DNA of 64,000 nucleotides, from sequence record PQ615101, one strand, 5' to 3'. The translations under genes were made by a program, and so were the position numbers. Under the pieces are notes generated by a model. It made no database searches and was not told where the DNA came from. It worked only from the letters and a program-made list of their open reading frames with translations. Source of the DNA: Shigella phage SP21535. Below are positions 1 through 64,000 of the stretch, piece by piece (within the stretch, counting starts at the first letter, position 1; the number at the start of each line of letters is the position of its first letter).

Positions 1-467
1 AAGCGCAAATTGCGTATTCATGGAAGAAAGATTCTTCTCCTGTAGAAGAGTCAACTAATGTATATACAGTTGATACTTCATCTGTTGGAAGTCAAACTAT
101 TGAAGTTACTGCAACTGTTACTGCTGCTGATTATGATAGCAAAACTATTACAGCAACAGGTCAAGTTCAGGTAACTGATAAAGTTGCTCCAGAACCAGAA
201 GGTGAATTACCTTATGTTCATCCTCTTCCACATCGTACTTCAGCTTATATCTGGTGCGGTTGGTGGGTTATGGATGAAATCCAAAAAATGACTGAAGAAG
301 GTAAAGATTGGAAAACTGAAGATCCAGACAGTAAATACTATCTGCATCGTTACACTCTCCAGAAGATGATGAAAGACTATCCAGAAGTTGATGTTCAAGA
401 ATCGCGCAATGGATACATCATTCATAAAACTGCTTTAGAAACTGGTATCATCTATACCTATCCATAA
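1..467 (+). CDS. hoc: outer capsid protein Hoc, C-terminal part (5' end upstream of window)
   Basis: Frame open from window edge (codons from nt 3) to TAA 465-467; track ORF 270-467 is its in-frame tail; position upstream of rnlB/24 as in T4 order. Confidence 0.5.
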   Translation, partial: AQIAYSWKKDSSPVEESTNVYTVDTSSVGSQTIEVTATVTAADYDSKTITATGQVQVTDKVAPEPEGELPYVHPLPHRTSAYIWCGWWVMDEIQKMTEEGKDWKTEDPDSKYYLHRYTLQKMMKDYPEVDVQESRNGYIIHKTALETGIIYTYP

Positions 468-473
468 TCTTAG

Positions 474-499
474 GGGCTTCGGCCCCTTTCTTCATTTTG
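474..499 (+). terminator. rho-independent terminator hairpin
   Basis: GGGGC-TTCG-GCCCC stem-loop followed by T-rich run just after hoc stop. Confidence 0.55.
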
Positions 500-555
500 A
501 AAGCACACAAAACACAATCAGAAAATGATGTATATAATGGCACCAACTCGATAAC

Positions 556-771
556 ATGAGATTGATTATGAGAACTGAGGTTGTGGTGTTTACTCTTCAT
601 GAGTCTGGAAAGTCATTCATTGAAATTGCTCGTGAATTGAACTTACAGGCGAAAGAAGTGGCTGTATTGTGGGCTCGAGCTATGACTGCTAAGAATAAAT
701 TTGAAACTCGAGAAAAAGTTGTCTATAGAAAAAGGCATATTAATAAAAAGGTGAAAAATGGAACAGTATGA
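556..771 (+). CDS. hypothetical small protein (24.3 position)
   Basis: 71-aa ORF with ATG start; gene order. Confidence 0.4.
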   Translation: MRLIMRTEVVVFTLHESGKSFIEIARELNLQAKEVAVLWARAMTAKNKFETREKVVYRKRHINKKVKNGTV

Positions 772-1036
772 TCTTTATGAAAATGAATCTTTTGCTAATC
801 AATTACGCGAAAAAGCACTTAAAAGTAAACAGTTTAAACTAGAGTGTTTTATTAAAGATTTTTCGGAACTTGCTAATAAAGCAGCTGAACAAGGTAAAAC
901 ATATTTTAGTTATTATTGTACCGCTCGCGATAAATTGATTACTGAAGAAATTGGTGATTGGCTGAGAAAAGAAGGATTTAGCTTTAAAGTCAATAGTGAT
1001 CAGCGTGATGGTAATTGGTTAGAAATTACATTTTGA
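758..1036 (+). CDS. hypothetical protein (24.2 position)
   Basis: 92-aa ORF overlapping upstream stop; gene order. Confidence 0.45.
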   Translation: MEQYDLYENESFANQLREKALKSKQFKLECFIKDFSELANKAAEQGKTYFSYYCTARDKLITEEIGDWLRKEGFSFKVNSDQRDGNWLEITF

Positions 1037-1045
1037 GGATTAATT

Positions 1046-2050
1046 ATGTTTAAAAAGTATAGCAGTCTTGAAAATCATTACAATTCTAAATTCATTGAAA
1101 AACTTTACAGTTTAGGATTGACTGACGGCGAATGGGTAGCTCGTGAAAAGATTCATGGCACAAATTTCTCACTGATTATTGAACGCGATAAAGCAACTTG
1201 TGCTAAACGTACTAGACCGATTCTTCCTGCTGAAGATTTCTTTGGGTATGAAATTATTTTAAAGAATTACGCTGATTCCATTAAAGCAGTGCAAGATATT
1301 ATGGAAACTTCAGCAGTTGTATCTTATCAAGTTTTTGGCGAATTCGCTGGACCTGGCATTCAGAAGAATGTCGATTATGGCGATAAAGATTTTTATGTAT
1401 TTGACATTATTGTTACTACGGAAAGTGGTGATGTGACTTATGTCGATGATTATATGATGGAATCATTCTGTAATACATTTAAATTTAAAATGGCTCCACT
1501 TTTAGGTCGCGGTAAATTTGAAGAACTTATTAAATTGCCAAATGATTTAGATTCTGTCGTCCAGGATTATAATTTTACAGTAGACCATGCTGGATTAGTT
1601 GATGCAAATAAATGTGTTTGGAATGCCGAAGCAAAAGGCGAAGTATTTACCGCTGAAGGATATGTATTGAAACCTTGTTATCCTTCTTGGCTGCCTAATG
1701 GCAATCGTGTCGCTATTAAATGCAAGAACTCTAAATTTAGCGAAAAGAAAAAGTCTGATAAGCCTATTAAAGCTAAAGTTGAGTTGTCAGAAGCTGATAA
1801 TAAATTGCTGGGAATTTTAGCTTGTTACGTTACACTGAACCGAGTAAATAACGTTATTTCTAAAATTGGCGAAATTAGTCCGAAGGATTTTGGAAAGGTG
1901 ATGGGACTAACTGTTCAAGATATTTTGGAAGAAACTTCTCGTGAAGGTATTACTATAACTCAAGCGGATAATCCTTCTTTGATTAAAAAGGAATTAGTTA
2001 AAATGGTACAAGATGTACTTCGTCCGGCTTGGATTGAATTGGTAAGTTAA
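1046..2050 (+). CDS. rnlB: RNA ligase 2
   Basis: 334 aa; adenylyltransferase motif I KIHGTNFS; adjacent to gene 24. Confidence 0.85.
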
Positions 2051-2054
2051 ATAA

Positions 2055-2079
2055 AAAGGGACCTTTTGGTCCCTTTGTT
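2055..2079. terminator. bidirectional terminator hairpin between convergent rnlB and gene 24
   Basis: AAAGGGACC-TTTT-GGTCCCTTT palindrome flanked by A/T runs on both strands. Confidence 0.5.
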
Positions 2080-3363
2080 TTATTCATCAACGATAATTTT
2101 TGGTAATTTAACACCTAATAAAACAGACAAATCTGAACGACCCGCCATTTTATCCATGTCTCCACCATCAATTATTCTTGCTTCTTTTTCATCTTTTGCT
2201 ACAGTGTAAGGATTTGCAGATAAAGCATATCTAACCAATAAACCGATAGATGGTTGTAAGCTTTCTGGATCAACTACAACTTTAAATGCACCTACATGTT
2301 CAGGGTCATCTAAGTCAAGACCTTCTGTATACGGAGCATAGAAAATTGATCCAACAATTTCTTTTTCGCCAATATTTTCTACTACACCAACGATTACATA
2401 ATCTAATGGGCTGTTAGTATCGCAATAAAGCGGTAAACCATTAGCTAAGAACCCGTAGGCATTTTGTGAAAGATATTTATCATCTTCTGGTTTATGTTTT
2501 AACCAACCTGATGCAGCAAGAATCGCAGCAGCACGAGCTGAAGCAACACAGAACGTTGCAGTATAAGTTGATTCTTTTTGGATATGCGAAACCATTTCAC
2601 ATACCATTCGGTATAATGAACGACCAGCTTCAGGTGCAGATGCATAACTCAAATCAATGAATCCAGTATCAGTAATTCCTGTAACTTTATAGCGTTTTGA
2701 CACTGTAATCAAAGACTGTAGAATATCTTTATTGATTTCATCCGCCATTTCAGTTGCAAGCAAATCTTCCAAGAAATTAGGAGCATCGAATCCATTTGCT
2801 TCTAAATCTTGTGCTAATTCAACTGTAATGCCAGTTTTAAGTTTACGAGATTTAACTGCGGTTTGCCATTTATTAATCTGGAATCTAGCATCAGCAATTT
2901 CGCTATCAGAGCTTTCAAATTTGCTCGTTGACGCTGCGTCAGAAAATAGACGAACCTTTAAAAGAACAATTGCAATCTGAAGAGCTAGTTCTAAATCGCT
3001 TTCTTCAATGGTAGCAAATGGTGTATCTTCTAATACTTTATAAACGATATTATTATATTTGAATAAATCGCCTTTATTGAGAGTTAATTTAGACTCTTCT
3101 GTTAATTCTGTGATTTGTTCTCGGTCTACATACCCAGCTTCGCCAGCGTAAGTAGCACCAGTTTTAAACGTAAATTCGTTGTCTGGGTTAAGGTATTTGA
3201 TACCATAAAAAGCAGCAACAGGTTGATTAGTTCTTTGCGTTGCTACAATGTCAGAATATATTAATTTAGTGGTAGCGCGAGTCAAAGCAACGAGATTTGG
3301 GCGACCGATTGAGTTGCTATTCGTTGTGGTTGATTCGCGCAGAAGTTCGTTGATTTTAGCCAT
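2080..3363 (-). CDS. 24: head vertex protein gp24
   Basis: 427 aa, paralog of gp23 fold, T4 gene order. Confidence 0.9.
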   Translation of the reverse strand: MAKINELLRESTTTNSNSIGRPNLVALTRATTKLIYSDIVATQRTNQPVAAFYGIKYLNPDNEFTFKTGATYAGEAGYVDREQITELTEESKLTLNKGDLFKYNNIVYKVLEDTPFATIEESDLELALQIAIVLLKVRLFSDAASTSKFESSDSEIADARFQINKWQTAVKSRKLKTGITVELAQDLEANGFDAPNFLEDLLATEMADEINKDILQSLITVSKRYKVTGITDTGFIDLSYASAPEAGRSLYRMVCEMVSHIQKESTYTATFCVASARAAAILAASGWLKHKPEDDKYLSQNAYGFLANGLPLYCDTNSPLDYVIVGVVENIGEKEIVGSIFYAPYTEGLDLDDPEHVGAFKVVVDPESLQPSIGLLVRYALSANPYTVAKDEKEARIIDGGDMDKMAGRSDLSVLLGVKLPKIIVDE

Positions 3364-3390
3364 TGCGCTTTCCTTTCAGTTTATATGATT

Positions 3391-3398
3391 TATTTATA
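3391..3398 (-). promoter_or_regulatory. late promoter TATAAATA upstream of gene 24
   Basis: Exact TATAAATA on minus strand about 28 nt upstream of ATG. Confidence 0.5.
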
Positions 3399-3399
3399 C

Positions 3400-3432
3400 C
3401 ATAAAAACAACTAAAGGGACCCGAAGGTCCCT
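3400..3432 (-). terminator. terminator hairpin downstream of gene 23
   Basis: GGGACC-TTCG-GGTCCC stem-loop followed by U-run on minus strand. Confidence 0.55.
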
Positions 3433-3446
3433 TAAATCGTCAAAGA

Positions 3447-5012
3447 TTAGATACCTTTAACATATACACGTCTAAAGTAAGCGTTTTTACCAAGGCTATT
3501 CAGAATAGAAGGCATACCGCTCTGGATGCGAGAAGCCGGAGCCTGAGCAGCGGATTCTGCAAATGGGTTGATACCGATACCGTAACGAGTTTTGAATCCC
3601 ATTACCGGTTGGAAGTTCTTCGGATCGGAACCACGCAGCGGAGTCAGAGCTACATATGGAGCATAGTAAATACCAGCATCCATTTCGTTCGGACCTTTAT
3701 AACCTACAGTGAAATAATCCTGTTTAGCATACTGGTCGATATATACACGGTATTTACCACCCAGAACACCAGCAAATACTGACTTGGTAGTATCAGTGTT
3801 AAAGCCGGTAGCCAGACCCTGTGCAGCATAAGAAATGCCGGTATCAACTGAAGCCAGAACGTTAACTACGTTACGGGAAGCGATAATGAAGTTACCTTCG
3901 CCGCGACCAGTCTGACGAGCAATTTCAACTGCTTCTTTGTCAATCTGGAACAACAGAGCTTTAAAGGATTCACCCGCCCAGCGAGCACCACGAATATCAA
4001 TCGGATCCTGGAAGTCAAATACACCAGCTTTAGAACCTGGAGTCAGGGTCATACCAGATTTACCAACCTGAGCTGAGTAGTTAATCCAATCAACAACTTC
4101 ACGGTTGATTTCCAGCATGATTTCTGTAGCCAGAATACCAGACAGTTCAGCATCAGCATCCATACCGTGAACAGCGCGGAGGTCTTGTGCTAATTCGATA
4201 GAGTAAGCAGCTTTCAGCTGGCGAGATTTAGCTTCGATAACTTGTTTATCGATACGGAAGCCCATTTCATTCCATGGGTTATCGGTAGAACCGTTGAAAC
4301 TTTCCTGAAGTTCAGCGATAGAAGTAGCCATACCTTCAGCGATTTCTACCAGTGCACCAGCTTCCATTTGTTTCTTAATTTCAGCATCTAATTTAGCTGC
4401 ATCAGTTGCGCTTGAACTAATTGTTACTACAGCGGAAGCTTGCAGATACACAGTACCAGTGTCCTGGAAGAAGTGAGTATAGATATCACCTACAACGGTT
4501 TGTGTGCTAGCAGCCAGAGCTGTGAATTTCTTAGCAGCACCCTGACCAGAGAACATTGCATCTGGACCATACATTGGGTGGAATGCTTCTTTAGCACCGG
4601 AAGCGATTGGGTCTTTACCGTATACTGCGCGCATTGCGAATACCTGGCCAGTCGGGCTGTTCATCGGCTGAACACCGCAAATATCGAAAGCAATCAGGTT
4701 AGGAATAGCACGACGTACCATACCCATAACAGCTGGGCCAATCTGAGTTACTGCGCCAGAAGTCTGACCTGCAGCGATGTTGGTAGCATTGTAACCGTGG
4801 TCACCACCGATTTCAGCTTCTGTTAAGAAAGAACCGAATGCCTGAGCAATTTTTTCGTCTTTATATTCCGGAGCTGTCTGGAAATCTTTTTCCTGGTTTT
4901 CAAAGATTTTAGCGATAATCGCTTGTTTGCTATTAGCAATTTCCGGTAAACCTTCACCTTCCAGTAATGGCTTCCATTTGTTCAAAAGTTCAGCTTTAGT
5001 TTTGATAGTCAT
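3447..5012 (-). CDS. 23: major capsid protein gp23
   Basis: 521 aa; sequence recognised as T4 gp23 precursor. Confidence 0.95.
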   Translation of the reverse strand: MTIKTKAELLNKWKPLLEGEGLPEIANSKQAIIAKIFENQEKDFQTAPEYKDEKIAQAFGSFLTEAEIGGDHGYNATNIAAGQTSGAVTQIGPAVMGMVRRAIPNLIAFDICGVQPMNSPTGQVFAMRAVYGKDPIASGAKEAFHPMYGPDAMFSGQGAAKKFTALAASTQTVVGDIYTHFFQDTGTVYLQASAVVTISSSATDAAKLDAEIKKQMEAGALVEIAEGMATSIAELQESFNGSTDNPWNEMGFRIDKQVIEAKSRQLKAAYSIELAQDLRAVHGMDADAELSGILATEIMLEINREVVDWINYSAQVGKSGMTLTPGSKAGVFDFQDPIDIRGARWAGESFKALLFQIDKEAVEIARQTGRGEGNFIIASRNVVNVLASVDTGISYAAQGLATGFNTDTTKSVFAGVLGGKYRVYIDQYAKQDYFTVGYKGPNEMDAGIYYAPYVALTPLRGSDPKNFQPVMGFKTRYGIGINPFAESAAQAPASRIQSGMPSILNSLGKNAYFRRVYVKGI

Positions 5013-5030
5013 TTGTGTTAACCTTTAAAA

Positions 5031-5840
5031 TTAGAAACGAGATGCGACTTTCGCATATACACTTACAATATCTTCTGCACCCTGTGCAGCTTTATCTTCT
5101 ACAGCTTCAGTGACGAAATTCAGTCCGGCTGCTTCAGTATCAGGAGTATTTATACTCTCAGTAATAGTGCTTTCATCTTTATTAGATTTCTTCACCATTT
5201 CTACGATTGCACTCAATTTACTTGAGAATTCATCTGAATAATCCATACCTTCGACCAGAGCAGAGACTTTTTCTTTTTGAGACTCAGTCAGATCTTTAGT
5301 ACTTTCGCTCAATGCCACTTCACGCTGCACATAATTGATATATGCGTCACGCTTATTGAGTTCTTCGAACAGACGAGCTGATTCTTCTTTATGTTCTTGC
5401 AGCTCTTCTTCCATTTCAGCTACAATATCAACTGATTCTTCTGGAACAACAACGTTGTGTTCAACAAAGAGCTCTTTTAATCCACCAAGCATGGATTCAA
5501 ACAGTTCGGCTTTGATGCCTTTATCAACTGCTAATTTATTTTCAGCGAGCCATTCTTTTGCAAGATGGTCAATGAATTTAGAAGCTTGCTCAGCGATTTT
5601 CTTCTCAGCTTTTTCTTCGGCTTCTTCTTTATTTTTTTCTACTTCTTCTTCTGCTTTTTCAGCAATTTTAGCGATATGAGATTCAGCTAATTTAACGGCG
5701 TGCTGCTTGACGGTAGCTTCGAATACAGTGCCGAAAGTTTCTTTTGCTTCCGGAGAAATATTAACTGATTCGAAAATACTATCAAGAGCAACGGAAGCAT
5801 CAATTTTTTGCGCTTCAGCAATCAGTTGTTCTTTAAGCAT
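5031..5840 (-). CDS. 22: prohead scaffold protein gp22
   Basis: 269 aa, highly acidic/helical, between 21 and 23. Confidence 0.9.
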   Translation of the reverse strand: MLKEQLIAEAQKIDASVALDSIFESVNISPEAKETFGTVFEATVKQHAVKLAESHIAKIAEKAEEEVEKNKEEAEEKAEKKIAEQASKFIDHLAKEWLAENKLAVDKGIKAELFESMLGGLKELFVEHNVVVPEESVDIVAEMEEELQEHKEESARLFEELNKRDAYINYVQREVALSESTKDLTESQKEKVSALVEGMDYSDEFSSKLSAIVEMVKKSNKDESTITESINTPDTEAAGLNFVTEAVEDKAAQGAEDIVSVYAKVASRF

Positions 5841-5867
5841 TTTGTAGTCCTGTTGTTTAGATAATAA

Positions 5868-5875
5868 TATTTATA
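5868..5875 (-). promoter_or_regulatory. late promoter TATAAATA upstream of gene 22
   Basis: Exact TATAAATA on minus strand 28 nt upstream of ATG. Confidence 0.5.
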
Positions 5876-6509
5876 ACGCTTTTTTCATGGCCTCTGCGAG
5901 AGCCATATAGGCGTCATCGGCACTTGTATCGGCTTCCGCCGTCTGTGATTCGGTAATTTCCTTAGGAGTTACCCATGCATCTGGAGCACTTGGACCCCAT
6001 ACCGCATCAACACCTACAGTTAATTTGAATCCTTCGTTTACGATACGATAACCTTTATTTGTGTCAGTCAATGAACCTAATCCACGAGAAGAAACTCCTG
6101 GAATCCATCCGGCACGAATATTAGCTGCTAATTTATCTCCAGGACCATGGTCACCTTCAATAACACGAGCTCGTCCGTATACGTCATTTCCTTTCCACCA
6201 CATATCTTCTATAATGATAGCGGCTTGCATCGGGTCAACATTAGCGCGTGGAGGATGATTTAATTCTCCGAGAGCTTGTTTAGTTAAAACTTGCTCATTA
6301 ATATAGTCTTTTACCGCTTTTTCTAATATACGTTTTGGATAAAGACGTTTATTTCTATTGACAACTTCCGCTTGCATGAATATTCCTTCGATGTATAAAC
6401 CCGGTTTTAAACCTAAGTCTTTTCCATCGTGGGATTCAAGCATTGGCACACCATCAATAATTTCGCCAGGTTGACCCCAAGTTTCAATTAGTAATTGGGG
6501 TTCATTCAT
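5871..6509 (-). CDS. 21: prohead protease gp21
   Basis: 212 aa; T4 gene order and size. Confidence 0.9.
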   Translation of the reverse strand: MNEPQLLIETWGQPGEIIDGVPMLESHDGKDLGLKPGLYIEGIFMQAEVVNRNKRLYPKRILEKAVKDYINEQVLTKQALGELNHPPRANVDPMQAAIIIEDMWWKGNDVYGRARVIEGDHGPGDKLAANIRAGWIPGVSSRGLGSLTDTNKGYRIVNEGFKLTVGVDAVWGPSAPDAWVTPKEITESQTAEADTSADDAYMALAEAMKKAL

Positions 6510-6934
6510 TAGCTTAATCCTAATGCTTTACGGCGTTTAAGAGCTTTTTTACGCTTACGCTGAGCACGAGATTGACCTGCTGGATTGGCAATCTTCGTTT
6601 TGGTAGCTTTGCGAGCAATTTGTCTACGTTTTGCTTTAGACAGCCCAGTGGTTTGAAATGCATTACGTTCGCGTGTTTTGCGGTCTTTAGTACGTGTAAT
6701 TTCACCACGAGCTGAAACATGCTTAACAATGAATTCATTTAACGGCATATTTTCATTAATAGAAGCTAATGCAACTGCTAAATCAGTTTCATCATCAAGC
6801 ATATTCTCGACAATTGTATTTATATCGTCTTTATTTAAAGCAGAAGACAATTCGTCAAAGCGACCCTGTGCTTCAGGAATAAGTGCTTCGACATTCTCGA
6901 GAACTAATTCATGAGTTTCAGGGATCAGAAGCAT
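6509..6934 (-). CDS. 68: prohead core protein gp68
   Basis: 141 aa, basic C-terminus; gene order. Confidence 0.8.
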
Positions 6935-7181
6935 TATTCATCATCCTCGTCTTCGTCATCTTCGTCAGAGTCTTTGTCTTTTTTGTCGTCTTTATCATCA
7001 CTATCTTCGTCTTCGTCATCATCCTCGTCTTCAGGTTCTTCACCTTCGATTAAGAAATTACGAGCGATAGCGATTTTTTCTTCTTTAATTAAATCAATCG
7101 TTCTTGCAGCCATGGCTTCAGCAAATAATTTACGAGCGGCTACGAGGTCGTTTGATTTAATAGCTTCAATTAAACCTTCCA

Positions 7182-7182
<1 letters not shown>
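6934..7182 (-). CDS. 67: prohead core protein gp67 (acidic C-terminal tail)
   Basis: 82 aa with Asp/Glu-rich tail; gene order. Confidence 0.8.
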
Positions 7183-8777
<1,595 letters not shown>

Positions 8778-8786
8778 TTATAGTTA

Positions 8787-8794
8787 TATTTATA
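8787..8794 (-). promoter_or_regulatory. late promoter TATAAATA upstream of gene 20
   Basis: Exact TATAAATA on minus strand about 31 nt upstream of ATG. Confidence 0.5.
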
Positions 8795-8841
8795 ATGGAC
8801 TTCTCTGCTTTAAGCAGGATGGGGATTTCTCCCCATTCATT

Positions 8842-9333
8842 TTATTCCCAATAATCGAGAGCAAGAGTTACTTCAAATGTTTGGATTTCATTGTTTGAAT
8901 CCCAATCTAATTGAAGTTCACCCACGTTAGTAGGCCACAAGCCTTTAATTTCGATTTCTTTTGTTACTGTTTTAGCGTCACGAGCATATTGACGAACGAT
9001 AGCGCTCTTTTTATACTCTGCAGGTTTTCCACCAGTAATTTCGTTTCCTTGCCCCGCAGCAATGCTTTGCCAATCAACGAACTTCTGACGAGCATCATGA
9101 GCTTCATCGTTCATTACTGTAACAGTCCAGTCATCGAATGTACGATCGCCTGCTACATTAATTTTACGGTTCATAAATCCGACTGGAATTTTTTCTACAA
9201 TACCAGCTGGTAAAGCAGTGGCTTTACACTGAAACGTAAAATTTTGTCCAAGATAAGAAATTTCTACTTGGAATAAGTTAGGTCGAGCAAAATCACCAGA
9301 TTCAAACGCTCGTGTTACATCATCTACAAACAT
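8842..9333 (-). CDS. 19: tail tube protein gp19
   Basis: 163 aa; gene order. Confidence 0.9.
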   Translation of the reverse strand: MFVDDVTRAFESGDFARPNLFQVEISYLGQNFTFQCKATALPAGIVEKIPVGFMNRKINVAGDRTFDDWTVTVMNDEAHDARQKFVDWQSIAAGQGNEITGGKPAEYKKSAIVRQYARDAKTVTKEIEIKGLWPTNVGELQLDWDSNNEIQTFEVTLALDYWE

Positions 9334-9347
9334 ATTAGCCTCTGTAG

Positions 9348-9355
9348 TATTTATA
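9348..9355 (-). promoter_or_regulatory. late promoter TATAAATA upstream of gene 19
   Basis: Exact motif on minus strand. Confidence 0.45.
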
Positions 9356-9406
9356 TCCCTATGTTTAACCTAGGGCATATAGAATTAAAGAATTAAGGAT
9401 ATAGTG

Positions 9407-9414
9407 TATTTATA
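9407..9414 (-). promoter_or_regulatory. second late promoter TATAAATA in the 18-19 intergenic region
   Basis: Exact motif on minus strand. Confidence 0.45.
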
Positions 9415-9449
9415 TGGCCTGCCGAAACAGGCCTTTAGAATGCACCGTA

Positions 9450-11429
9450 TTAACCTGCAAGACCAGTTAACTCGTCGAAATCTGCACCAGTAGCAGTTGC
9501 GACGAAATTAAGTTGGATATAATTTATACTTCTAGCCGGTTGGATGTAGAATGTTGCAACAAACTCATTTCTATCAATTACTGACGGAGTGTTATTTGTT
9601 GTATCGCAAACTACACGATATTCATAAATTCCACCGAGAGCTTTAATTCCCTGTAAGTATTGGGCAGTTTCTGTGCGGAACGATGAACGGGTAAACGCGT
9701 TGTTTAATTCGAACAAACGATATTTTGAACTACGTCCGATATTCGTTTTCAACATATTAAACAGACGACGAACGTTAATACGATCAAATGGAGAAGGAAC
9801 AGAAGTAGCTGTTTTATCACCATACAATACGTAACCATCACCACCTGTACCGGTTACCGGGTTGATAGCTTCTTGGTATAAACGGTCGCGCTGAGCCTGG
9901 CGAGTTTCAATAGCAAGTTTAATAACATTAAGAATCTGGCCACGATTATAACCAGCCGGAGACATCCAAGTCTGAGAAACGTTATCTGTTCTCGCGCATA
10001 AACCAGCAATATCAGCTGCTAATGGAACCCAACGATTCACATCATTATATTTGTCATACTGATACTTGTAGTTACCATCAATTGCTGCGTAGGTTGAACT
10101 GATATTAAAGTTATTATCAGTATATGAACCTGTCGCAGTTCTCCAATTGACTAAGTTATCGACAGCACGAGTTACAGGAATTCCAACTACAGTTTCGCGC
10201 GGCGGTGAGCACAATACTAAGCAATCTTGGCGAGCATCACCAATTGAAACGACGTGTTTTTGGACAGTAGATGCTGTTTCTAAAGATTCGCCGGCGCAAG
10301 AACCCGCAATAAACAACTGAACATCAACAGATTCGCGGTCAGCAAAGAAGTCCCAAGCTTCCATCAAATCTCCTGCTGTTACTTCAGCATTTGATGATAA
10401 TCCGCCAGACAAAGTTAAAATTCCAGAGAAACCTTCTGGCCAGTTTTGTGCAGTTGCGAAAATATATTCTGAACCACCTTTTGCGAAAAAGTCATCGATA
10501 TAGATGTTACTATCGTAAATATCTTTTTCACCACGCTTAGTTGAAAGAACAACGCTTTGAACAATAGCATCATTGCGACGAACTATAATAGCGTACTGTG
10601 AATCAGTTTGTGGTCCATATCCAAACACAGCTTTAGCAGTAGATGCACGAGTACCACCGCCTGGATAAATTGGCAGTAATGCAGAAGCCCCTTTTGCGTA
10701 GTCAGCTTTAGATACGATTTCAATTTCAATTTTATCGCCTAATTCGCCTGGATAAAGAGCTACTACTCCTGGAATTCCATATTTTTCGAGATTTGCTTGA
10801 AAGCCAACCTCTGTCATAGCAGCTTCAGCATTTTCAATTTCAGCTAATAAAATACCAGAATCAGTAATAATTTTTCCAAGAGTTATTACTGCAGCTAAAC
10901 CAGAGGAAGATGAAGAAATTTCCACGGTCCAGTTAGAACCTAATTCTGGATATTCACCGACTTCTTTAGCTTTAGCGATAATTTTTGCAGTAGGAATATT
11001 AATTTTCTTAATTTTTCCATCTGTGTCTACTTCAGTAATTTTACCTTCAGTTTCAATAGCATCTGAAACATATTTGACCGTGATTTTATCTCCAACCGCG
11101 TAGTTACTACCTGGGGTAGAAATAGTGTATTCAATATTACCGGCAATTGGAGATGAGTTTTTAGCGGTATCTCTATCGACAGCACGCACAACTCGCAAAT
11201 CATTTCCGTATTGCAAGAAATTCATTGCAGACATAAAATAGTCAGCAGTTTCAGCTGTAGGTTGACCAAAAGTATTAACTAAATCTACTTCATTTGTAAC
11301 CTGTTTAATCTGAAAAGCAGGACCCCACTGGAATTTACCGGCCAAAGCTGCTGTACCAGTAGAGTTATTAACCACGGTGCTTTGAACCGTGGTTTCTTTG
11401 AGCTCAATGCCCGGAGATAATAAAGTCAT
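9450..11429 (-). CDS. 18: tail sheath protein gp18
   Basis: 659 aa; gene order. Confidence 0.95.
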   Translation of the reverse strand: MTLLSPGIELKETTVQSTVVNNSTGTAALAGKFQWGPAFQIKQVTNEVDLVNTFGQPTAETADYFMSAMNFLQYGNDLRVVRAVDRDTAKNSSPIAGNIEYTISTPGSNYAVGDKITVKYVSDAIETEGKITEVDTDGKIKKINIPTAKIIAKAKEVGEYPELGSNWTVEISSSSSGLAAVITLGKIITDSGILLAEIENAEAAMTEVGFQANLEKYGIPGVVALYPGELGDKIEIEIVSKADYAKGASALLPIYPGGGTRASTAKAVFGYGPQTDSQYAIIVRRNDAIVQSVVLSTKRGEKDIYDSNIYIDDFFAKGGSEYIFATAQNWPEGFSGILTLSGGLSSNAEVTAGDLMEAWDFFADRESVDVQLFIAGSCAGESLETASTVQKHVVSIGDARQDCLVLCSPPRETVVGIPVTRAVDNLVNWRTATGSYTDNNFNISSTYAAIDGNYKYQYDKYNDVNRWVPLAADIAGLCARTDNVSQTWMSPAGYNRGQILNVIKLAIETRQAQRDRLYQEAINPVTGTGGDGYVLYGDKTATSVPSPFDRINVRRLFNMLKTNIGRSSKYRLFELNNAFTRSSFRTETAQYLQGIKALGGIYEYRVVCDTTNNTPSVIDRNEFVATFYIQPARSINYIQLNFVATATGADFDELTGLAG

Positions 11430-11457
11430 TTTTAATCCTCTTTAATATGCTTTAATA

Positions 11458-15618
<4,161 letters not shown>

Positions 15619-15659
15619 GATTTCTCCTAATCTGGGCTTTAATTAGTTTATAATATTTA

Positions 15660-17390
<1,731 letters not shown>

Positions 17391-17393
17391 ATG

Positions 17394-18857
17394 TTATGCT
17401 GGTGATAAAAAGGTAGAAAGTAATACCCATTCGCCGTCTTTACGAACGTAAGCTTGGCCATCTTTTGGAGCTTCAGGAATATAACCTGCTTCTTGGAGAG
17501 CTTGAACATCACCTTGCAGAGAAGATATACTACCTTTAGCGGTATTCACTTCTTGTGTAACTGATGCAATGTTGGTTTCGTTAGCTTTTATTGAATTGGT
17601 TAATCCGCGTTCTTCGACAGTTGAACCATTTGGGTTAGTTCCATTTACTAAAGTATTTAACGCTACAACTTGCCCTTTAATTCCTGTGCTGTTATTACCA
17701 ATCTCTACTTGTAGGTTTTGAACATCATTATTCAAGCCTGAAACAGAAGTTTCAATTGTAGAAACTTGGTTTAAAAGAGACCCAGGAGGAGAAGGTTGTC
17801 CACCGCTAGAATCAGTTCCAACAATTTGGTTTAACCATGAAACATTCGCTCTTAAACCAGATGAAGTGTTTTCACCGACGATTCCATTCAGAGATTCGAT
17901 TGAAGTTGTATTATCTTTAATTTGACCTTTAATACTCGAAGGAATATCATCTGAACCAATGGAAGTTTCAATAACTGTTAAACGCTGTTTAATACCTCCA
18001 CTTTGATTTAGCTCTAAATTAATAGATGCAATATTATCAGTGTTTGTATTAACACTCGTGATAATCGAATTATTTCCTGGATATCCTATTGAGGTCTTAA
18101 TAGCACTAATGTCAGATTCAAATGTTGTCTGTTTAGTGTCAATTTCATTTAAACGACTATAAACGTTTTGTGAAAATGATGGTGGTTTCGGTCCAAGCTC
18201 TTCACGAAGATTACCAACTTCAATAGTCAAAGAACCTACATCAGATTCAATAAATTTTGTTTCTAATTCGCTTAAACGTATTCCCTGTGAAGTAATGGCA
18301 TCAGTATTATTAATAATGCGATGCTTCATTCCACTACTAGGATTTCCTACAACAGGAAGACCATTAATATCTTGACCTGCGTATTGTCCAAGTTCACGCT
18401 TTATCCACAGTAAATCATTTCTGATCGTTCTGTATACAGAGTTGGCCTCGGAGTTAAATGGACCAATATCAGCAAGAATACTGTCAACCGTACTATTAGT
18501 TCCATTTAATATTTCTGTGTGTTCACTGGTTAGCGTTTTGAGGTCAGAAATATCCTTTTTATTGATACCTATTTGGGCCAAAGCTTCAATATCACCAGAT
18601 ACATCTAAGATGCCCTGAATTGTTTTAATATCACTATTTGTGGTTTCTAAAGATGTTTTAAGTATTCCAATGTTTTTATCAAGAACTTCAACATTTCTTA
18701 GTACAGAAACTGTAGGTCTATTCATTGAACCTTCGCTTCCATACTGCGTGTCAGCTCCTAATATTTCTTCGCCGTTTTTAATCCAGGAAATGCGGCTCTG
18801 GCCCTCTGCAGGAGGGCCGTCAACGAATGGTAAGTCATTCAGTACAATATCTGTCAT
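17394..18857 (-). CDS. wac: fibritin (whisker antigen control)
   Basis: 487 aa, long heptad-repeat coiled coil; gene order. Confidence 0.85.
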
Positions 18858-20437
18858 TCTTTTACCTTAATTATGTAGTTTAAAGAAATGTTCCATGGAC
18901 GTGTTTCATTTCCAATTAATTCAGGACGATTTAATGTATATTTGGAATTACGCTGCGATTCTGGGTCAATTTCATATCCGTCATTGGTGAAGTATGAACG
19001 GTTATCCCAGTCAAGTCCTTTACGTGTACCAACAAAATTTGATCTACGGGTATTACCGAATGCCCCAGAATCATCATGCTCACCAAATCCACCAGCATGT
19101 TTATGATAAGACATCTGCTGTTTTTGTACTTCACCAACATATCCACCGGTACAACCTACACCTAATCTAGGCTTACCAAATTGGTCATTACCATTAACGT
19201 TTGGATTTGTTAAGTGAGAGCCACGACCAGAGCCACGAACAAAAAGACCACGCATATCAGGTAATCCAGGATTTGATGAGCTTCCGCCGTATCTTGTTCC
19301 AATTCTAGAAGCATATAATGGACAATCTGACGCTGAAACAGTTCCACCATGGCAAAAACGCCAAGCATCACTAGGAAGACTATCAGCGGCCCACATCATA
19401 ATAGCTCCGACAGGAATAGTTCTATCAATTTCATTTTGTGTTACGACACGCTTACCTTGAATATAACCACCGGTCATGTTAACTGTTCCGGTAATATTTG
19501 CTCCGCCTGAAGCTATTGTAAGTGTGTTATTAATGCGGAGTGTTCCATTAATAGTTTGACCGCCTCTTTGGTGGATAACGTCAGCATTCCAAGCTAGTGC
19601 TGATGAAGCATCTCCTCCACTCTGTGAACCGGCCGTTGTTGTTAATCTAACTACGCCTCTCATTGACGTTGTAGAACCACGACCATTAAGAGTTGCGCCA
19701 GTAACTGCGACTGAAGCATTATTCGAGTTAACTTCTGACTGTGTTCCTAATTTAATTACACCTTTATACTCTTCAGTAGCAGTAGAATTCATAAACGTAT
19801 AAGGAGAAATTGCATAGCCTTCTCTTAAAGTTCCTTGACGAACTTGCGCTACTGTTGCTAATTGAACAACGCCTTGGGCCGATTCGGTAGCTGTAGTTTC
19901 AGAAGGAGCAATTTGCGCAATTAATTTAATAGCTAACTGTTGAGTTTTTAATGGAGTCATTGCAGTAGTATCATCTGCACCAGCTAATGCTTGTGGTAGA
20001 GATGAAATTTTAATAACACCATTCGAGGATTCAGTTGAAACACGAGTTTCAAACGCATTATTAAGGGCGACAGTAAATTTAGCTGGAGTTATAGAAGATT
20101 CATTATTAACTCCGGCAATGGCTTCATCATTGGTTGAATATCTTGTTAATCCGTAAACAGTTTCAGTTGCGTTTGGATAAGATAATCTTGTTGCCAACGT
20201 TGCTGGTGTAACTGCTTTGGTATTATTAGTTCCATCTATAACTTCCTGTTCAGTGGCAAGAAATAAAATTCCCTTTGTTGTTGACGATGCATCAGGAACT
20301 CCATTTACGCCAGCAGGAGAAATGGCTGCTATAGCAGCCTGAACATCAGTAATCTCTGGTGGAAAATTCGTATCGGTAGGATCAAATTTTACATAACGAG
20401 ATTCATTAGAAACGTGTTGATATGTATTATTACTCAT
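18854..20437 (-). CDS. 12: short tail fibre protein gp12
   Basis: 527 aa; gene order. Confidence 0.9.
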
Positions 20438-21093
20438 GCTGTTCTCTCAAAATGATAAAATACTGTAGGAGTCTGCTGATTATCTAAAGTTACCGTTTGT
20501 GCGCCCAATAAATTCCATGTACCATAGCCAGGTTTAGACTCAGAAATAATTTCCTGCGAAATAGTTATTCCATATGTAGAATATGTGCTTAATACATGTT
20601 TTTGATTATCTAAATAAGTAACTTCTAATTTACTACCATCTGTTGGATGGTCTTTATATGAGTTGATAGCAGTAAATGACGCAATAGCTTCTTGAAGGGC
20701 AACACGAACTTTTGCAACAAACTCAATAGCCGTCATTCCAGTTGTTGCTGAAACTGGAAGACCAAATACTAATACCGTAACAGGAGAACCCGGAGGAAGA
20801 GAATCGTCTGTTACAGTTCCAGAAAATGCCCAATAATCAGTTTGAGAAACACCCTCAGGAGAAACACCAGTTTTATTAGTAATAATTGTACCAACGTCTT
20901 TTATAGAAAAATTATGAACGTCATTAATAGCTGATTCTACGTTTGGTTCATAAAATCCTTTCGCTAATTGAGAAATTGTCACTGACCCAACTGATTGACG
21001 ATTCATTACATCTATATTACCAGCTTTAGGTCTAAAACCAAGAAAATCGGCTAAGCGGGAAATAACTCCCGCTTTATTATTAAGTAAACTCAT
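20434..21093 (-). CDS. 11: baseplate wedge protein gp11
   Basis: Start at ATG 21091-21093 (MSLLNN), overlapping gene 10 stop; 219 aa. Confidence 0.85.
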
Positions 21094-22901
21094 TATGCAA
21101 TCCTTATCCAACGATAAACTGTAATATATGGTTGAATGTTAGTTATTGATGTTGGCGGAGTGTGAGTAGAGTTAGTAGATGCTTTAGCTTCACGGTATTT
21201 AGTGTAAATTGGACCGGATTCATCTGGATCGTATTGACACCCACCAACAATGACTGATCCATTTTCATCAACTATTAGAACTTCTTCATCTGTTTCAGTT
21301 GCAGGAAGATTAGCATTTTCCAATGTAACCGAAGTAGAACCACCTGTTCCACCTGCAGTATGCGAAGGACTTCCACCAGAATCTAAATCGTTGTTATTTA
21401 GAGCGAAATTCGGATCCGAAATATCTTCATTCCATCCAACTAAAACTTTTCCTTGCCCAAATAATTTCCATGAGCCGAATCCCATATATGTAACAGGGTT
21501 GTTTGGATTAACAGCGTTTTCATATATAGTTCCAATAGGATAAATCGTATCAAAGATATTTGAAACAGCATTAAATTCGCGTTGATAAGATTGAACTGCT
21601 TCTACATTTGGCCAACCAATTTTATCGAAGTCTGTTAAATTTACATCACCAGAAATATCTACTCCCGGCCCTTGCGATACATAGAGATTATCAGTTTCAT
21701 CAATAATCTCATCTTTTGTCAATAATGTACCCAAATCATTATTAAACCAGGTGATATTGATAATGTCACCATGCTCAAATACTCTATCGAAATGTAAAAT
21801 TTCCGGTATGCCGTTTTCATCAGTTTCAATTGAATAATCGGTATGAGATTGTTCCCAAGTTCCACCTAAAACAGAGCATTCTACTTCATCGTCTGAATCG
21901 GCACCAACACAATGAAATAATGGCATTCCAACTGTGCCAGCCAATTCCTGCAAAATCCCGTTAAAACGAACCTCAAGAGAGTTAGGATTAATAGGTTCTC
22001 CTGGAATTAATCCAAAAGCAGAAAATGGAATTGATTTCATTGTTGATAAATCAGTAACGTAAATGCTTCCTTCTAAAGAAGTTTTTGACGTTAATTTTGA
22101 ATCTAACAATCTGATTTGACGTCTTGTATATGAACTTCTCCACTGCGATACACCATCCATAAATGTTTCAATTTGAACAGTGTCACCAATATTACAAGGC
22201 TGTCTTAATCGAATATTAAATCCATCAAGAGGAACTAGTTCTCCTTCATTTTCGCCCGGAGAGCCAAAATCACTGTTTTCGCTAAACACATCGCCGTAAT
22301 ACAATTCGTTACCACGATGTTTTACTCTGATGTTATTTACATTATAACTGGTTCCACGAAAAACATCTAAAAAGTCTGTTTGTCCTTGGACTTCGACTAA
22401 AAATTCTTTACGAGCTACATTACTAATGTCTGAACTGGTAATTTTGTCAATTTGTTTATTTTTGACATATTCCCAACGTCCTGGGGCACAATACACTAGT
22501 TCTAAATCGCTGAATTGAACATTAATTTCAACTGGTACTGCAGACCCTTTAATCGTATCACCGGAAGCAGCTACTAAAGTAACTGGGTTGACGTTCCATG
22601 TAGCAAATACGTCTCTAGCTCTAATTACCTTGTTGTAATCATTAACTGTTCCTTTTGGAAGATTTATAGTCACTCTTCCAGAAGAGGTATTAATAGCGTA
22701 TGATTTTCCCCATTCAGCTTTTAGTGTTTGCCCAGATGAAGCATCATAAGTTTTCCAGGCACCAGCTGAATATGGAACGTCTCCATCACCGAGCTCGTAA
22801 TAAAGCTCATCAAAGTTTTCATTTATTTTTATACCACCTTTACGCAGGTAGTCACCGGTACCATCATCTACAACATTACCGATATTAATATTTTGTTTCA
22901 T
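21093..22901 (-). CDS. 10: baseplate wedge protein gp10
   Basis: 602 aa; gene order. Confidence 0.9.
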
Positions 22902-23767
22902 TATTGAGCCACCCCGATTTTCTGCGTAGCGATAACTTTAACTGCTGCTCTCATACCGACAGTTGAAGAACTTATAGTCGCCGTTACATAATTTTCTTTA
23001 ATACTAAATGCAATATTAGCGATTTCGTCTTCTTCGGTTTCATTCCCAACTCGCATGACAGCATATTCAGAAGAAATGACCTCTGAATTAACAGTATCCA
23101 CAAGAATATTTATTTCTGCTGTTTTAATTTTTCTTCCATCTACCGATTGGCACGTAACTAGCAATTTAGCCATATTGTATTCAGTGCGATGAAATAATGG
23201 AATGTCAACTGATCCAGATGTAGAAATATTCCATGTACCTTCAGCTGGTGATTCCTTTTGACCAAACATACTTTCAATAGAATAATTCCACACCGATGTG
23301 GAATTATCAGATGAAATACAGCGTAAAGTTACTTTACTATATGGGCTAGTTACTACTAAATTACCAGAAACACCTTTAATTGAATCAATCGCTTGAATCG
23401 TTAAAGGATTAGTAACTGATATAGATCCATTTGAGTTAATAAATTCAACGCAGTCACCAAGTTCGCCTCTTTCAATGATAACTTTAACACCTACAGTAGA
23501 GGTATCAATATCATGCCTAGTGCCAACTTTTACTGGAGTTGCGTACTCTGCAATAGAGTGTTTTTGATAATATCCAGTAGCATGGATAATTTGGCCATCT
23601 GCTCCAGTTCCATTTGCTACTGCCATTTTACGTTGATCGCCAAACGCATTATAAATTGCATTAAAATCACTATTAATTTTATTACCACCGTCGAATAAGA
23701 TATCACCAGTAGAAGCGTTACCAATTTCGCCGGTATCAATCAATTTCTTTGGTTCTTGAATGAACAT
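22901..23767 (-). CDS. 9: baseplate wedge protein gp9
   Basis: 288 aa; gene order. Confidence 0.9.
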   Translation of the reverse strand: MFIQEPKKLIDTGEIGNASTGDILFDGGNKINSDFNAIYNAFGDQRKMAVANGTGADGQIIHATGYYQKHSIAEYATPVKVGTRHDIDTSTVGVKVIIERGELGDCVEFINSNGSISVTNPLTIQAIDSIKGVSGNLVVTSPYSKVTLRCISSDNSTSVWNYSIESMFGQKESPAEGTWNISTSGSVDIPLFHRTEYNMAKLLVTCQSVDGRKIKTAEINILVDTVNSEVISSEYAVMRVGNETEEDEIANIAFSIKENYVTATISSSTVGMRAAVKVIATQKIGVAQ

Positions 23768-23791
23768 AGCGGTTTCCTTATGAGTTTATAG

Positions 23792-23799
23792 TATTTATA
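23792..23799 (-). promoter_or_regulatory. late promoter TATAAATA upstream of gene 9
   Basis: Exact motif 25 nt upstream of ATG. Confidence 0.4.
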
Positions 23800-23805
23800 A
23801 AGAAA

Positions 23806-23827
23806 AAGGGAGCCCATGGGCTCCCTT
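23806..23827 (-). terminator. stem-loop downstream of gene 8
   Basis: AAGGGAGCCC-ATG-GGCTCCCTT palindrome followed by T-run on minus strand. Confidence 0.45.
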
Positions 23828-23830
23828 AAG

Positions 23831-24835
23831 TTAAAATGTAAACAGAATATTGATTTCTTCTGTTTGATCCATTGCCATAATAATAGGTGGCCTATTTTCC
23901 ATATAAATCATTTCGCCCGAATGCCTCATTAAATCTTCCGGATCATAATAATCCTTTTCAGCTTTAACGTTTGGGTCATTTGGATGAGCTTTAGCTTCAA
24001 GAGGATTCGTGATTATTGATATTTGTCTAAATCCTTTATTTCCCGGCAATGCAGCTTCCGGAAAATAAACTGAATCTAAATATGCTTTAAAACGGATAGT
24101 ATTTGCCTTAACACGGTAAATTAATCCAAAATCATCTTGTTGCCAAGTGAGGTTATCTTCATACCCCCATCTAGTCGGGTCTTCTTTTAATTCTTCCGGC
24201 CAAGGAACCACGATATATTCATTCGTGCATCTATTTATAGATACATCAGGTGGAATCTCAAAAAGATATTCCCAAACATATCCGTCGCCGGGTTCGATTG
24301 TTCCTTCCGCGTCTCCTCGACCTTCAGGAGGAGTCATTGACCTAACAGAAGGAGTCCATTTTCCACCTAACTTAAGGCATTCATCCTTATTAGTTAAAGA
24401 CTCAATTGAACACATTCCTGTGTCAGGAACATCTAAACAACGATATACTAACCAGCCTGCGCCTGATTCAGTAGCATTGTAAGGAGCTGAGTTACACACT
24501 ACAATATCGTTAATTCTAAATGTGTATGGATCTGGATATCTAGTATCTCCCCAATCTCGACGAGGAATAACTGCATCAAGCATAGATGGAAGAACCTTTA
24601 CAGTTCCCATCATATGCGTCCACATGTCAGTTACGCCTAATACAGAATCAGTAGGATAAGGTGGAGCAAAGCCCACCTCATTTTCATTTGATGACCACGG
24701 TTCTGATCTTCCAAATGTGATAAAGATAGTGTTTTTATCCGGACCACTTCCAATTGAATTATAAAAATTCAACATTTTTTCTGTTCTAAATTTTGAAGTA
24801 ACTATCGCACGATAGATAACACTTGAATCATTCAT
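23831..24835 (-). CDS. 8: baseplate wedge protein gp8
   Basis: 334 aa; gene order. Confidence 0.9.
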   Translation of the reverse strand: MNDSSVIYRAIVTSKFRTEKMLNFYNSIGSGPDKNTIFITFGRSEPWSSNENEVGFAPPYPTDSVLGVTDMWTHMMGTVKVLPSMLDAVIPRRDWGDTRYPDPYTFRINDIVVCNSAPYNATESGAGWLVYRCLDVPDTGMCSIESLTNKDECLKLGGKWTPSVRSMTPPEGRGDAEGTIEPGDGYVWEYLFEIPPDVSINRCTNEYIVVPWPEELKEDPTRWGYEDNLTWQQDDFGLIYRVKANTIRFKAYLDSVYFPEAALPGNKGFRQISIITNPLEAKAHPNDPNVKAEKDYYDPEDLMRHSGEMIYMENRPPIIMAMDQTEEINILFTF

Positions 24836-27800
24836 CTATTTTAACCTGTGTTGGATTTTCAGGGTCTCTTGGATTTCCTATATTATCTTTTAGACGTTTA
24901 TTAACTAAATCCCTAAATTGTGCAAATGTTGTTCCAGATGCATCGAATAAAGGACTCATTAATTTACGTCGTTCAGACGGCAATTGACCTTGAAATATTG
25001 AATTATTATTTTCAGCATTATAGTCATCAGGAAGAGGATATTTTACACCAGCCATTGGGCCAGGTTCATAAATTGCTTCGCCTGTTACTGAATCATGCTC
25101 AATTTCGCCAGTTGGAGTCAATTTAGCTACTCTATCAGCATATTCAGTAGGCAATCCAGAATCCCATTTATAGTTTTTGTATTTATTAATTATAGTCTCT
25201 GTATGTTTAAGAGTTAAACCAACATTAATAAACATCGTTAAAAGAGTAATTGCTATAAATCCAAATCCTACTGGATGAACAAAACGAATAACGTCAGATT
25301 TCCAGCGGGAAGAAGGTAAATTGGATTTAATTTTCATTACATAATATGATCTACTTCTATTAATATAGTCTATGTTATTTTGAAGCAAATCCTTTCCTTT
25401 AACCCCGCGAATAATTTCGCCTTCGAAACTAGGGAGTCTTTCTGCTTTAACTTCTTGACCGGCAATTAATCTTCCCAAAAGATTATGAATAGTTACGGTC
25501 CATTGCAATTTACCATTAGAATAGCTTCTTTCTATATAAGTAACATTACATCTTCCTGTAGCTGTATAAATCGTTTGTCCTACTAAGTCTTCGGTCAAAG
25601 AATCAGATTGAACGATTATATCATATTCAGTACCAGCCCCAGATTCAATTTCAATTTCAACTTCTTCATTATAAAGAACTTTAAAAAGAAATTTGTATGA
25701 TGCTTCAATTCCTTTAGTGGAATAAAAATCATAGCTACGTGATTCAAAAAATCTTGCAACAGCATCGCGTTTGTCAGCATTTAAATAAATGTTTCTTTTA
25801 TATATCTCTGACCACAAATATTCCCACGCATGCTCTTCTCGCGGATATTGGTTACGAATTAAATTTCGTAAATTATTATACTGAGTTCCATATCCATCAG
25901 AAAGATACTGAATATATGCTTCGCAGAATGCCTCAAAATTAGAATCCTGTAGCAAATAAGAATCAGGCATCATTGTGCCAATCAATGGTCTTAAATCAGG
26001 ATCAGCTAATCCATGCTCTTCTTCCGGGGACCAAGGAGTTTCACGCTCTTGGTTTTGTAAAAATGCTTTTAAAAATATTCCAGTTGGCTTCCAAATTATT
26101 TCAACCGTGTCTCTCACTCGATAGTTAAAATCATAGTAAGAAATTATTTCACCAGAAGACTTATAAAAAAGCATCCCAGACGCATATTTTTTAAATCCCG
26201 TGAATTTAACATTTGGCATTACTATCGTGCAATCACCATCATCCCAATATTCATGAACTAATCTATCTGGCGATGTTTCCGGAATATTTTCTATAACTTT
26301 AGTGTATTTTAAATCAGCATAAACTACTACAGCTCTATCAGAGTTGTTTATCCAACAGCGTGTGTTAGATTTTTTAGACCAGTTAAAGAATGGTTCTGCA
26401 TAGTATTTCATCGGCTGAGGCGTAAAAGTTTCCCAATCAGATTTTTCGTCTGCTATAAATGCCATCATATGATAATGCTTATCAGCTAGCCATTCACGAG
26501 GAAATTCATATTTAACAGCACCGATTAACTGATATTTCGTTGCAGTTTCAGGGTCATTAACAATGTTATCACTTAAAAATTTAAAATTACTCGAAGACAG
26601 AGAAACTAATTTACCATCAGTTGACATATTCGCATACCCTGGTTGAATGCGTCTTCTTTCTTCTTCAGTGTTGCCAAAAACTCTTTTCCACGTTTTTGTG
26701 TCGTGATTTAAAACATATATTCCTTTATCAGCAGAATCAATTATTTTTGATGTTCTAGGATTAGCATTTAATGTTTCAACTTCACCAATAATAAGAGCAA
26801 AAACTTTATCACCGATAGAATCCATTTTATAGCATACTGCTTTAGGATTTCCGGTTATAGTCATTGTATCAGGCTCAAAAAGCCTTTCCGAATATGTTGG
26901 AGATAATGGATCAGAATCTATAGGTGCATTACTCGTTTTTATGTATCTAACTTTATCTCTGGCGACAACGTAAATGTAATCATCGGTGCAAGTAATAGCT
27001 TCTGCAATGCGATATACATTCGCTGGCAAAGTTGCGTAAGTGGCAAAAATTTCTACATCAAATCCTAAATGTAATTGGTCGCCAAGTTTAGCGAATGTTA
27101 TATCTTGAGAACTAAATCTGACATCATCAGCTGACCATCTAACATCAGTAGATTTGCGGCCATAGAAAATCTTGTCGTATCCTAGAACGTATGTTGTGTT
27201 CGCAGATTGGTAATATACTGTCTTAGATAAAGGATATCCTACGCGGTCATTGAAGAGCTTTACAGCTTTCCAGGTTTGTCCTTTATCATTGGATACTTTA
27301 ACTACAGGTTGATAACGCTCAAAAAGATATAGAATCCCTTCTGATTCCATCAAATAAACTCGGTTAATATCCTTACATACTTGCTGAATAGAACCCTGTA
27401 TTTCATGGTACTCATTTTCACCAATAATAAAATTACTTATTGATGAAACATCAACATATGATGGGCTGAACTGAAATGATTCATTCATCAATGCAGCCAT
27501 TATAGTGTCATTATTAAAATTGACATAATCAGAATTATTAAGAGTAAATTTTTCCTGAATGAATTTATTAGCTAATTGCATTTCAATCATGTTTTGAAAT
27601 GTATAAGCGTTTGTAGCAAAAGTTTCAAACTCTTCGGTATAAATCCAATCAGACTGCTCAAAATCCTGCGCAGCTGTAGCTACTCTAATAATGTACGATG
27701 TCAATGGATTAGCATTATCAAAAAAGAAGCTGTTATTTGCAGTATATCCTAAGTTAATCCATCTGTATTGATTACTCGGGAGATTTTCCCCCGAGTTTGT

Positions 27801-27926
27801 TTTTGTCTCAGCGATTTCTACAAAATAGTAGAAATTAGCACCAACGTCATCCCAGCGTACTTGCACCTGATTTGCGGATAACTTGGAAATTCTGAGACTA
27901 GTGACTGAAGGTGCTTTTACTGTCAT
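24828..27926 (-). CDS. 7: baseplate wedge protein gp7
   Basis: 1032 aa; gene order. Confidence 0.9.
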   Translation of the reverse strand: MTVKAPSVTSLRISKLSANQVQVRWDDVGANFYYFVEIAETKTNSGENLPSNQYRWINLGYTANNSFFFDNANPLTSYIIRVATAAQDFEQSDWIYTEEFETFATNAYTFQNMIEMQLANKFIQEKFTLNNSDYVNFNNDTIMAALMNESFQFSPSYVDVSSISNFIIGENEYHEIQGSIQQVCKDINRVYLMESEGILYLFERYQPVVKVSNDKGQTWKAVKLFNDRVGYPLSKTVYYQSANTTYVLGYDKIFYGRKSTDVRWSADDVRFSSQDITFAKLGDQLHLGFDVEIFATYATLPANVYRIAEAITCTDDYIYVVARDKVRYIKTSNAPIDSDPLSPTYSERLFEPDTMTITGNPKAVCYKMDSIGDKVFALIIGEVETLNANPRTSKIIDSADKGIYVLNHDTKTWKRVFGNTEEERRRIQPGYANMSTDGKLVSLSSSNFKFLSDNIVNDPETATKYQLIGAVKYEFPREWLADKHYHMMAFIADEKSDWETFTPQPMKYYAEPFFNWSKKSNTRCWINNSDRAVVVYADLKYTKVIENIPETSPDRLVHEYWDDGDCTIVMPNVKFTGFKKYASGMLFYKSSGEIISYYDFNYRVRDTVEIIWKPTGIFLKAFLQNQERETPWSPEEEHGLADPDLRPLIGTMMPDSYLLQDSNFEAFCEAYIQYLSDGYGTQYNNLRNLIRNQYPREEHAWEYLWSEIYKRNIYLNADKRDAVARFFESRSYDFYSTKGIEASYKFLFKVLYNEEVEIEIESGAGTEYDIIVQSDSLTEDLVGQTIYTATGRCNVTYIERSYSNGKLQWTVTIHNLLGRLIAGQEVKAERLPSFEGEIIRGVKGKDLLQNNIDYINRSRSYYVMKIKSNLPSSRWKSDVIRFVHPVGFGFIAITLLTMFINVGLTLKHTETIINKYKNYKWDSGLPTEYADRVAKLTPTGEIEHDSVTGEAIYEPGPMAGVKYPLPDDYNAENNNSIFQGQLPSERRKLMSPLFDASGTTFAQFRDLVNKRLKDNIGNPRDPENPTQVKIDE

Positions 27927-29905
27927 TGTGATATAGGCTCCAAATCGATAGTTAAGTATTGTGGACGTAAGTCATTTTCAAATACAATCAGTGAACCATC
28001 GCGAGTAAAGATAACATCATCGGTTGGGTCAGAATATAATTCAATAGTCTGAACCTCAAATTTATCGGATGTTAAATTAATTTTAGCGATATTCCAATAA
28101 ATCATGTCAGCTGGATAATTTATTTCACCGATAACATAATATTTGTCACGTCCATCAGAATTTGCTAATTTGTTAAAATCGTTGCCTGTATACGGCTGAA
28201 TGTTTTCATTTTCTGTAACATCACCCGAAGCAAATGGACCAATAATAACTTTACCGATTCCTTTAGAATCTCGGTCTGTTGATACTATGCGAACGTCATA
28301 TAATACATCTTCTTCTAAACCAGTATCAGGATTTACAACCTTTCGTCCGGAATTAAATGAAAACGTATTAGATTCCATAGAACGATCTTTTATTTGATTA
28401 TTGTATTTAATACCTGCTTCAGGCGTTTTATAGAAGTTTTGTACTTCACGAACAATTTGAATTGTCGCTGATGAACCAATGATAGAATGATCTGCATCAT
28501 CTACATATGTCAACATCTTAGATTTAGCGAAAGATGAGTTAAAAATTTCTACGTCTTCGGTATAATAACGATCAATTTTATCAATTATTTGACCTTCAAG
28601 CCACTGTTCGGATTCTTGCAGCTTATTTAAAGCATATGTGACTTTTAAATTAGTCTTAATAAAAAGATAATTAGGAGAAATAATTGATGGCGTAATAGGA
28701 GCTAAATTATAGTCTTTGAGATAATTTTTAATATCTTCGCGCTGTACAGTAGTTAAATATAGTCCCGATTTAGGTTTAGCAGCAATAAATGCATAACCAG
28801 GTTTAGTAGAATCAGTGAAAGTCTGAACTGCCTGAATAATAGAACCAAATCTCTCTGAAACGAATGTATCATAGTCAGTCGCAGTTACGCAGCGTTGCTG
28901 GGTTTCACGTTTAATAGTACCCAATTCGCGAATACGTTCAATATCTTCTGGATCACCGCCGCCATCTGCTCCAACAAAATCTGGGTCATCGTTTGGGTTT
29001 TCATTAATATTGATGACAGTTATATTTGTTAATGTATCCGCGTATGAAAATCCGACTGCACCATTCGCATCTGCACCGTTAGTGCTGATGTACTCAATGA
29101 CAATCGTAGAGTTCTGAGTAGGTTTAAGACCTCCAATATAATTAGCGGTCAATGCTCCTTCTGCCGCGTTAACAGAAATCTCACCTTCACCAAAATAAAA
29201 TTCAGTATTTCCATCAATAGTTTCACGCATATAGTAAATCGTTGATGTTGAACCAGCATGAACCATTGACTTTCTCGTCCAGTTAATCCATTCCGCTCCA
29301 TCAACATATAATTTAACCTGGTTTCTATCAATATTTTTATCATAAATGATAATAGGTGTTAATTTATCATAAATGATTTCAGTTCTTACTATACGTCCCT
29401 GAGCTAATTTTAAACGCGGAAAATATTGGTTATTTTTATCGCGAATAGCAATAACATCTTCGGTAGATACAAAGTTATAAGGATTAACTGAAGTATCTTT
29501 TGCATATGCTAAAAAGCGAGTACCACGAGGAATAGTAATGTAATTTCTATTCAATGCGTCGGTACATGTTAACATAATTTCGGTCTGCGCAGCGGATTTT
29601 GAAGTAGGTAAATATCCGTTATCTTGTGCAGCTTGAACAACTGAACTTCGTAAGTTAGCAGTACGCATAAAGCTTTCATACACGGCAGCATTACCAAATT
29701 GTTGAATGTACAATGTATTATAAGCCAAAAGGTCACACAGAACGTTTAATCTTGAGCCTTCAAAATCATAATCCAAAAATTCATTTTGGCCATTAAGCCA
29801 TTCAATGAGGTTTTGTTTTATTTCAGCAAACGTACCCCCGACGAATATCTCGGGAATAGCATTTGCTGTTCTTGTTAATTGATAATTTACAGGGGTATTT
29901 GCCAT
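27923..29905 (-). CDS. 6: baseplate wedge protein gp6
   Basis: 660 aa; gene order. Confidence 0.9.
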   Translation of the reverse strand: MANTPVNYQLTRTANAIPEIFVGGTFAEIKQNLIEWLNGQNEFLDYDFEGSRLNVLCDLLAYNTLYIQQFGNAAVYESFMRTANLRSSVVQAAQDNGYLPTSKSAAQTEIMLTCTDALNRNYITIPRGTRFLAYAKDTSVNPYNFVSTEDVIAIRDKNNQYFPRLKLAQGRIVRTEIIYDKLTPIIIYDKNIDRNQVKLYVDGAEWINWTRKSMVHAGSTSTIYYMRETIDGNTEFYFGEGEISVNAAEGALTANYIGGLKPTQNSTIVIEYISTNGADANGAVGFSYADTLTNITVININENPNDDPDFVGADGGGDPEDIERIRELGTIKRETQQRCVTATDYDTFVSERFGSIIQAVQTFTDSTKPGYAFIAAKPKSGLYLTTVQREDIKNYLKDYNLAPITPSIISPNYLFIKTNLKVTYALNKLQESEQWLEGQIIDKIDRYYTEDVEIFNSSFAKSKMLTYVDDADHSIIGSSATIQIVREVQNFYKTPEAGIKYNNQIKDRSMESNTFSFNSGRKVVNPDTGLEEDVLYDVRIVSTDRDSKGIGKVIIGPFASGDVTENENIQPYTGNDFNKLANSDGRDKYYVIGEINYPADMIYWNIAKINLTSDKFEVQTIELYSDPTDDVIFTRDGSLIVFENDLRPQYLTIDLEPISQ

Positions 29906-29913
29906 TTTAAATC

Positions 29914-30207
29914 CTATTTAATGAATACTTTAGATGATGCCTGAGCCACAGTATCACCGCATGATATTGGATCAGCCATTTGAACAGCTTTCTTTCCAGT
30001 GACATATACCTTAGAAGTTCTGGGTTGTGTCACTCCGCCATGTGTTTCATATGGCTTTTTAATTTCTGTATGTTCTGTAATTGGATCACCTGCTACGAGA
30101 ACAGCAATTCCTCCAGTGAATACTTTACTTTGTGTAGCATTCACAACTGTTGGAGGCCACGCTTCATGGCCAGCAGTAACACACTTATCATAACTTAATC
30201 CTGACAT
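29914..30207 (-). CDS. 5.4: baseplate spike tip protein gp5.4 (PAAR-like)
   Basis: 97 aa; gene order. Confidence 0.75.
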
Positions 30208-30785
30208 TTATAATACCCCGCTTTAACTCGCCCCTTTAAGGTACTATAATTTATATTAAGAGCTTTAGCTGCGATTTTAATACTTTTATATAAAACGCCG
30301 TTGATAATAATAGATTTAGCATTAGGGGCTATTTTGCCATACATTGGGTTATTGGCGCCGCACATCTTCGGAGTTTTACCTCTAGGCCCTCTAGGCCCTC
30401 TTTTTCTAGACGATTTAATGCTAATTTTCAATCTAGTTTCACGCGAATGAGATTTACCGTAAAATCCATTTTTAACACCCGCTGTGCTATGTTTTGGGAA
30501 GCCACCGATACCACCTAGTTTCATATTATAAGTTTTCTCAGATTTAACAAATTCCTCTGTGACTATTTCTGCCTCTGCGTCATACATAGCTTTTTCAGAT
30601 TCAAAGAATTTTATAATATGCTTATAAAAATTATCTATGCCATATTTTTTAATGGCATTTTTAATGGCAACGCCAGAACCCATATACCCATCATCCAAAT
30701 TTGAAGTTTTATGGACACCTACATAAATTTTTCCCGTTGTTTTATTAGTTATTGAATACAAATAAAAATATTTATGGCCTCTCAT
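30195..30785 (-). CDS. GIY-YIG homing endonuclease (Seg family, SegB paralog)
   Basis: [18 protein letters not shown] ... YMGSG motifs; NUMOD-like repeats; C-terminal HTH-like region. Confidence 0.8.
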
Positions 30786-31308
30786 ACACGTAGCTTCTCA
30801 ATTTATTAGCCCAACGACTCCAATTTCCAACTATAGTTTTAGTATAATTTTTAACGAGAGTTTTTCTTACTGGAGCAGGAGGATCTGTTGGTTCAGTAGT
30901 ATCAGAAGATGACCTAGAATTACTGCCAGAACCCCCAGATTCACTTTGTTCTTGGTAGTCATATATTAATGTTACTTCATAAGTGAATGTTTTCTGGAGG
31001 TTTTGAGGAGCTTTCCATAAATATAACTGAGTATTAGAATCAGTTGGAAGGTCTTCCCATGAAGCAGCAGTTTTAAATTCATTATCTAAACGATATTTCA
31101 ATGCGTCATTTCCAAATCCAAATACAGATTCATACGTTCCATATAAACGATTTTCTTCTACTAAAACCCCAGGAGTTTCTTCGTAACTAGTTATATTTAT
31201 AGATACTAACGTTTCACCTGTTTCTAATTGAGCGGTAAAGGTGACGTCGATAGAAGAACCTTCCATGGATTCTCCTAAATCAGCGCTCATTGGAAGTATA
31301 TTAGCCAA
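30772..31308 (-). CDS. hypothetical protein (gp5.1-like position)
   Basis: 178-aa ORF between the two GIY-YIG genes; Ser/Gly-rich linker. Confidence 0.5.
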   Translation of the reverse strand: MANILPMSADLGESMEGSSIDVTFTAQLETGETLVSINITSYEETPGVLVEENRLYGTYESVFGFGNDALKYRLDNEFKTAASWEDLPTDSNTQLYLWKAPQNLQKTFTYEVTLIYDYQEQSESGGSGSNSRSSSDTTEPTDPPAPVRKTLVKNYTKTIVGNWSRWANKLRSYVYERP

Positions 31309-32167
31309 TTGTTGAATTCTCTAATGATGTAAATTTATAATCACATTTTTTCAAAGCTTTTAAAATTGCGTTATAACTTACATCCGGGAGGTCATGTTCA
31401 ATTGCTTTTTCTCTAAACCATTTGTATTTCTGTGGATGTGGTTTTCCCAAAACCTCCCAAAGTTTTTTGACTTTTTCTATACTAATCCAAGGTTCAACTG
31501 ATCTTAGTTTTTTATTTCTAGCATCTAATCTCGATTTTCTTATCAAAGGATCATTCCATGATTGTTTCGTTCCTTCTATTTTTCCTGGATGATTGATTAA
31601 TTTATTTCTGTATTCATCGGATTTCCATAAAGATTTAACGGTATTAGAAATACGAATTTTTAATGTTGGGTCATTTTCAAAAGCAGTTTTCATCGCATTA
31701 CTCATTTTCTTTCGATATTCTGGTGATGCGCATCTTTCTTTGTTTATTTTAGATATTTTCTCTGAAAATTCTTTAGTTGACGTTGATTTAGCTAATGCCT
31801 TCAATTGAGCTTTCCTATATTCAGGATTAGACCACATTCTCTTCAAATCTTCGGATGAAAAACCATCACCGCCGGATTTTATATTGGTACATAGAATGTC
31901 AGATGATTTATATTTCGAAATCCAATACCTTTCTCTTAAATTAAGAATTTCATAAGTAGAAACAAATTCAATTATTTCAAAATCTATTTTATAACCAGGT
32001 TTATTGCGTATCTTTTTAATATAATCACCGGAACCTATATACTTGTCATTTTCTAAATCAAAATATCTAGATTCATGTTTACCAATATAAACACGTACTA
32101 ATCCTTTCGGATTAGTAACGGTTGTTTTATATATGTATCTAAATTGAACAGTGTTAGATTTTTTCAT
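31301..32167 (-). CDS. GIY-YIG homing endonuclease with W-x-x-P-E-x-R repeat region
   Basis: FRYIYKTT...RVYIGKH...YIGSG motifs; repeated WSNPEYRK/WKSDEYRN/WNDPLIRK units. Confidence 0.75.
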   Translation of the reverse strand: MKKSNTVQFRYIYKTTVTNPKGLVRVYIGKHESRYFDLENDKYIGSGDYIKKIRNKPGYKIDFEIIEFVSTYEILNLRERYWISKYKSSDILCTNIKSGGDGFSSEDLKRMWSNPEYRKAQLKALAKSTSTKEFSEKISKINKERCASPEYRKKMSNAMKTAFENDPTLKIRISNTVKSLWKSDEYRNKLINHPGKIEGTKQSWNDPLIRKSRLDARNKKLRSVEPWISIEKVKKLWEVLGKPHPQKYKWFREKAIEHDLPDVSYNAILKALKKCDYKFTSLENSTIG

Positions 32168-32185
32168 AATTCACCTCTGAATTAT

Positions 32186-33916
32186 TTATAAACCTACGTC
32201 TATACGGCTACCATCAATTGTGTATTGACCAGATGAAATAGAACTCATAGATGCCATTTTTTCTGTCCAATCACCACCAACGTCCCAATCAACTGTCCCA
32301 GCAACTTTCCAAGAAAGATTTCCATTTACTGTATTAGTCTGGTTTCCTTCAACTAAAGTGGTAGCATCCCCTTTAACTGTAATGTCAGCATTACCTTCAA
32401 CTACAATAGTAACATTACCTTTAACTAGGATAGTTCCATTACCTTCAACTGTCTTAGTTTCATCGCCACGTACAAATATTGTATTGCTTCCATCTATTTG
32501 GTGGAGACGATTATCCATGTTGTAATAAATTTCTGACCCACCGACGTTAGTCTTTTTATCGCCAGCTACCAAAAAATTACCATCAGCATTTGTTATATCA
32601 TACAAATTATCAACAGTTTTTCTTGTTCTTCTTCCTGACGGTGATACTTCCTCATATGTTCCAGTCGGATGAACTAATCTGTATCGTTCTTGTCCCGGGG
32701 TATCGTCAAATTCCTGAATATGACCGCTTTCAGTTTCCATTGTGTGAACATACGGATATTCACCTTTATATGAAGAAACAGGTTCTTTAAATAAAATTCT
32801 CGAATCATTCGGAATAGGAGGGTCAGCTGGATCAGAAGACTTTGCTACAGCAGCAGCCATTGCTGACAAAGACCTAGCCGGTGTTTTCACTTCAATACCG
32901 TATGATTCCAAATTACCGGTAAGAATAATCATGGTAACACGGGATGCACGGCCTTTTGTTTGTTGATACCACAATGAATCACGACCAGCTTTATATGCTT
33001 TTTCCCAATCTCCGGCTAACATAGCAGTTAACATTGTGTTAAATTTAGCTACACCGCCAACACCCATTTGGAATGCCATATTTTCTAATGCCATTTGACG
33101 AGAACGATTAACTGCCTGCCAAACTGGGCCAACTTTAGAATGTGATTTAATGTCACGTTGCATATCAGCTAAATCACGTTCAAATAAAGTTACCGCTTCT
33201 TCCATTGTAATAGAACCTGGATTTCCGGTAATTTCACGACCAACTTGTTTTGATAAAACTTTATTAATTTGGGCCATATCACGAACTGGCTGCTTCATGA
33301 TAAGATGACCAATACCAATTGTCGGATATCCTTCGGTATCCCAATAAACTTTTAGTCTTAATCCTTCATCGCGGCGAAGCATTTCAGCCATTGACATATT
33401 TGGATTATCATCAGTTGGAATCTCTGATAGTGGTCTATCATCAGGATTTATCGCAGTGTCTAAATTACTATCTTGGATAATATTAGAAGACGAATCATAT
33501 CCTACTTCTCCGCCTTGGTTTAATACGTTAGTATCATTTCCTAGACGTCTAGGATACTGTCCAGTCGGGTCAGAAAATCCTTCAAGTCTATTAGGCTTTT
33601 CGCGAACTATTCCACCATACGTGCCAAGGACAATTCCGTTAGTTTTCCATTTGTCTAAAAAATGACCATAAACTCTAGTTCCTTCTACCGGTCCAGTAAC
33701 AGAACCTCCAATTCCAGACATTGCTGCAGAAGTTATAGGTTGAATAACTGACATCCATGGTAATTTATCAGTTGGAATACCCATTACATCGCCTTGCGCT
33801 CTTTGAGGTGGATGCAGACCAACCACACGAACACGAACACGACCTAATTTTAATGGGTCCATTCTATCTTCAACAACACCAACAAACCAGTTGAGGTTAT
33901 TACTTATCATTTCCAT
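32186..33916 (-). CDS. 5: baseplate hub + tail lysozyme gp5
   Basis: 576 aa; lysozyme-like GYPTIGIGHL segment; C-terminal VxGxxxxx beta-helix repeats. Confidence 0.9.
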   Translation of the reverse strand: MEMISNNLNWFVGVVEDRMDPLKLGRVRVRVVGLHPPQRAQGDVMGIPTDKLPWMSVIQPITSAAMSGIGGSVTGPVEGTRVYGHFLDKWKTNGIVLGTYGGIVREKPNRLEGFSDPTGQYPRRLGNDTNVLNQGGEVGYDSSSNIIQDSNLDTAINPDDRPLSEIPTDDNPNMSMAEMLRRDEGLRLKVYWDTEGYPTIGIGHLIMKQPVRDMAQINKVLSKQVGREITGNPGSITMEEAVTLFERDLADMQRDIKSHSKVGPVWQAVNRSRQMALENMAFQMGVGGVAKFNTMLTAMLAGDWEKAYKAGRDSLWYQQTKGRASRVTMIILTGNLESYGIEVKTPARSLSAMAAAVAKSSDPADPPIPNDSRILFKEPVSSYKGEYPYVHTMETESGHIQEFDDTPGQERYRLVHPTGTYEEVSPSGRRTRKTVDNLYDITNADGNFLVAGDKKTNVGGSEIYYNMDNRLHQIDGSNTIFVRGDETKTVEGNGTILVKGNVTIVVEGNADITVKGDATTLVEGNQTNTVNGNLSWKVAGTVDWDVGGDWTEKMASMSSISSGQYTIDGSRIDVGL

Positions 33917-34490
33917 AAGATTTCTCCATTATACGTATAAGGTCGTTCATAAATGAATTAATGTCTGATTTTGCTATTATTTTTATTTGACGAAGTTTTT
34001 CATTTTCAAGAACAGCAGCTTCATACGTATCAACAGCAGCAAGTGCTCCTTCATATTGAGGATATTTTCTAGCTTTATCGCCTTTATCATACCAAACATA
34101 TGGATTATCATCGTATGATATTAAATTATAAAATTTTTCACCATTCTCATTCACGTGATATACTATTTGGTCTCCACCTACGTTTTTGTATTTTTGTATA
34201 GATGCTTGATAAGCAGCTTCTTGCGAAGTAATCCATCCATAATACGGATCATAATTATCATTACACATCAATAAAACCCAATACAACTGTGGATTTCCAT
34301 ATATAGCATTTGCTAATTCTTCCGGGCGTGGTGAACCTTTAATATAATAAGTACGTAAGCGGTATCCCGCAAGAGCGCGTTTGAAATAGTCTTTATAGTT
34401 TCTAAAAATATCTGTCATAGGAATAGTCGGCGCGTTTTTATTCACCGTTTTGGCCGCATATTCAATCGGATCAAAAAATGTAAAGAGCAT
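33900..34490 (-). CDS. 53: baseplate wedge protein gp53
   Basis: 196 aa; divergent from gene 4. Confidence 0.85.
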   Translation of the reverse strand: MLFTFFDPIEYAAKTVNKNAPTIPMTDIFRNYKDYFKRALAGYRLRTYYIKGSPRPEELANAIYGNPQLYWVLLMCNDNYDPYYGWITSQEAAYQASIQKYKNVGGDQIVYHVNENGEKFYNLISYDDNPYVWYDKGDKARKYPQYEGALAAVDTYEAAVLENEKLRQIKIIAKSDINSFMNDLIRIMEKSYGNDK

Positions 34491-34503
34491 GGGCCCTCCT
34501 GTT

Positions 34504-34511
34504 TATAAATA
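34504..34511 (+). promoter_or_regulatory. late promoter TATAAATA for gene 4
   Basis: Exact motif 27 nt upstream of ATG 34538. Confidence 0.5.
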
Positions 34512-34518
34512 TATTATC

Positions 34519-34526
34519 TATTTATA
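34519..34526 (-). promoter_or_regulatory. late promoter TATAAATA for gene 53 (divergent)
   Basis: Exact motif on minus strand 29 nt upstream of ATG at 34490. Confidence 0.5.
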
Positions 34527-34537
34527 AGGAGAATCCA

Positions 34538-34990
34538 ATGGCATATTCTGGAAAATGGGTTCCTAAAAATATATCAAAATACAGAGGTGACCCTAAAAAA
34601 ATTACGTATAGATCAAATTGGGAAAAATTCTTTTTTGAATGGTTAGATAAAAATCCAGAAATTATTGCATGGGGTAGTGAAACAGCAGTAATTCCTTATT
34701 TTTGTAATGCAGAAGGGAAAAAACGTAGATACTTCATGGATATTTGGATGAAAGATTCTTCTGGACAAGAATTTTTTATTGAAATAAAACCTAAAAAAGA
34801 AACACAACCACCAGTTAAACCAGCACATCTAACAACTGCAGCGAAGAAAAGATTTATGAATGAAATTTATACATATTCCGTTAATACTGACAAATGGAAA
34901 GCAGCACAATCTTTAGCTGAAAAGCGTGGAATAAAATTTAGAATTTTAACAGAAGATGGATTACGAGCTCTTGGCTTTAAGGGGGCATAA
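34538..34990 (+). CDS. 4: head completion protein gp4
   Basis: 150 aa; gene order. Confidence 0.85.
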
Positions 34991-35814
34991 TGGCTATTTT
35001 TCAAATAATTAATGAAAGCACTCCCCAAGTTCCAAAGGTTAAGCAATCATTAAACGAAAAGAAATGGATTCAGATAGGTCTTGAATACAAAAAGGCCAAA
35101 GCAAAAGGAATGACAGGAAAGCAATTTGCTGAAGAAAGAGGAATCAAATACTCTACGTTTACTTCGGCAATGTCAAAATATGCTTCAGGAATTAAAACAG
35201 CCGAAAAGATTCAAAAACTTGAATCAAAACCAATGAATAAACTCAATAAGCAAGAAAGACAACTGCTTATGATAAATTCATTCAGACAAACATTGCGTGA
35301 TAAAATTCGTAATGAAGGTGCAGCAATTAATAATAAAACCAGAAAGTGGTTTGCTGAAACTATTAAGCAAGTAAAAGGACATAAAGTTGTTCGCCCGCAG
35401 CCGGGACGAATATATGCTTTTGCTTACGATGCTAAACACAAAGAAACTCTTCCTTACTGGGATAAATTTCCTTTGATAATTTACCTCGGTTTAGGTAAAC
35501 ATAATTTAATGTACGGATTGAACTTGCACTATATTCCACCTAAAGCTCGTCAGCAATTTCTAGAAGAGCTTTTAAAGCAATATTCAAATACACCTACTAT
35601 TACTAATAAAACGAAATTAAAAATTGATTGGAGTCAAGTGAAAGGATTTAGGGGTGCAGACCAAATGATTAAGGCATATATACCTGGTAATATTATGGGT
35701 AGCCTTGTTGAAATCGCCCCGAAAGACTGGGCGAACGTTGTGTTAATGCCACTCCAAAGCTTTTACTCCAAAGGAAAACGTTTCTCTGCAAACAAAGTCT
35801 GGTCAAATATCTAA
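34990..35814 (+). CDS. 2: DNA end protector protein gp2
   Basis: 274 aa; gene order. Confidence 0.85.
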
Positions 35815-35920
35815 TTCTATTATCTTCCATTCTTTTCTGTTGTTTGTTCTAATTGGAATTGAATGGAAGGGACTTAGACCCATTATACCACCAACATTTA
35901 TAAAGCATTATGAGGAATAT

Positions 35921-36451
35921 ATGTCACAAGCTCTGCAACAAATTTTTAACCAAGCAAATACAACTAACTTTGTAGTATCAATACCACATAGTAATACTAC
36001 ATCTGCTTTTACTTTAAATGCTCAGTCAGTTCCTATTCCGGGAATTAGGATACCTGTTACTGATACCGTGACTGGGCCGTTTGGACTAGGCCGAGCACAG
36101 CGTCCAGGAGTTACATTTGAGTACGATCCACTCATCGTGAGATTTATAGTTGATGAAGAGCTTAAGTCATGGATAGGAATGTATGAATGGATGCTAGGAA
36201 CTAGTAACTATCTTACAGGCGAAAATACTGCCCAAAAAACAGGTCCTGAATACATTACGCTTTACATTTTAGATAATAGTAAAACTGAAATCGTGATGTC
36301 AATAAATTTTTATAAGCCCTGGGTTTCTGACCTGTCTGAAGTAGAATTTAGCTACACAGAAGATTCAGACCCAGCCTTAGTATGCACAGCAACGATTCCT
36401 TATACGTATTTTCAAGTAGAAAAAGATGGAAAAATTATAGCAGAAGTTTAA
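35921..36451 (+). CDS. 3: tail completion/sheath stabiliser gp3
   Basis: ATG 35921 with GAGGA RBS (track start 35840 is upstream alt start); 176 aa. Confidence 0.75.
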   Translation: MSQALQQIFNQANTTNFVVSIPHSNTTSAFTLNAQSVPIPGIRIPVTDTVTGPFGLGRAQRPGVTFEYDPLIVRFIVDEELKSWIGMYEWMLGTSNYLTGENTAQKTGPEYITLYILDNSKTEIVMSINFYKPWVSDLSEVEFSYTEDSDPALVCTATIPYTYFQVEKDGKIIAEV

Positions 36452-36475
36452 TGCTTCAGTTTCATGTGTTATAAT
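36452..36475 (+). promoter_or_regulatory. middle-type promoter (MotA box TGCTTCA + TATAAT) upstream of gene 1
   Basis: TAATGCTTCA at 36449-36458, 11-nt spacer, TATAAT 36470-36475. Confidence 0.45.
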
Positions 36476-36500
36476 CTTAACTAAATTTGAGGAGAAACAT

Positions 36501-37213
36501 ATGAAACTAATCTTTTTAAGTGGTGTAAAGCGTAGTGGAAAAGATACTACTGCAGATTTTATTATGAATAATTATTCTGCAGTTAAATATCAACTTGCTG
36601 GTCCTATTAAGGATGCATTGGCTTATGCATGGGGTGTATTTGCAGCAAACACTGGCTATCCTTGTTTAACTCGTAAAGAGTTTGAAGGAATTGACTATGA
36701 TCGTGAAACTAATTTAAATCTGACTAAATTAGAAGTAATTACGATTATGGAACAAGCATTTTGCTATCTTAATAGTAAAAGCCCAATTAAAGATGTGTTT
36801 GTTTTTGATGACGCAGTTAATTTCGTAGCATTTAACAAGATTGCTGACGTTATAAATAATATTGAAGATCAATGGTCAGTCCGTCGTCTGATGCAAGCCC
36901 TAGGTACGGATTTGATTGTTAATAACTTCGACCGCATGTATTGGGTAAAATTATTTGCTTTAGATTATCTTGATAAATTTAACTCAGGTTATGATTATTA
37001 TATCGTTCCTGATACTCGTCAAGATCATGAAATGGATGCGGCTAGGGCGATGGGTGCTACAGTAATTCATGTAGTTCGTCCTGGTCAAAAATCCAATGAT
37101 ACACATATTACAGAAGCTGGATTGCCAATTCGTGATGGCGATTTAGTAATTACAAACGACGGTTCTCTTGAAGAACTTTTTTCTAAAATTAAAAATACAC
37201 TAAAGGTACTATA

Positions 37214-37214
<1 letters not shown>
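36501..37214 (+). CDS. 1: deoxynucleoside monophosphate kinase gp1
   Basis: 237 aa; P-loop GVKRSGKDT; gene order. Confidence 0.9.
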
Positions 37215-37911
<697 letters not shown>

Positions 37912-37923
37912 TTTCACAAAGTT

Positions 37924-37953
37924 GTTTACACGTTGATGAGGTAGTGATACTAT
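37924..37953 (+). promoter_or_regulatory. early promoter (GTTTAC -35, TG-extended -10) within inverted repeat
   Basis: GTTTAC 37924-37929; TGaTACTAT; flanking GATGAG/CTCATC stem. Confidence 0.5.
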
Positions 37954-37983
37954 TATCTCATCAAAATTAATTAGGAAAATAAA

Positions 37984-38271
37984 ATGAAAACTTTCAAAGA
38001 ATTTACTTCTACAACTACCCCGGTTTCTACTATTACCGAAGCTACTCTTACTTCTGAGGTTATTAAAGCAAATAAAGGACGAGAAGGTAAACCAATGATT
38101 AGTCTGGCTGATGGTGAAGAAATCAAAGGTACTGTTTACCTAGGTGATGGGTGGTCTGCTAAAAAGGATGGTGCTACAATCGTTATCTCTCCTGCTGAAG
38201 AAACTGCGTTGTTTAAAGCTAAACACATTTCTGCGGCACATCTCAAAATTATTGCTAAAAATCTTTTGTAA
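37984..38271 (+). CDS. ipI: internal protein I (capsid-targeted, injected)
   Basis: 95 aa; N-terminal capsid targeting sequence ending ...ITE before mature Ala; gene order. Confidence 0.85.
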   Translation: MKTFKEFTSTTTPVSTITEATLTSEVIKANKGREGKPMISLADGEEIKGTVYLGDGWSAKKDGATIVISPAEETALFKAKHISAAHLKIIAKNLL

Positions 38272-38290
38272 TAAATAATTTCACAAAGTT

Positions 38291-38320
38291 GTTTACATAG
38301 GGTTTTAGTTGTGATACTAT
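38291..38320 (+). promoter_or_regulatory. early promoter stem-loop cassette
   Basis: GTTTAC 38291-38296; TGATACTAT; ATAGGG/CCCTAT stem. Confidence 0.5.
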
Positions 38321-38348
38321 TACCCTATCAACTACTGAGGAGAATAAA

Positions 38349-38534
38349 ATGAAACGTTGTGAATTAATTCGAAATGTTGCTATTGCAATTTCTGCTTCCG
38401 CTTTTAGTTTTTCAATGTTTGTTGGATTTATATGTGGATTATTAACTACAGCAGAAAATGTGTTTTCACTTGTAGTAGCATTTTTAATTGGTTTAATTGC
38501 TATCGTTATGGATAAAATTTCTAAAGGTGAATAG
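38349..38534 (+). CDS. small hydrophobic protein
   Basis: 60-aa ORF, predicted transmembrane helices. Confidence 0.45.
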   Translation: MKRCELIRNVAIAISASAFSFSMFVGFICGLLTTAENVFSLVVAFLIGLIAIVMDKISKGE

Positions 38535-38535
38535 A

Positions 38536-38916
38536 ATGTACAAAGTGTATGCGGATTATCAGGCTAATCCATCTGAAAAGCCAGGTTGTCAAATTGGATG
38601 GGCTCATGATACTTTGCTTGAAGCAGTAGATGCTGCTCAAAAATTGGGATATAAATATGTAGAGATTGTTCAACCGTCAGGAAAAGTTATTACTCTTGAA
38701 GAGTTCAATAACATTAAACCAAACTTTTTACTTTTTGCAGGTGATAATTATTATCCTCGTGGTGGATATGCTGATTTAATCGCGAAAGCCGCCACTGAAG
38801 ATGAACTCCGTGATATTATCAAAGAAAATGAAAATAAACCAGATTATGGTTCCAATCGTTTCGATTGGTGGCAAATTGTAAATGCCAATACTCATACTAT
38901 TGTTGATGAAGGCTGA
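38536..38916 (+). CDS. hypothetical protein
   Basis: ATG 38536 after RBS-like AAAGGTGA; track start 38497 is upstream alt start. Confidence 0.5.
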   Translation: MYKVYADYQANPSEKPGCQIGWAHDTLLEAVDAAQKLGYKYVEIVQPSGKVITLEEFNNIKPNFLLFAGDNYYPRGGYADLIAKAATEDELRDIIKENENKPDYGSNRFDWWQIVNANTHTIVDEG

Positions 38917-38918
38917 TA

Positions 38919-39206
38919 ATGATTCTTTATGCGAAAGTATCATCCATTGAAAATGGATATAAATATGATCAAGAAGCAGCTAAAGCCTTGATTGATGATT
39001 ATGGCGTTTTAACATGTTTTGAAGTTGAAAAGGTTTATGTTGACCGTTCATCTTCTCAAGTTAAATTAGTGAAGGAAGACCGTAAATTTAATACAGTAAA
39101 TTTTGATTTCTTTATTGAAACAGAAAAAGGTCCTCTTGAATATGATATTTTCAAGAATCCTTTGGGTCTTGAATGCATCGTAAGTATGTATCATCATAAA
39201 TGGTAA
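38919..39206 (+). CDS. hypothetical protein
   Basis: 95-aa ORF with start overlapping upstream stop. Confidence 0.5.
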   Translation: MILYAKVSSIENGYKYDQEAAKALIDDYGVLTCFEVEKVYVDRSSSQVKLVKEDRKFNTVNFDFFIETEKGPLEYDIFKNPLGLECIVSMYHHKW

Positions 39207-39303
39207 ATATGCTTTAAGAATTATTTGTTATTATTAACTCATATCGCACTGATTAATACCCTCTATCATCAAGGGTTCTTGTTAGAGAGCCTTTGTTAAT
39301 AAT

Positions 39304-39376
39304 TGGGAATTAGCCAAGTTGGTAAGGCATAGCACTTTGACTGCTAGATGCAAAGGTTCGAGTCCTTTATTCCCAG
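39304..39376 (+). tRNA. tRNA-Gln (anticodon TTG)
   Basis: Cloverleaf: acceptor TGGGAAT/ATTCCCA, anticodon loop CTTTGAC, T-arm GGTTCGAGTCC. Confidence 0.85.
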
Positions 39377-39377
39377 C

Positions 39378-39464
39378 GCGAGAATGGTCAAATTGGTAAA
39401 GGCACAGCACTTAAAATGCTGCGGAATGATTTCCTTGTGGGTTCGAGTCCCACTTCTCGTACCA
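39378..39464 (+). tRNA. tRNA-Leu (anticodon TAA), long variable arm, CCA encoded
   Basis: Acceptor GCGAGAA/TTCTCGT, anticodon loop CTTAAAA, T-arm GGTTCGAGTCC, 3' ACCA. Confidence 0.85.
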
Positions 39465-39470
39465 AAGTTT

Positions 39471-39542
<72 letters not shown>

Positions 39543-39554
39543 AAATTTAATTTA

Positions 39555-39628
39555 CTCCGTGTAGCTCAGTTTGGTAGAGCGTCTGCTTTGGGAGCAGAAT
39601 GTCGCAGGTTCAAATCCTGCCGCGGAGA
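39555..39628 (+). tRNA. tRNA-Pro (anticodon TGG)
   Basis: Acceptor CTCCGTG/CGCGGAG, anticodon loop TTTGGGA, T-arm GGTTCAAATCC. Confidence 0.85.
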
Positions 39629-39630
39629 CT

Positions 39631-39717
39631 GGAGGCGTGGCAGAGTGGTTTAATGCACCGGTCTTGAAAACCGGCAGTCGCTCCGGCGACTCATAGGTTC
39701 GAATCCTATCGCCTCCG
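39631..39717 (+). tRNA. tRNA-Ser (anticodon TGA), long variable arm
   Basis: Acceptor GGAGGCG/CGCCTCC, anticodon loop CTTGAAA, T-arm GGTTCGAATCC. Confidence 0.85.
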
Positions 39718-39724
39718 TAATTTC

Positions 39725-39797
39725 GCTGATTTAGCTCAGTAGGTAGAGCACCTCACTTGTAATGAGGACGTCGGCGGTTCGATTCCGTCAATCAGCA
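39725..39797 (+). tRNA. tRNA-Thr (anticodon TGT)
   Basis: Acceptor GCTGATT/AATCAGC, anticodon loop CTTGTAA, T-arm GGTTCGATTCC. Confidence 0.85.
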
Positions 39798-39803
39798 TAT
39801 CAA

Positions 39804-39875
39804 GGCCCTGTAGCTGGAAGGTTCAAGCAAGCGACTCATAATCGCCAGATGGTGGTTCAATTCCACCCAGGGCCA
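39804..39875 (+). tRNA. tRNA-Ile (anticodon CAT, presumably lysidine-modified) or tRNA-Met
   Basis: Acceptor GGCCCTG/CAGGGCC, anticodon loop CTCATAA, T-arm GGTTCAATTCC; T4-type phages carry a CAU-anticodon tRNA-Ile here. Confidence 0.75.
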
Positions 39876-39916
39876 TATTTTGGGAACATAAATACTCTTA
39901 GAAATAGGAGATATTT

Positions 39917-40582
39917 ATGTTCCATTACACTTATAAAATAACAAATAAAATTAATAATAAAATTTATATTGGTGTGCATTCTACCGAAAATTTAGATGAT
40001 GGATATATGGGTTCTGGTAAATTATTAAAAAGAGCCCAAGACAAGTATGGTATAGAAAATTTCTCTAAAGAAATATTAGAGTATTTTGATGATAAAGAAT
40101 CTATGCTTGAAGCCGAGAAAAATATTGTCACAGAAGAGTTTTTAAATAGACCAGATGTGTATAATTTAAAACTTGGCGGTGAAGGTGGATGGGACCATAT
40201 AAATATTCCTGGGATGCTAAACCAGAAGAAAGATGCTAGCTTAAAAGGAGCTAAATCGTTTAAATCACGTTTTGAAAATGATATTTTACTTCAAGAAAAA
40301 TATCGTAAAATTGGTTCAAATGTATTTAAACGTTTGTGGTCAACTCCTGAATACAAGGAAAAATTTTTAAATAATAGCAGATTTTTAAATAAGCATCATA
40401 CTCCTGAAACTATTAATAAAATGAAAGAAATTCACGCTAAAAATAATCACCAGAAAGGAGAAAAGAATTCCCAATTTGGTATGATGTGGATTCATTCATT
40501 AGATGAAAAAGTTTCTAAACGTATTAAGAAAACTGACCCAATTCCAGAAGGATGGTTTAAAGGTCGAAAAATGAAATTTTAA
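39917..40582 (+). CDS. segB: GIY-YIG homing endonuclease SegB
   Basis: 221 aa; FHYTYKITNKINNKIYIGVH...YMGSG; located between tRNA subclusters. Confidence 0.85.
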   Translation: MFHYTYKITNKINNKIYIGVHSTENLDDGYMGSGKLLKRAQDKYGIENFSKEILEYFDDKESMLEAEKNIVTEEFLNRPDVYNLKLGGEGGWDHINIPGMLNQKKDASLKGAKSFKSRFENDILLQEKYRKIGSNVFKRLWSTPEYKEKFLNNSRFLNKHHTPETINKMKEIHAKNNHQKGEKNSQFGMMWIHSLDEKVSKRIKKTDPIPEGWFKGRKMKF

Positions 40583-40585
40583 TTA

Positions 40586-40662
<77 letters not shown>

Positions 40663-41000
40663 GACAAGAAACCGGGTCGCTACCGGTAAGTCGTCGGACT
40701 GATGTTCCCTGGGTAAGGAATTGCGTTAATAAATCTTTATGATTTGTTGATGCCCTCTTACATCACAGCAGAAACGGCGCACCGAATTATCGATTCGAGG
40801 AAATATCTTTGCCGTAAGCCGAGTAGCGTTTTTGACGGAACGTTCGGATATGGTCGAGATATGGCCTTTTAAAAATATTAAGTAGCGTCAACTGCTTAAT
40901 AACCGGGTTCGAATCCCGGCGTTTCGTACAAACACTTGCCTTAGCAGGTGGAACCCCGACAAGGTTGCCGCAAGGCTTTAGCCCCGACCGAAAGGTTGGG
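40663..41000 (+). ncRNA. structured stable RNA region (T4 species 1/2 RNA-like, tRNA-like T-arm)
   Basis: No ORF; GC-rich helices; CCGGGTTCGAATCCCGG T-arm-like element at ~40902-40918; precedes terminator. Confidence 0.4.
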
Positions 41001-41006
41001 GCTTTT
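40981..41006 (+). terminator. rho-independent terminator, GNRA-capped hairpin
   Basis: GCCCCGACC-GAAA-GGTTGGGGC followed by TTTTT. Confidence 0.65.
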
Positions 41007-41009
41007 TGG

Positions 41010-41017
41010 TATAAATA
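41010..41017 (+). promoter_or_regulatory. late promoter TATAAATA
   Basis: Exact motif 40 nt upstream of ATG 41057. Confidence 0.45.
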
Positions 41018-41056
41018 TAGTAGTATATTAAATCACGAATTAAAACAGGAAATAAG

Positions 41057-41515
41057 ATGAAATCATATGCTCAATTTTTAAATGAAGCATCCGCTTCAGA
41101 TGTTCGCGCTGTAGCAACTGCTGCTATTAAAGCTGGTAAATATTCTTATAAAGATGCTTCTGACGAATCTCGGTACAAGTTCTACGACGATATGAGAGCT
41201 GAAGGCTTTGTGGGTAACTATGTTACCACCGCCTGGAAAAGCCTGGTTGCTACTGGTGCGGCTTTCGAAAAACCTTCTGGTAAACCTGCTCCTAAGGCTG
41301 ACCCTAAAGCAGCACAAGAAAAAAATATTGCTAAAGGAATTATTTCTAGGTATGAAGCAATTCTTAAAGAACTTTTGGTAATTAAGACCGAAGGCCAGAA
41401 ACTTGCGCGAGCTCATAGTTTCAAAGATAACCCACATGCTCATGACCTAGAGTATGTTGAAGATCTCCAAAAAATCATCAAAGACCGCATTTGGTCTGCT
41501 AAACAAATTAAATAA
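41057..41515 (+). CDS. internal-protein-like capsid-targeted protein
   Basis: 152 aa; N-terminus MKSYAQFLNE-A resembles the IP capsid targeting sequence; late promoter upstream. Confidence 0.55.
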   Translation: MKSYAQFLNEASASDVRAVATAAIKAGKYSYKDASDESRYKFYDDMRAEGFVGNYVTTAWKSLVATGAAFEKPSGKPAPKADPKAAQEKNIAKGIISRYEAILKELLVIKTEGQKLARAHSFKDNPHAHDLEYVEDLQKIIKDRIWSAKQIK

Positions 41516-41523
41516 CATTCTTA

Positions 41524-41549
41524 GCCCCAGCCGAAAGGTTGGGGCTTTT
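41524..41549 (+). terminator. rho-independent terminator, near-identical copy of 40981 hairpin
   Basis: GCCCCAGCC-GAAA-GGTTGGGGC followed by TTTT. Confidence 0.65.
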
Positions 41550-41725
41550 GGTATCTAGGCCTTTCTGGACCTCTCTAGGCATCATTTAGTTTATACCCTT
41601 TATAATATATTATCCTATCCTTTAATTGCCCATCCCTGCCCTAGAATTCCCTAAAACTTCCCCGTTCTTCCATGGTACTATACAACTATCAACTACTGAT
41701 ACAGAAAAACAACTTGGAGAATGAA

Positions 41726-41989
41726 ATGGATAATTACGGCGAACTGTTCAACTTCTTTATGAAATGCGTTTCAGAAGATTTCGGTCGTACAGTGAATGAT
41801 ATTAAAGTTATCGGTCCTGATCATCCGATGTTTGAAACTTACGCAGTAATGGGTAATGAAGATGGTCAGTGGTATACTGTAAAGGTTGTGATTAACATGT
41901 TCACTGCTGAAAGTTATGTTAAACTGTCTTCTAAAGTTTACCATGATAACGACGAAATCGCAGAAGAATATTTCAATAATATGAAATAA
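41726..41989 (+). CDS. hypothetical protein
   Basis: ATG 41726 after GGAGAATGAA RBS region; track start 41672 lies inside promoter-like element. Confidence 0.5.
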   Translation: MDNYGELFNFFMKCVSEDFGRTVNDIKVIGPDHPMFETYAVMGNEDGQWYTVKVVINMFTAESYVKLSSKVYHDNDEIAEEYFNNMK

Positions 41990-42044
41990 GTTTACATAGG
42001 CTCATGATTGAGATATTATGAGCCTATAATTTGAGGAAACTGTT

Positions 42045-42575
42045 ATGTCTCTTTATACCGAACTGAATGAAACTTCCGAAAAATCTTTTGATGGTATCTT
42101 ATCAATAATGCAAAAGCAGGTATTAGAACAGCTTAGTGAAGCCGCAAGCAACGGACATAAGGCTTGTCGAATCCCAAGCCCACATCGTCGCCTGTATGAA
42201 CGCCCTCTTATTAATTGGCTAGAAAGCGAAGGTCTTACAGTTAAGATTTGTCCTGCCAAATTTGATGTCCCACGTATTCTTAATATTTACTGGGATAAAC
42301 CGATTGAGAAACCGATTGAGAAAAGTGAACCTTGGGTTGTCAATGTAAAAACATATGATAATGGATGCTCACTTGAGGTGTCTGCTGTAATTAAAGGCAC
42401 TCACGGTGAAAAATCGTGGGGTTGGCCTGGTAAAGATAAAGAAATCGTGTTAAGTGTAAAAGCTACTAGTATTAGTACTCCTATAGCTAAAAGCATTATC
42501 GCCGCCGCTGTTGAAGAAGCTGAACGAATTTGTAAAATTAAAAATAGTTTACATCTCTTAAATAGCATGATATAA
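42045..42575 (+). CDS. hypothetical protein
   Basis: 176-aa ORF, GAGGA RBS; contains PIEK PIEK tandem motif. Confidence 0.5.
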   Translation: MSLYTELNETSEKSFDGILSIMQKQVLEQLSEAASNGHKACRIPSPHRRLYERPLINWLESEGLTVKICPAKFDVPRILNIYWDKPIEKPIEKSEPWVVNVKTYDNGCSLEVSAVIKGTHGEKSWGWPGKDKEIVLSVKATSISTPIAKSIIAAAVEEAERICKIKNSLHLLNSMI

Positions 42576-42618
42576 TTCTTCCACAGATTTTAATTTTTAA
42601 TCAACCTAAGGAAATACT

Positions 42619-43212
42619 ATGAACACACTGAAGAAAATTGTTGAGTTTATTCGCACTAAACTTGGTTCTGCTATGGCTAAAAATCTATCTGTTGAAGAAC
42701 AGTATACTGCTGCAGCAGCAAAACTGCTTGATAAAATTAAAGATCTAAAAACTGCTTCTGTTAAATCTATTAATGAAGAAAAACGTATTCGTGAACTTGT
42801 TATCGAAAAGAATCGACAAGCCGAATCAAAAGAGCGTGAAATTCGCAAACTTCTTTCCGAAGGTCAAGATGTAACAATGCATGCTAAGCTCGGTTTACTA
42901 TATCGTCGAACAGCTGAGCAGTTGACTACTAAAGCTGATGGTTATGCTGAAATGCGAATTGAAATCGCCAAGAAAGTAGTTGAGTTAGATGATGCTCGTC
43001 AAGAACTTGCAGTTAAATTGGAATATATCCGTGAAACTCGTGCAGCAAATGCCCTTGGAATTAGTACTGCCGATGATGTAGTTGAAATCGCAGCGCTAAC
43101 TAAGGTTGATATTGAAGATACTCTTGCTCGAGTTGAAACCTTTAACGGTAATATTTCCGGGGTTGAAACTACCTCTGCCGATGTTCAGGAATACATTAAT
43201 TCTCTGAAATAA
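42619..43212 (+). CDS. hypothetical coiled-coil protein (PspA-like helical repeat pattern)
   Basis: 197 aa, almost entirely heptad-like helical sequence. Confidence 0.45.
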
Positions 43213-43253
43213 TGATAAGGGGCTTCGGCCCCTATTACTTGGAGTAAATAGGA

Positions 43254-43862
43254 ATGAAAATGCAAAGTGATTTCAATTCAATGTTTGAAGAGTTCCAAAG
43301 ACAGGTTGATGTTCCAGACCAATTACTAAATGCTCTTAAACGTATGGCAGAAGGACGTAATTACTATTGGGGGTCTTCATATGAAACTGATGAAAGTCTT
43401 TCTGGAAGATTTTCTAGAGGTAAAAAGTCTTTAATACGTCCTGGAATACTCATTAAAAGTATTGAATCAATTCATTCATTGACGTGTGATTTTGATGTTG
43501 AATTTACTGATTTCATTTCTCCTGAATGGACGGTTTGTTATTTAAATGACGATTATGATTATCTTGGCGTTTATAGTTTAAGTGACGCATGGTTTAAACG
43601 TAATTTACAAAAGTCAAATTTGTTCTATATTGATACTACGGTAAAATTTCAGGGAAAGAAATATTTCTTTACTCTTATAGTTGATTCTGAAACAAAGCAT
43701 GAAAATAAACGTATTCTTAGTAAAAAGAATATCTTAACTATTGTTGATGATCTTTTTGATAAATTCGTGGAAAATCCTAATTTTGAAAGCGATTTATTAT
43801 TAGAAAAATTTGTTAAGGAATGTAGAGAATATGTCAAAGCCATCACTATACCTTCCAAGTAA
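43254..43862 (+). CDS. hypothetical protein
   Basis: 202-aa ORF with RBS. Confidence 0.5.
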   Translation: MKMQSDFNSMFEEFQRQVDVPDQLLNALKRMAEGRNYYWGSSYETDESLSGRFSRGKKSLIRPGILIKSIESIHSLTCDFDVEFTDFISPEWTVCYLNDDYDYLGVYSLSDAWFKRNLQKSNLFYIDTTVKFQGKKYFFTLIVDSETKHENKRILSKKNILTIVDDLFDKFVENPNFESDLLLEKFVKECREYVKAITIPSK

Positions 43863-44223
43863 ACCTGTGAAGTATGAACCAAAGCGTCAGCTAATTTCTA
43901 CTGATGTATTAATAGGTCCTGTTATACTCATATCATTTGTAATTCTATTGATTATTGGAGGTGTTTTAGATGTTATGACTGATATTGATTCTGGCGAAAT
44001 ACTTGTATTAATGCTAATTCTTCCATTAATAGTTCCATTTTTATTAGTACCTGTAAATTGGGTAGGATACTGGTATCAAGGAAGGCATTATCGTAAACGC
44101 GTACGTGATTGGAAAGCACAGTGTAAAAAGATTAAAAAGGAATATCAGCTTAAACTTGCTGCGTATGAATTTGATGAAATTATGAAATTTGTTAAGGAAT
44201 CACGATGCAAAAGCCAAAACTAA
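43810..44223 (+). CDS. small membrane protein (paralog family member 1)
   Basis: Two hydrophobic helices then basic C-terminus ending ...FVKESRCKSQN; true start uncertain. Confidence 0.45.
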   Translation: MLRNVENMSKPSLYLPSKPVKYEPKRQLISTDVLIGPVILISFVILLIIGGVLDVMTDIDSGEILVLMLILPLIVPFLLVPVNWVGYWYQGRHYRKRVRDWKAQCKKIKKEYQLKLAAYEFDEIMKFVKESRCKSQN

Positions 44224-44570
44224 ATAAAGTCAAATATTCGCTTCCTGAGTCATTTTTAATTTTTGCTGTGGCGTTGGCTGCAGCTCTTGCGGGTAGTCTT
44301 TTTGGATTGTTAATTGACGACTGTTTTATTTTAAACATCGATGGCACAGTAAATATAATAGAAGTTTGGAGTGAACTTCGCTATACTAAAATTATTTCAT
44401 TATTTTCATTCTTTTGTATCATTCTATATTTTCATTATGATAATTTTAAAATAAATTGGCAAAGAAAAAAGGATTACAAAATACAATTAAAAGAATATAA
44501 TAGCTACATGTCTTATATTGAAAATGAATCAATGAAAGAGTTTGTGAGTGATTGTAGGAAAATCAGATGA
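44205..44570 (+). CDS. small membrane protein (paralog family member 2)
   Basis: Hydrophobic helices then C-terminus ...FVSDCRKIR. Confidence 0.45.
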   Translation: MQKPKLNKVKYSLPESFLIFAVALAAALAGSLFGLLIDDCFILNIDGTVNIIEVWSELRYTKIISLFSFFCIILYFHYDNFKINWQRKKDYKIQLKEYNSYMSYIENESMKEFVSDCRKIR

Positions 44571-45055
44571 TTTTAAAAACTCGCTGGTATGATTTAGATG
44601 ATGGGGATGATGGCATTCCAGTTGATAGAGTTGACTGGAATGGCTGTTCCGAAGATATGAAAAATTTGCTGATTAGGGAGTTTAGAATGGGATATCAACC
44701 AGTTAAGCCATCTACTGCAACAGATGATAAATTCGTATGTATTCATAATGGTCGCGCTAAATTAACGAACGCTGATTGGTTCACAGATAAAATTATGATT
44801 CTGTGGTATATTATTAGTCTTCCTGTGACATCATTCGTATTTTACTTTTTTATAAAAAATCCAATGGACAGAATAGGAGATTGGATTCTTTTAACCATAC
44901 TTGTTAATATTTTTACAGCAGCAATATTATCTGGGATATGGTACACGTTCATTGAAATGCCATGGCGGCTACGCAGACAACAAAAGATTTTTGATGAAAA
45001 GAAATATACTCAAAATTTAAATAACTTTATCACTGAATGCAGGAAATTAAAATGA
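44567..45055 (+). CDS. small membrane protein (paralog family member 3)
   Basis: Hydrophobic helices then C-terminus ...FITECRKLK. Confidence 0.45.
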   Translation: MILKTRWYDLDDGDDGIPVDRVDWNGCSEDMKNLLIREFRMGYQPVKPSTATDDKFVCIHNGRAKLTNADWFTDKIMILWYIISLPVTSFVFYFFIKNPMDRIGDWILLTILVNIFTAAILSGIWYTFIEMPWRLRRQQKIFDEKKYTQNLNNFITECRKLK

Positions 45056-45492
45056 AAACACTATCAGCTGGTATTATCTTTATGACAGAAGATAAAGATT
45101 TATTCATGGGACGGGTTACTGGTTCTCGTAAGCCTGGAATGATGGCACATCGCTGGGATATCCCAAAGGGCCGCGTAGAAAATTCTGATTTAAGCGCACT
45201 AGATGCAGCACGAAGAGAATGTTTAGAAGAGACTGGTTTTAGCAATTATAATCCAGACCTTCTAGAAGACCTAGGTGTATTTAAATATTCTAGTAATAAA
45301 GACTTACAGTTATTTTATTATACGATTCCAGTAGAGCATGAGATGTTTAGAAATTGCCATTGCGAGTCTTATTTTGAAAATAAAGATGGCGTTATGATTC
45401 CAGAGATGGACGCTTTTGCTCTTATTCCTCGTACTCAGTGGCAATATGTGATGGGTCCTTCACTTTACCGAATAATGAACAACCTCTTTTAA
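45052..45492 (+). CDS. nudE: Nudix hydrolase NudE
   Basis: Nudix box GRVENSDLSALDAARRECLEETGF; ATG 45052 with AGGAAA RBS. Confidence 0.8.
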   Translation: MKTLSAGIIFMTEDKDLFMGRVTGSRKPGMMAHRWDIPKGRVENSDLSALDAARRECLEETGFSNYNPDLLEDLGVFKYSSNKDLQLFYYTIPVEHEMFRNCHCESYFENKDGVMIPEMDAFALIPRTQWQYVMGPSLYRIMNNLF

Positions 45493-46023
<531 letters not shown>

Positions 46024-46027
46024 AGTT

Positions 46028-46058
46028 GTTTACTTTCTCCTAGAACTGTGATAGTATA
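46028..46058 (+). promoter_or_regulatory. early promoter stem-loop cassette
   Basis: GTTTAC 46028-46033; AACTGTGA/TCACAGTT inverted repeat around -10. Confidence 0.45.
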
Positions 46059-46100
46059 TTCACAGTTACTAATTAAAATATTTACATTTAAAGGAAACAT

Positions 46101-46575
46101 ATGAAAACATATCAAGAATTTATTACTGAAGCAGCTATTAATTCTCAAAATTATTGCTGAATCTTTTACTGATCTTTTGAAATTTAAAAAAGGACAGAAA
46201 ATTACTGCTGTATTAGATGATGGTACAGAAGTTGAGATGGATGTACAGGGATATAATTATGCAGTAGATGGAAAACTGTATAATAAATCTCATGCTAAAT
46301 TTGATTCATTTGATGATTTTGTTAATACAGTTGAAGATGAAAAAACTCGTCGATCCATTGCAACTGGTGATGCTAAGGTTCTTATGGCGCATGGACATGA
46401 ACGTATTCGCGCTAAACAGAATAAAATGGGTGAAGATAATTTCGCATTAGTTGGTTATCAATCTGGTAAACAAACTTATGGTTATCAGCGTACTGCTACC
46501 ATGTATAATAAAAATGGTAAAATCGCTTTCGTGAATAGTAAAGGTTCTATTCAGTACGTTAAATCGTTCAAATAA
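46101..46575 (+). pseudogene. internal-protein-like gene interrupted by +1 frameshift at an A-run
   Basis: MKTYQEFITEA... reads 19 codons to TGA at 46158; downstream frame open to 46575; removing one A of AAAA 46147-46150 fuses them. Confidence 0.45.
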
Positions 46576-46716
46576 TATGGGAACAACCTGGACCTCATGA
46601 TTCTGTGAGGGATTCCCGCCAACCTGTAATAAGGTCGAGCCCAAGTGCGGTAATGGGTAAATACAGAAATGGACAATTCATGCGCCATGGAATGGCCCAA
46701 ATTTAGAGAGAATAAA

Positions 46717-47259
46717 ATGAGAACATTTTTAACTGGTCCTTATCTATCCCTGATGAATGCTTTTACACACCATTCTGATGCTAGAGTAGAAGAAATTTGT
46801 AATAGTGGATTTTATGTACCTGATTCGTCGCATTTATTTAAAGAATATTGTACACTTCGACTAGACGGTGGACGTCAATCCGGTAAATCAACTGCAGTAA
46901 CTAATTTTGCCGCTAATTGGTTGTATGATGGTGGAACAGTTATTGTTCTTTCTAATACTTCAGCTTACGCTAAAATTTCTGCGGGCCGCATTAAAAAAGA
47001 ATTTTCTCGTTATTCTAGCGATGATATTCGATTCCGTTTATTTACTGATTCTGTCCGTAGTTTTGTTGGTAATAGAGGTAGCAAGTTCAGAGGTTTATCG
47101 CTTTCTCGAATTTTGTATATAATCGATGAGCCTGTTAAATCTCCTGATATGGATAAAATTTACGATATTCATATTGAAACTGTGCAACACTGCTGCAATA
47201 GTAAATGCTGCATTGGTGGTATTACTCGTCCACAGTTTTTCATAATCGGAATGCAATGA
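46717..47259 (+). CDS. small P-loop NTPase
   Basis: Walker A GGRQSGKST, Walker B ILYIIDEP; ATG 46717 after GAGAGAATAAA. Confidence 0.55.
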   Translation: MRTFLTGPYLSLMNAFTHHSDARVEEICNSGFYVPDSSHLFKEYCTLRLDGGRQSGKSTAVTNFAANWLYDGGTVIVLSNTSAYAKISAGRIKKEFSRYSSDDIRFRLFTDSVRSFVGNRGSKFRGLSLSRILYIIDEPVKSPDMDKIYDIHIETVQHCCNSKCCIGGITRPQFFIIGMQ

Positions 47260-47585
47260 TGACAGACACGCAACTTTTCGAATATCTTTATTTTTCGCCA
47301 AAAACTATTAAAAATAAATTGGTGAATCATTTTGAAATTTTGGCAAATAACAACGTCTTGAGCGAATTTTATCCTAAGCAATACAAATTACAAAAAGGTG
47401 TATTTAAAGGATGTAGAGTTTTGTGTACTGCTCCTAATGCAAGGTTAATGAATAAAATTCCATATTTTACTATGGAATTTATTGATGGTCCTTTTAAAGG
47501 ACTAATCACCCAAAGTTTAATGGCATATGATTCTGAGCCATTTTTAATTAAAGAACAATCTTGGATAAATTTATTTTCTAATTGA
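47256..47585 (+). CDS. hypothetical protein
   Basis: ATG overlapping upstream stop (ATGATGA). Confidence 0.45.
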   Translation: MMTDTQLFEYLYFSPKTIKNKLVNHFEILANNNVLSEFYPKQYKLQKGVFKGCRVLCTAPNARLMNKIPYFTMEFIDGPFKGLITQSLMAYDSEPFLIKEQSWINLFSN

Positions 47586-47591
47586 GGTTAT

Positions 47592-47954
47592 ATGAAAGCA
47601 TATCAAATTCTTGAAGGCACACATAAAGGTACTATTTATTTTGAAGACGGTATTCAAGCACGAATTATTGTCTCTAAAACTTTTAAAGAGGACTCTTTTG
47701 TAGACCCAGAAATTTTCTATGGTTTGCATGCCCGTGAAATTGAAATTGAAACACAACCTACAGTTAAAATTGAAGGTGGTCAGCACCTGAACGTTAACGT
47801 TCTGCGTCGTGAAACTCTGGAAGATGCAGTTAAGCATCCGGAAAAATATCCGCAGCTGACCATCCGTGTATCCGGATACGCAGTTCGCTTTAACTCTCTG
47901 ACTCCGGAACAGCAACGCGACGTTATTGCTCGTACCTTTACTGAGAGTTTGTAA
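47592..47954 (+). CDS. GrcA/YfiD-like autonomous glycyl radical cofactor protein
   Basis: C-terminal [57 protein letters not shown] with glycyl radical motif RVSGY. Confidence 0.8.
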
Positions 47955-48175
47955 TGGCAAAGATAATTATTGAAGGTTCTGAAGATGTGCTAAATGCTTT
48001 CGCCGAGTGGTTTAGTAATTCAGGCGAACAGCAATTTAATGAAGCGTGGAACATGGGTGATATTAGTGGAATTTATCCTACGACAGAAATTTCTGTTCAA
48101 GGATATGGAATTCATGAACCTATTCGTTTAGTTGAATATGATTTGGGAACAGGTGAGGAAGTAAAATATGATTGA
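47954..48175 (+). CDS. hypothetical protein
   Basis: 73-aa ORF, start overlaps upstream stop. Confidence 0.45.
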   Translation: MAKIIIEGSEDVLNAFAEWFSNSGEQQFNEAWNMGDISGIYPTTEISVQGYGIHEPIRLVEYDLGTGEEVKYD

Positions 48176-48434
48176 AGACATTAAAGGTTATAAGCCACAT
48201 ACTGACGATAAAATCAGTAAAGTGAATGCTATCAAAGACGCTGAAGTTCGTTTAGGACTTATCTTTGATGCTTTATACGATGAATTCTGGGAAGCATTAG
48301 ATAATTGTGAAGACTGCGAATTCGCAAAGAATTATGCTGAAAGCCTCGATCAGTTAACTATTGCTAAAACGAAACTCAAAGAAGCCAGTATGTGGGCTTG
48401 TCGTGCTGTGTTCCAACCAGAGGAAAAATACTAA
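48168..48434 (+). CDS. hypothetical protein
   Basis: 88-aa ORF, start overlaps upstream stop. Confidence 0.45.
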   Translation: MIEDIKGYKPHTDDKISKVNAIKDAEVRLGLIFDALYDEFWEALDNCEDCEFAKNYAESLDQLTIAKTKLKEASMWACRAVFQPEEKY

Positions 48435-48711
48435 TGGCTCAATTAAGCGCAGGGTTTGGTTATGAGTATTATACTGCCCTCGTCGTGTATCTGTTGCTCC
48501 TAAGAAAATTCAAAGTCTTGATGACTTCCAGGAAGTAGTTCGTAACGCTTTCCAGGACTATGCACGTTATCTTAAAGAAGATTCACAGGACTGTCTCGAA
48601 GAAGATGAAATTGCTTACTATGAGCAGCGTCTTGAACAGCTCAAAAATCTACATGAGGTTCGTGCAGAAGTTTCAAAGTCTATGAATAAATTGATTAGAT
48701 TTAAAGAATAA
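48434..48711 (+). pseudogene. small gene interrupted by -1 frameshift at A-run
   Basis: ATG 48434 frame stops at 48536-48538; overlapping frame open 48466-48711; one extra A in AAAA 48505-48508 would fuse to a ~92-aa product. Confidence 0.4.
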
Positions 48712-48713
48712 CT

Positions 48714-48743
48714 GTTTACTTTTCCTCTTGACTGTGGTATAAT
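48714..48743 (+). promoter_or_regulatory. early promoter (GTTTAC ... TGgTATAAT)
   Basis: GTTTAC 48714-48719, TGGTATAAT 48735-48743, flanking inverted repeat. Confidence 0.55.
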
Positions 48744-48770
48744 TTTTCTATCAGTTAAGAGGAGAATAAC

Positions 48771-49232
48771 ATGACTATCAATACAGAAGTTTTTATCCGT
48801 CGAAATAAGCTCCGTCGTCACTTTGAGTCGGAGTTTCGTCAAATTAACAATGAGATTCGTGAGGCATCAAAAGCAGCAGGGGTCTCATCGTTTCATCTAA
48901 AATATTCTCAACATCTTCTTGATCGTGCAATTCAACGGGAGATTGATGAGACATACGTTTTTGAATTATTCCATAAAATAAAAGACCATGTTTTAGAAGT
49001 TAATGAATTCCTGAGTATGCCTCCGCGTCCTGACATTGACGAGGATTTTATTGATGGGGTTGAATATCGTCCTGGACGTTTAGAAATCACAGATGGAAAT
49101 CTTTGGCTTGGATTTACAGTTTGTAAACCTAACGCGAAGTTCAAAGACCCGTCACTTCAATGTAGGATGGCAATTATCAACAGTCGTCGTTTACCAGGAA
49201 AGGCTTCTAAAGCAGTAATTAAAACTCAATGA
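48771..49232 (+). CDS. regB: endoribonuclease RegB
   Basis: 153 aa; sequence and position between vs and the vs.x genes. Confidence 0.8.
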   Translation: MTINTEVFIRRNKLRRHFESEFRQINNEIREASKAAGVSSFHLKYSQHLLDRAIQREIDETYVFELFHKIKDHVLEVNEFLSMPPRPDIDEDFIDGVEYRPGRLEITDGNLWLGFTVCKPNAKFKDPSLQCRMAIINSRRLPGKASKAVIKTQ

Positions 49233-49239
49233 GGTAAGC

Positions 49240-49785
49240 ATGAGAAAAGCACTACTCGCTGGTCTATTGGCCATTTCAATGATGGCACATAGCTCCGAGC
49301 ATACTTTCAGTAATGTCCAACTCGATAACATGCGTTACGCGTATCAATTCGGGGAACAGTTTTCTAAGGATGGAAAATATAAAACACATAAAAATATCCA
49401 CAAGAGCGGATTAGGTTATATAATGGCTGCTATTTTATGGCAAGAAAGCTCTGGCGGAGTTAATTTAAAATCTAAACCAAAGCATCACGCTTACGGAATG
49501 TTCCAAAATTATTTGCCTACTATGCGAGCGAGAGTTAAGGAACTTGGTTATAATATGACCGATGCTGAAATAAAAAGAATGTTGAATAAACGATCCAATT
49601 CAGCTTCCTGGGCGTACATTGAACTTTCTTATTGGTTAAATATACATAAGGGCGATATAAGAAAAGCAATATCCTCTTATAATTCGGGATGGAATGTTAA
49701 AGCTGGTTCTAAATATGCTTCTGAAGTCCTAGAAAAGGCTAATTACCTTAAAAATAATAAACTTTTGGAAATAGTAAATGACTAA
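49240..49785 (+). CDS. secreted lytic transglycosylase-like protein (vs.1 position)
   Basis: Signal peptide; SLT-like motifs QESSGG, AYGMFQ, YNSG. Confidence 0.6.
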   Translation: MRKALLAGLLAISMMAHSSEHTFSNVQLDNMRYAYQFGEQFSKDGKYKTHKNIHKSGLGYIMAAILWQESSGGVNLKSKPKHHAYGMFQNYLPTMRARVKELGYNMTDAEIKRMLNKRSNSASWAYIELSYWLNIHKGDIRKAISSYNSGWNVKAGSKYASEVLEKANYLKNNKLLEIVND

Positions 49786-50125
49786 AATTTTGGTTTTATG
49801 TATAGGATTAATTTCATTTTCTGCTTCTGCGTCAGCAGATACATCATATACTGAAATTAGAGAATATGTAAATCGCACTGCGGCAGATTATTGTGGGAAA
49901 AATAAAGCATGCCAAGCTGAATTTGCGCAGAAATTAATATATGCATATAAAGACGGAGAAAGAGATAAATCAAGCAGATACAAAAACGATACATTATTAA
50001 AACGATATGCTAAAAAGTGGAATACCTTAGAATGTTCAGTTGCGGAGGAGAAAGATAAAGCCGCTTGTCATTCAATGGTTGACCGTTTGGTAGATTCTTA
50101 TAATCGAGGATTGAGTACTAGATGA
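49778..50125 (+). CDS. vs: valyl-tRNA synthetase modifier Vs (positional)
   Basis: 115 aa with N-terminal signal-like helix; gene order. Confidence 0.55.
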   Translation: MTKILVLCIGLISFSASASADTSYTEIREYVNRTAADYCGKNKACQAEFAQKLIYAYKDGERDKSSRYKNDTLLKRYAKKWNTLECSVAEEKDKAACHSMVDRLVDSYNRGLSTR

Positions 50126-50589
50126 TTGTAAAATATATCAAGGGCGATATTGTCGCCCTTTTCGCTGAAGGTAAAAATATTGCGCATGGATGCAATTGTT
50201 TTCATACTATGGGTTCAGGCGTAGCGGGTCAATTAACCAAAGCTTTCCCTAAAATTTTGGAAGCTGATAAATTACAGACTGAATGGGGTGATGTAACTAA
50301 ACTTGGTTCTTACTCAGTCTATGAAAAATACTTTAGGACTCATAAAGCGTATTGCTTCAACCTTTATACTCAATTTCAACCAGGGCCAAATTTTGAGTAT
50401 TCCGCTTTAATGAATTGTATGTTAGAATTAAATGAGTTTGGTGAAAATAAACTGATTAAACCTACAATCTATATGCCTAGGATTGGTGCAGGCATAGGTA
50501 AAGGGAACTGGGATATTATTGAGGGGATTTTAGATACATATTCCTCTAAATTAGAAATTGTGATTGTTGATTGGGAACCATTATTATGA
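50122..50589 (+). CDS. macro domain protein (tk.4 position)
   Basis: 155 aa; macro-domain-like glycine-rich stretches (GCNCFHTMGSGVAG, RIGAGIGKG). Confidence 0.6.
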   Translation: MIVKYIKGDIVALFAEGKNIAHGCNCFHTMGSGVAGQLTKAFPKILEADKLQTEWGDVTKLGSYSVYEKYFRTHKAYCFNLYTQFQPGPNFEYSALMNCMLELNEFGENKLIKPTIYMPRIGAGIGKGNWDIIEGILDTYSSKLEIVIVDWEPLL

Positions 50590-50798
50590 ATATACATTAT
50601 CCACATCCATATGACCCAAAGAATAAGGCAGTAATTATTCGTCAATGGGAACGCATTTGCCGTACTAAATGTCCAATTAATAGTCCACACGATGTAGATA
50701 AAGACTACATTGGAACATTCGTTGAATATACCTTTATTGATAGGAAAGGTCGTAAACAACATGTAGAAGAATATTGCTTAAAGGTTACATGGTTATGA
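50571..50798 (+). CDS. hypothetical protein
   Basis: 75-aa ORF. Confidence 0.4.
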   Translation: MGTIIMNIHYPHPYDPKNKAVIIRQWERICRTKCPINSPHDVDKDYIGTFVEYTFIDRKGRKQHVEEYCLKVTWL

Positions 50799-50980
50799 GT
50801 CTGAGTAAAGAACAAAAAGATAAATTGTTTGAGCTTATCCATGAACTTCTAGATGAGCATACAGAAGCAAACACCTTTTATGATGAATACGGCCCGCTAT
50901 CTCCCGAACAGCAAGAAGAATTTGCTGACCGGTTTGATAAGAAAGAAAACGAATTAATAGCTTATGTGAATACGCTTTAA
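50789..50980 (+). CDS. hypothetical protein
   Basis: ATG 50789 (track start 50774 is TTG). Confidence 0.4.
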   Translation: MVMSLSKEQKDKLFELIHELLDEHTEANTFYDEYGPLSPEQQEEFADRFDKKENELIAYVNTL

Positions 50981-50989
50981 GAAGGTGAT

Positions 50990-51571
50990 ATGGCGAGTTT
51001 AATTTTTACTTATGCAGCAATGAATGCTGGAAAATCTGCTTCTCTTTTGACTGCTGCGCATAATTATAAAGAACGCGGAATGGGTGTATTAGTTCTTAAA
51101 CCTGCTATTGATACTCGCGATTCTGTCTGTGAAGTCGTTTCTCGCATTGGAATTAAGCAGGAAGCAAATATTATTACAGATGATATGGATATTTTCGAGT
51201 TCTATAAATGGGCTGAAGCACAAAAAGATATTCATTGCGTATTTGTAGATGAAGCCCAGTTTTTAAAAACTGAACAGGTGCATCAATTGAGCCGAATTGT
51301 TGATACATATAATGTTCCTGTTATGGCCTATGGTCTAAGGACTGATTTCGCCGGAAAATTATTTGAAGGTTCTAAAGAACTTTTGGCGATTGCAGATAAA
51401 CTTATTGAACTAAAGGCAGTTTGTCATTGTGGTAAAAAAGCTATTATGACAGCTCGATTAATGGAAGATGGAACACCCGTTAAAGAAGGTAATCAAATCT
51501 GTATTGGTGATGAAATTTATGTTTCTTTGTGTAGAAAACATTGGAATGAATTAACTAAAAAGCTCGGTTAG
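50990..51571 (+). CDS. tk: thymidine kinase
   Basis: 193 aa; P-loop NAGKS, Zn-binding CHCG...C..C. Confidence 0.9.
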   Translation: MASLIFTYAAMNAGKSASLLTAAHNYKERGMGVLVLKPAIDTRDSVCEVVSRIGIKQEANIITDDMDIFEFYKWAEAQKDIHCVFVDEAQFLKTEQVHQLSRIVDTYNVPVMAYGLRTDFAGKLFEGSKELLAIADKLIELKAVCHCGKKAIMTARLMEDGTPVKEGNQICIGDEIYVSLCRKHWNELTKKLG

Positions 51572-51613
51572 TGCAAAAGTTATAAATAGGTTTATCTAAC
51601 TAAAGGGGTATAT

Positions 51614-51826
51614 ATGCTACAATTAACTGAAAAGCAACTTCGCAATCTTACTGTTCTTCAATTAGATGAAATTCGTAGGGAAGTTGGAAATATCATTTCA
51701 GCTTTGCGTCGAGAAGTATCACTCAACCAATCTCCGGCAGACTATACTAGATTGCGAAATTTTGAAAAATACCTTGATAAAGTTAAGGCCGTGCATCGGC
51801 ATAAAGTAAATACAGGACAAAAATGA
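51614..51826 (+). CDS. hypothetical protein (rI.1 position)
   Basis: 70-aa ORF. Confidence 0.45.
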
Positions 51827-51838
51827 TAGGAGGCCTTT

Positions 51839-52132
51839 ATGGCCTTAAAAGCAACGGCACTATTTGCCATGCTAGGATTAGCGTTTGCTTTATCTCCACC
51901 GATTGAAGCGAATGTCGATCCTCATTTTGATAAATTTATGGAATCTGGTATTAGACACGTTTATATGCTTTTTGAAAACAAAAGCGTAGAATCATCTGAA
52001 CAGTTCTATAGTTTTATGCGAACGACTTATAAAAATGACCCGTGCTCTTCCGATTTTGAATGTATAGAGCGAGGCGCGGAGATGGCACAATCATACGCTA
52101 GAATTATGAACATTAAATTGGAGACTGAATGA
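51839..52132 (+). CDS. rI: lysis inhibition regulator RI
   Basis: 97 aa with N-terminal signal-anchor; gene order. Confidence 0.75.
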   Translation: MALKATALFAMLGLAFALSPPIEANVDPHFDKFMESGIRHVYMLFENKSVESSEQFYSFMRTTYKNDPCSSDFECIERGAEMAQSYARIMNIKLETE

Positions 52133-52515
52133 AATTCAGCGACTTTTCACAAAGTGGAAAACCTTCAAAGGCAGATGAATACTTAGGTTTATTAATGGCT
52201 GCACAAGCTTATTTTCATTCTGCACATTTTGAAACTAAAAATTATGCTAGACACAAAGCATACGATTTTATTTTCTCCGAGTTGCCAGATTTGATTGATA
52301 AATTTGGTGAGCAATATTTGGGGTATTCTGGTAGAAAATACACGCCGTCAATTCCGGATGCCAGTAAACTTCCTACCGACACAATTAAAATGATTGATCG
52401 TATACTAGACCAATCTAACAGCATTTATAAAGAAATGCCTCCAGCCATTCAAAGCACGATAGATGATATTACTGGAATGTTTTACCAGAGCAAGTATCTT
52501 CTTTCCCTCGAATAA
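52129..52515 (+). CDS. hypothetical protein (rI.-1 position)
   Basis: 128-aa ORF overlapping rI stop. Confidence 0.5.
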
Positions 52516-52519
52516 CATT

Positions 52520-52543
52520 AGTCTCCTTCGGGAGACTTTTTTC
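52520..52543 (+). terminator. rho-independent terminator
   Basis: AGTCTCC-TTCG-GGAGACT followed by TTTTTT. Confidence 0.65.
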
Positions 52544-52552
52544 ATTTTACCG

Positions 52553-52582
52553 GTTTACTTTCCGTTTGAGCTGTGGTACTAT
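52553..52582 (+). promoter_or_regulatory. early promoter cassette (GTTTAC ... TGGTACTATACAACTATC)
   Basis: GTTTAC 52553-52558; conserved GGTACTATACAACTATC block. Confidence 0.5.
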
Positions 52583-52610
52583 ACAACTATCGGATAAAGA
52601 GGAGAACATC

Positions 52611-52799
52611 ATGAAAATTGAAGCACTTAATCAAGAAGGAAATATCTACGTCATCATTAATGGTGATTTTTTCGTCGACATGGATGAAGTTACCAGTGAA
52701 GAACTTGTAGAACTTCTTAAGAAACGTTATAATATGTGTGATGAAGTTGCAACTCACATGGCGTGTGCAATATTCTCTCTTTCATATGTGGTGGAATAA
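52611..52799 (+). CDS. small helical protein, tandem paralog 1
   Basis: ATG 52611 after GAGGAGAACATC. Confidence 0.45.
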
Positions 52800-52981
52800 T
52801 GATTAGTATCGAACAAGCAGATAAAATCAAGGAATTAGTGGCTTTAATTCGTAAAGCAGATGAGGAACGCATTAACTTTGCCTTATCAGGTATTGAAGAA
52901 TTTGAAGATAAAGTTAACAATGCTGTAGAAGCGTTAGATATGTTTCTTGATGAAATTATCGATCATAATACGAGAGTTTAA
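52799..52981 (+). CDS. small helical protein, tandem paralog 2
   Basis: ATG 52799 overlapping upstream stop. Confidence 0.45.
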   Translation: MISIEQADKIKELVALIRKADEERINFALSGIEEFEDKVNNAVEALDMFLDEIIDHNTRV

Positions 52982-52983
52982 GT

Positions 52984-53178
52984 ATGCTAACACGCGAACA
53001 GTTTGAAAAAATCATTAAATTAGCACGTGATATTGAAATAGATTCATATCAATTAGCAGTTGAGCATTGTGAAGGATATTCATACGACGGTATAGAAGCA
53101 GCTAAAAGGGATTTGGATAAATCCAAAGCTAAGTTAGTTCAATATCTTGAAATGATTAGGTGGAATAATGAAAACTGA
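52984..53178 (+). CDS. small helical protein, tandem paralog 3
   Basis: 64-aa ORF. Confidence 0.45.
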   Translation: MLTREQFEKIIKLARDIEIDSYQLAVEHCEGYSYDGIEAAKRDLDKSKAKLVQYLEMIRWNNEN

Positions 53179-53341
53179 AAAGCAGATGTTTTTAATGAAG
53201 CTAATTGAAGAATATGCTAATGCAGTTTCTGACTATGAGTGTTCTTCTCGGGAAAGAGGTATAGCTTTCGCAAAGGAAGAAATGAAAATCATGGTTGATG
53301 CTCACACAAAGCTTCAGAATTTTATTGAAAACGTCATTTAA
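53168..53341 (+). CDS. small helical protein, tandem paralog 4 (below ORF-track cutoff)
   Basis: ATG 53168, 57 codons to TAA 53339-53341. Confidence 0.35.
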   Translation: MKTEKQMFLMKLIEEYANAVSDYECSSRERGIAFAKEEMKIMVDAHTKLQNFIENVI

Positions 53342-53343
53342 TG

Positions 53344-53373
53344 GTTTACAAGTTGGCAAGGTTATGGTATAGT
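53344..53373 (+). promoter_or_regulatory. early promoter (GTTTAC ... TGGTATAGT)
   Basis: GTTTAC 53344-53349; TATAGT 53368-53373. Confidence 0.45.
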
Positions 53374-53505
53374 AATCTTGTCAACTGCCAAGGAGAAGAG
53401 AATGAAAATTTTGTTTGTTGTGTATGTGATGATTCAATATAATTACCCAATGTTTACTTATAATCTAGTGAACAACATTATTGATATTATTCAGAGGAGT
53501 ATGTA

Positions 53506-53691
53506 ATGACAAGTGAGCAGGCTTTTAAATTAAGAGAATTAATTGAGATGTATAGTAAAGCTGTTCATACATCAACAATTATTGATGAATCAGCTTTCTC
53601 CGGACATGCTAACAAGATTAAATACAAAACTCTTATGGAAGAAGCTAAAGTAAATCTTGATTCTTATATTGAAACTTTAATTGGTGAATAA
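53506..53691 (+). CDS. small helical protein, tandem paralog 5
   Basis: 61-aa ORF. Confidence 0.45.
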   Translation: MTSEQAFKLRELIEMYSKAVHTSTIIDESAFSGHANKIKYKTLMEEAKVNLDSYIETLIGE

Positions 53692-53959
53692 CATGGGCTT
53701 TCCTAAATTAGAAGTAGGTGATTTAGTTTTAACAAAATTATGGAATGGTGTTCAATCAGTAGAAATCTGCCAATATCGTGGAGCAACAGGTAATTTGATG
53801 TACACGATTTATAATCCAGAAATTTTGTTAGAGTGTCATTTGGAACGCTTTATAAAAGACACCGATAGTATGCCTTATAGTGTATCAATTGTACGTAAAT
53901 CTGATACAAAGGAATATTCTAAAATTTTAGAACAAATTCGTGCCAATAAAAAGGATTAA
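53681..53959 (+). CDS. hypothetical protein
   Basis: 92-aa ORF. Confidence 0.45.
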   Translation: MVNNMGFPKLEVGDLVLTKLWNGVQSVEICQYRGATGNLMYTIYNPEILLECHLERFIKDTDSMPYSVSIVRKSDTKEYSKILEQIRANKKD

Positions 53960-54500
53960 TATGAAACGATTAGTATTAGAAGTTAGTTCACTTTTTGGTG
54001 AATTGGCTATAGAAAAAGTAAATAATATGTATCGTTTGACGCAAGAAGATGATATGCTATATTTTACGCCTAGTGAAATCATTCATTTAACCCAAATTGA
54101 AAATCCTTATACTGATAAAATTGTAAGCATTAATGATGAGCATAAAATTCATTTTTATTCTTCATGCCCAGGATTTAATATTGAAAGCGAGTCAATATGC
54201 TTATCAGTTATCCATTGGGATAGTTTTATAGATAAGATTAAATATTTTTATTATTCTAATGAAAGAAAACATAGTTTAAAATGGCTTAAAAATTGCAATG
54301 CTATTATTACTAACGCTTGTGATCAGTGCGATCAGAATGATGAAACTGATACTTATATGTGTGTTTTAAAAGCTGGTGGTGACCGTCATCCGGATTTTAT
54401 TTCTATTCGTCAAAACAATGGAGAAATTTCATTATCAAAATCAGAAGCTGAAGCTATGATTAAGTATTTAACAACTGTTACACCTTCAATGAAAGGATGA
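53940..54500 (+). CDS. hypothetical Cys-rich protein
   Basis: 186-aa ORF. Confidence 0.45.
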   Translation: MPIKRINMKRLVLEVSSLFGELAIEKVNNMYRLTQEDDMLYFTPSEIIHLTQIENPYTDKIVSINDEHKIHFYSSCPGFNIESESICLSVIHWDSFIDKIKYFYYSNERKHSLKWLKNCNAIITNACDQCDQNDETDTYMCVLKAGGDRHPDFISIRQNNGEISLSKSEAEAMIKYLTTVTPSMKG

Positions 54501-54982
54501 TTATAATTATGATTATTAATGAAAACTCTTGGCACTATAAAATTTACTCGGCATTTAATAGCACATGGAATCGTCCAAAAACGTTATGTGCTTATTTTTG
54601 GAAAACGTTTCTCCCGGTATTAGCTGTTTCAATTGTTGGATTTGCAACTTTAGCAGGTGCCGCAATAATTGGCCAAGAAATTTTAATTAAATTCTTTGTC
54701 TTTAGTAGTCTATGGACATTAGTTCCGGCTTCAATTGGTATAGGCATTTTAGCATTATCGGTTATGGTTCTTATTGCTGTCGGGGCGGTAATTGGTCCTT
54801 CCTGGTTGTTAGACAAATATAACGACCGAAAGCTCAATAAAGAAATTGAGTTCATTGTACAAAACGAAGAACGAATCAAAAATGGACTTGAGCCTATTCA
54901 ACCCAAGAAATCGATTATCGTTGAATTTTTAAAAGCTCGTAAAGCTAAAGTATGTCCTGTTATTGAATATAAGGCTGAATGA
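54497..54982 (+). CDS. polytopic membrane protein
   Basis: 161 aa with several hydrophobic helices. Confidence 0.5.
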   Translation: MIIIMIINENSWHYKIYSAFNSTWNRPKTLCAYFWKTFLPVLAVSIVGFATLAGAAIIGQEILIKFFVFSSLWTLVPASIGIGILALSVMVLIAVGAVIGPSWLLDKYNDRKLNKEIEFIVQNEERIKNGLEPIQPKKSIIVEFLKARKAKVCPVIEYKAE

Positions 54983-55992
54983 TGAAAACAGTAATGAAAA
55001 GTTATTTTGGTAGTCATCTTTATGGAACTTCTACCCCAGAATCTGATGTAGATTTTAAAGAAATCTTTGTTCCTCCTGCTCGCGATATTCTTATTGGAAA
55101 TGTTAAAGAGCACATGAGTAAAAACACTAACAACACATCATCTAAAAACACTAAAGATGATATTGACCACGAATTGTATAGTCTTAAGTATTTCTTTAAA
55201 TTAGCAGCAGATGGTGAAACTGTAGCATTAGATATGCTTCACACTCCACCTGAGCTAGTGGTTAAATCTGATTTGCCTGATGTGTGGAAGTTTATTCAAG
55301 ACAACCGTTCTCGTTTTTATACGACTAACATGAAATCCTATTTAGGATATGTCCGTAAGCAAGCTTCTAAATACGGTGTCAAGGGTTCTCGTTTGGCCGC
55401 ATTACGTGATGTATTGAAAGTAGTTAATCAAATCCCTGACCAGTGGGTCGACTATCAAGAAGGAATCCCTGATAGACTTCGTCGCACTAAAGTTGAAGAT
55501 ATTAAGCATCGTCTTCCAGAAAACGAGTTCTGTGAATGGGTGTTCCATAATTATGAGAAAACAGGCCCGCAAATGTTCTACACTGTGTTGGGTCGTAAAT
55601 ATCAGACAACGCTTTCTCTTATTGAGCTTAAGCAGTCACTGAACAAATTAGATGCTGAATATGGTGAACGTGCCCGTAAGGCCGAAGCCAACGAAGGTAT
55701 TGACTGGAAAGCTCTGAGCCATGCTTGTCGTGGTGGACTTCAACTATTGGAAATTTACAAAACTGGTGACTTGGTTTATCCACTTCAAGACGCTCCATTT
55801 ATTCTTGACGTGAAGTTGGGTAAACATCCATTTAAAACGGTTCAAGAGTTTTTGGAAGATGTGGTCGATCAAGTAGAAGCAGCATCTACTGAAGCTTCTA
55901 AGAACGGTATGCCTAAAACAGTAGACATGAGTTTCTGGGATGACTTCCTTGAGAAGGTCTATCTTGAAAACCACCGAAGTTATTATAAATGA
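54979..55992 (+). CDS. predicted nucleotidyltransferase (Pol-beta-like fold)
   Basis: N-terminal GSHLYGTSTPESDVDF resembles the G[SG]-x(9-13)-DxD NTase signature. Confidence 0.5.
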   Translation: MMKTVMKSYFGSHLYGTSTPESDVDFKEIFVPPARDILIGNVKEHMSKNTNNTSSKNTKDDIDHELYSLKYFFKLAADGETVALDMLHTPPELVVKSDLPDVWKFIQDNRSRFYTTNMKSYLGYVRKQASKYGVKGSRLAALRDVLKVVNQIPDQWVDYQEGIPDRLRRTKVEDIKHRLPENEFCEWVFHNYEKTGPQMFYTVLGRKYQTTLSLIELKQSLNKLDAEYGERARKAEANEGIDWKALSHACRGGLQLLEIYKTGDLVYPLQDAPFILDVKLGKHPFKTVQEFLEDVVDQVEAASTEASKNGMPKTVDMSFWDDFLEKVYLENHRSYYK

Positions 55993-56207
55993 TAGGGAGC
56001 CTTCGGGCTTATGGTACTATACAACTATCAAAACAAACACTTAAACGGAAAAACAAAATGAAAATTACACCAATTGAAGTAAAAAAGTTGATTGATACAG
56101 AAGAAATTTCAGAGTGTTTTGAAAGTTTCTTAGAAGATGCAACTGAAGATAATGCAGTTTATCTCGCTCAGAAAATTATCGAAACTTATTTGGAGAAGAA
56201 TCAATGA
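55989..56207 (+). CDS. hypothetical protein
   Basis: 72-aa ORF; actual start may be internal ATG after promoter cassette. Confidence 0.35.
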   Translation: MIGSLRAYGTIQLSKQTLKRKNKMKITPIEVKKLIDTEEISECFESFLEDATEDNAVYLAQKIIETYLEKNQ

Positions 56208-56467
56208 CAGTTTACGTAGATGTTTTAATGAATCATGGATGGAAACTTCGCGGTCATCCAACTAAAAATTGTCATATGTTCACTGATGGAGATATTGAAG
56301 AGCTTCACGAAATGGCAGAAGCAATAGGAATGAAACGTTCTTGGTTTCAAGATAAACGCATTAAACATTATGACTTACACGCTCGGCGACGCCAAAAAGC
56401 TGTAGAACTTGGAGCTGTAGAAGTATCTCGTCGCGAAGCAGTAAAAATTTGGCAAACATTAAAATAA
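56204..56467 (+). CDS. hypothetical protein
   Basis: 87-aa ORF overlapping upstream stop. Confidence 0.45.
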   Translation: MTVYVDVLMNHGWKLRGHPTKNCHMFTDGDIEELHEMAEAIGMKRSWFQDKRIKHYDLHARRRQKAVELGAVEVSRREAVKIWQTLK

Positions 56468-56470
56468 ATT

Positions 56471-56500
56471 GTTTACAGCAGGGTAGTAGTGTGATACTAT
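56471..56500 (+). promoter_or_regulatory. early promoter stem-loop cassette (copy of the 38291 element)
   Basis: GTTTAC 56471-56476; GTGATACTATTACCCTATCAA identical to 38310-38330. Confidence 0.5.
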
Positions 56501-56524
56501 TACCCTATCAAAACAAATGTAAAA

Positions 56525-57505
56525 TTGGAGAATAAAATGAAAACTGTAACTATCAATAAGGGTATCTACTTCGGTAAAGAAATCTCTGGAACTTTTGAGC
56601 TCTTAGGCGAATGGTTCCCAGATAATGCTCCGGTAGATGTACAAGGAGATGGTAAAGTTTTTGTTGAAATTGACGGTAAACGTCGCGGTGTTTGGGTTTA
56701 CAAATCAGACATTTCATATGATGGTGTAAAAGTTGAAGAAGTTAAAGAATCGTATGAAGATATGAAAACCCGCATTAATAAAAGATTTAATGTTATGGGA
56801 ATGATGACGAATGGTATTATTAATGGAAACATTCGTTCATTAATTATCTCTGGTGCGGCGGGTATTGGTAAAACGTATTCTTTAGATAAAGCTTTGAATA
56901 AAGCAAATGATAATGGATACATTGAATATAAAAGCATTAACGGTAAAATCTCTGGTATTGGTCTTTATGAGCAGCTTTGGAATAATCGTGAAGAGAATTC
57001 TGTCCTTTTGATTGATGATGTGGATGTTTTCTCTGATATGGACATTCTTAATCTTCTAAAAGCCGCTCTGGACACTGGAGAGACCCGTAAAGTCTGCTGG
57101 AGCACTGCATCTTCTTACTTAGAAGAAAAAGGCATTGAGCGTGAGTTTGAATTTAAAGGAACGATTGTTTTTATCACAAACGTTGACATTGACCGCGAAT
57201 TAGACCGTGGTACTAAACTTGCTCCACATTTACAAGCATTAGTATCCCGCTCAGTTTATTTGGATTTGGGTGTTCACACTAATGAAGAAATTATGGTCAG
57301 GGTTGAAGATGTTATTCTTTCAACCGACATGATGCAAAAGCGCGGTCTTTCTGATGAAGAAACTTATAAAGCATTATCATGGATGAAAGTCAATGTTAAT
57401 CGTTTACGCAATGTTTCACTGCGTACTGCACTTTATCTTGCTGACTTTATTATGACCGACAAAAACGGTTGGCAAGAAATTGCTGAGGTTACTCTTCTGA
57501 AATAA
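56525..57505 (+). CDS. AAA+ family ATPase
   Basis: Walker A GAAGIGKT, Walker B LLIDDVD. Confidence 0.6.
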   Translation: MENKMKTVTINKGIYFGKEISGTFELLGEWFPDNAPVDVQGDGKVFVEIDGKRRGVWVYKSDISYDGVKVEEVKESYEDMKTRINKRFNVMGMMTNGIINGNIRSLIISGAAGIGKTYSLDKALNKANDNGYIEYKSINGKISGIGLYEQLWNNREENSVLLIDDVDVFSDMDILNLLKAALDTGETRKVCWSTASSYLEEKGIEREFEFKGTIVFITNVDIDRELDRGTKLAPHLQALVSRSVYLDLGVHTNEEIMVRVEDVILSTDMMQKRGLSDEETYKALSWMKVNVNRLRNVSLRTALYLADFIMTDKNGWQEIAEVTLLK

Positions 57506-57595
57506 TTCATAAGAGGACTTCTATGACAAAAAAGGCAGTTCAGAAATAGATTATATGGACTGCCATTAAAAAGATGACTAGAATTAAACTGGTAA

Positions 57596-57910
57596 ATGGA
57601 GGTAGTGATGTTATACTCAAAGGCTCGTGAAATTTACGAAACTAAGATTAAAGAAGCTGTATTTCAATTCGCAACGACAATGCGATGGACAAATGACTGG
57701 GAGTATTCAAAAAATCATAAGAAGCCCATGGTGACAAGAAAGGCTCATATGTTAGTGTTAATAGACCGTGAGCAGATTAAAGCCCGAGAAGCCCTCCAGA
57801 ATCATAAAAAGGCTGCCTTTGAATGGTTTATGGATAACACTGCTCCTGAGACTAAGAAAGCAGTGAGCGCATGGTTCAGTGGAAAAAAATGTGAAAGAAG
57901 TTTCTTTTAG
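57596..57910 (+). CDS. hypothetical protein
   Basis: 104-aa ORF. Confidence 0.45.
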   Translation: MEVVMLYSKAREIYETKIKEAVFQFATTMRWTNDWEYSKNHKKPMVTRKAHMLVLIDREQIKAREALQNHKKAAFEWFMDNTAPETKKAVSAWFSGKKCERSFF

Positions 57911-57912
57911 TG

Positions 57913-57942
57913 GTTTACAAGACTGTTCCTCTGTGGTACTAT
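57913..57942 (+). promoter_or_regulatory. early promoter stem-loop cassette
   Basis: GTTTAC 57913-57918; CTGTTCCTC/GAGGAACAG stem around GGTACTATACAACTATC. Confidence 0.5.
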
Positions 57943-57970
57943 ACAACTATCAACTACGGAGGAACAGAAA

Positions 57971-58498
57971 ATGAACGCTAAAGATATTTTCAACCTGGTA
58001 AATTACAACGATGGTAAATTTAAATCAGAAGCACAAAGCAAGTTCTTTAATGACATCTCAATCGAAGGTGAAATCACGGTTGACGGAGGACAAATTTATA
58101 AATCCCGTTGGAATTGGATCGTTATTATCGATGAGATTGGTATTGTAGAAATTTACAAGAATACGAATAAAAATCGTACATTACACTGGTCTCGTGATAC
58201 TAACGAACAGTACAAAAAGGATAAAGCATCTAAATTATCTCGTGTAACTCAAGAAGATATTGAGTTCATCAAGAAAGATATTTTGATGTATGATAACTTA
58301 ATTGCTGAAGAGCAAGCTGTTATTGATAAATTTGACGAGATTAAAGCTTCTCATGAAATTCCTGATTTTATGAAAGAATCAGTAAATGAACGATACACTC
58401 TCATTTCAGAGCGTATTGAAACTTACAAAAAGCAAAGAGCTGAACGCCAGAACACTCTTCGGAAATTTGAAGAACGGTTAAAGACGGTACTCGCATAA
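57971..58498 (+). CDS. hypothetical protein
   Basis: 175-aa ORF with RBS GGAGGAACAG. Confidence 0.5.
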   Translation: MNAKDIFNLVNYNDGKFKSEAQSKFFNDISIEGEITVDGGQIYKSRWNWIVIIDEIGIVEIYKNTNKNRTLHWSRDTNEQYKKDKASKLSRVTQEDIEFIKKDILMYDNLIAEEQAVIDKFDEIKASHEIPDFMKESVNERYTLISERIETYKKQRAERQNTLRKFEERLKTVLA

Positions 58499-58553
58499 CC
58501 GCTTTATACCAAGGATGGTATAATGGTTCTAAGCCCTTTTAATTGAGATTATT

Positions 58554-58961
58554 ATGAAACAGTTGATAATTAAAAGATTGAATTTATTGATATGTTGTTT
58601 ATGTATAGCAATTGCATACGGTTATTACGCAATTAATGATTATATGCATTATAAAGATTATGATGTTACTGTAGTTAATACCATTACAGGAACACAAGGA
58701 AAAGGGTCTAGTTTATCGTTTATTGCTGTATATGAACTCAAAGACGGTTATAGATTTAGTGAATATATTTCCCCAGAGATGTATTCTTCAATAGAAAAAG
58801 GTGATAATATTACTGTAAGTTTACGTCCTTTCGACGTAAAACAGACACTGTTTGATAATATTGTTTGGTTCTTTGGGATGGTATTAGTTCAATCTGTGTG
58901 CGGTGCTTATGTAGTCTGTTCAATCATATTCTGTGTATTTAGTAAAATTGAAATTGAGTGA
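58554..58961 (+). CDS. membrane protein
   Basis: 135 aa, N- and C-terminal hydrophobic helices. Confidence 0.45.
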   Translation: MKQLIIKRLNLLICCLCIAIAYGYYAINDYMHYKDYDVTVVNTITGTQGKGSSLSFIAVYELKDGYRFSEYISPEMYSSIEKGDNITVSLRPFDVKQTLFDNIVWFFGMVLVQSVCGAYVVCSIIFCVFSKIEIE

Positions 58962-58968
58962 GGAAAAT

Positions 58969-59856
58969 ATGTCAGTAGCAATTAATAATGTCAATGCAGT
59001 AATTAAATCTTTAGTTAATAAAAAATCAAATGAATGGACTGTACTTCGCCGTGGAGAGCCAGATAAATTTTTTCATAGATTTAACCCAACTTTGGATTTG
59101 AATGTTATCGACAAAGATGTTCATGCTGAAATTTTAGATAAATTTAAAGTTGATATTGGATTTGGATTAGAAAAACATTTACAGCGACCAAACGGGTCTG
59201 GAATGCTTTTATCTAAACGCATTATGAAAGCCCTTAATAAAATTGGAGCGTTGTCTCGTATTAATGCGAGCGAAATCCTTCGTAATTATAATAAAGGATA
59301 TGACCTTTACGGTCGACTAATGCCAAAATTATCATTCGATCAAATGATTGCGGATTTGTGGGAAAATCAACGACGATTATTAGCATTAGGCGCTCGATTA
59401 GCTAAAGGTCTAGATAAACAAATGATTTTTAAGACCAATAATACAGAAGACCTTAAATGCTTTAAATTTAGTATTCGCGGAGATGATTATTACATCAGAG
59501 CTCGCTCTACAGATTATGTTAATATGGGGCATCATCTCTGTTTAGCTTTTGAAGTTTTAAAAGAAGCTGGAACATTAGAATATTCATCTGGTGCAAAATG
59601 CCCTATTGGTTCAAGTTGTATTTTAATTTATCGCCCGAATGAATCCAGTTCAACTACATTGCCTACAAAACCTGTACCGGTTCGTAGTAATGAAAAACAT
59701 TCTGAACAAATTGATTATTTTAATAAGCAAATTGAAGAACTGAATATTTCTATTCAACAATATGATGATGAAATTTTCAGACTATCTGGATTGAGTAGTA
59801 AAGCTAAATCTGAGCGTGAAAAGTTAATTAAAATTGTTGATTTACTTAAATCTTAA
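58969..59856 (+). CDS. hypothetical protein with C-terminal coiled coil (tandem family member 1)
   Basis: ATG 58969 after GAGGAAAA RBS. Confidence 0.5.
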   Translation: MSVAINNVNAVIKSLVNKKSNEWTVLRRGEPDKFFHRFNPTLDLNVIDKDVHAEILDKFKVDIGFGLEKHLQRPNGSGMLLSKRIMKALNKIGALSRINASEILRNYNKGYDLYGRLMPKLSFDQMIADLWENQRRLLALGARLAKGLDKQMIFKTNNTEDLKCFKFSIRGDDYYIRARSTDYVNMGHHLCLAFEVLKEAGTLEYSSGAKCPIGSSCILIYRPNESSSTTLPTKPVPVRSNEKHSEQIDYFNKQIEELNISIQQYDDEIFRLSGLSSKAKSEREKLIKIVDLLKS

Positions 59857-59864
59857 GGAACACC

Positions 59865-60872
59865 ATGAAAACTCGTTCTCAAATTGAAGATATGGTTCGT
59901 AATGCCAGTTATACTCGTGATGTTATGACATTTTTGTGTGAAAATAATTTAGACCCTGATAAAGTTAATCGTGTTATTCATCACTTTAAGTATACGAATA
60001 GCAGTGAATGGGTGCGTAATTTTAGTAAAGCGGGATATATTACACAAATGACTGCTCGTGAGCAGCTCACCGATTTCTGTAAAACTATTGATTATAAAAA
60101 TCCTCTATTTGTTCAAGGCGTTGGTCAAAGTAAGGTCGATTTATCATCTGGATTTTTCAATCCAAATCATTATCGTATTGAATGGAGATTTATTGCTCTG
60201 TTCCGTAGACAATTAAAGCAAATTTTATCAACTGCGAGTCGATTAAAAGGTTCTGATATTAACTTAAAGAATCTGAAATTTGATGGTTATACTCTTCAGA
60301 TGGAAGTAAGACCATTAAAAGAAAATAATAGAACTGCACGAATTAGCTTTAAACCTAATACAAAAAATTCTCTTTCAATTTGCGAATGCCTTAAATCACA
60401 GTTGACAGAAGCATTTAAGTATATGGATGTTGTTGCTGCTGTTCAATCTAAGATTTTACCTCGTTTTGAGCGAAATTGGGAACATACAACAACATATGAA
60501 CTTGATATGATCGTTTCATTTAAATACGATTTTTTGAGAAAGGACGAAGTCCCGCAAGAGAAAAAACCTGAACCCCAAACTAATTACTCATCAAACGATC
60601 CTAAATTTTGGATGTATAGTTCAGGTAATAAAGATGCATGGAAATTCAATAAAGTGAATTTTCTTTCTGTTGAAAATCCGAGTCTTAAACCTGTTGAAAA
60701 ATGGTACGCGGATGCGATTGAGAAGTCCCTTAAGGCAGTAGATGATGAACTCGTTAAAGCGACCAATGAAGTGCTAGAAGCTGAAAAGGCGTTAGAACAA
60801 GCTCAGTCAAGGGTTCAAAATCTGACAAAGCAACGTTCTAAACTGAACAATGCACTAAATGCACTGAACTAG
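59865..60872 (+). CDS. hypothetical protein with C-terminal coiled coil (tandem family member 2)
   Basis: 335-aa ORF. Confidence 0.5.
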   Translation: MKTRSQIEDMVRNASYTRDVMTFLCENNLDPDKVNRVIHHFKYTNSSEWVRNFSKAGYITQMTAREQLTDFCKTIDYKNPLFVQGVGQSKVDLSSGFFNPNHYRIEWRFIALFRRQLKQILSTASRLKGSDINLKNLKFDGYTLQMEVRPLKENNRTARISFKPNTKNSLSICECLKSQLTEAFKYMDVVAAVQSKILPRFERNWEHTTTYELDMIVSFKYDFLRKDEVPQEKKPEPQTNYSSNDPKFWMYSSGNKDAWKFNKVNFLSVENPSLKPVEKWYADAIEKSLKAVDDELVKATNEVLEAEKALEQAQSRVQNLTKQRSKLNNALNALN

Positions 60873-60901
60873 TTTACTTTGCCACAAGGATGTGGTATAA
60901 T
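60873..60901 (+). promoter_or_regulatory. early promoter (GTTTAC ... TGGTATAAT)
   Basis: GTTTAC 60873-60878; TGGTATAAT 60893-60901. Confidence 0.55.
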
Positions 60902-60929
60902 GTTCTTACTTTCTACTGAGGAGATTAAT

Positions 60930-61856
60930 ATGACTCGTAAACACTATATTGATTATTTTGACAGTCTTATTACTAAACATCGTAATTATCAGATCGGGCA
61001 CAGAGCAGTAATCAATAATATTCTTCGTGATTTCCTTCAATATGTTGACCAGGAAAATCATATCTGTAAAGATACTCAAAACGCTTATTCTCATTCGTTA
61101 GGCAATTTGCTTGAATGGTTTAAACGTTCTCGTATGTTATCTTCTACTGTAGCTCGCGATAACATTAAAAACTTTATGAAGCCGAGCTTCATTAAATCTG
61201 AGACATCTATAACCGATTTGGTTGAATTTACTATTGTTAACGATGTTAAAAAGACCCATTTGGCTGATTGGTTATCTACCATTCCTGAAACTAAATTTGC
61301 TGATAAATTTGCTTGTCAATTCAATGACCAAGTGAATATGCTTTTTAAGCATGCTCGTAAACTATTTACCGCGGGCGATGACCGTACAAATACAGTTCAT
61401 GTTAAGGATTGGGTTATTGCTGATGAAGTAACACACAAGCCAGGTGGTTCATCAGTGTTAATTAATATCCAGGTTCCTTATTATTACTCACGTAATCTCG
61501 GCACCATGAACTCTAGAGAAATTAATAAGCACAACAAAACTATTCGTTCATTGTCTTATAAACTCCGCATGATGTTAAAAATCATGGACGTAGTAGAAAT
61601 GTATGATGAAACCGAAGATAATGGTTCAATGTTATACAGTTCACGCATTCTAATTAAACTGAAGAACCCTAATACGTATAAGCCAGTTGTAAAAGAACCT
61701 AAAGTAGAAAAGATTGATAACCTGAGTGAAGAACGCGAATATCTTAATACACGCTTAATTGAAGTTGAAGCCCAAATTGCAGAACACACCAAATTGTTAA
61801 AAGCTCTTAATGCAAAAGCAAATGGTTTACGTAATGCTATTGAGGTATTGAAATGA
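60930..61856 (+). CDS. hypothetical protein with C-terminal coiled coil (tandem family member 3)
   Basis: ATG 60930 after GAGGAG RBS; track start 60879 lies in promoter. Confidence 0.5.
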   Translation: MTRKHYIDYFDSLITKHRNYQIGHRAVINNILRDFLQYVDQENHICKDTQNAYSHSLGNLLEWFKRSRMLSSTVARDNIKNFMKPSFIKSETSITDLVEFTIVNDVKKTHLADWLSTIPETKFADKFACQFNDQVNMLFKHARKLFTAGDDRTNTVHVKDWVIADEVTHKPGGSSVLINIQVPYYYSRNLGTMNSREINKHNKTIRSLSYKLRMMLKIMDVVEMYDETEDNGSMLYSSRILIKLKNPNTYKPVVKEPKVEKIDNLSEEREYLNTRLIEVEAQIAEHTKLLKALNAKANGLRNAIEVLK

Positions 61857-62170
61857 AAAAGCGCTTATTAGAAGATATTGCAGCTTCAAGTAATTCCAGT
61901 CTAATTAAAATTATTATGGCTGGTGAAGAAGACGATTTAGAAATGCGTGGAAAGATTCATGGCTGTGACGATCTAGACTTTAAACCTCCTGCTTGGGATG
62001 CCATTACGGTTATGGTTGAACGCCGCGAAAGGGCTTCTAAGAATGTTCCGAACTGCCCAAAATGTGGTACTGAACAGGTCCAATTGATTAACTGGCGTAA
62101 ACCAGAGCTTGAATATAAATGTCGTCATTGTAAACATCGATTTGACCGAGAAGAAAATGACAAAGCGTAA
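61853..62170 (+). CDS. hypothetical Zn-ribbon protein
   Basis: 105 aa; CPKCG...CRHCKH. Confidence 0.45.
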
Positions 62171-62330
62171 AGAATATATGGAGACTGCTGAAAAGGCAGT
62201 CCGTGAATTAGCAATAGCTTATTATAATGAACATGGTAAATTTCCTGATAGATACAGCGTGCTTAAATCAGCTTTAACTCGTTCATATAAAAATATGCTA
62301 TCAGAAGTAAGTGATATTATACAAACATAA
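62157..62330 (+). CDS. hypothetical protein
   Basis: ATG 62157 overlapping upstream gene end. Confidence 0.4.
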
Positions 62331-62398
62331 AGAACAAACGGGCCAAAGTCTTGATTACGACGAGACTTTTAAACAAGTATTAGGAATTAAGGAATAAT

Positions 62399-62662
62399 AT
62401 GTTTAAAGTATATGGTTATGATAGCAACATTCATAAATGCGTGTATTGTGATAATGCAAAACGTCTCTTGACTGTGAAGAAACAGCCGTTTGAATTTATC
62501 AACATTATGCCGGAAAAAGGTGTTTTTGATGATGAGAAAATTGCTGAGCTTCTGACTAAACTAGGTCGTGATACTCAAATCGGATTGACGATGCCTCAGG
62601 TATTTGCTCCTGATGGAAGTCATATTGGTGGATTTGACCAATTGCGGGAATACTTTAAATGA
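62399..62662 (+). CDS. nrdC: glutaredoxin/thioredoxin NrdC
   Basis: 87 aa; CVYC active-site motif. Confidence 0.8.
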   Translation: MFKVYGYDSNIHKCVYCDNAKRLLTVKKQPFEFINIMPEKGVFDDEKIAELLTKLGRDTQIGLTMPQVFAPDGSHIGGFDQLREYFK

Positions 62663-62874
62663 TGCTTGAAGGAACTGATTATATCCATGACTACCGCGGA
62701 AGCGCGGTATATGTAGGTGATGAGGTTGCAGTTTATTATGGGTATGGAACTTTGATGACAGCAAAGGTTATTCAAATTAAAAATAATCGTGCTAAACTTG
62801 AAGTTTATTATTCTAACGGTGAAAAGTCTATTTCTAAATGGAAATACGGCGATTGTATGGTCAAACTGGGGTAA
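62659..62874 (+). CDS. hypothetical protein
   Basis: 71-aa ORF overlapping nrdC stop. Confidence 0.45.
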   Translation: MMLEGTDYIHDYRGSAVYVGDEVAVYYGYGTLMTAKVIQIKNNRAKLEVYYSNGEKSISKWKYGDCMVKLG

Positions 62875-62876
62875 AT

Positions 62877-63047
62877 ATGATTTACGATATTAGTGTATCA
62901 AGAACTCCGTCAATGGTTACTATTCCAGCTGAAGAATTAGATCGTCTTCAGAAAATTGAAGAACTTCTTTGGGAAATTGAATATGATTTGCCATCAGGAC
63001 TAGAATCCTGGATTGATTATGAAGAACTTAATAAGCTTCGGGGTTAA
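62877..63047 (+). CDS. hypothetical protein
   Basis: ATG 62877 (track start 62838 upstream). Confidence 0.4.
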   Translation: MIYDISVSRTPSMVTIPAEELDRLQKIEELLWEIEYDLPSGLESWIDYEELNKLRG

Positions 63048-63169
63048 ACCTTGGTGGGCGGCTAGATGGGAAACTGTAGAGCCAGAGCCGGAAGAACCGG
63101 TTTACACTGATGAAGAAACAGTATATAATGAACCTACGATAAATGACTTAATTGATACGGAGATGGGAC

Positions 63170-63616
63170 ATGATTACAGTAGATAAGTGGTTTAGAATTA
63201 ATCGTGCTGATACCGGGCTGTGTAATTATTGGCCGGAACTTAGTGCAGGTACTGTCTTTAAAGTTCGTGAACTCGCAAAAGAATGCGAAGATGATATAGA
63301 ACCTGATACTGGAATTATTGAAATTGAACTTTCTGATGGAAAGATTATTAACATCTACGATAAGCCAATTACGTATTGGTGCTTATGGAATACTGAATCA
63401 GTAGAAAATGGCGAAATTGAAGAAGTTGTAGAACGAGCTGATCAAGCTCTTCATAAACCTAAAGCCGCTTTTCAAGGTGAACGCATTTCATACGCATTAG
63501 CTAAATTAGCTGCACAAGAAAATAACGATGGTTATGAAGGAAATTTGATGCAAGCTGCGGCAGAATATATTGAATGGCTTGAAACTCAAATTTCTTTTTC
63601 TGACCGAGCGTTTTAA
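63170..63616 (+). CDS. hypothetical protein
   Basis: ATG 63170 after GGAG; track start 63152 is TTG. Confidence 0.45.
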   Translation: MITVDKWFRINRADTGLCNYWPELSAGTVFKVRELAKECEDDIEPDTGIIEIELSDGKIINIYDKPITYWCLWNTESVENGEIEEVVERADQALHKPKAAFQGERISYALAKLAAQENNDGYEGNLMQAAAEYIEWLETQISFSDRAF

Positions 63617-63665
63617 TACTTGAAAATAATAAATACCCTTATCTATTTAAGGTAAGGGTTTTATT

Positions 63666-64000
63666 ATGTTATTGACTGGCAAATTATACAAAGAAGAAAA
63701 ACAGAAATTTTATGATGCACAAAACGGTAAATGCTTAATTTGCCAACGAGAACTAAATCCTGATGTTCAAGCTAATCACCTTGACCATGACCATGAATTA
63801 AATGGACCAAAAGCAGGAAAGGTACGTGGATTGCTCTGTAATCTCTGTAATGCAGCAGAAGGTCAAATGAAGCATAAATTCAATCGTTCTGGCTTAAAGG
63901 GACAAGGTGTTGATTATCTTGAATGGTTAGAAAATTTACTTACTTATTTAAAATCCGATTACACCCAAAATAATATTCACCCTAACTTTGTTGGAGATAA
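63666..64000 (+). CDS. 49: endonuclease VII (Holliday junction resolvase), N-terminal part; 3' end beyond window
   Basis: MLLTGKLYKEEKQKFYDAQNGKCLICQRELNPDVQANHLDHDHELNGPKAGKVRGLLCNLCN recognised as T4 gp49. Confidence 0.85.
   Translation, partial: MLLTGKLYKEEKQKFYDAQNGKCLICQRELNPDVQANHLDHDHELNGPKAGKVRGLLCNLCNAAEGQMKHKFNRSGLKGQGVDYLEWLENLLTYLKSDYTQNNIHPNFVGD

What the first reader, a model, noticed from the sequence alone, without database searches (positions are those of the whole stretch)
58969..61856. Three tandem ~300-aa genes sharing a globular-domain plus C-terminal coiled-coil architecture
ORFs 58969-59856, 59865-60872 and 60930-61856 each end in a ~50-residue heptad coiled coil preceded by a Pro/Lys-rich linker. 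The N-terminal domains are diverged. This looks like a duplicated family, possibly oligomeric effectors.
Basis: seen in the sequence. Interest (0 to 1): 0.45.

Follow-up and report, generated by a model that had tools for sequence, protein, structure and literature searches.

The report
Paralogous T4 nrdC counter-defence gene array
The three genes are the phage T4 genes nrdC.6, nrdC.5 and nrdC.3, anciently duplicated copies of one gene (variable head, floppy linker, conserved coiled-coil tail), and because nrdC.5 is already known to disarm the bacterial immune protein Dsr1, its two sisters are good candidates for disarming other defences.

Summary
The window is a T4-like (Tequatrovirus) phage. 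The three ORFs are nrdC.6 (58969-59856), nrdC.5 (59865-60872) and nrdC.3 (60930-61856), on the early-gene strand. Each has a globular part, a Pro/Lys/Ser-rich linker that AlphaFold leaves disordered, and a C-terminal tail of about 52 residues in one unbroken heptad register.

Pairwise BLAST sees no similarity among the three. Enriched profile-profile comparison shows near full-length homology (E 9e-9, 3.4e-7, 2.6e-5). The signal holds for the heads alone (E about 1e-4 for each pair). For tails alone it is strong only for nrdC.6 versus nrdC.5.

A fourth paralog, nrdC.4, was deleted from this phage by recombination between the 5' ends of nrdC.4 and nrdC.3. More distant T4-like phages carry a single copy at the same position.

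T4 NrdC.5 is published as the factor that overcomes the SIR2 defence protein Dsr1 (Srikant et al. 2022). The window's copy is 100% identical to it in the head and 98% (60 of 61 residues) in the tail.

Best reading: an expanded family of early, probably oligomeric, counter-defence proteins with diversified target-binding heads. Oligomerisation, direct binding, and any function for nrdC.6 and nrdC.3 are inferred. These are known genes, so the interest is moderate.

The parts
58969..59856 (+). nrdC.6 ortholog (295 aa): helical N-part, beta-hairpin/helix/beta-hairpin core, linker, coiled-coil tail
   Evidence: 96.6% identical to T4 nrdC.6. PHROG 2257 E 3e-150. Precomputed Pfam PF26899. AF2 model pLDDT 77.5.
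59865..60872 (+). nrdC.5 ortholog (335 aa), the published anti-Dsr1 gene of T4
   Evidence: 94.4% identical to T4 NrdC.5: 100% over aa 1-203, 60 of 61 tail residues, and most differences plus a 5-aa deletion in aa 204-270. Pfam DUF7235 scores 411.8 bits against a cut-off of 30. Function from PMC9391042.
60930..61856 (+). nrdC.3 ortholog (308 aa), Shfl2-type allele, driven by the former nrdC.4 promoter, RBS and start codon
   Evidence: 97% identical to Shfl2 nrdC.3 but only 60% to T4 nrdC.3. PHROG 1435 E 1e-117. Paralog of nrdC.4: BLASTP E 1e-8, HHalign E 6.5e-6.
59668..59853 (+). nrdC.6 tail module: KPVPVRSNEK motif followed by about 7 heptads, ending LLKS
   Evidence: PVPVRSNEK is nearly invariant across the 30 family sequences; S240, N241, K243, DDEIFRL and R283 are strictly invariant.
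60687..60869 (+). nrdC.5 tail module: KPVEKW motif followed by about 7.5 heptads, ending ALNALN
61680..61853 (+). nrdC.3 tail module: KPV motif, K/P/E-rich stretch and about 6 heptads, ending IEVLK
59221..59436 (+). nrdC.6 shared head motifs: M1 (IMKALNKIGALSRINASEILRNYNKG) and M2 (LWENQRRLLALGARLAKGLDKQMIFKT)
   Evidence: Aligned with the equivalent stretches of nrdC.5, nrdC.4 and nrdC.3 by hmmsearch and HHalign.
60009..60269 (+). nrdC.5 head motifs: M1 (WVRNFSKAGYITQMTAREQLTDFCKT) and M2 (FIALFRRQLKQILSTASRLKGSDINLK)
61107..61406 (+). nrdC.3 head motifs: M1 (LLEWFKRSRMLSSTVARDNIKNFMKP) and M2 (DQVNMLFKHARKLFTAGDDRTNTVHVK)
60873..60901 (+). T4 early-type promoter-like site (TTTACT, 17 nt spacer, TG-n-TATAAT) in the nrdC.5-nrdC.3 spacer
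   Evidence: Consensus scan, 10 of 12 matches with the extended TG. The same sequence precedes nrdC.4 in Shfl2. This is a consensus match only.
60930..60941 (+). Recombination joint that removed nrdC.4: ATG ACT CGT AA from nrdC.4, continuing as nrdC.3
   Evidence: Three-way DNA alignment with the Shfl2 nrdC.5/nrdC.4 and nrdC.4/nrdC.3 junctions.

Best explanation
Identity and origin. The three ORFs are nrdC.6, nrdC.5 and nrdC.3 of a T4-like phage. Together with nrdC.4, which this phage has lost, they are diverged tandem paralogs of one ancestral gene that sits just upstream of nrdC.2 in Straboviridae.

Architecture. Each protein has three parts:
- a head of about 220-270 residues: an N-terminal helical part carrying motif M1 (xFxKxGyLSxxxARxxLxNFxK), a helix with motif M2 (LxxxARLxxGxD+), then a beta-hairpin/helix/beta-hairpin unit;
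- a disordered Pro/Lys/Ser-rich linker that ends in a single [K/E]PV motif;
- a C-terminal heptad helix of about 50 residues.

Proposed mechanism. The genes are transcribed early. The tail zips the protein into a coiled-coil oligomer, most simply a parallel dimer. The flexibly tethered heads bind and block a host immune sensor before the late proteins that would trigger it accumulate. For NrdC.5 the target is the SIR2 NADase defence protein Dsr1. The diverged heads of nrdC.6, nrdC.3 and nrdC.4 would target other defence proteins or other variants.

Shown here: gene identity, paralogy, architecture, heptad pattern, and gene loss by recombination between paralogs.
Shown in the literature: NrdC.5 expressed in trans restores T4 growth on Dsr1-bearing cells.
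Inferred: direct binding to Dsr1, oligomerisation, and a counter-defence role for the other paralogs.
For: Identity. The region is about 96% identical in DNA to Tequatrovirus genomes. Synteny with Shfl2 and T4 annotation is complete. Protein identity to T4 is 96.6% (nrdC.6), 94.4% (nrdC.5) and 60% (nrdC.3).

Paralogy. See HHalign, controls, and hmmsearch against 670 ORFs. Bridging sequences P0205, P0207, P0208 and IME523 gp085 hit both the nrdC.6 and the nrdC.5 families. Every paralog has exactly one [KE]PV motif, 55-62 residues from its C-terminus.

Copy number. It is 1 in Kanagawavirus and Mosugukvirus, next to nrdC.2, 3 in Gaprivervirus VR7, and 4 in T4 and Shfl2.

Architecture. The AF2 secondary-structure order is the same in nrdC.6 and nrdC.5.

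Function.
- T4 nrdC.5 alone restores infection of Dsr1-bearing cells (PMC9391042). The window's copy is identical in the head.
- Dsr1's TPR sensor is reported to be triggered by a phage major capsid protein, a late product (bioRxiv 10.64898/2026.01.04.697583). An inhibitor made early is consistent with this.

Arms-race signatures.
- nrdC.4 is present in some genomes and absent in others.
- nrdC.3 has two allele classes about 60% identical in genomes that are otherwise about 95% identical.
- There are fusions and internal duplications.
- Within each family the linker is least conserved; the tail is the best-conserved region in nrdC.6 and nrdC.3, while in nrdC.5 the core is slightly higher (0.94 vs 0.92).
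- A neighbouring gene, 49.2, is an anti-OLD inhibitor (PMC13096335).
Against: - Only nrdC.5 has any experimental function, and nothing in the held literature shows how it works.
- No paper held in the library reports a function for nrdC.6, nrdC.4 or nrdC.3.
- Oligomerisation was not tested. The monomer AF2 model of nrdC.6 breaks the tail at S273-G274 and folds it into a hairpin. nrdC.5 has several Ala at d positions.
- The nrdC.5 model is poor (pLDDT 53.7), so structural similarity of the heads rests on sequence profiles and secondary-structure order, not on a superposition.
- No solved or predicted structure of known function resembles the head, so nothing independently indicates a binding function.
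Confidence: 0.6

Rival explanations
1. The tail is not a homo-oligomerising coiled coil. It is an intramolecular helical hairpin or a docking module that all paralogs use to bind one shared partner, either a host or phage hub protein or each other as hetero-oligomers. The heads still provide specificity.
For: - A Gly/Ser/Asn sits at the same tail position in many family members.
- Tail residues that are not core positions are invariant (PVPVRSNEK, DDEIFRL, R283 at an 'a' position).
- Within nrdC.6 and nrdC.3 the tail is more conserved than the head. This is more than a generic zipper needs.
Against: - The heptad register runs unbroken across the predicted turn, with a 3.5-residue period over about 52 residues in all three families.
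- nrdC.5 is modelled as a single 59-residue helix.
- A monomer prediction cannot show intermolecular packing.
Confidence: 0.22
2. The proteins are dimeric nucleic-acid-binding regulators, for example of host or phage transcription, rather than inhibitors of immune proteins. NrdC.5's effect on Dsr1 would then be indirect.
For: - Motif M1 lies in a helix-turn-helix-like pair (H81-91 and H94-106 in the nrdC.6 model).
- nrdC.3 residues 29-85 weakly resemble the N-terminal SAM-like DNA-binding domain of tyrosine recombinases (Pfam E 0.059, NCBIfam E 0.0015, both far below cut-off).
- One GenBank record labels a homolog 'inhibitor of host transcription'.
- A basic helical head plus a dimerising coiled coil is a common regulator design.
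Against: - The database matches are sub-threshold and cover a region not shared by the paralogs.
- The turn Gly of M1 is not conserved in nrdC.3 and nrdC.4.
- The GenBank label has no stated basis.
- NrdC.5 expressed alone from a plasmid rescues a phage on cells carrying only dsr1. This is most simply explained by direct antagonism.
Confidence: 0.1
3. The three genes are unrelated, and their coiled-coil ends are convergent or a compositional coincidence.
For: - Pairwise BLASTP and the first shallow HHalign runs found nothing significant.
- The three belong to different PHROGs and different Pfam families.
Against: - Enriched profiles align near full length, and the heads alone match at E about 1e-4, against E >= 0.076 for 57 controls.
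- Motifs M1 and M2 and the single [KE]PV motif occur in the same order and spacing.
- Bridging sequences and single-copy syntenic homologs exist.
Confidence: 0.03

Closest known systems
T4 NrdC.5, the counter-defence factor against Dsr1 (Srikant, Guegler and Laub, eLife 2022, PMC9391042)
   Same: ORF 59865-60872 is its ortholog. It is 94.4% identical overall, 100% in the head and 98% in the tail, in the same position and orientation. ORFs A and C are its distant paralogs with the same architecture.
   Different: The window's linker differs (substitutions and a 5-aa deletion in aa 204-270). nrdC.6 and nrdC.3 share only about 12-19% aligned identity with it and have no tested function. The mechanism of NrdC.5 is not published in the held literature.
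DSAD1 of SPbeta-like phages, the inhibitor of the sirtuin defence protein DSR2 (PMC10973363, PMC11087589, PMC11263360; seen as titles and abstracts)
   Same: It is a working analogy: a phage protein that neutralises a SIR2-NADase defence protein whose sensor recognises a late structural protein (the tail tube for DSR2, the capsid protein for Dsr1).
   Different: It is a different defence protein and a different phage lineage. DSAD1 was not compared here by sequence or structure, so no homology is claimed. The direct-binding mechanism known for DSAD1 is only inferred for NrdC.5.
T4 internal proteins IPI, IPII and IPIII (described in PMC9391042)
   Same: They are a set of T4 accessory proteins that share one common module and differ in the rest. 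IPI (anti-GmrSD) and IPIII (needed on ECOR17) act against host defences. This is the same 'common handle, diversified body' logic.
   Different: The shared module of the internal proteins is an N-terminal capsid-targeting sequence, and the proteins are packaged and injected. The nrdC.3-6 proteins share a C-terminal heptad tail, are homologous throughout, and are made from early transcripts.
Pfam DUF7235 (PF23882), PF26899 and PF26897; PHROGs 2351, 2257 and 1435
   Same: Each ORF is a full-length member of one of these families of unknown function.
   Different: The databases treat them as three separate families. The profile comparisons here join them, together with nrdC.4 and the single-copy genes of other T4-like genera, into one superfamily.

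Membership tests
NrdC.5 / DUF7235 (PF23882) | Full-length match to the family HMM above the gathering score | tested here: met
   ORF B scores 411.8 bits against a cut-off of 30, covering 1-335 of the protein and 1-307 of 307 profile positions. ORFs A and C give no DUF7235 hit even at E <= 1, so they are not members of this Pfam family.
NrdC.5 / DUF7235 (PF23882) | Orthology with T4 nrdC.5 (sequence and synteny) | tested here: met
   94.4% identity, located between nrdC.6 and nrdC.4/3.
NrdC.5 / DUF7235 (PF23882) | Restores phage growth on Dsr1-bearing cells | not testable with these tools
   Shown for the T4 protein only (PMC9391042). Inferred for the window's copy from 100% identity of aa 1-203 and 60 of 61 tail residues.
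nrdC.6 family (PHROG 2257 / PF26899) | Full-length profile match | tested here: met
   ORF A matches PHROG 2257 at E 3.3e-150, covering 1-295 of the protein and 1-303 of 303 profile positions. Its database relatives carry precomputed PF26899. PF26899 is not in the local Pfam copy.
nrdC.3/nrdC.4 family (PHROG 1435 / PF26897) | Full-length profile match | tested here: met
   ORF C matches PHROG 1435 at E 1.2e-117. Its relatives carry PF26897. nrdC.4 relates to it at BLASTP E 1e-8 and HHalign E 6.5e-6 to 5e-9.
One nrdC.3-6 superfamily (proposed here) | Significant near full-length profile-profile alignment, heads and tails separately, above unrelated controls | tested here: met
   One search gives E 9e-9, 3.4e-7 and 2.6e-5. 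One search gives heads at 1.8e-4, 1.1e-4 and 3.4e-5, and the nrdC.6/nrdC.5 tail at 1.6e-7. Tails alone are weak for the pairs involving nrdC.3/4 (0.014, 0.01). Controls give E >= 0.076.
One nrdC.3-6 superfamily (proposed here) | Same three-dimensional fold of the heads | tested here: inconclusive
   The secondary-structure order is the same in both models. The nrdC.5 model is poor (pLDDT 53.7) and nrdC.3 was not modelled. BFVD hit lists overlap only weakly (CBH8, Cronus, KPV15).
Coiled-coil oligomer | Continuous heptad repeat of at least 4-5 heptads with hydrophobic a/d positions | tested here: met
   for all three families. for single sequences: nrdC.6 and nrdC.5 are significant, nrdC.3 is weak.
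Coiled-coil oligomer | Self-association through the tail | not testable with these tools
   Only monomer predictions were possible. nrdC.6 was modelled as a hairpin and nrdC.5 as a single long helix.
Thioredoxin/glutaredoxin (label in many GenBank records) | Thioredoxin-fold domain with a CxxC active site | tested here: not met
   There is no thioredoxin-type Pfam or NCBIfam hit. No CxxC occurs in any of the three sequences. The label is carried over from the gene name nrdC.x.
Tyrosine-recombinase N-terminal SAM-like domain (considered for nrdC.3) | Match above the curated cut-off | tested here: not met
   Pfam PF02899 scores 14.1 bits against 22.3. NCBIfam XerC/D models score 14-18 bits against cut-offs near 300.

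The most novel reading that the evidence does not exclude
The nrdC.3-6 array is a modular counter-defence toolkit. One conserved tail acts as a shared oligomerisation or docking handle, possibly allowing mixed oligomers of paralogs. Heads have diversified by duplication, allele replacement and recombination, so that each neutralises a different bacterial immune sensor. Targets could include further TPR-sensor proteins of the Dsr1/Avs7 kind. On this reading nrdC.6, nrdC.4 and nrdC.3 are three undiscovered anti-defence proteins, and the single-copy gene of other T4-like phages is the ancestral form.
Probability: 0.3. Interest if true: 0.65.

Novelty: new member of a known kind. Interest (0 to 1): 0.4.

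Why it matters
T4 is the best-studied virulent phage, yet three of these four genes have no reported function, and many GenBank records mislabel them 'thioredoxin'. Showing that they are paralogs of the one gene known to defeat Dsr1 gives concrete, testable candidates for new anti-defence activities. It also gives a domain map for experiments: head for specificity, linker as dispensable spacer, tail for assembly. The array is a compact example of how a phage expands and reshuffles a counter-defence gene by duplication, loss through recombination between paralogs, and allele swapping. This bears on host-range prediction for therapeutic T4-like phages.

Tried and rejected
- Pairwise BLASTP and shallow family HHalign gave only weak collinear hits and could not show homology on their own. 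Profiles had to be enriched with VR7, IME523, PM2 and metagenomic relatives.
- The AF2 model of nrdC.5 from a shallow alignment (all sequences above 83% identity) was poor (pLDDT 53.7). Its BFVD hits to tail-completion and connector proteins (E about 3e-3) are not trusted.
- Profile searches of PDB sequences found nothing for any family.
- The search for related loci failed: the diverse alignment had no conserved stretch, and P0207 and P0205 gave no usable loci.
- A crude second HMM iteration was distorted by insert columns. It brought nrdC.3 in only marginally (E 0.04) and was replaced by the clean profile-profile runs.
- Rejected: thioredoxin function, which is name propagation.
- Rejected: tyrosine-recombinase SAM-like domain in nrdC.3, which is sub-threshold.
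- Rejected: relationship of nrdC.8, nrdC.10 or nrdC.11 to the family, since there is no signal.
- Literature searches for a named anti-Dsr1 mechanism or for DUF7235 found nothing beyond the 2022 paper.
Full report
WHAT IS THERE

The window is a T4-like phage. The stretch 58500-62700 is 95-96.5% identical in DNA to many Tequatrovirus genomes, and its gene order matches Shigella phage Shfl2 and T4 itself.

The + strand is the early-gene strand. The three ORFs of the finding are:
- nrdC.6 (58969-59856, 295 aa);
- nrdC.5 (59865-60872, 335 aa);
- nrdC.3 (60930-61856, 308 aa).

A T4 early-type promoter consensus lies at 60873-60901. Protein identity to T4 is 96.6%, 94.4% and 60% respectively.

T4, Shfl2 and most relatives carry a fourth gene of the same size, nrdC.4, between nrdC.5 and nrdC.3. 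It is absent here. The junction alignment shows that the window keeps the nrdC.5-nrdC.4 spacer, promoter, RBS and the first codons of nrdC.4 (ATG ACT CGT AA), then continues as nrdC.3. The deletion therefore arose by recombination between the similar 5' ends of the two paralogs. Several other Tequatrovirus genomes show the same short form (single-piece hits; record counts).

CHECK OF THE OBSERVATION

The C-terminal 52 or so residues of each family keep one heptad register. Hydrophobic occupancy is 0.71-0.83 at a/d positions and 0.13-0.22 elsewhere. The periodicity peak is at 3.5 residues.

Against shuffles of each whole protein, the tail windows of nrdC.6 and nrdC.5 are significant (z 4.4 and 3.4). 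nrdC.3 is weaker on a single sequence.

AlphaFold2 gives a usable model for nrdC.6 (pLDDT 77.5). It has a helical N-part, a beta-hairpin at 165-178, a helix at 186-199, a beta-hairpin at 204-221, a disordered stretch at 227-241, and helices at 242-271 and 277-294.

The nrdC.5 model is poor (53.7). It has the same order of elements and one confident 59-residue terminal helix.

The linkers are Pro/Lys/Ser/Glu-rich. Within each family they are the least conserved part. The tail is the best-conserved region in nrdC.6 and nrdC.3; in nrdC.5 the core is slightly higher (0.94 versus 0.92).

ARE THEY ONE FAMILY?

Pairwise BLASTP links only nrdC.3 with nrdC.4 (E 1e-8). Shallow profiles gave only weak collinear hits.

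A full-library HMMER search with the nrdC.6 alignment found only 14 proteins. Three of them were distant full-length relatives: P0205, P0207 and P0208. By tblastn these belong to Enterobacter, Edwardsiella, Klebsiella, Kosakonia and Pectobacterium T4-like phages. In the two whose loci were examined (Enterobacter IME523 and Pectobacterium PM2) a single copy lies immediately upstream of nrdC.2. Gaprivervirus VR7 has three copies: nrdC.6, nrdC.5 and nrdC.4.

These intermediates hit both the nrdC.6 and the nrdC.5 families. Their tails combine nrdC.5-like 'HYAxxIExS(I/V)N' with nrdC.6-like 'E(I/V)FRLS' and the common ending 'QRxKLxxA(I/L)xxL(K/N)'.

An HMM was built from nrdC.6-type and single-copy sequences only. 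It was searched against 670 six-frame ORFs from five loci. After the seed genes it returned only VR7 nrdC.5 (E 2.3e-6), the window's nrdC.5 (5.3e-5), Shfl2 nrdC.5 (1.4e-4) and Shfl2 nrdC.4 (1.7e-4). Noise began at 0.15. The nrdC.4 match lies in the head, not the tail.

Enriched profile-profile comparisons are near full length:
- nrdC.6-type vs nrdC.5: probability 95.7%, E 9e-9, 256 columns;
- nrdC.6-type vs nrdC.3/4: probability 93%, E 3.4e-7, 225 columns;
- nrdC.5 vs nrdC.3/4: probability 74.8%, E 2.6e-5, 248 columns.

Split at the [KE]PV motif, the heads alone give E 1.8e-4, 1.1e-4 and 3.4e-5. The nrdC.6/nrdC.5 tails alone give 1.6e-7. The two tail comparisons involving nrdC.3/4 are weak on their own (0.014 and 0.01). 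Fifty-seven other window ORFs give no E below 0.076 against the same profiles.

Shared landmarks are motif M1 (xFxKxGyLSxxxARxxLxNFxK), motif M2 (LxxxARLxxGxD+), and exactly one [KE]PV motif 55-62 residues from the C-terminus in every paralog.

A Foldseek search of viral models with the nrdC.6 model found full-length matches to uncharacterised 300-370-aa proteins of many T4-like phages, at 11-17% identity and E 3e-7 to 9e-4. The family is therefore widespread in Straboviridae and apparently confined to them.

WHAT THEY DO

The held literature has one functional result. An evolved T4 clone that had lost nrdC.5 could not plate on ECOR17 or on MG1655 carrying the ECOR17 dsr1 gene. Expressing nrdC.5 alone restored plating (Srikant et al. 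2022, PMC9391042).

The window's NrdC.5 is identical to the T4 protein over residues 1-203 and at 60 of 61 tail residues. Most differences, including a 5-aa deletion, lie in the linker. The activity is therefore very likely retained.

A 2026 preprint reports that the TPR sensor of Dsr1, shared with Avs7, is triggered by a phage major capsid protein. An early-made inhibitor that occupies or disables Dsr1 before capsid protein appears is therefore the simplest mechanism. It is analogous to DSAD1 acting on DSR2. This step is inference.

The genetic behaviour of the array fits counter-defence genes:
- copy number varies from 1 to 4;
- paralogs are lost by recombination;
- an in-frame nrdC.5::nrdC.3 fusion and an internal duplication occur in other genomes;
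- nrdC.3 has two allele classes about 60% identical in otherwise near-identical genomes, diverged in residues 81-260;
- a neighbouring gene, 49.2, inhibits the OLD defence (PMC13096335).

WHAT REMAINS OPEN

- Oligomerisation is inferred from the heptads. nrdC.6 has Ile at 'a' and Leu/Phe/Tyr at 'd' (read from the register). By established coiled-coil rules, which is my own knowledge, this pattern favours parallel dimers.
- The monomer model folds the nrdC.6 tail into a hairpin. The invariant non-core residues (PVPVRSNEK, DDEIFRL, an Arg at an 'a' position) suggest the tail may also be a specific docking surface.
- No solved structure or known fold matches the head.
- The 'thioredoxin' labels in GenBank are name carry-over. 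There is no thioredoxin domain and no CxxC.
- A faint resemblance of nrdC.3 residues 29-85 to the SAM-like domain of tyrosine recombinases is far below threshold.

VERDICT

The genes are known T4 genes, and one already has a published counter-defence role.

What is added here:
- nrdC.6, nrdC.5, nrdC.4 and nrdC.3 are joined into one head-linker-tail superfamily;
- a single-copy gene at the same position in other T4-like genera is identified as the likely ancestral state;
- the mechanism by which this phage lost nrdC.4 is shown;
- nrdC.6 and nrdC.3 are nominated as candidate anti-defence proteins.

Interest is moderate.

Noticed in passing
window 60873-60941, compared with L001 6300-6520 and 7360-7580: nrdC.4 is missing from this phage. 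The joint keeps nrdC.4's promoter, RBS and first 11 nt, fused in frame to nrdC.3. This indicates deletion by recombination between paralogous 5' ends.
   Followed up: yes
window 60930-61856: nrdC.3 is only 60% identical to T4 nrdC.3, while its neighbours are 94-97% identical. The tblastn identity distribution has distinct classes (95-99% and 60-80% being the largest). The divergence is concentrated in residues 81-260, while the N-terminus and tail are conserved.
   Followed up: partly
window 55989-56467: Two small ORFs (72 aa with no family; 87 aa DUF4031, E 1e-21) lie between nrdC.11 and nrdC.10. Shfl2 has no genes there, so this is a small accessory insertion.
   Followed up: partly
window 54979-55992 and 56525-57505: nrdC.11 is an RlaP-type nucleotidyltransferase (E 3e-11). 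nrdC.10 has weak P-loop/STAND-like NTPase matches (E about 1e-4, below cut-off).
   Followed up: no
P0162 (167-kb contig) and P0001 (Shigella phage Sf25): P0162 is an in-frame fusion of nrdC.5 residues about 146-263 to nrdC.3 from residue about 137 onward. Sf25 nrdC.6 carries an internal duplication of about 83 residues. Both show that the array is recombinationally active.
   Followed up: partly
P0199 (Mosigvirus-type nrdC.6 relative) compared with nrdC.4 (L001 6452-7453, L002 5890-6882): The linker of P0199 contains 'ALQDLIDELNQDVIPV', which resembles the nrdC.4 linker 'TLEDLIDNLNNEPV' (BLASTP 34% over 92 aa, E 3.6e-4 in a small set). This suggests exchange of linker segments between paralogs.
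   Followed up: no
window 61853-62170: nrdC.2 (105 aa) ends in a zinc ribbon with two CxxC pairs (several Zn-ribbon Pfam hits, best E 7e-5, below cut-off). It is the conserved downstream neighbour of the family in every T4-like phage examined.
   Followed up: no
window 57971-58498: nrdC.8 (175 aa) also has a helical, heptad-like C-terminus (z 1.6, not significant) and shows no profile relationship to the family. A DRT1 paper lists T4 nrdC.8 as down-regulated and calls it a nucleotide reductase, which looks like another name-based misreading.
   Followed up: partly
GenBank annotations of homologs (hits H1-H125): Many records label nrdC.3, nrdC.4, nrdC.5 and nrdC.6 as 'thioredoxin'. One labels an nrdC.6 homolog 'inhibitor of host transcription', and some label a neighbour 'Mur ligase domain-containing protein'. 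None of these is supported by domain searches of the window proteins.
   Followed up: partly
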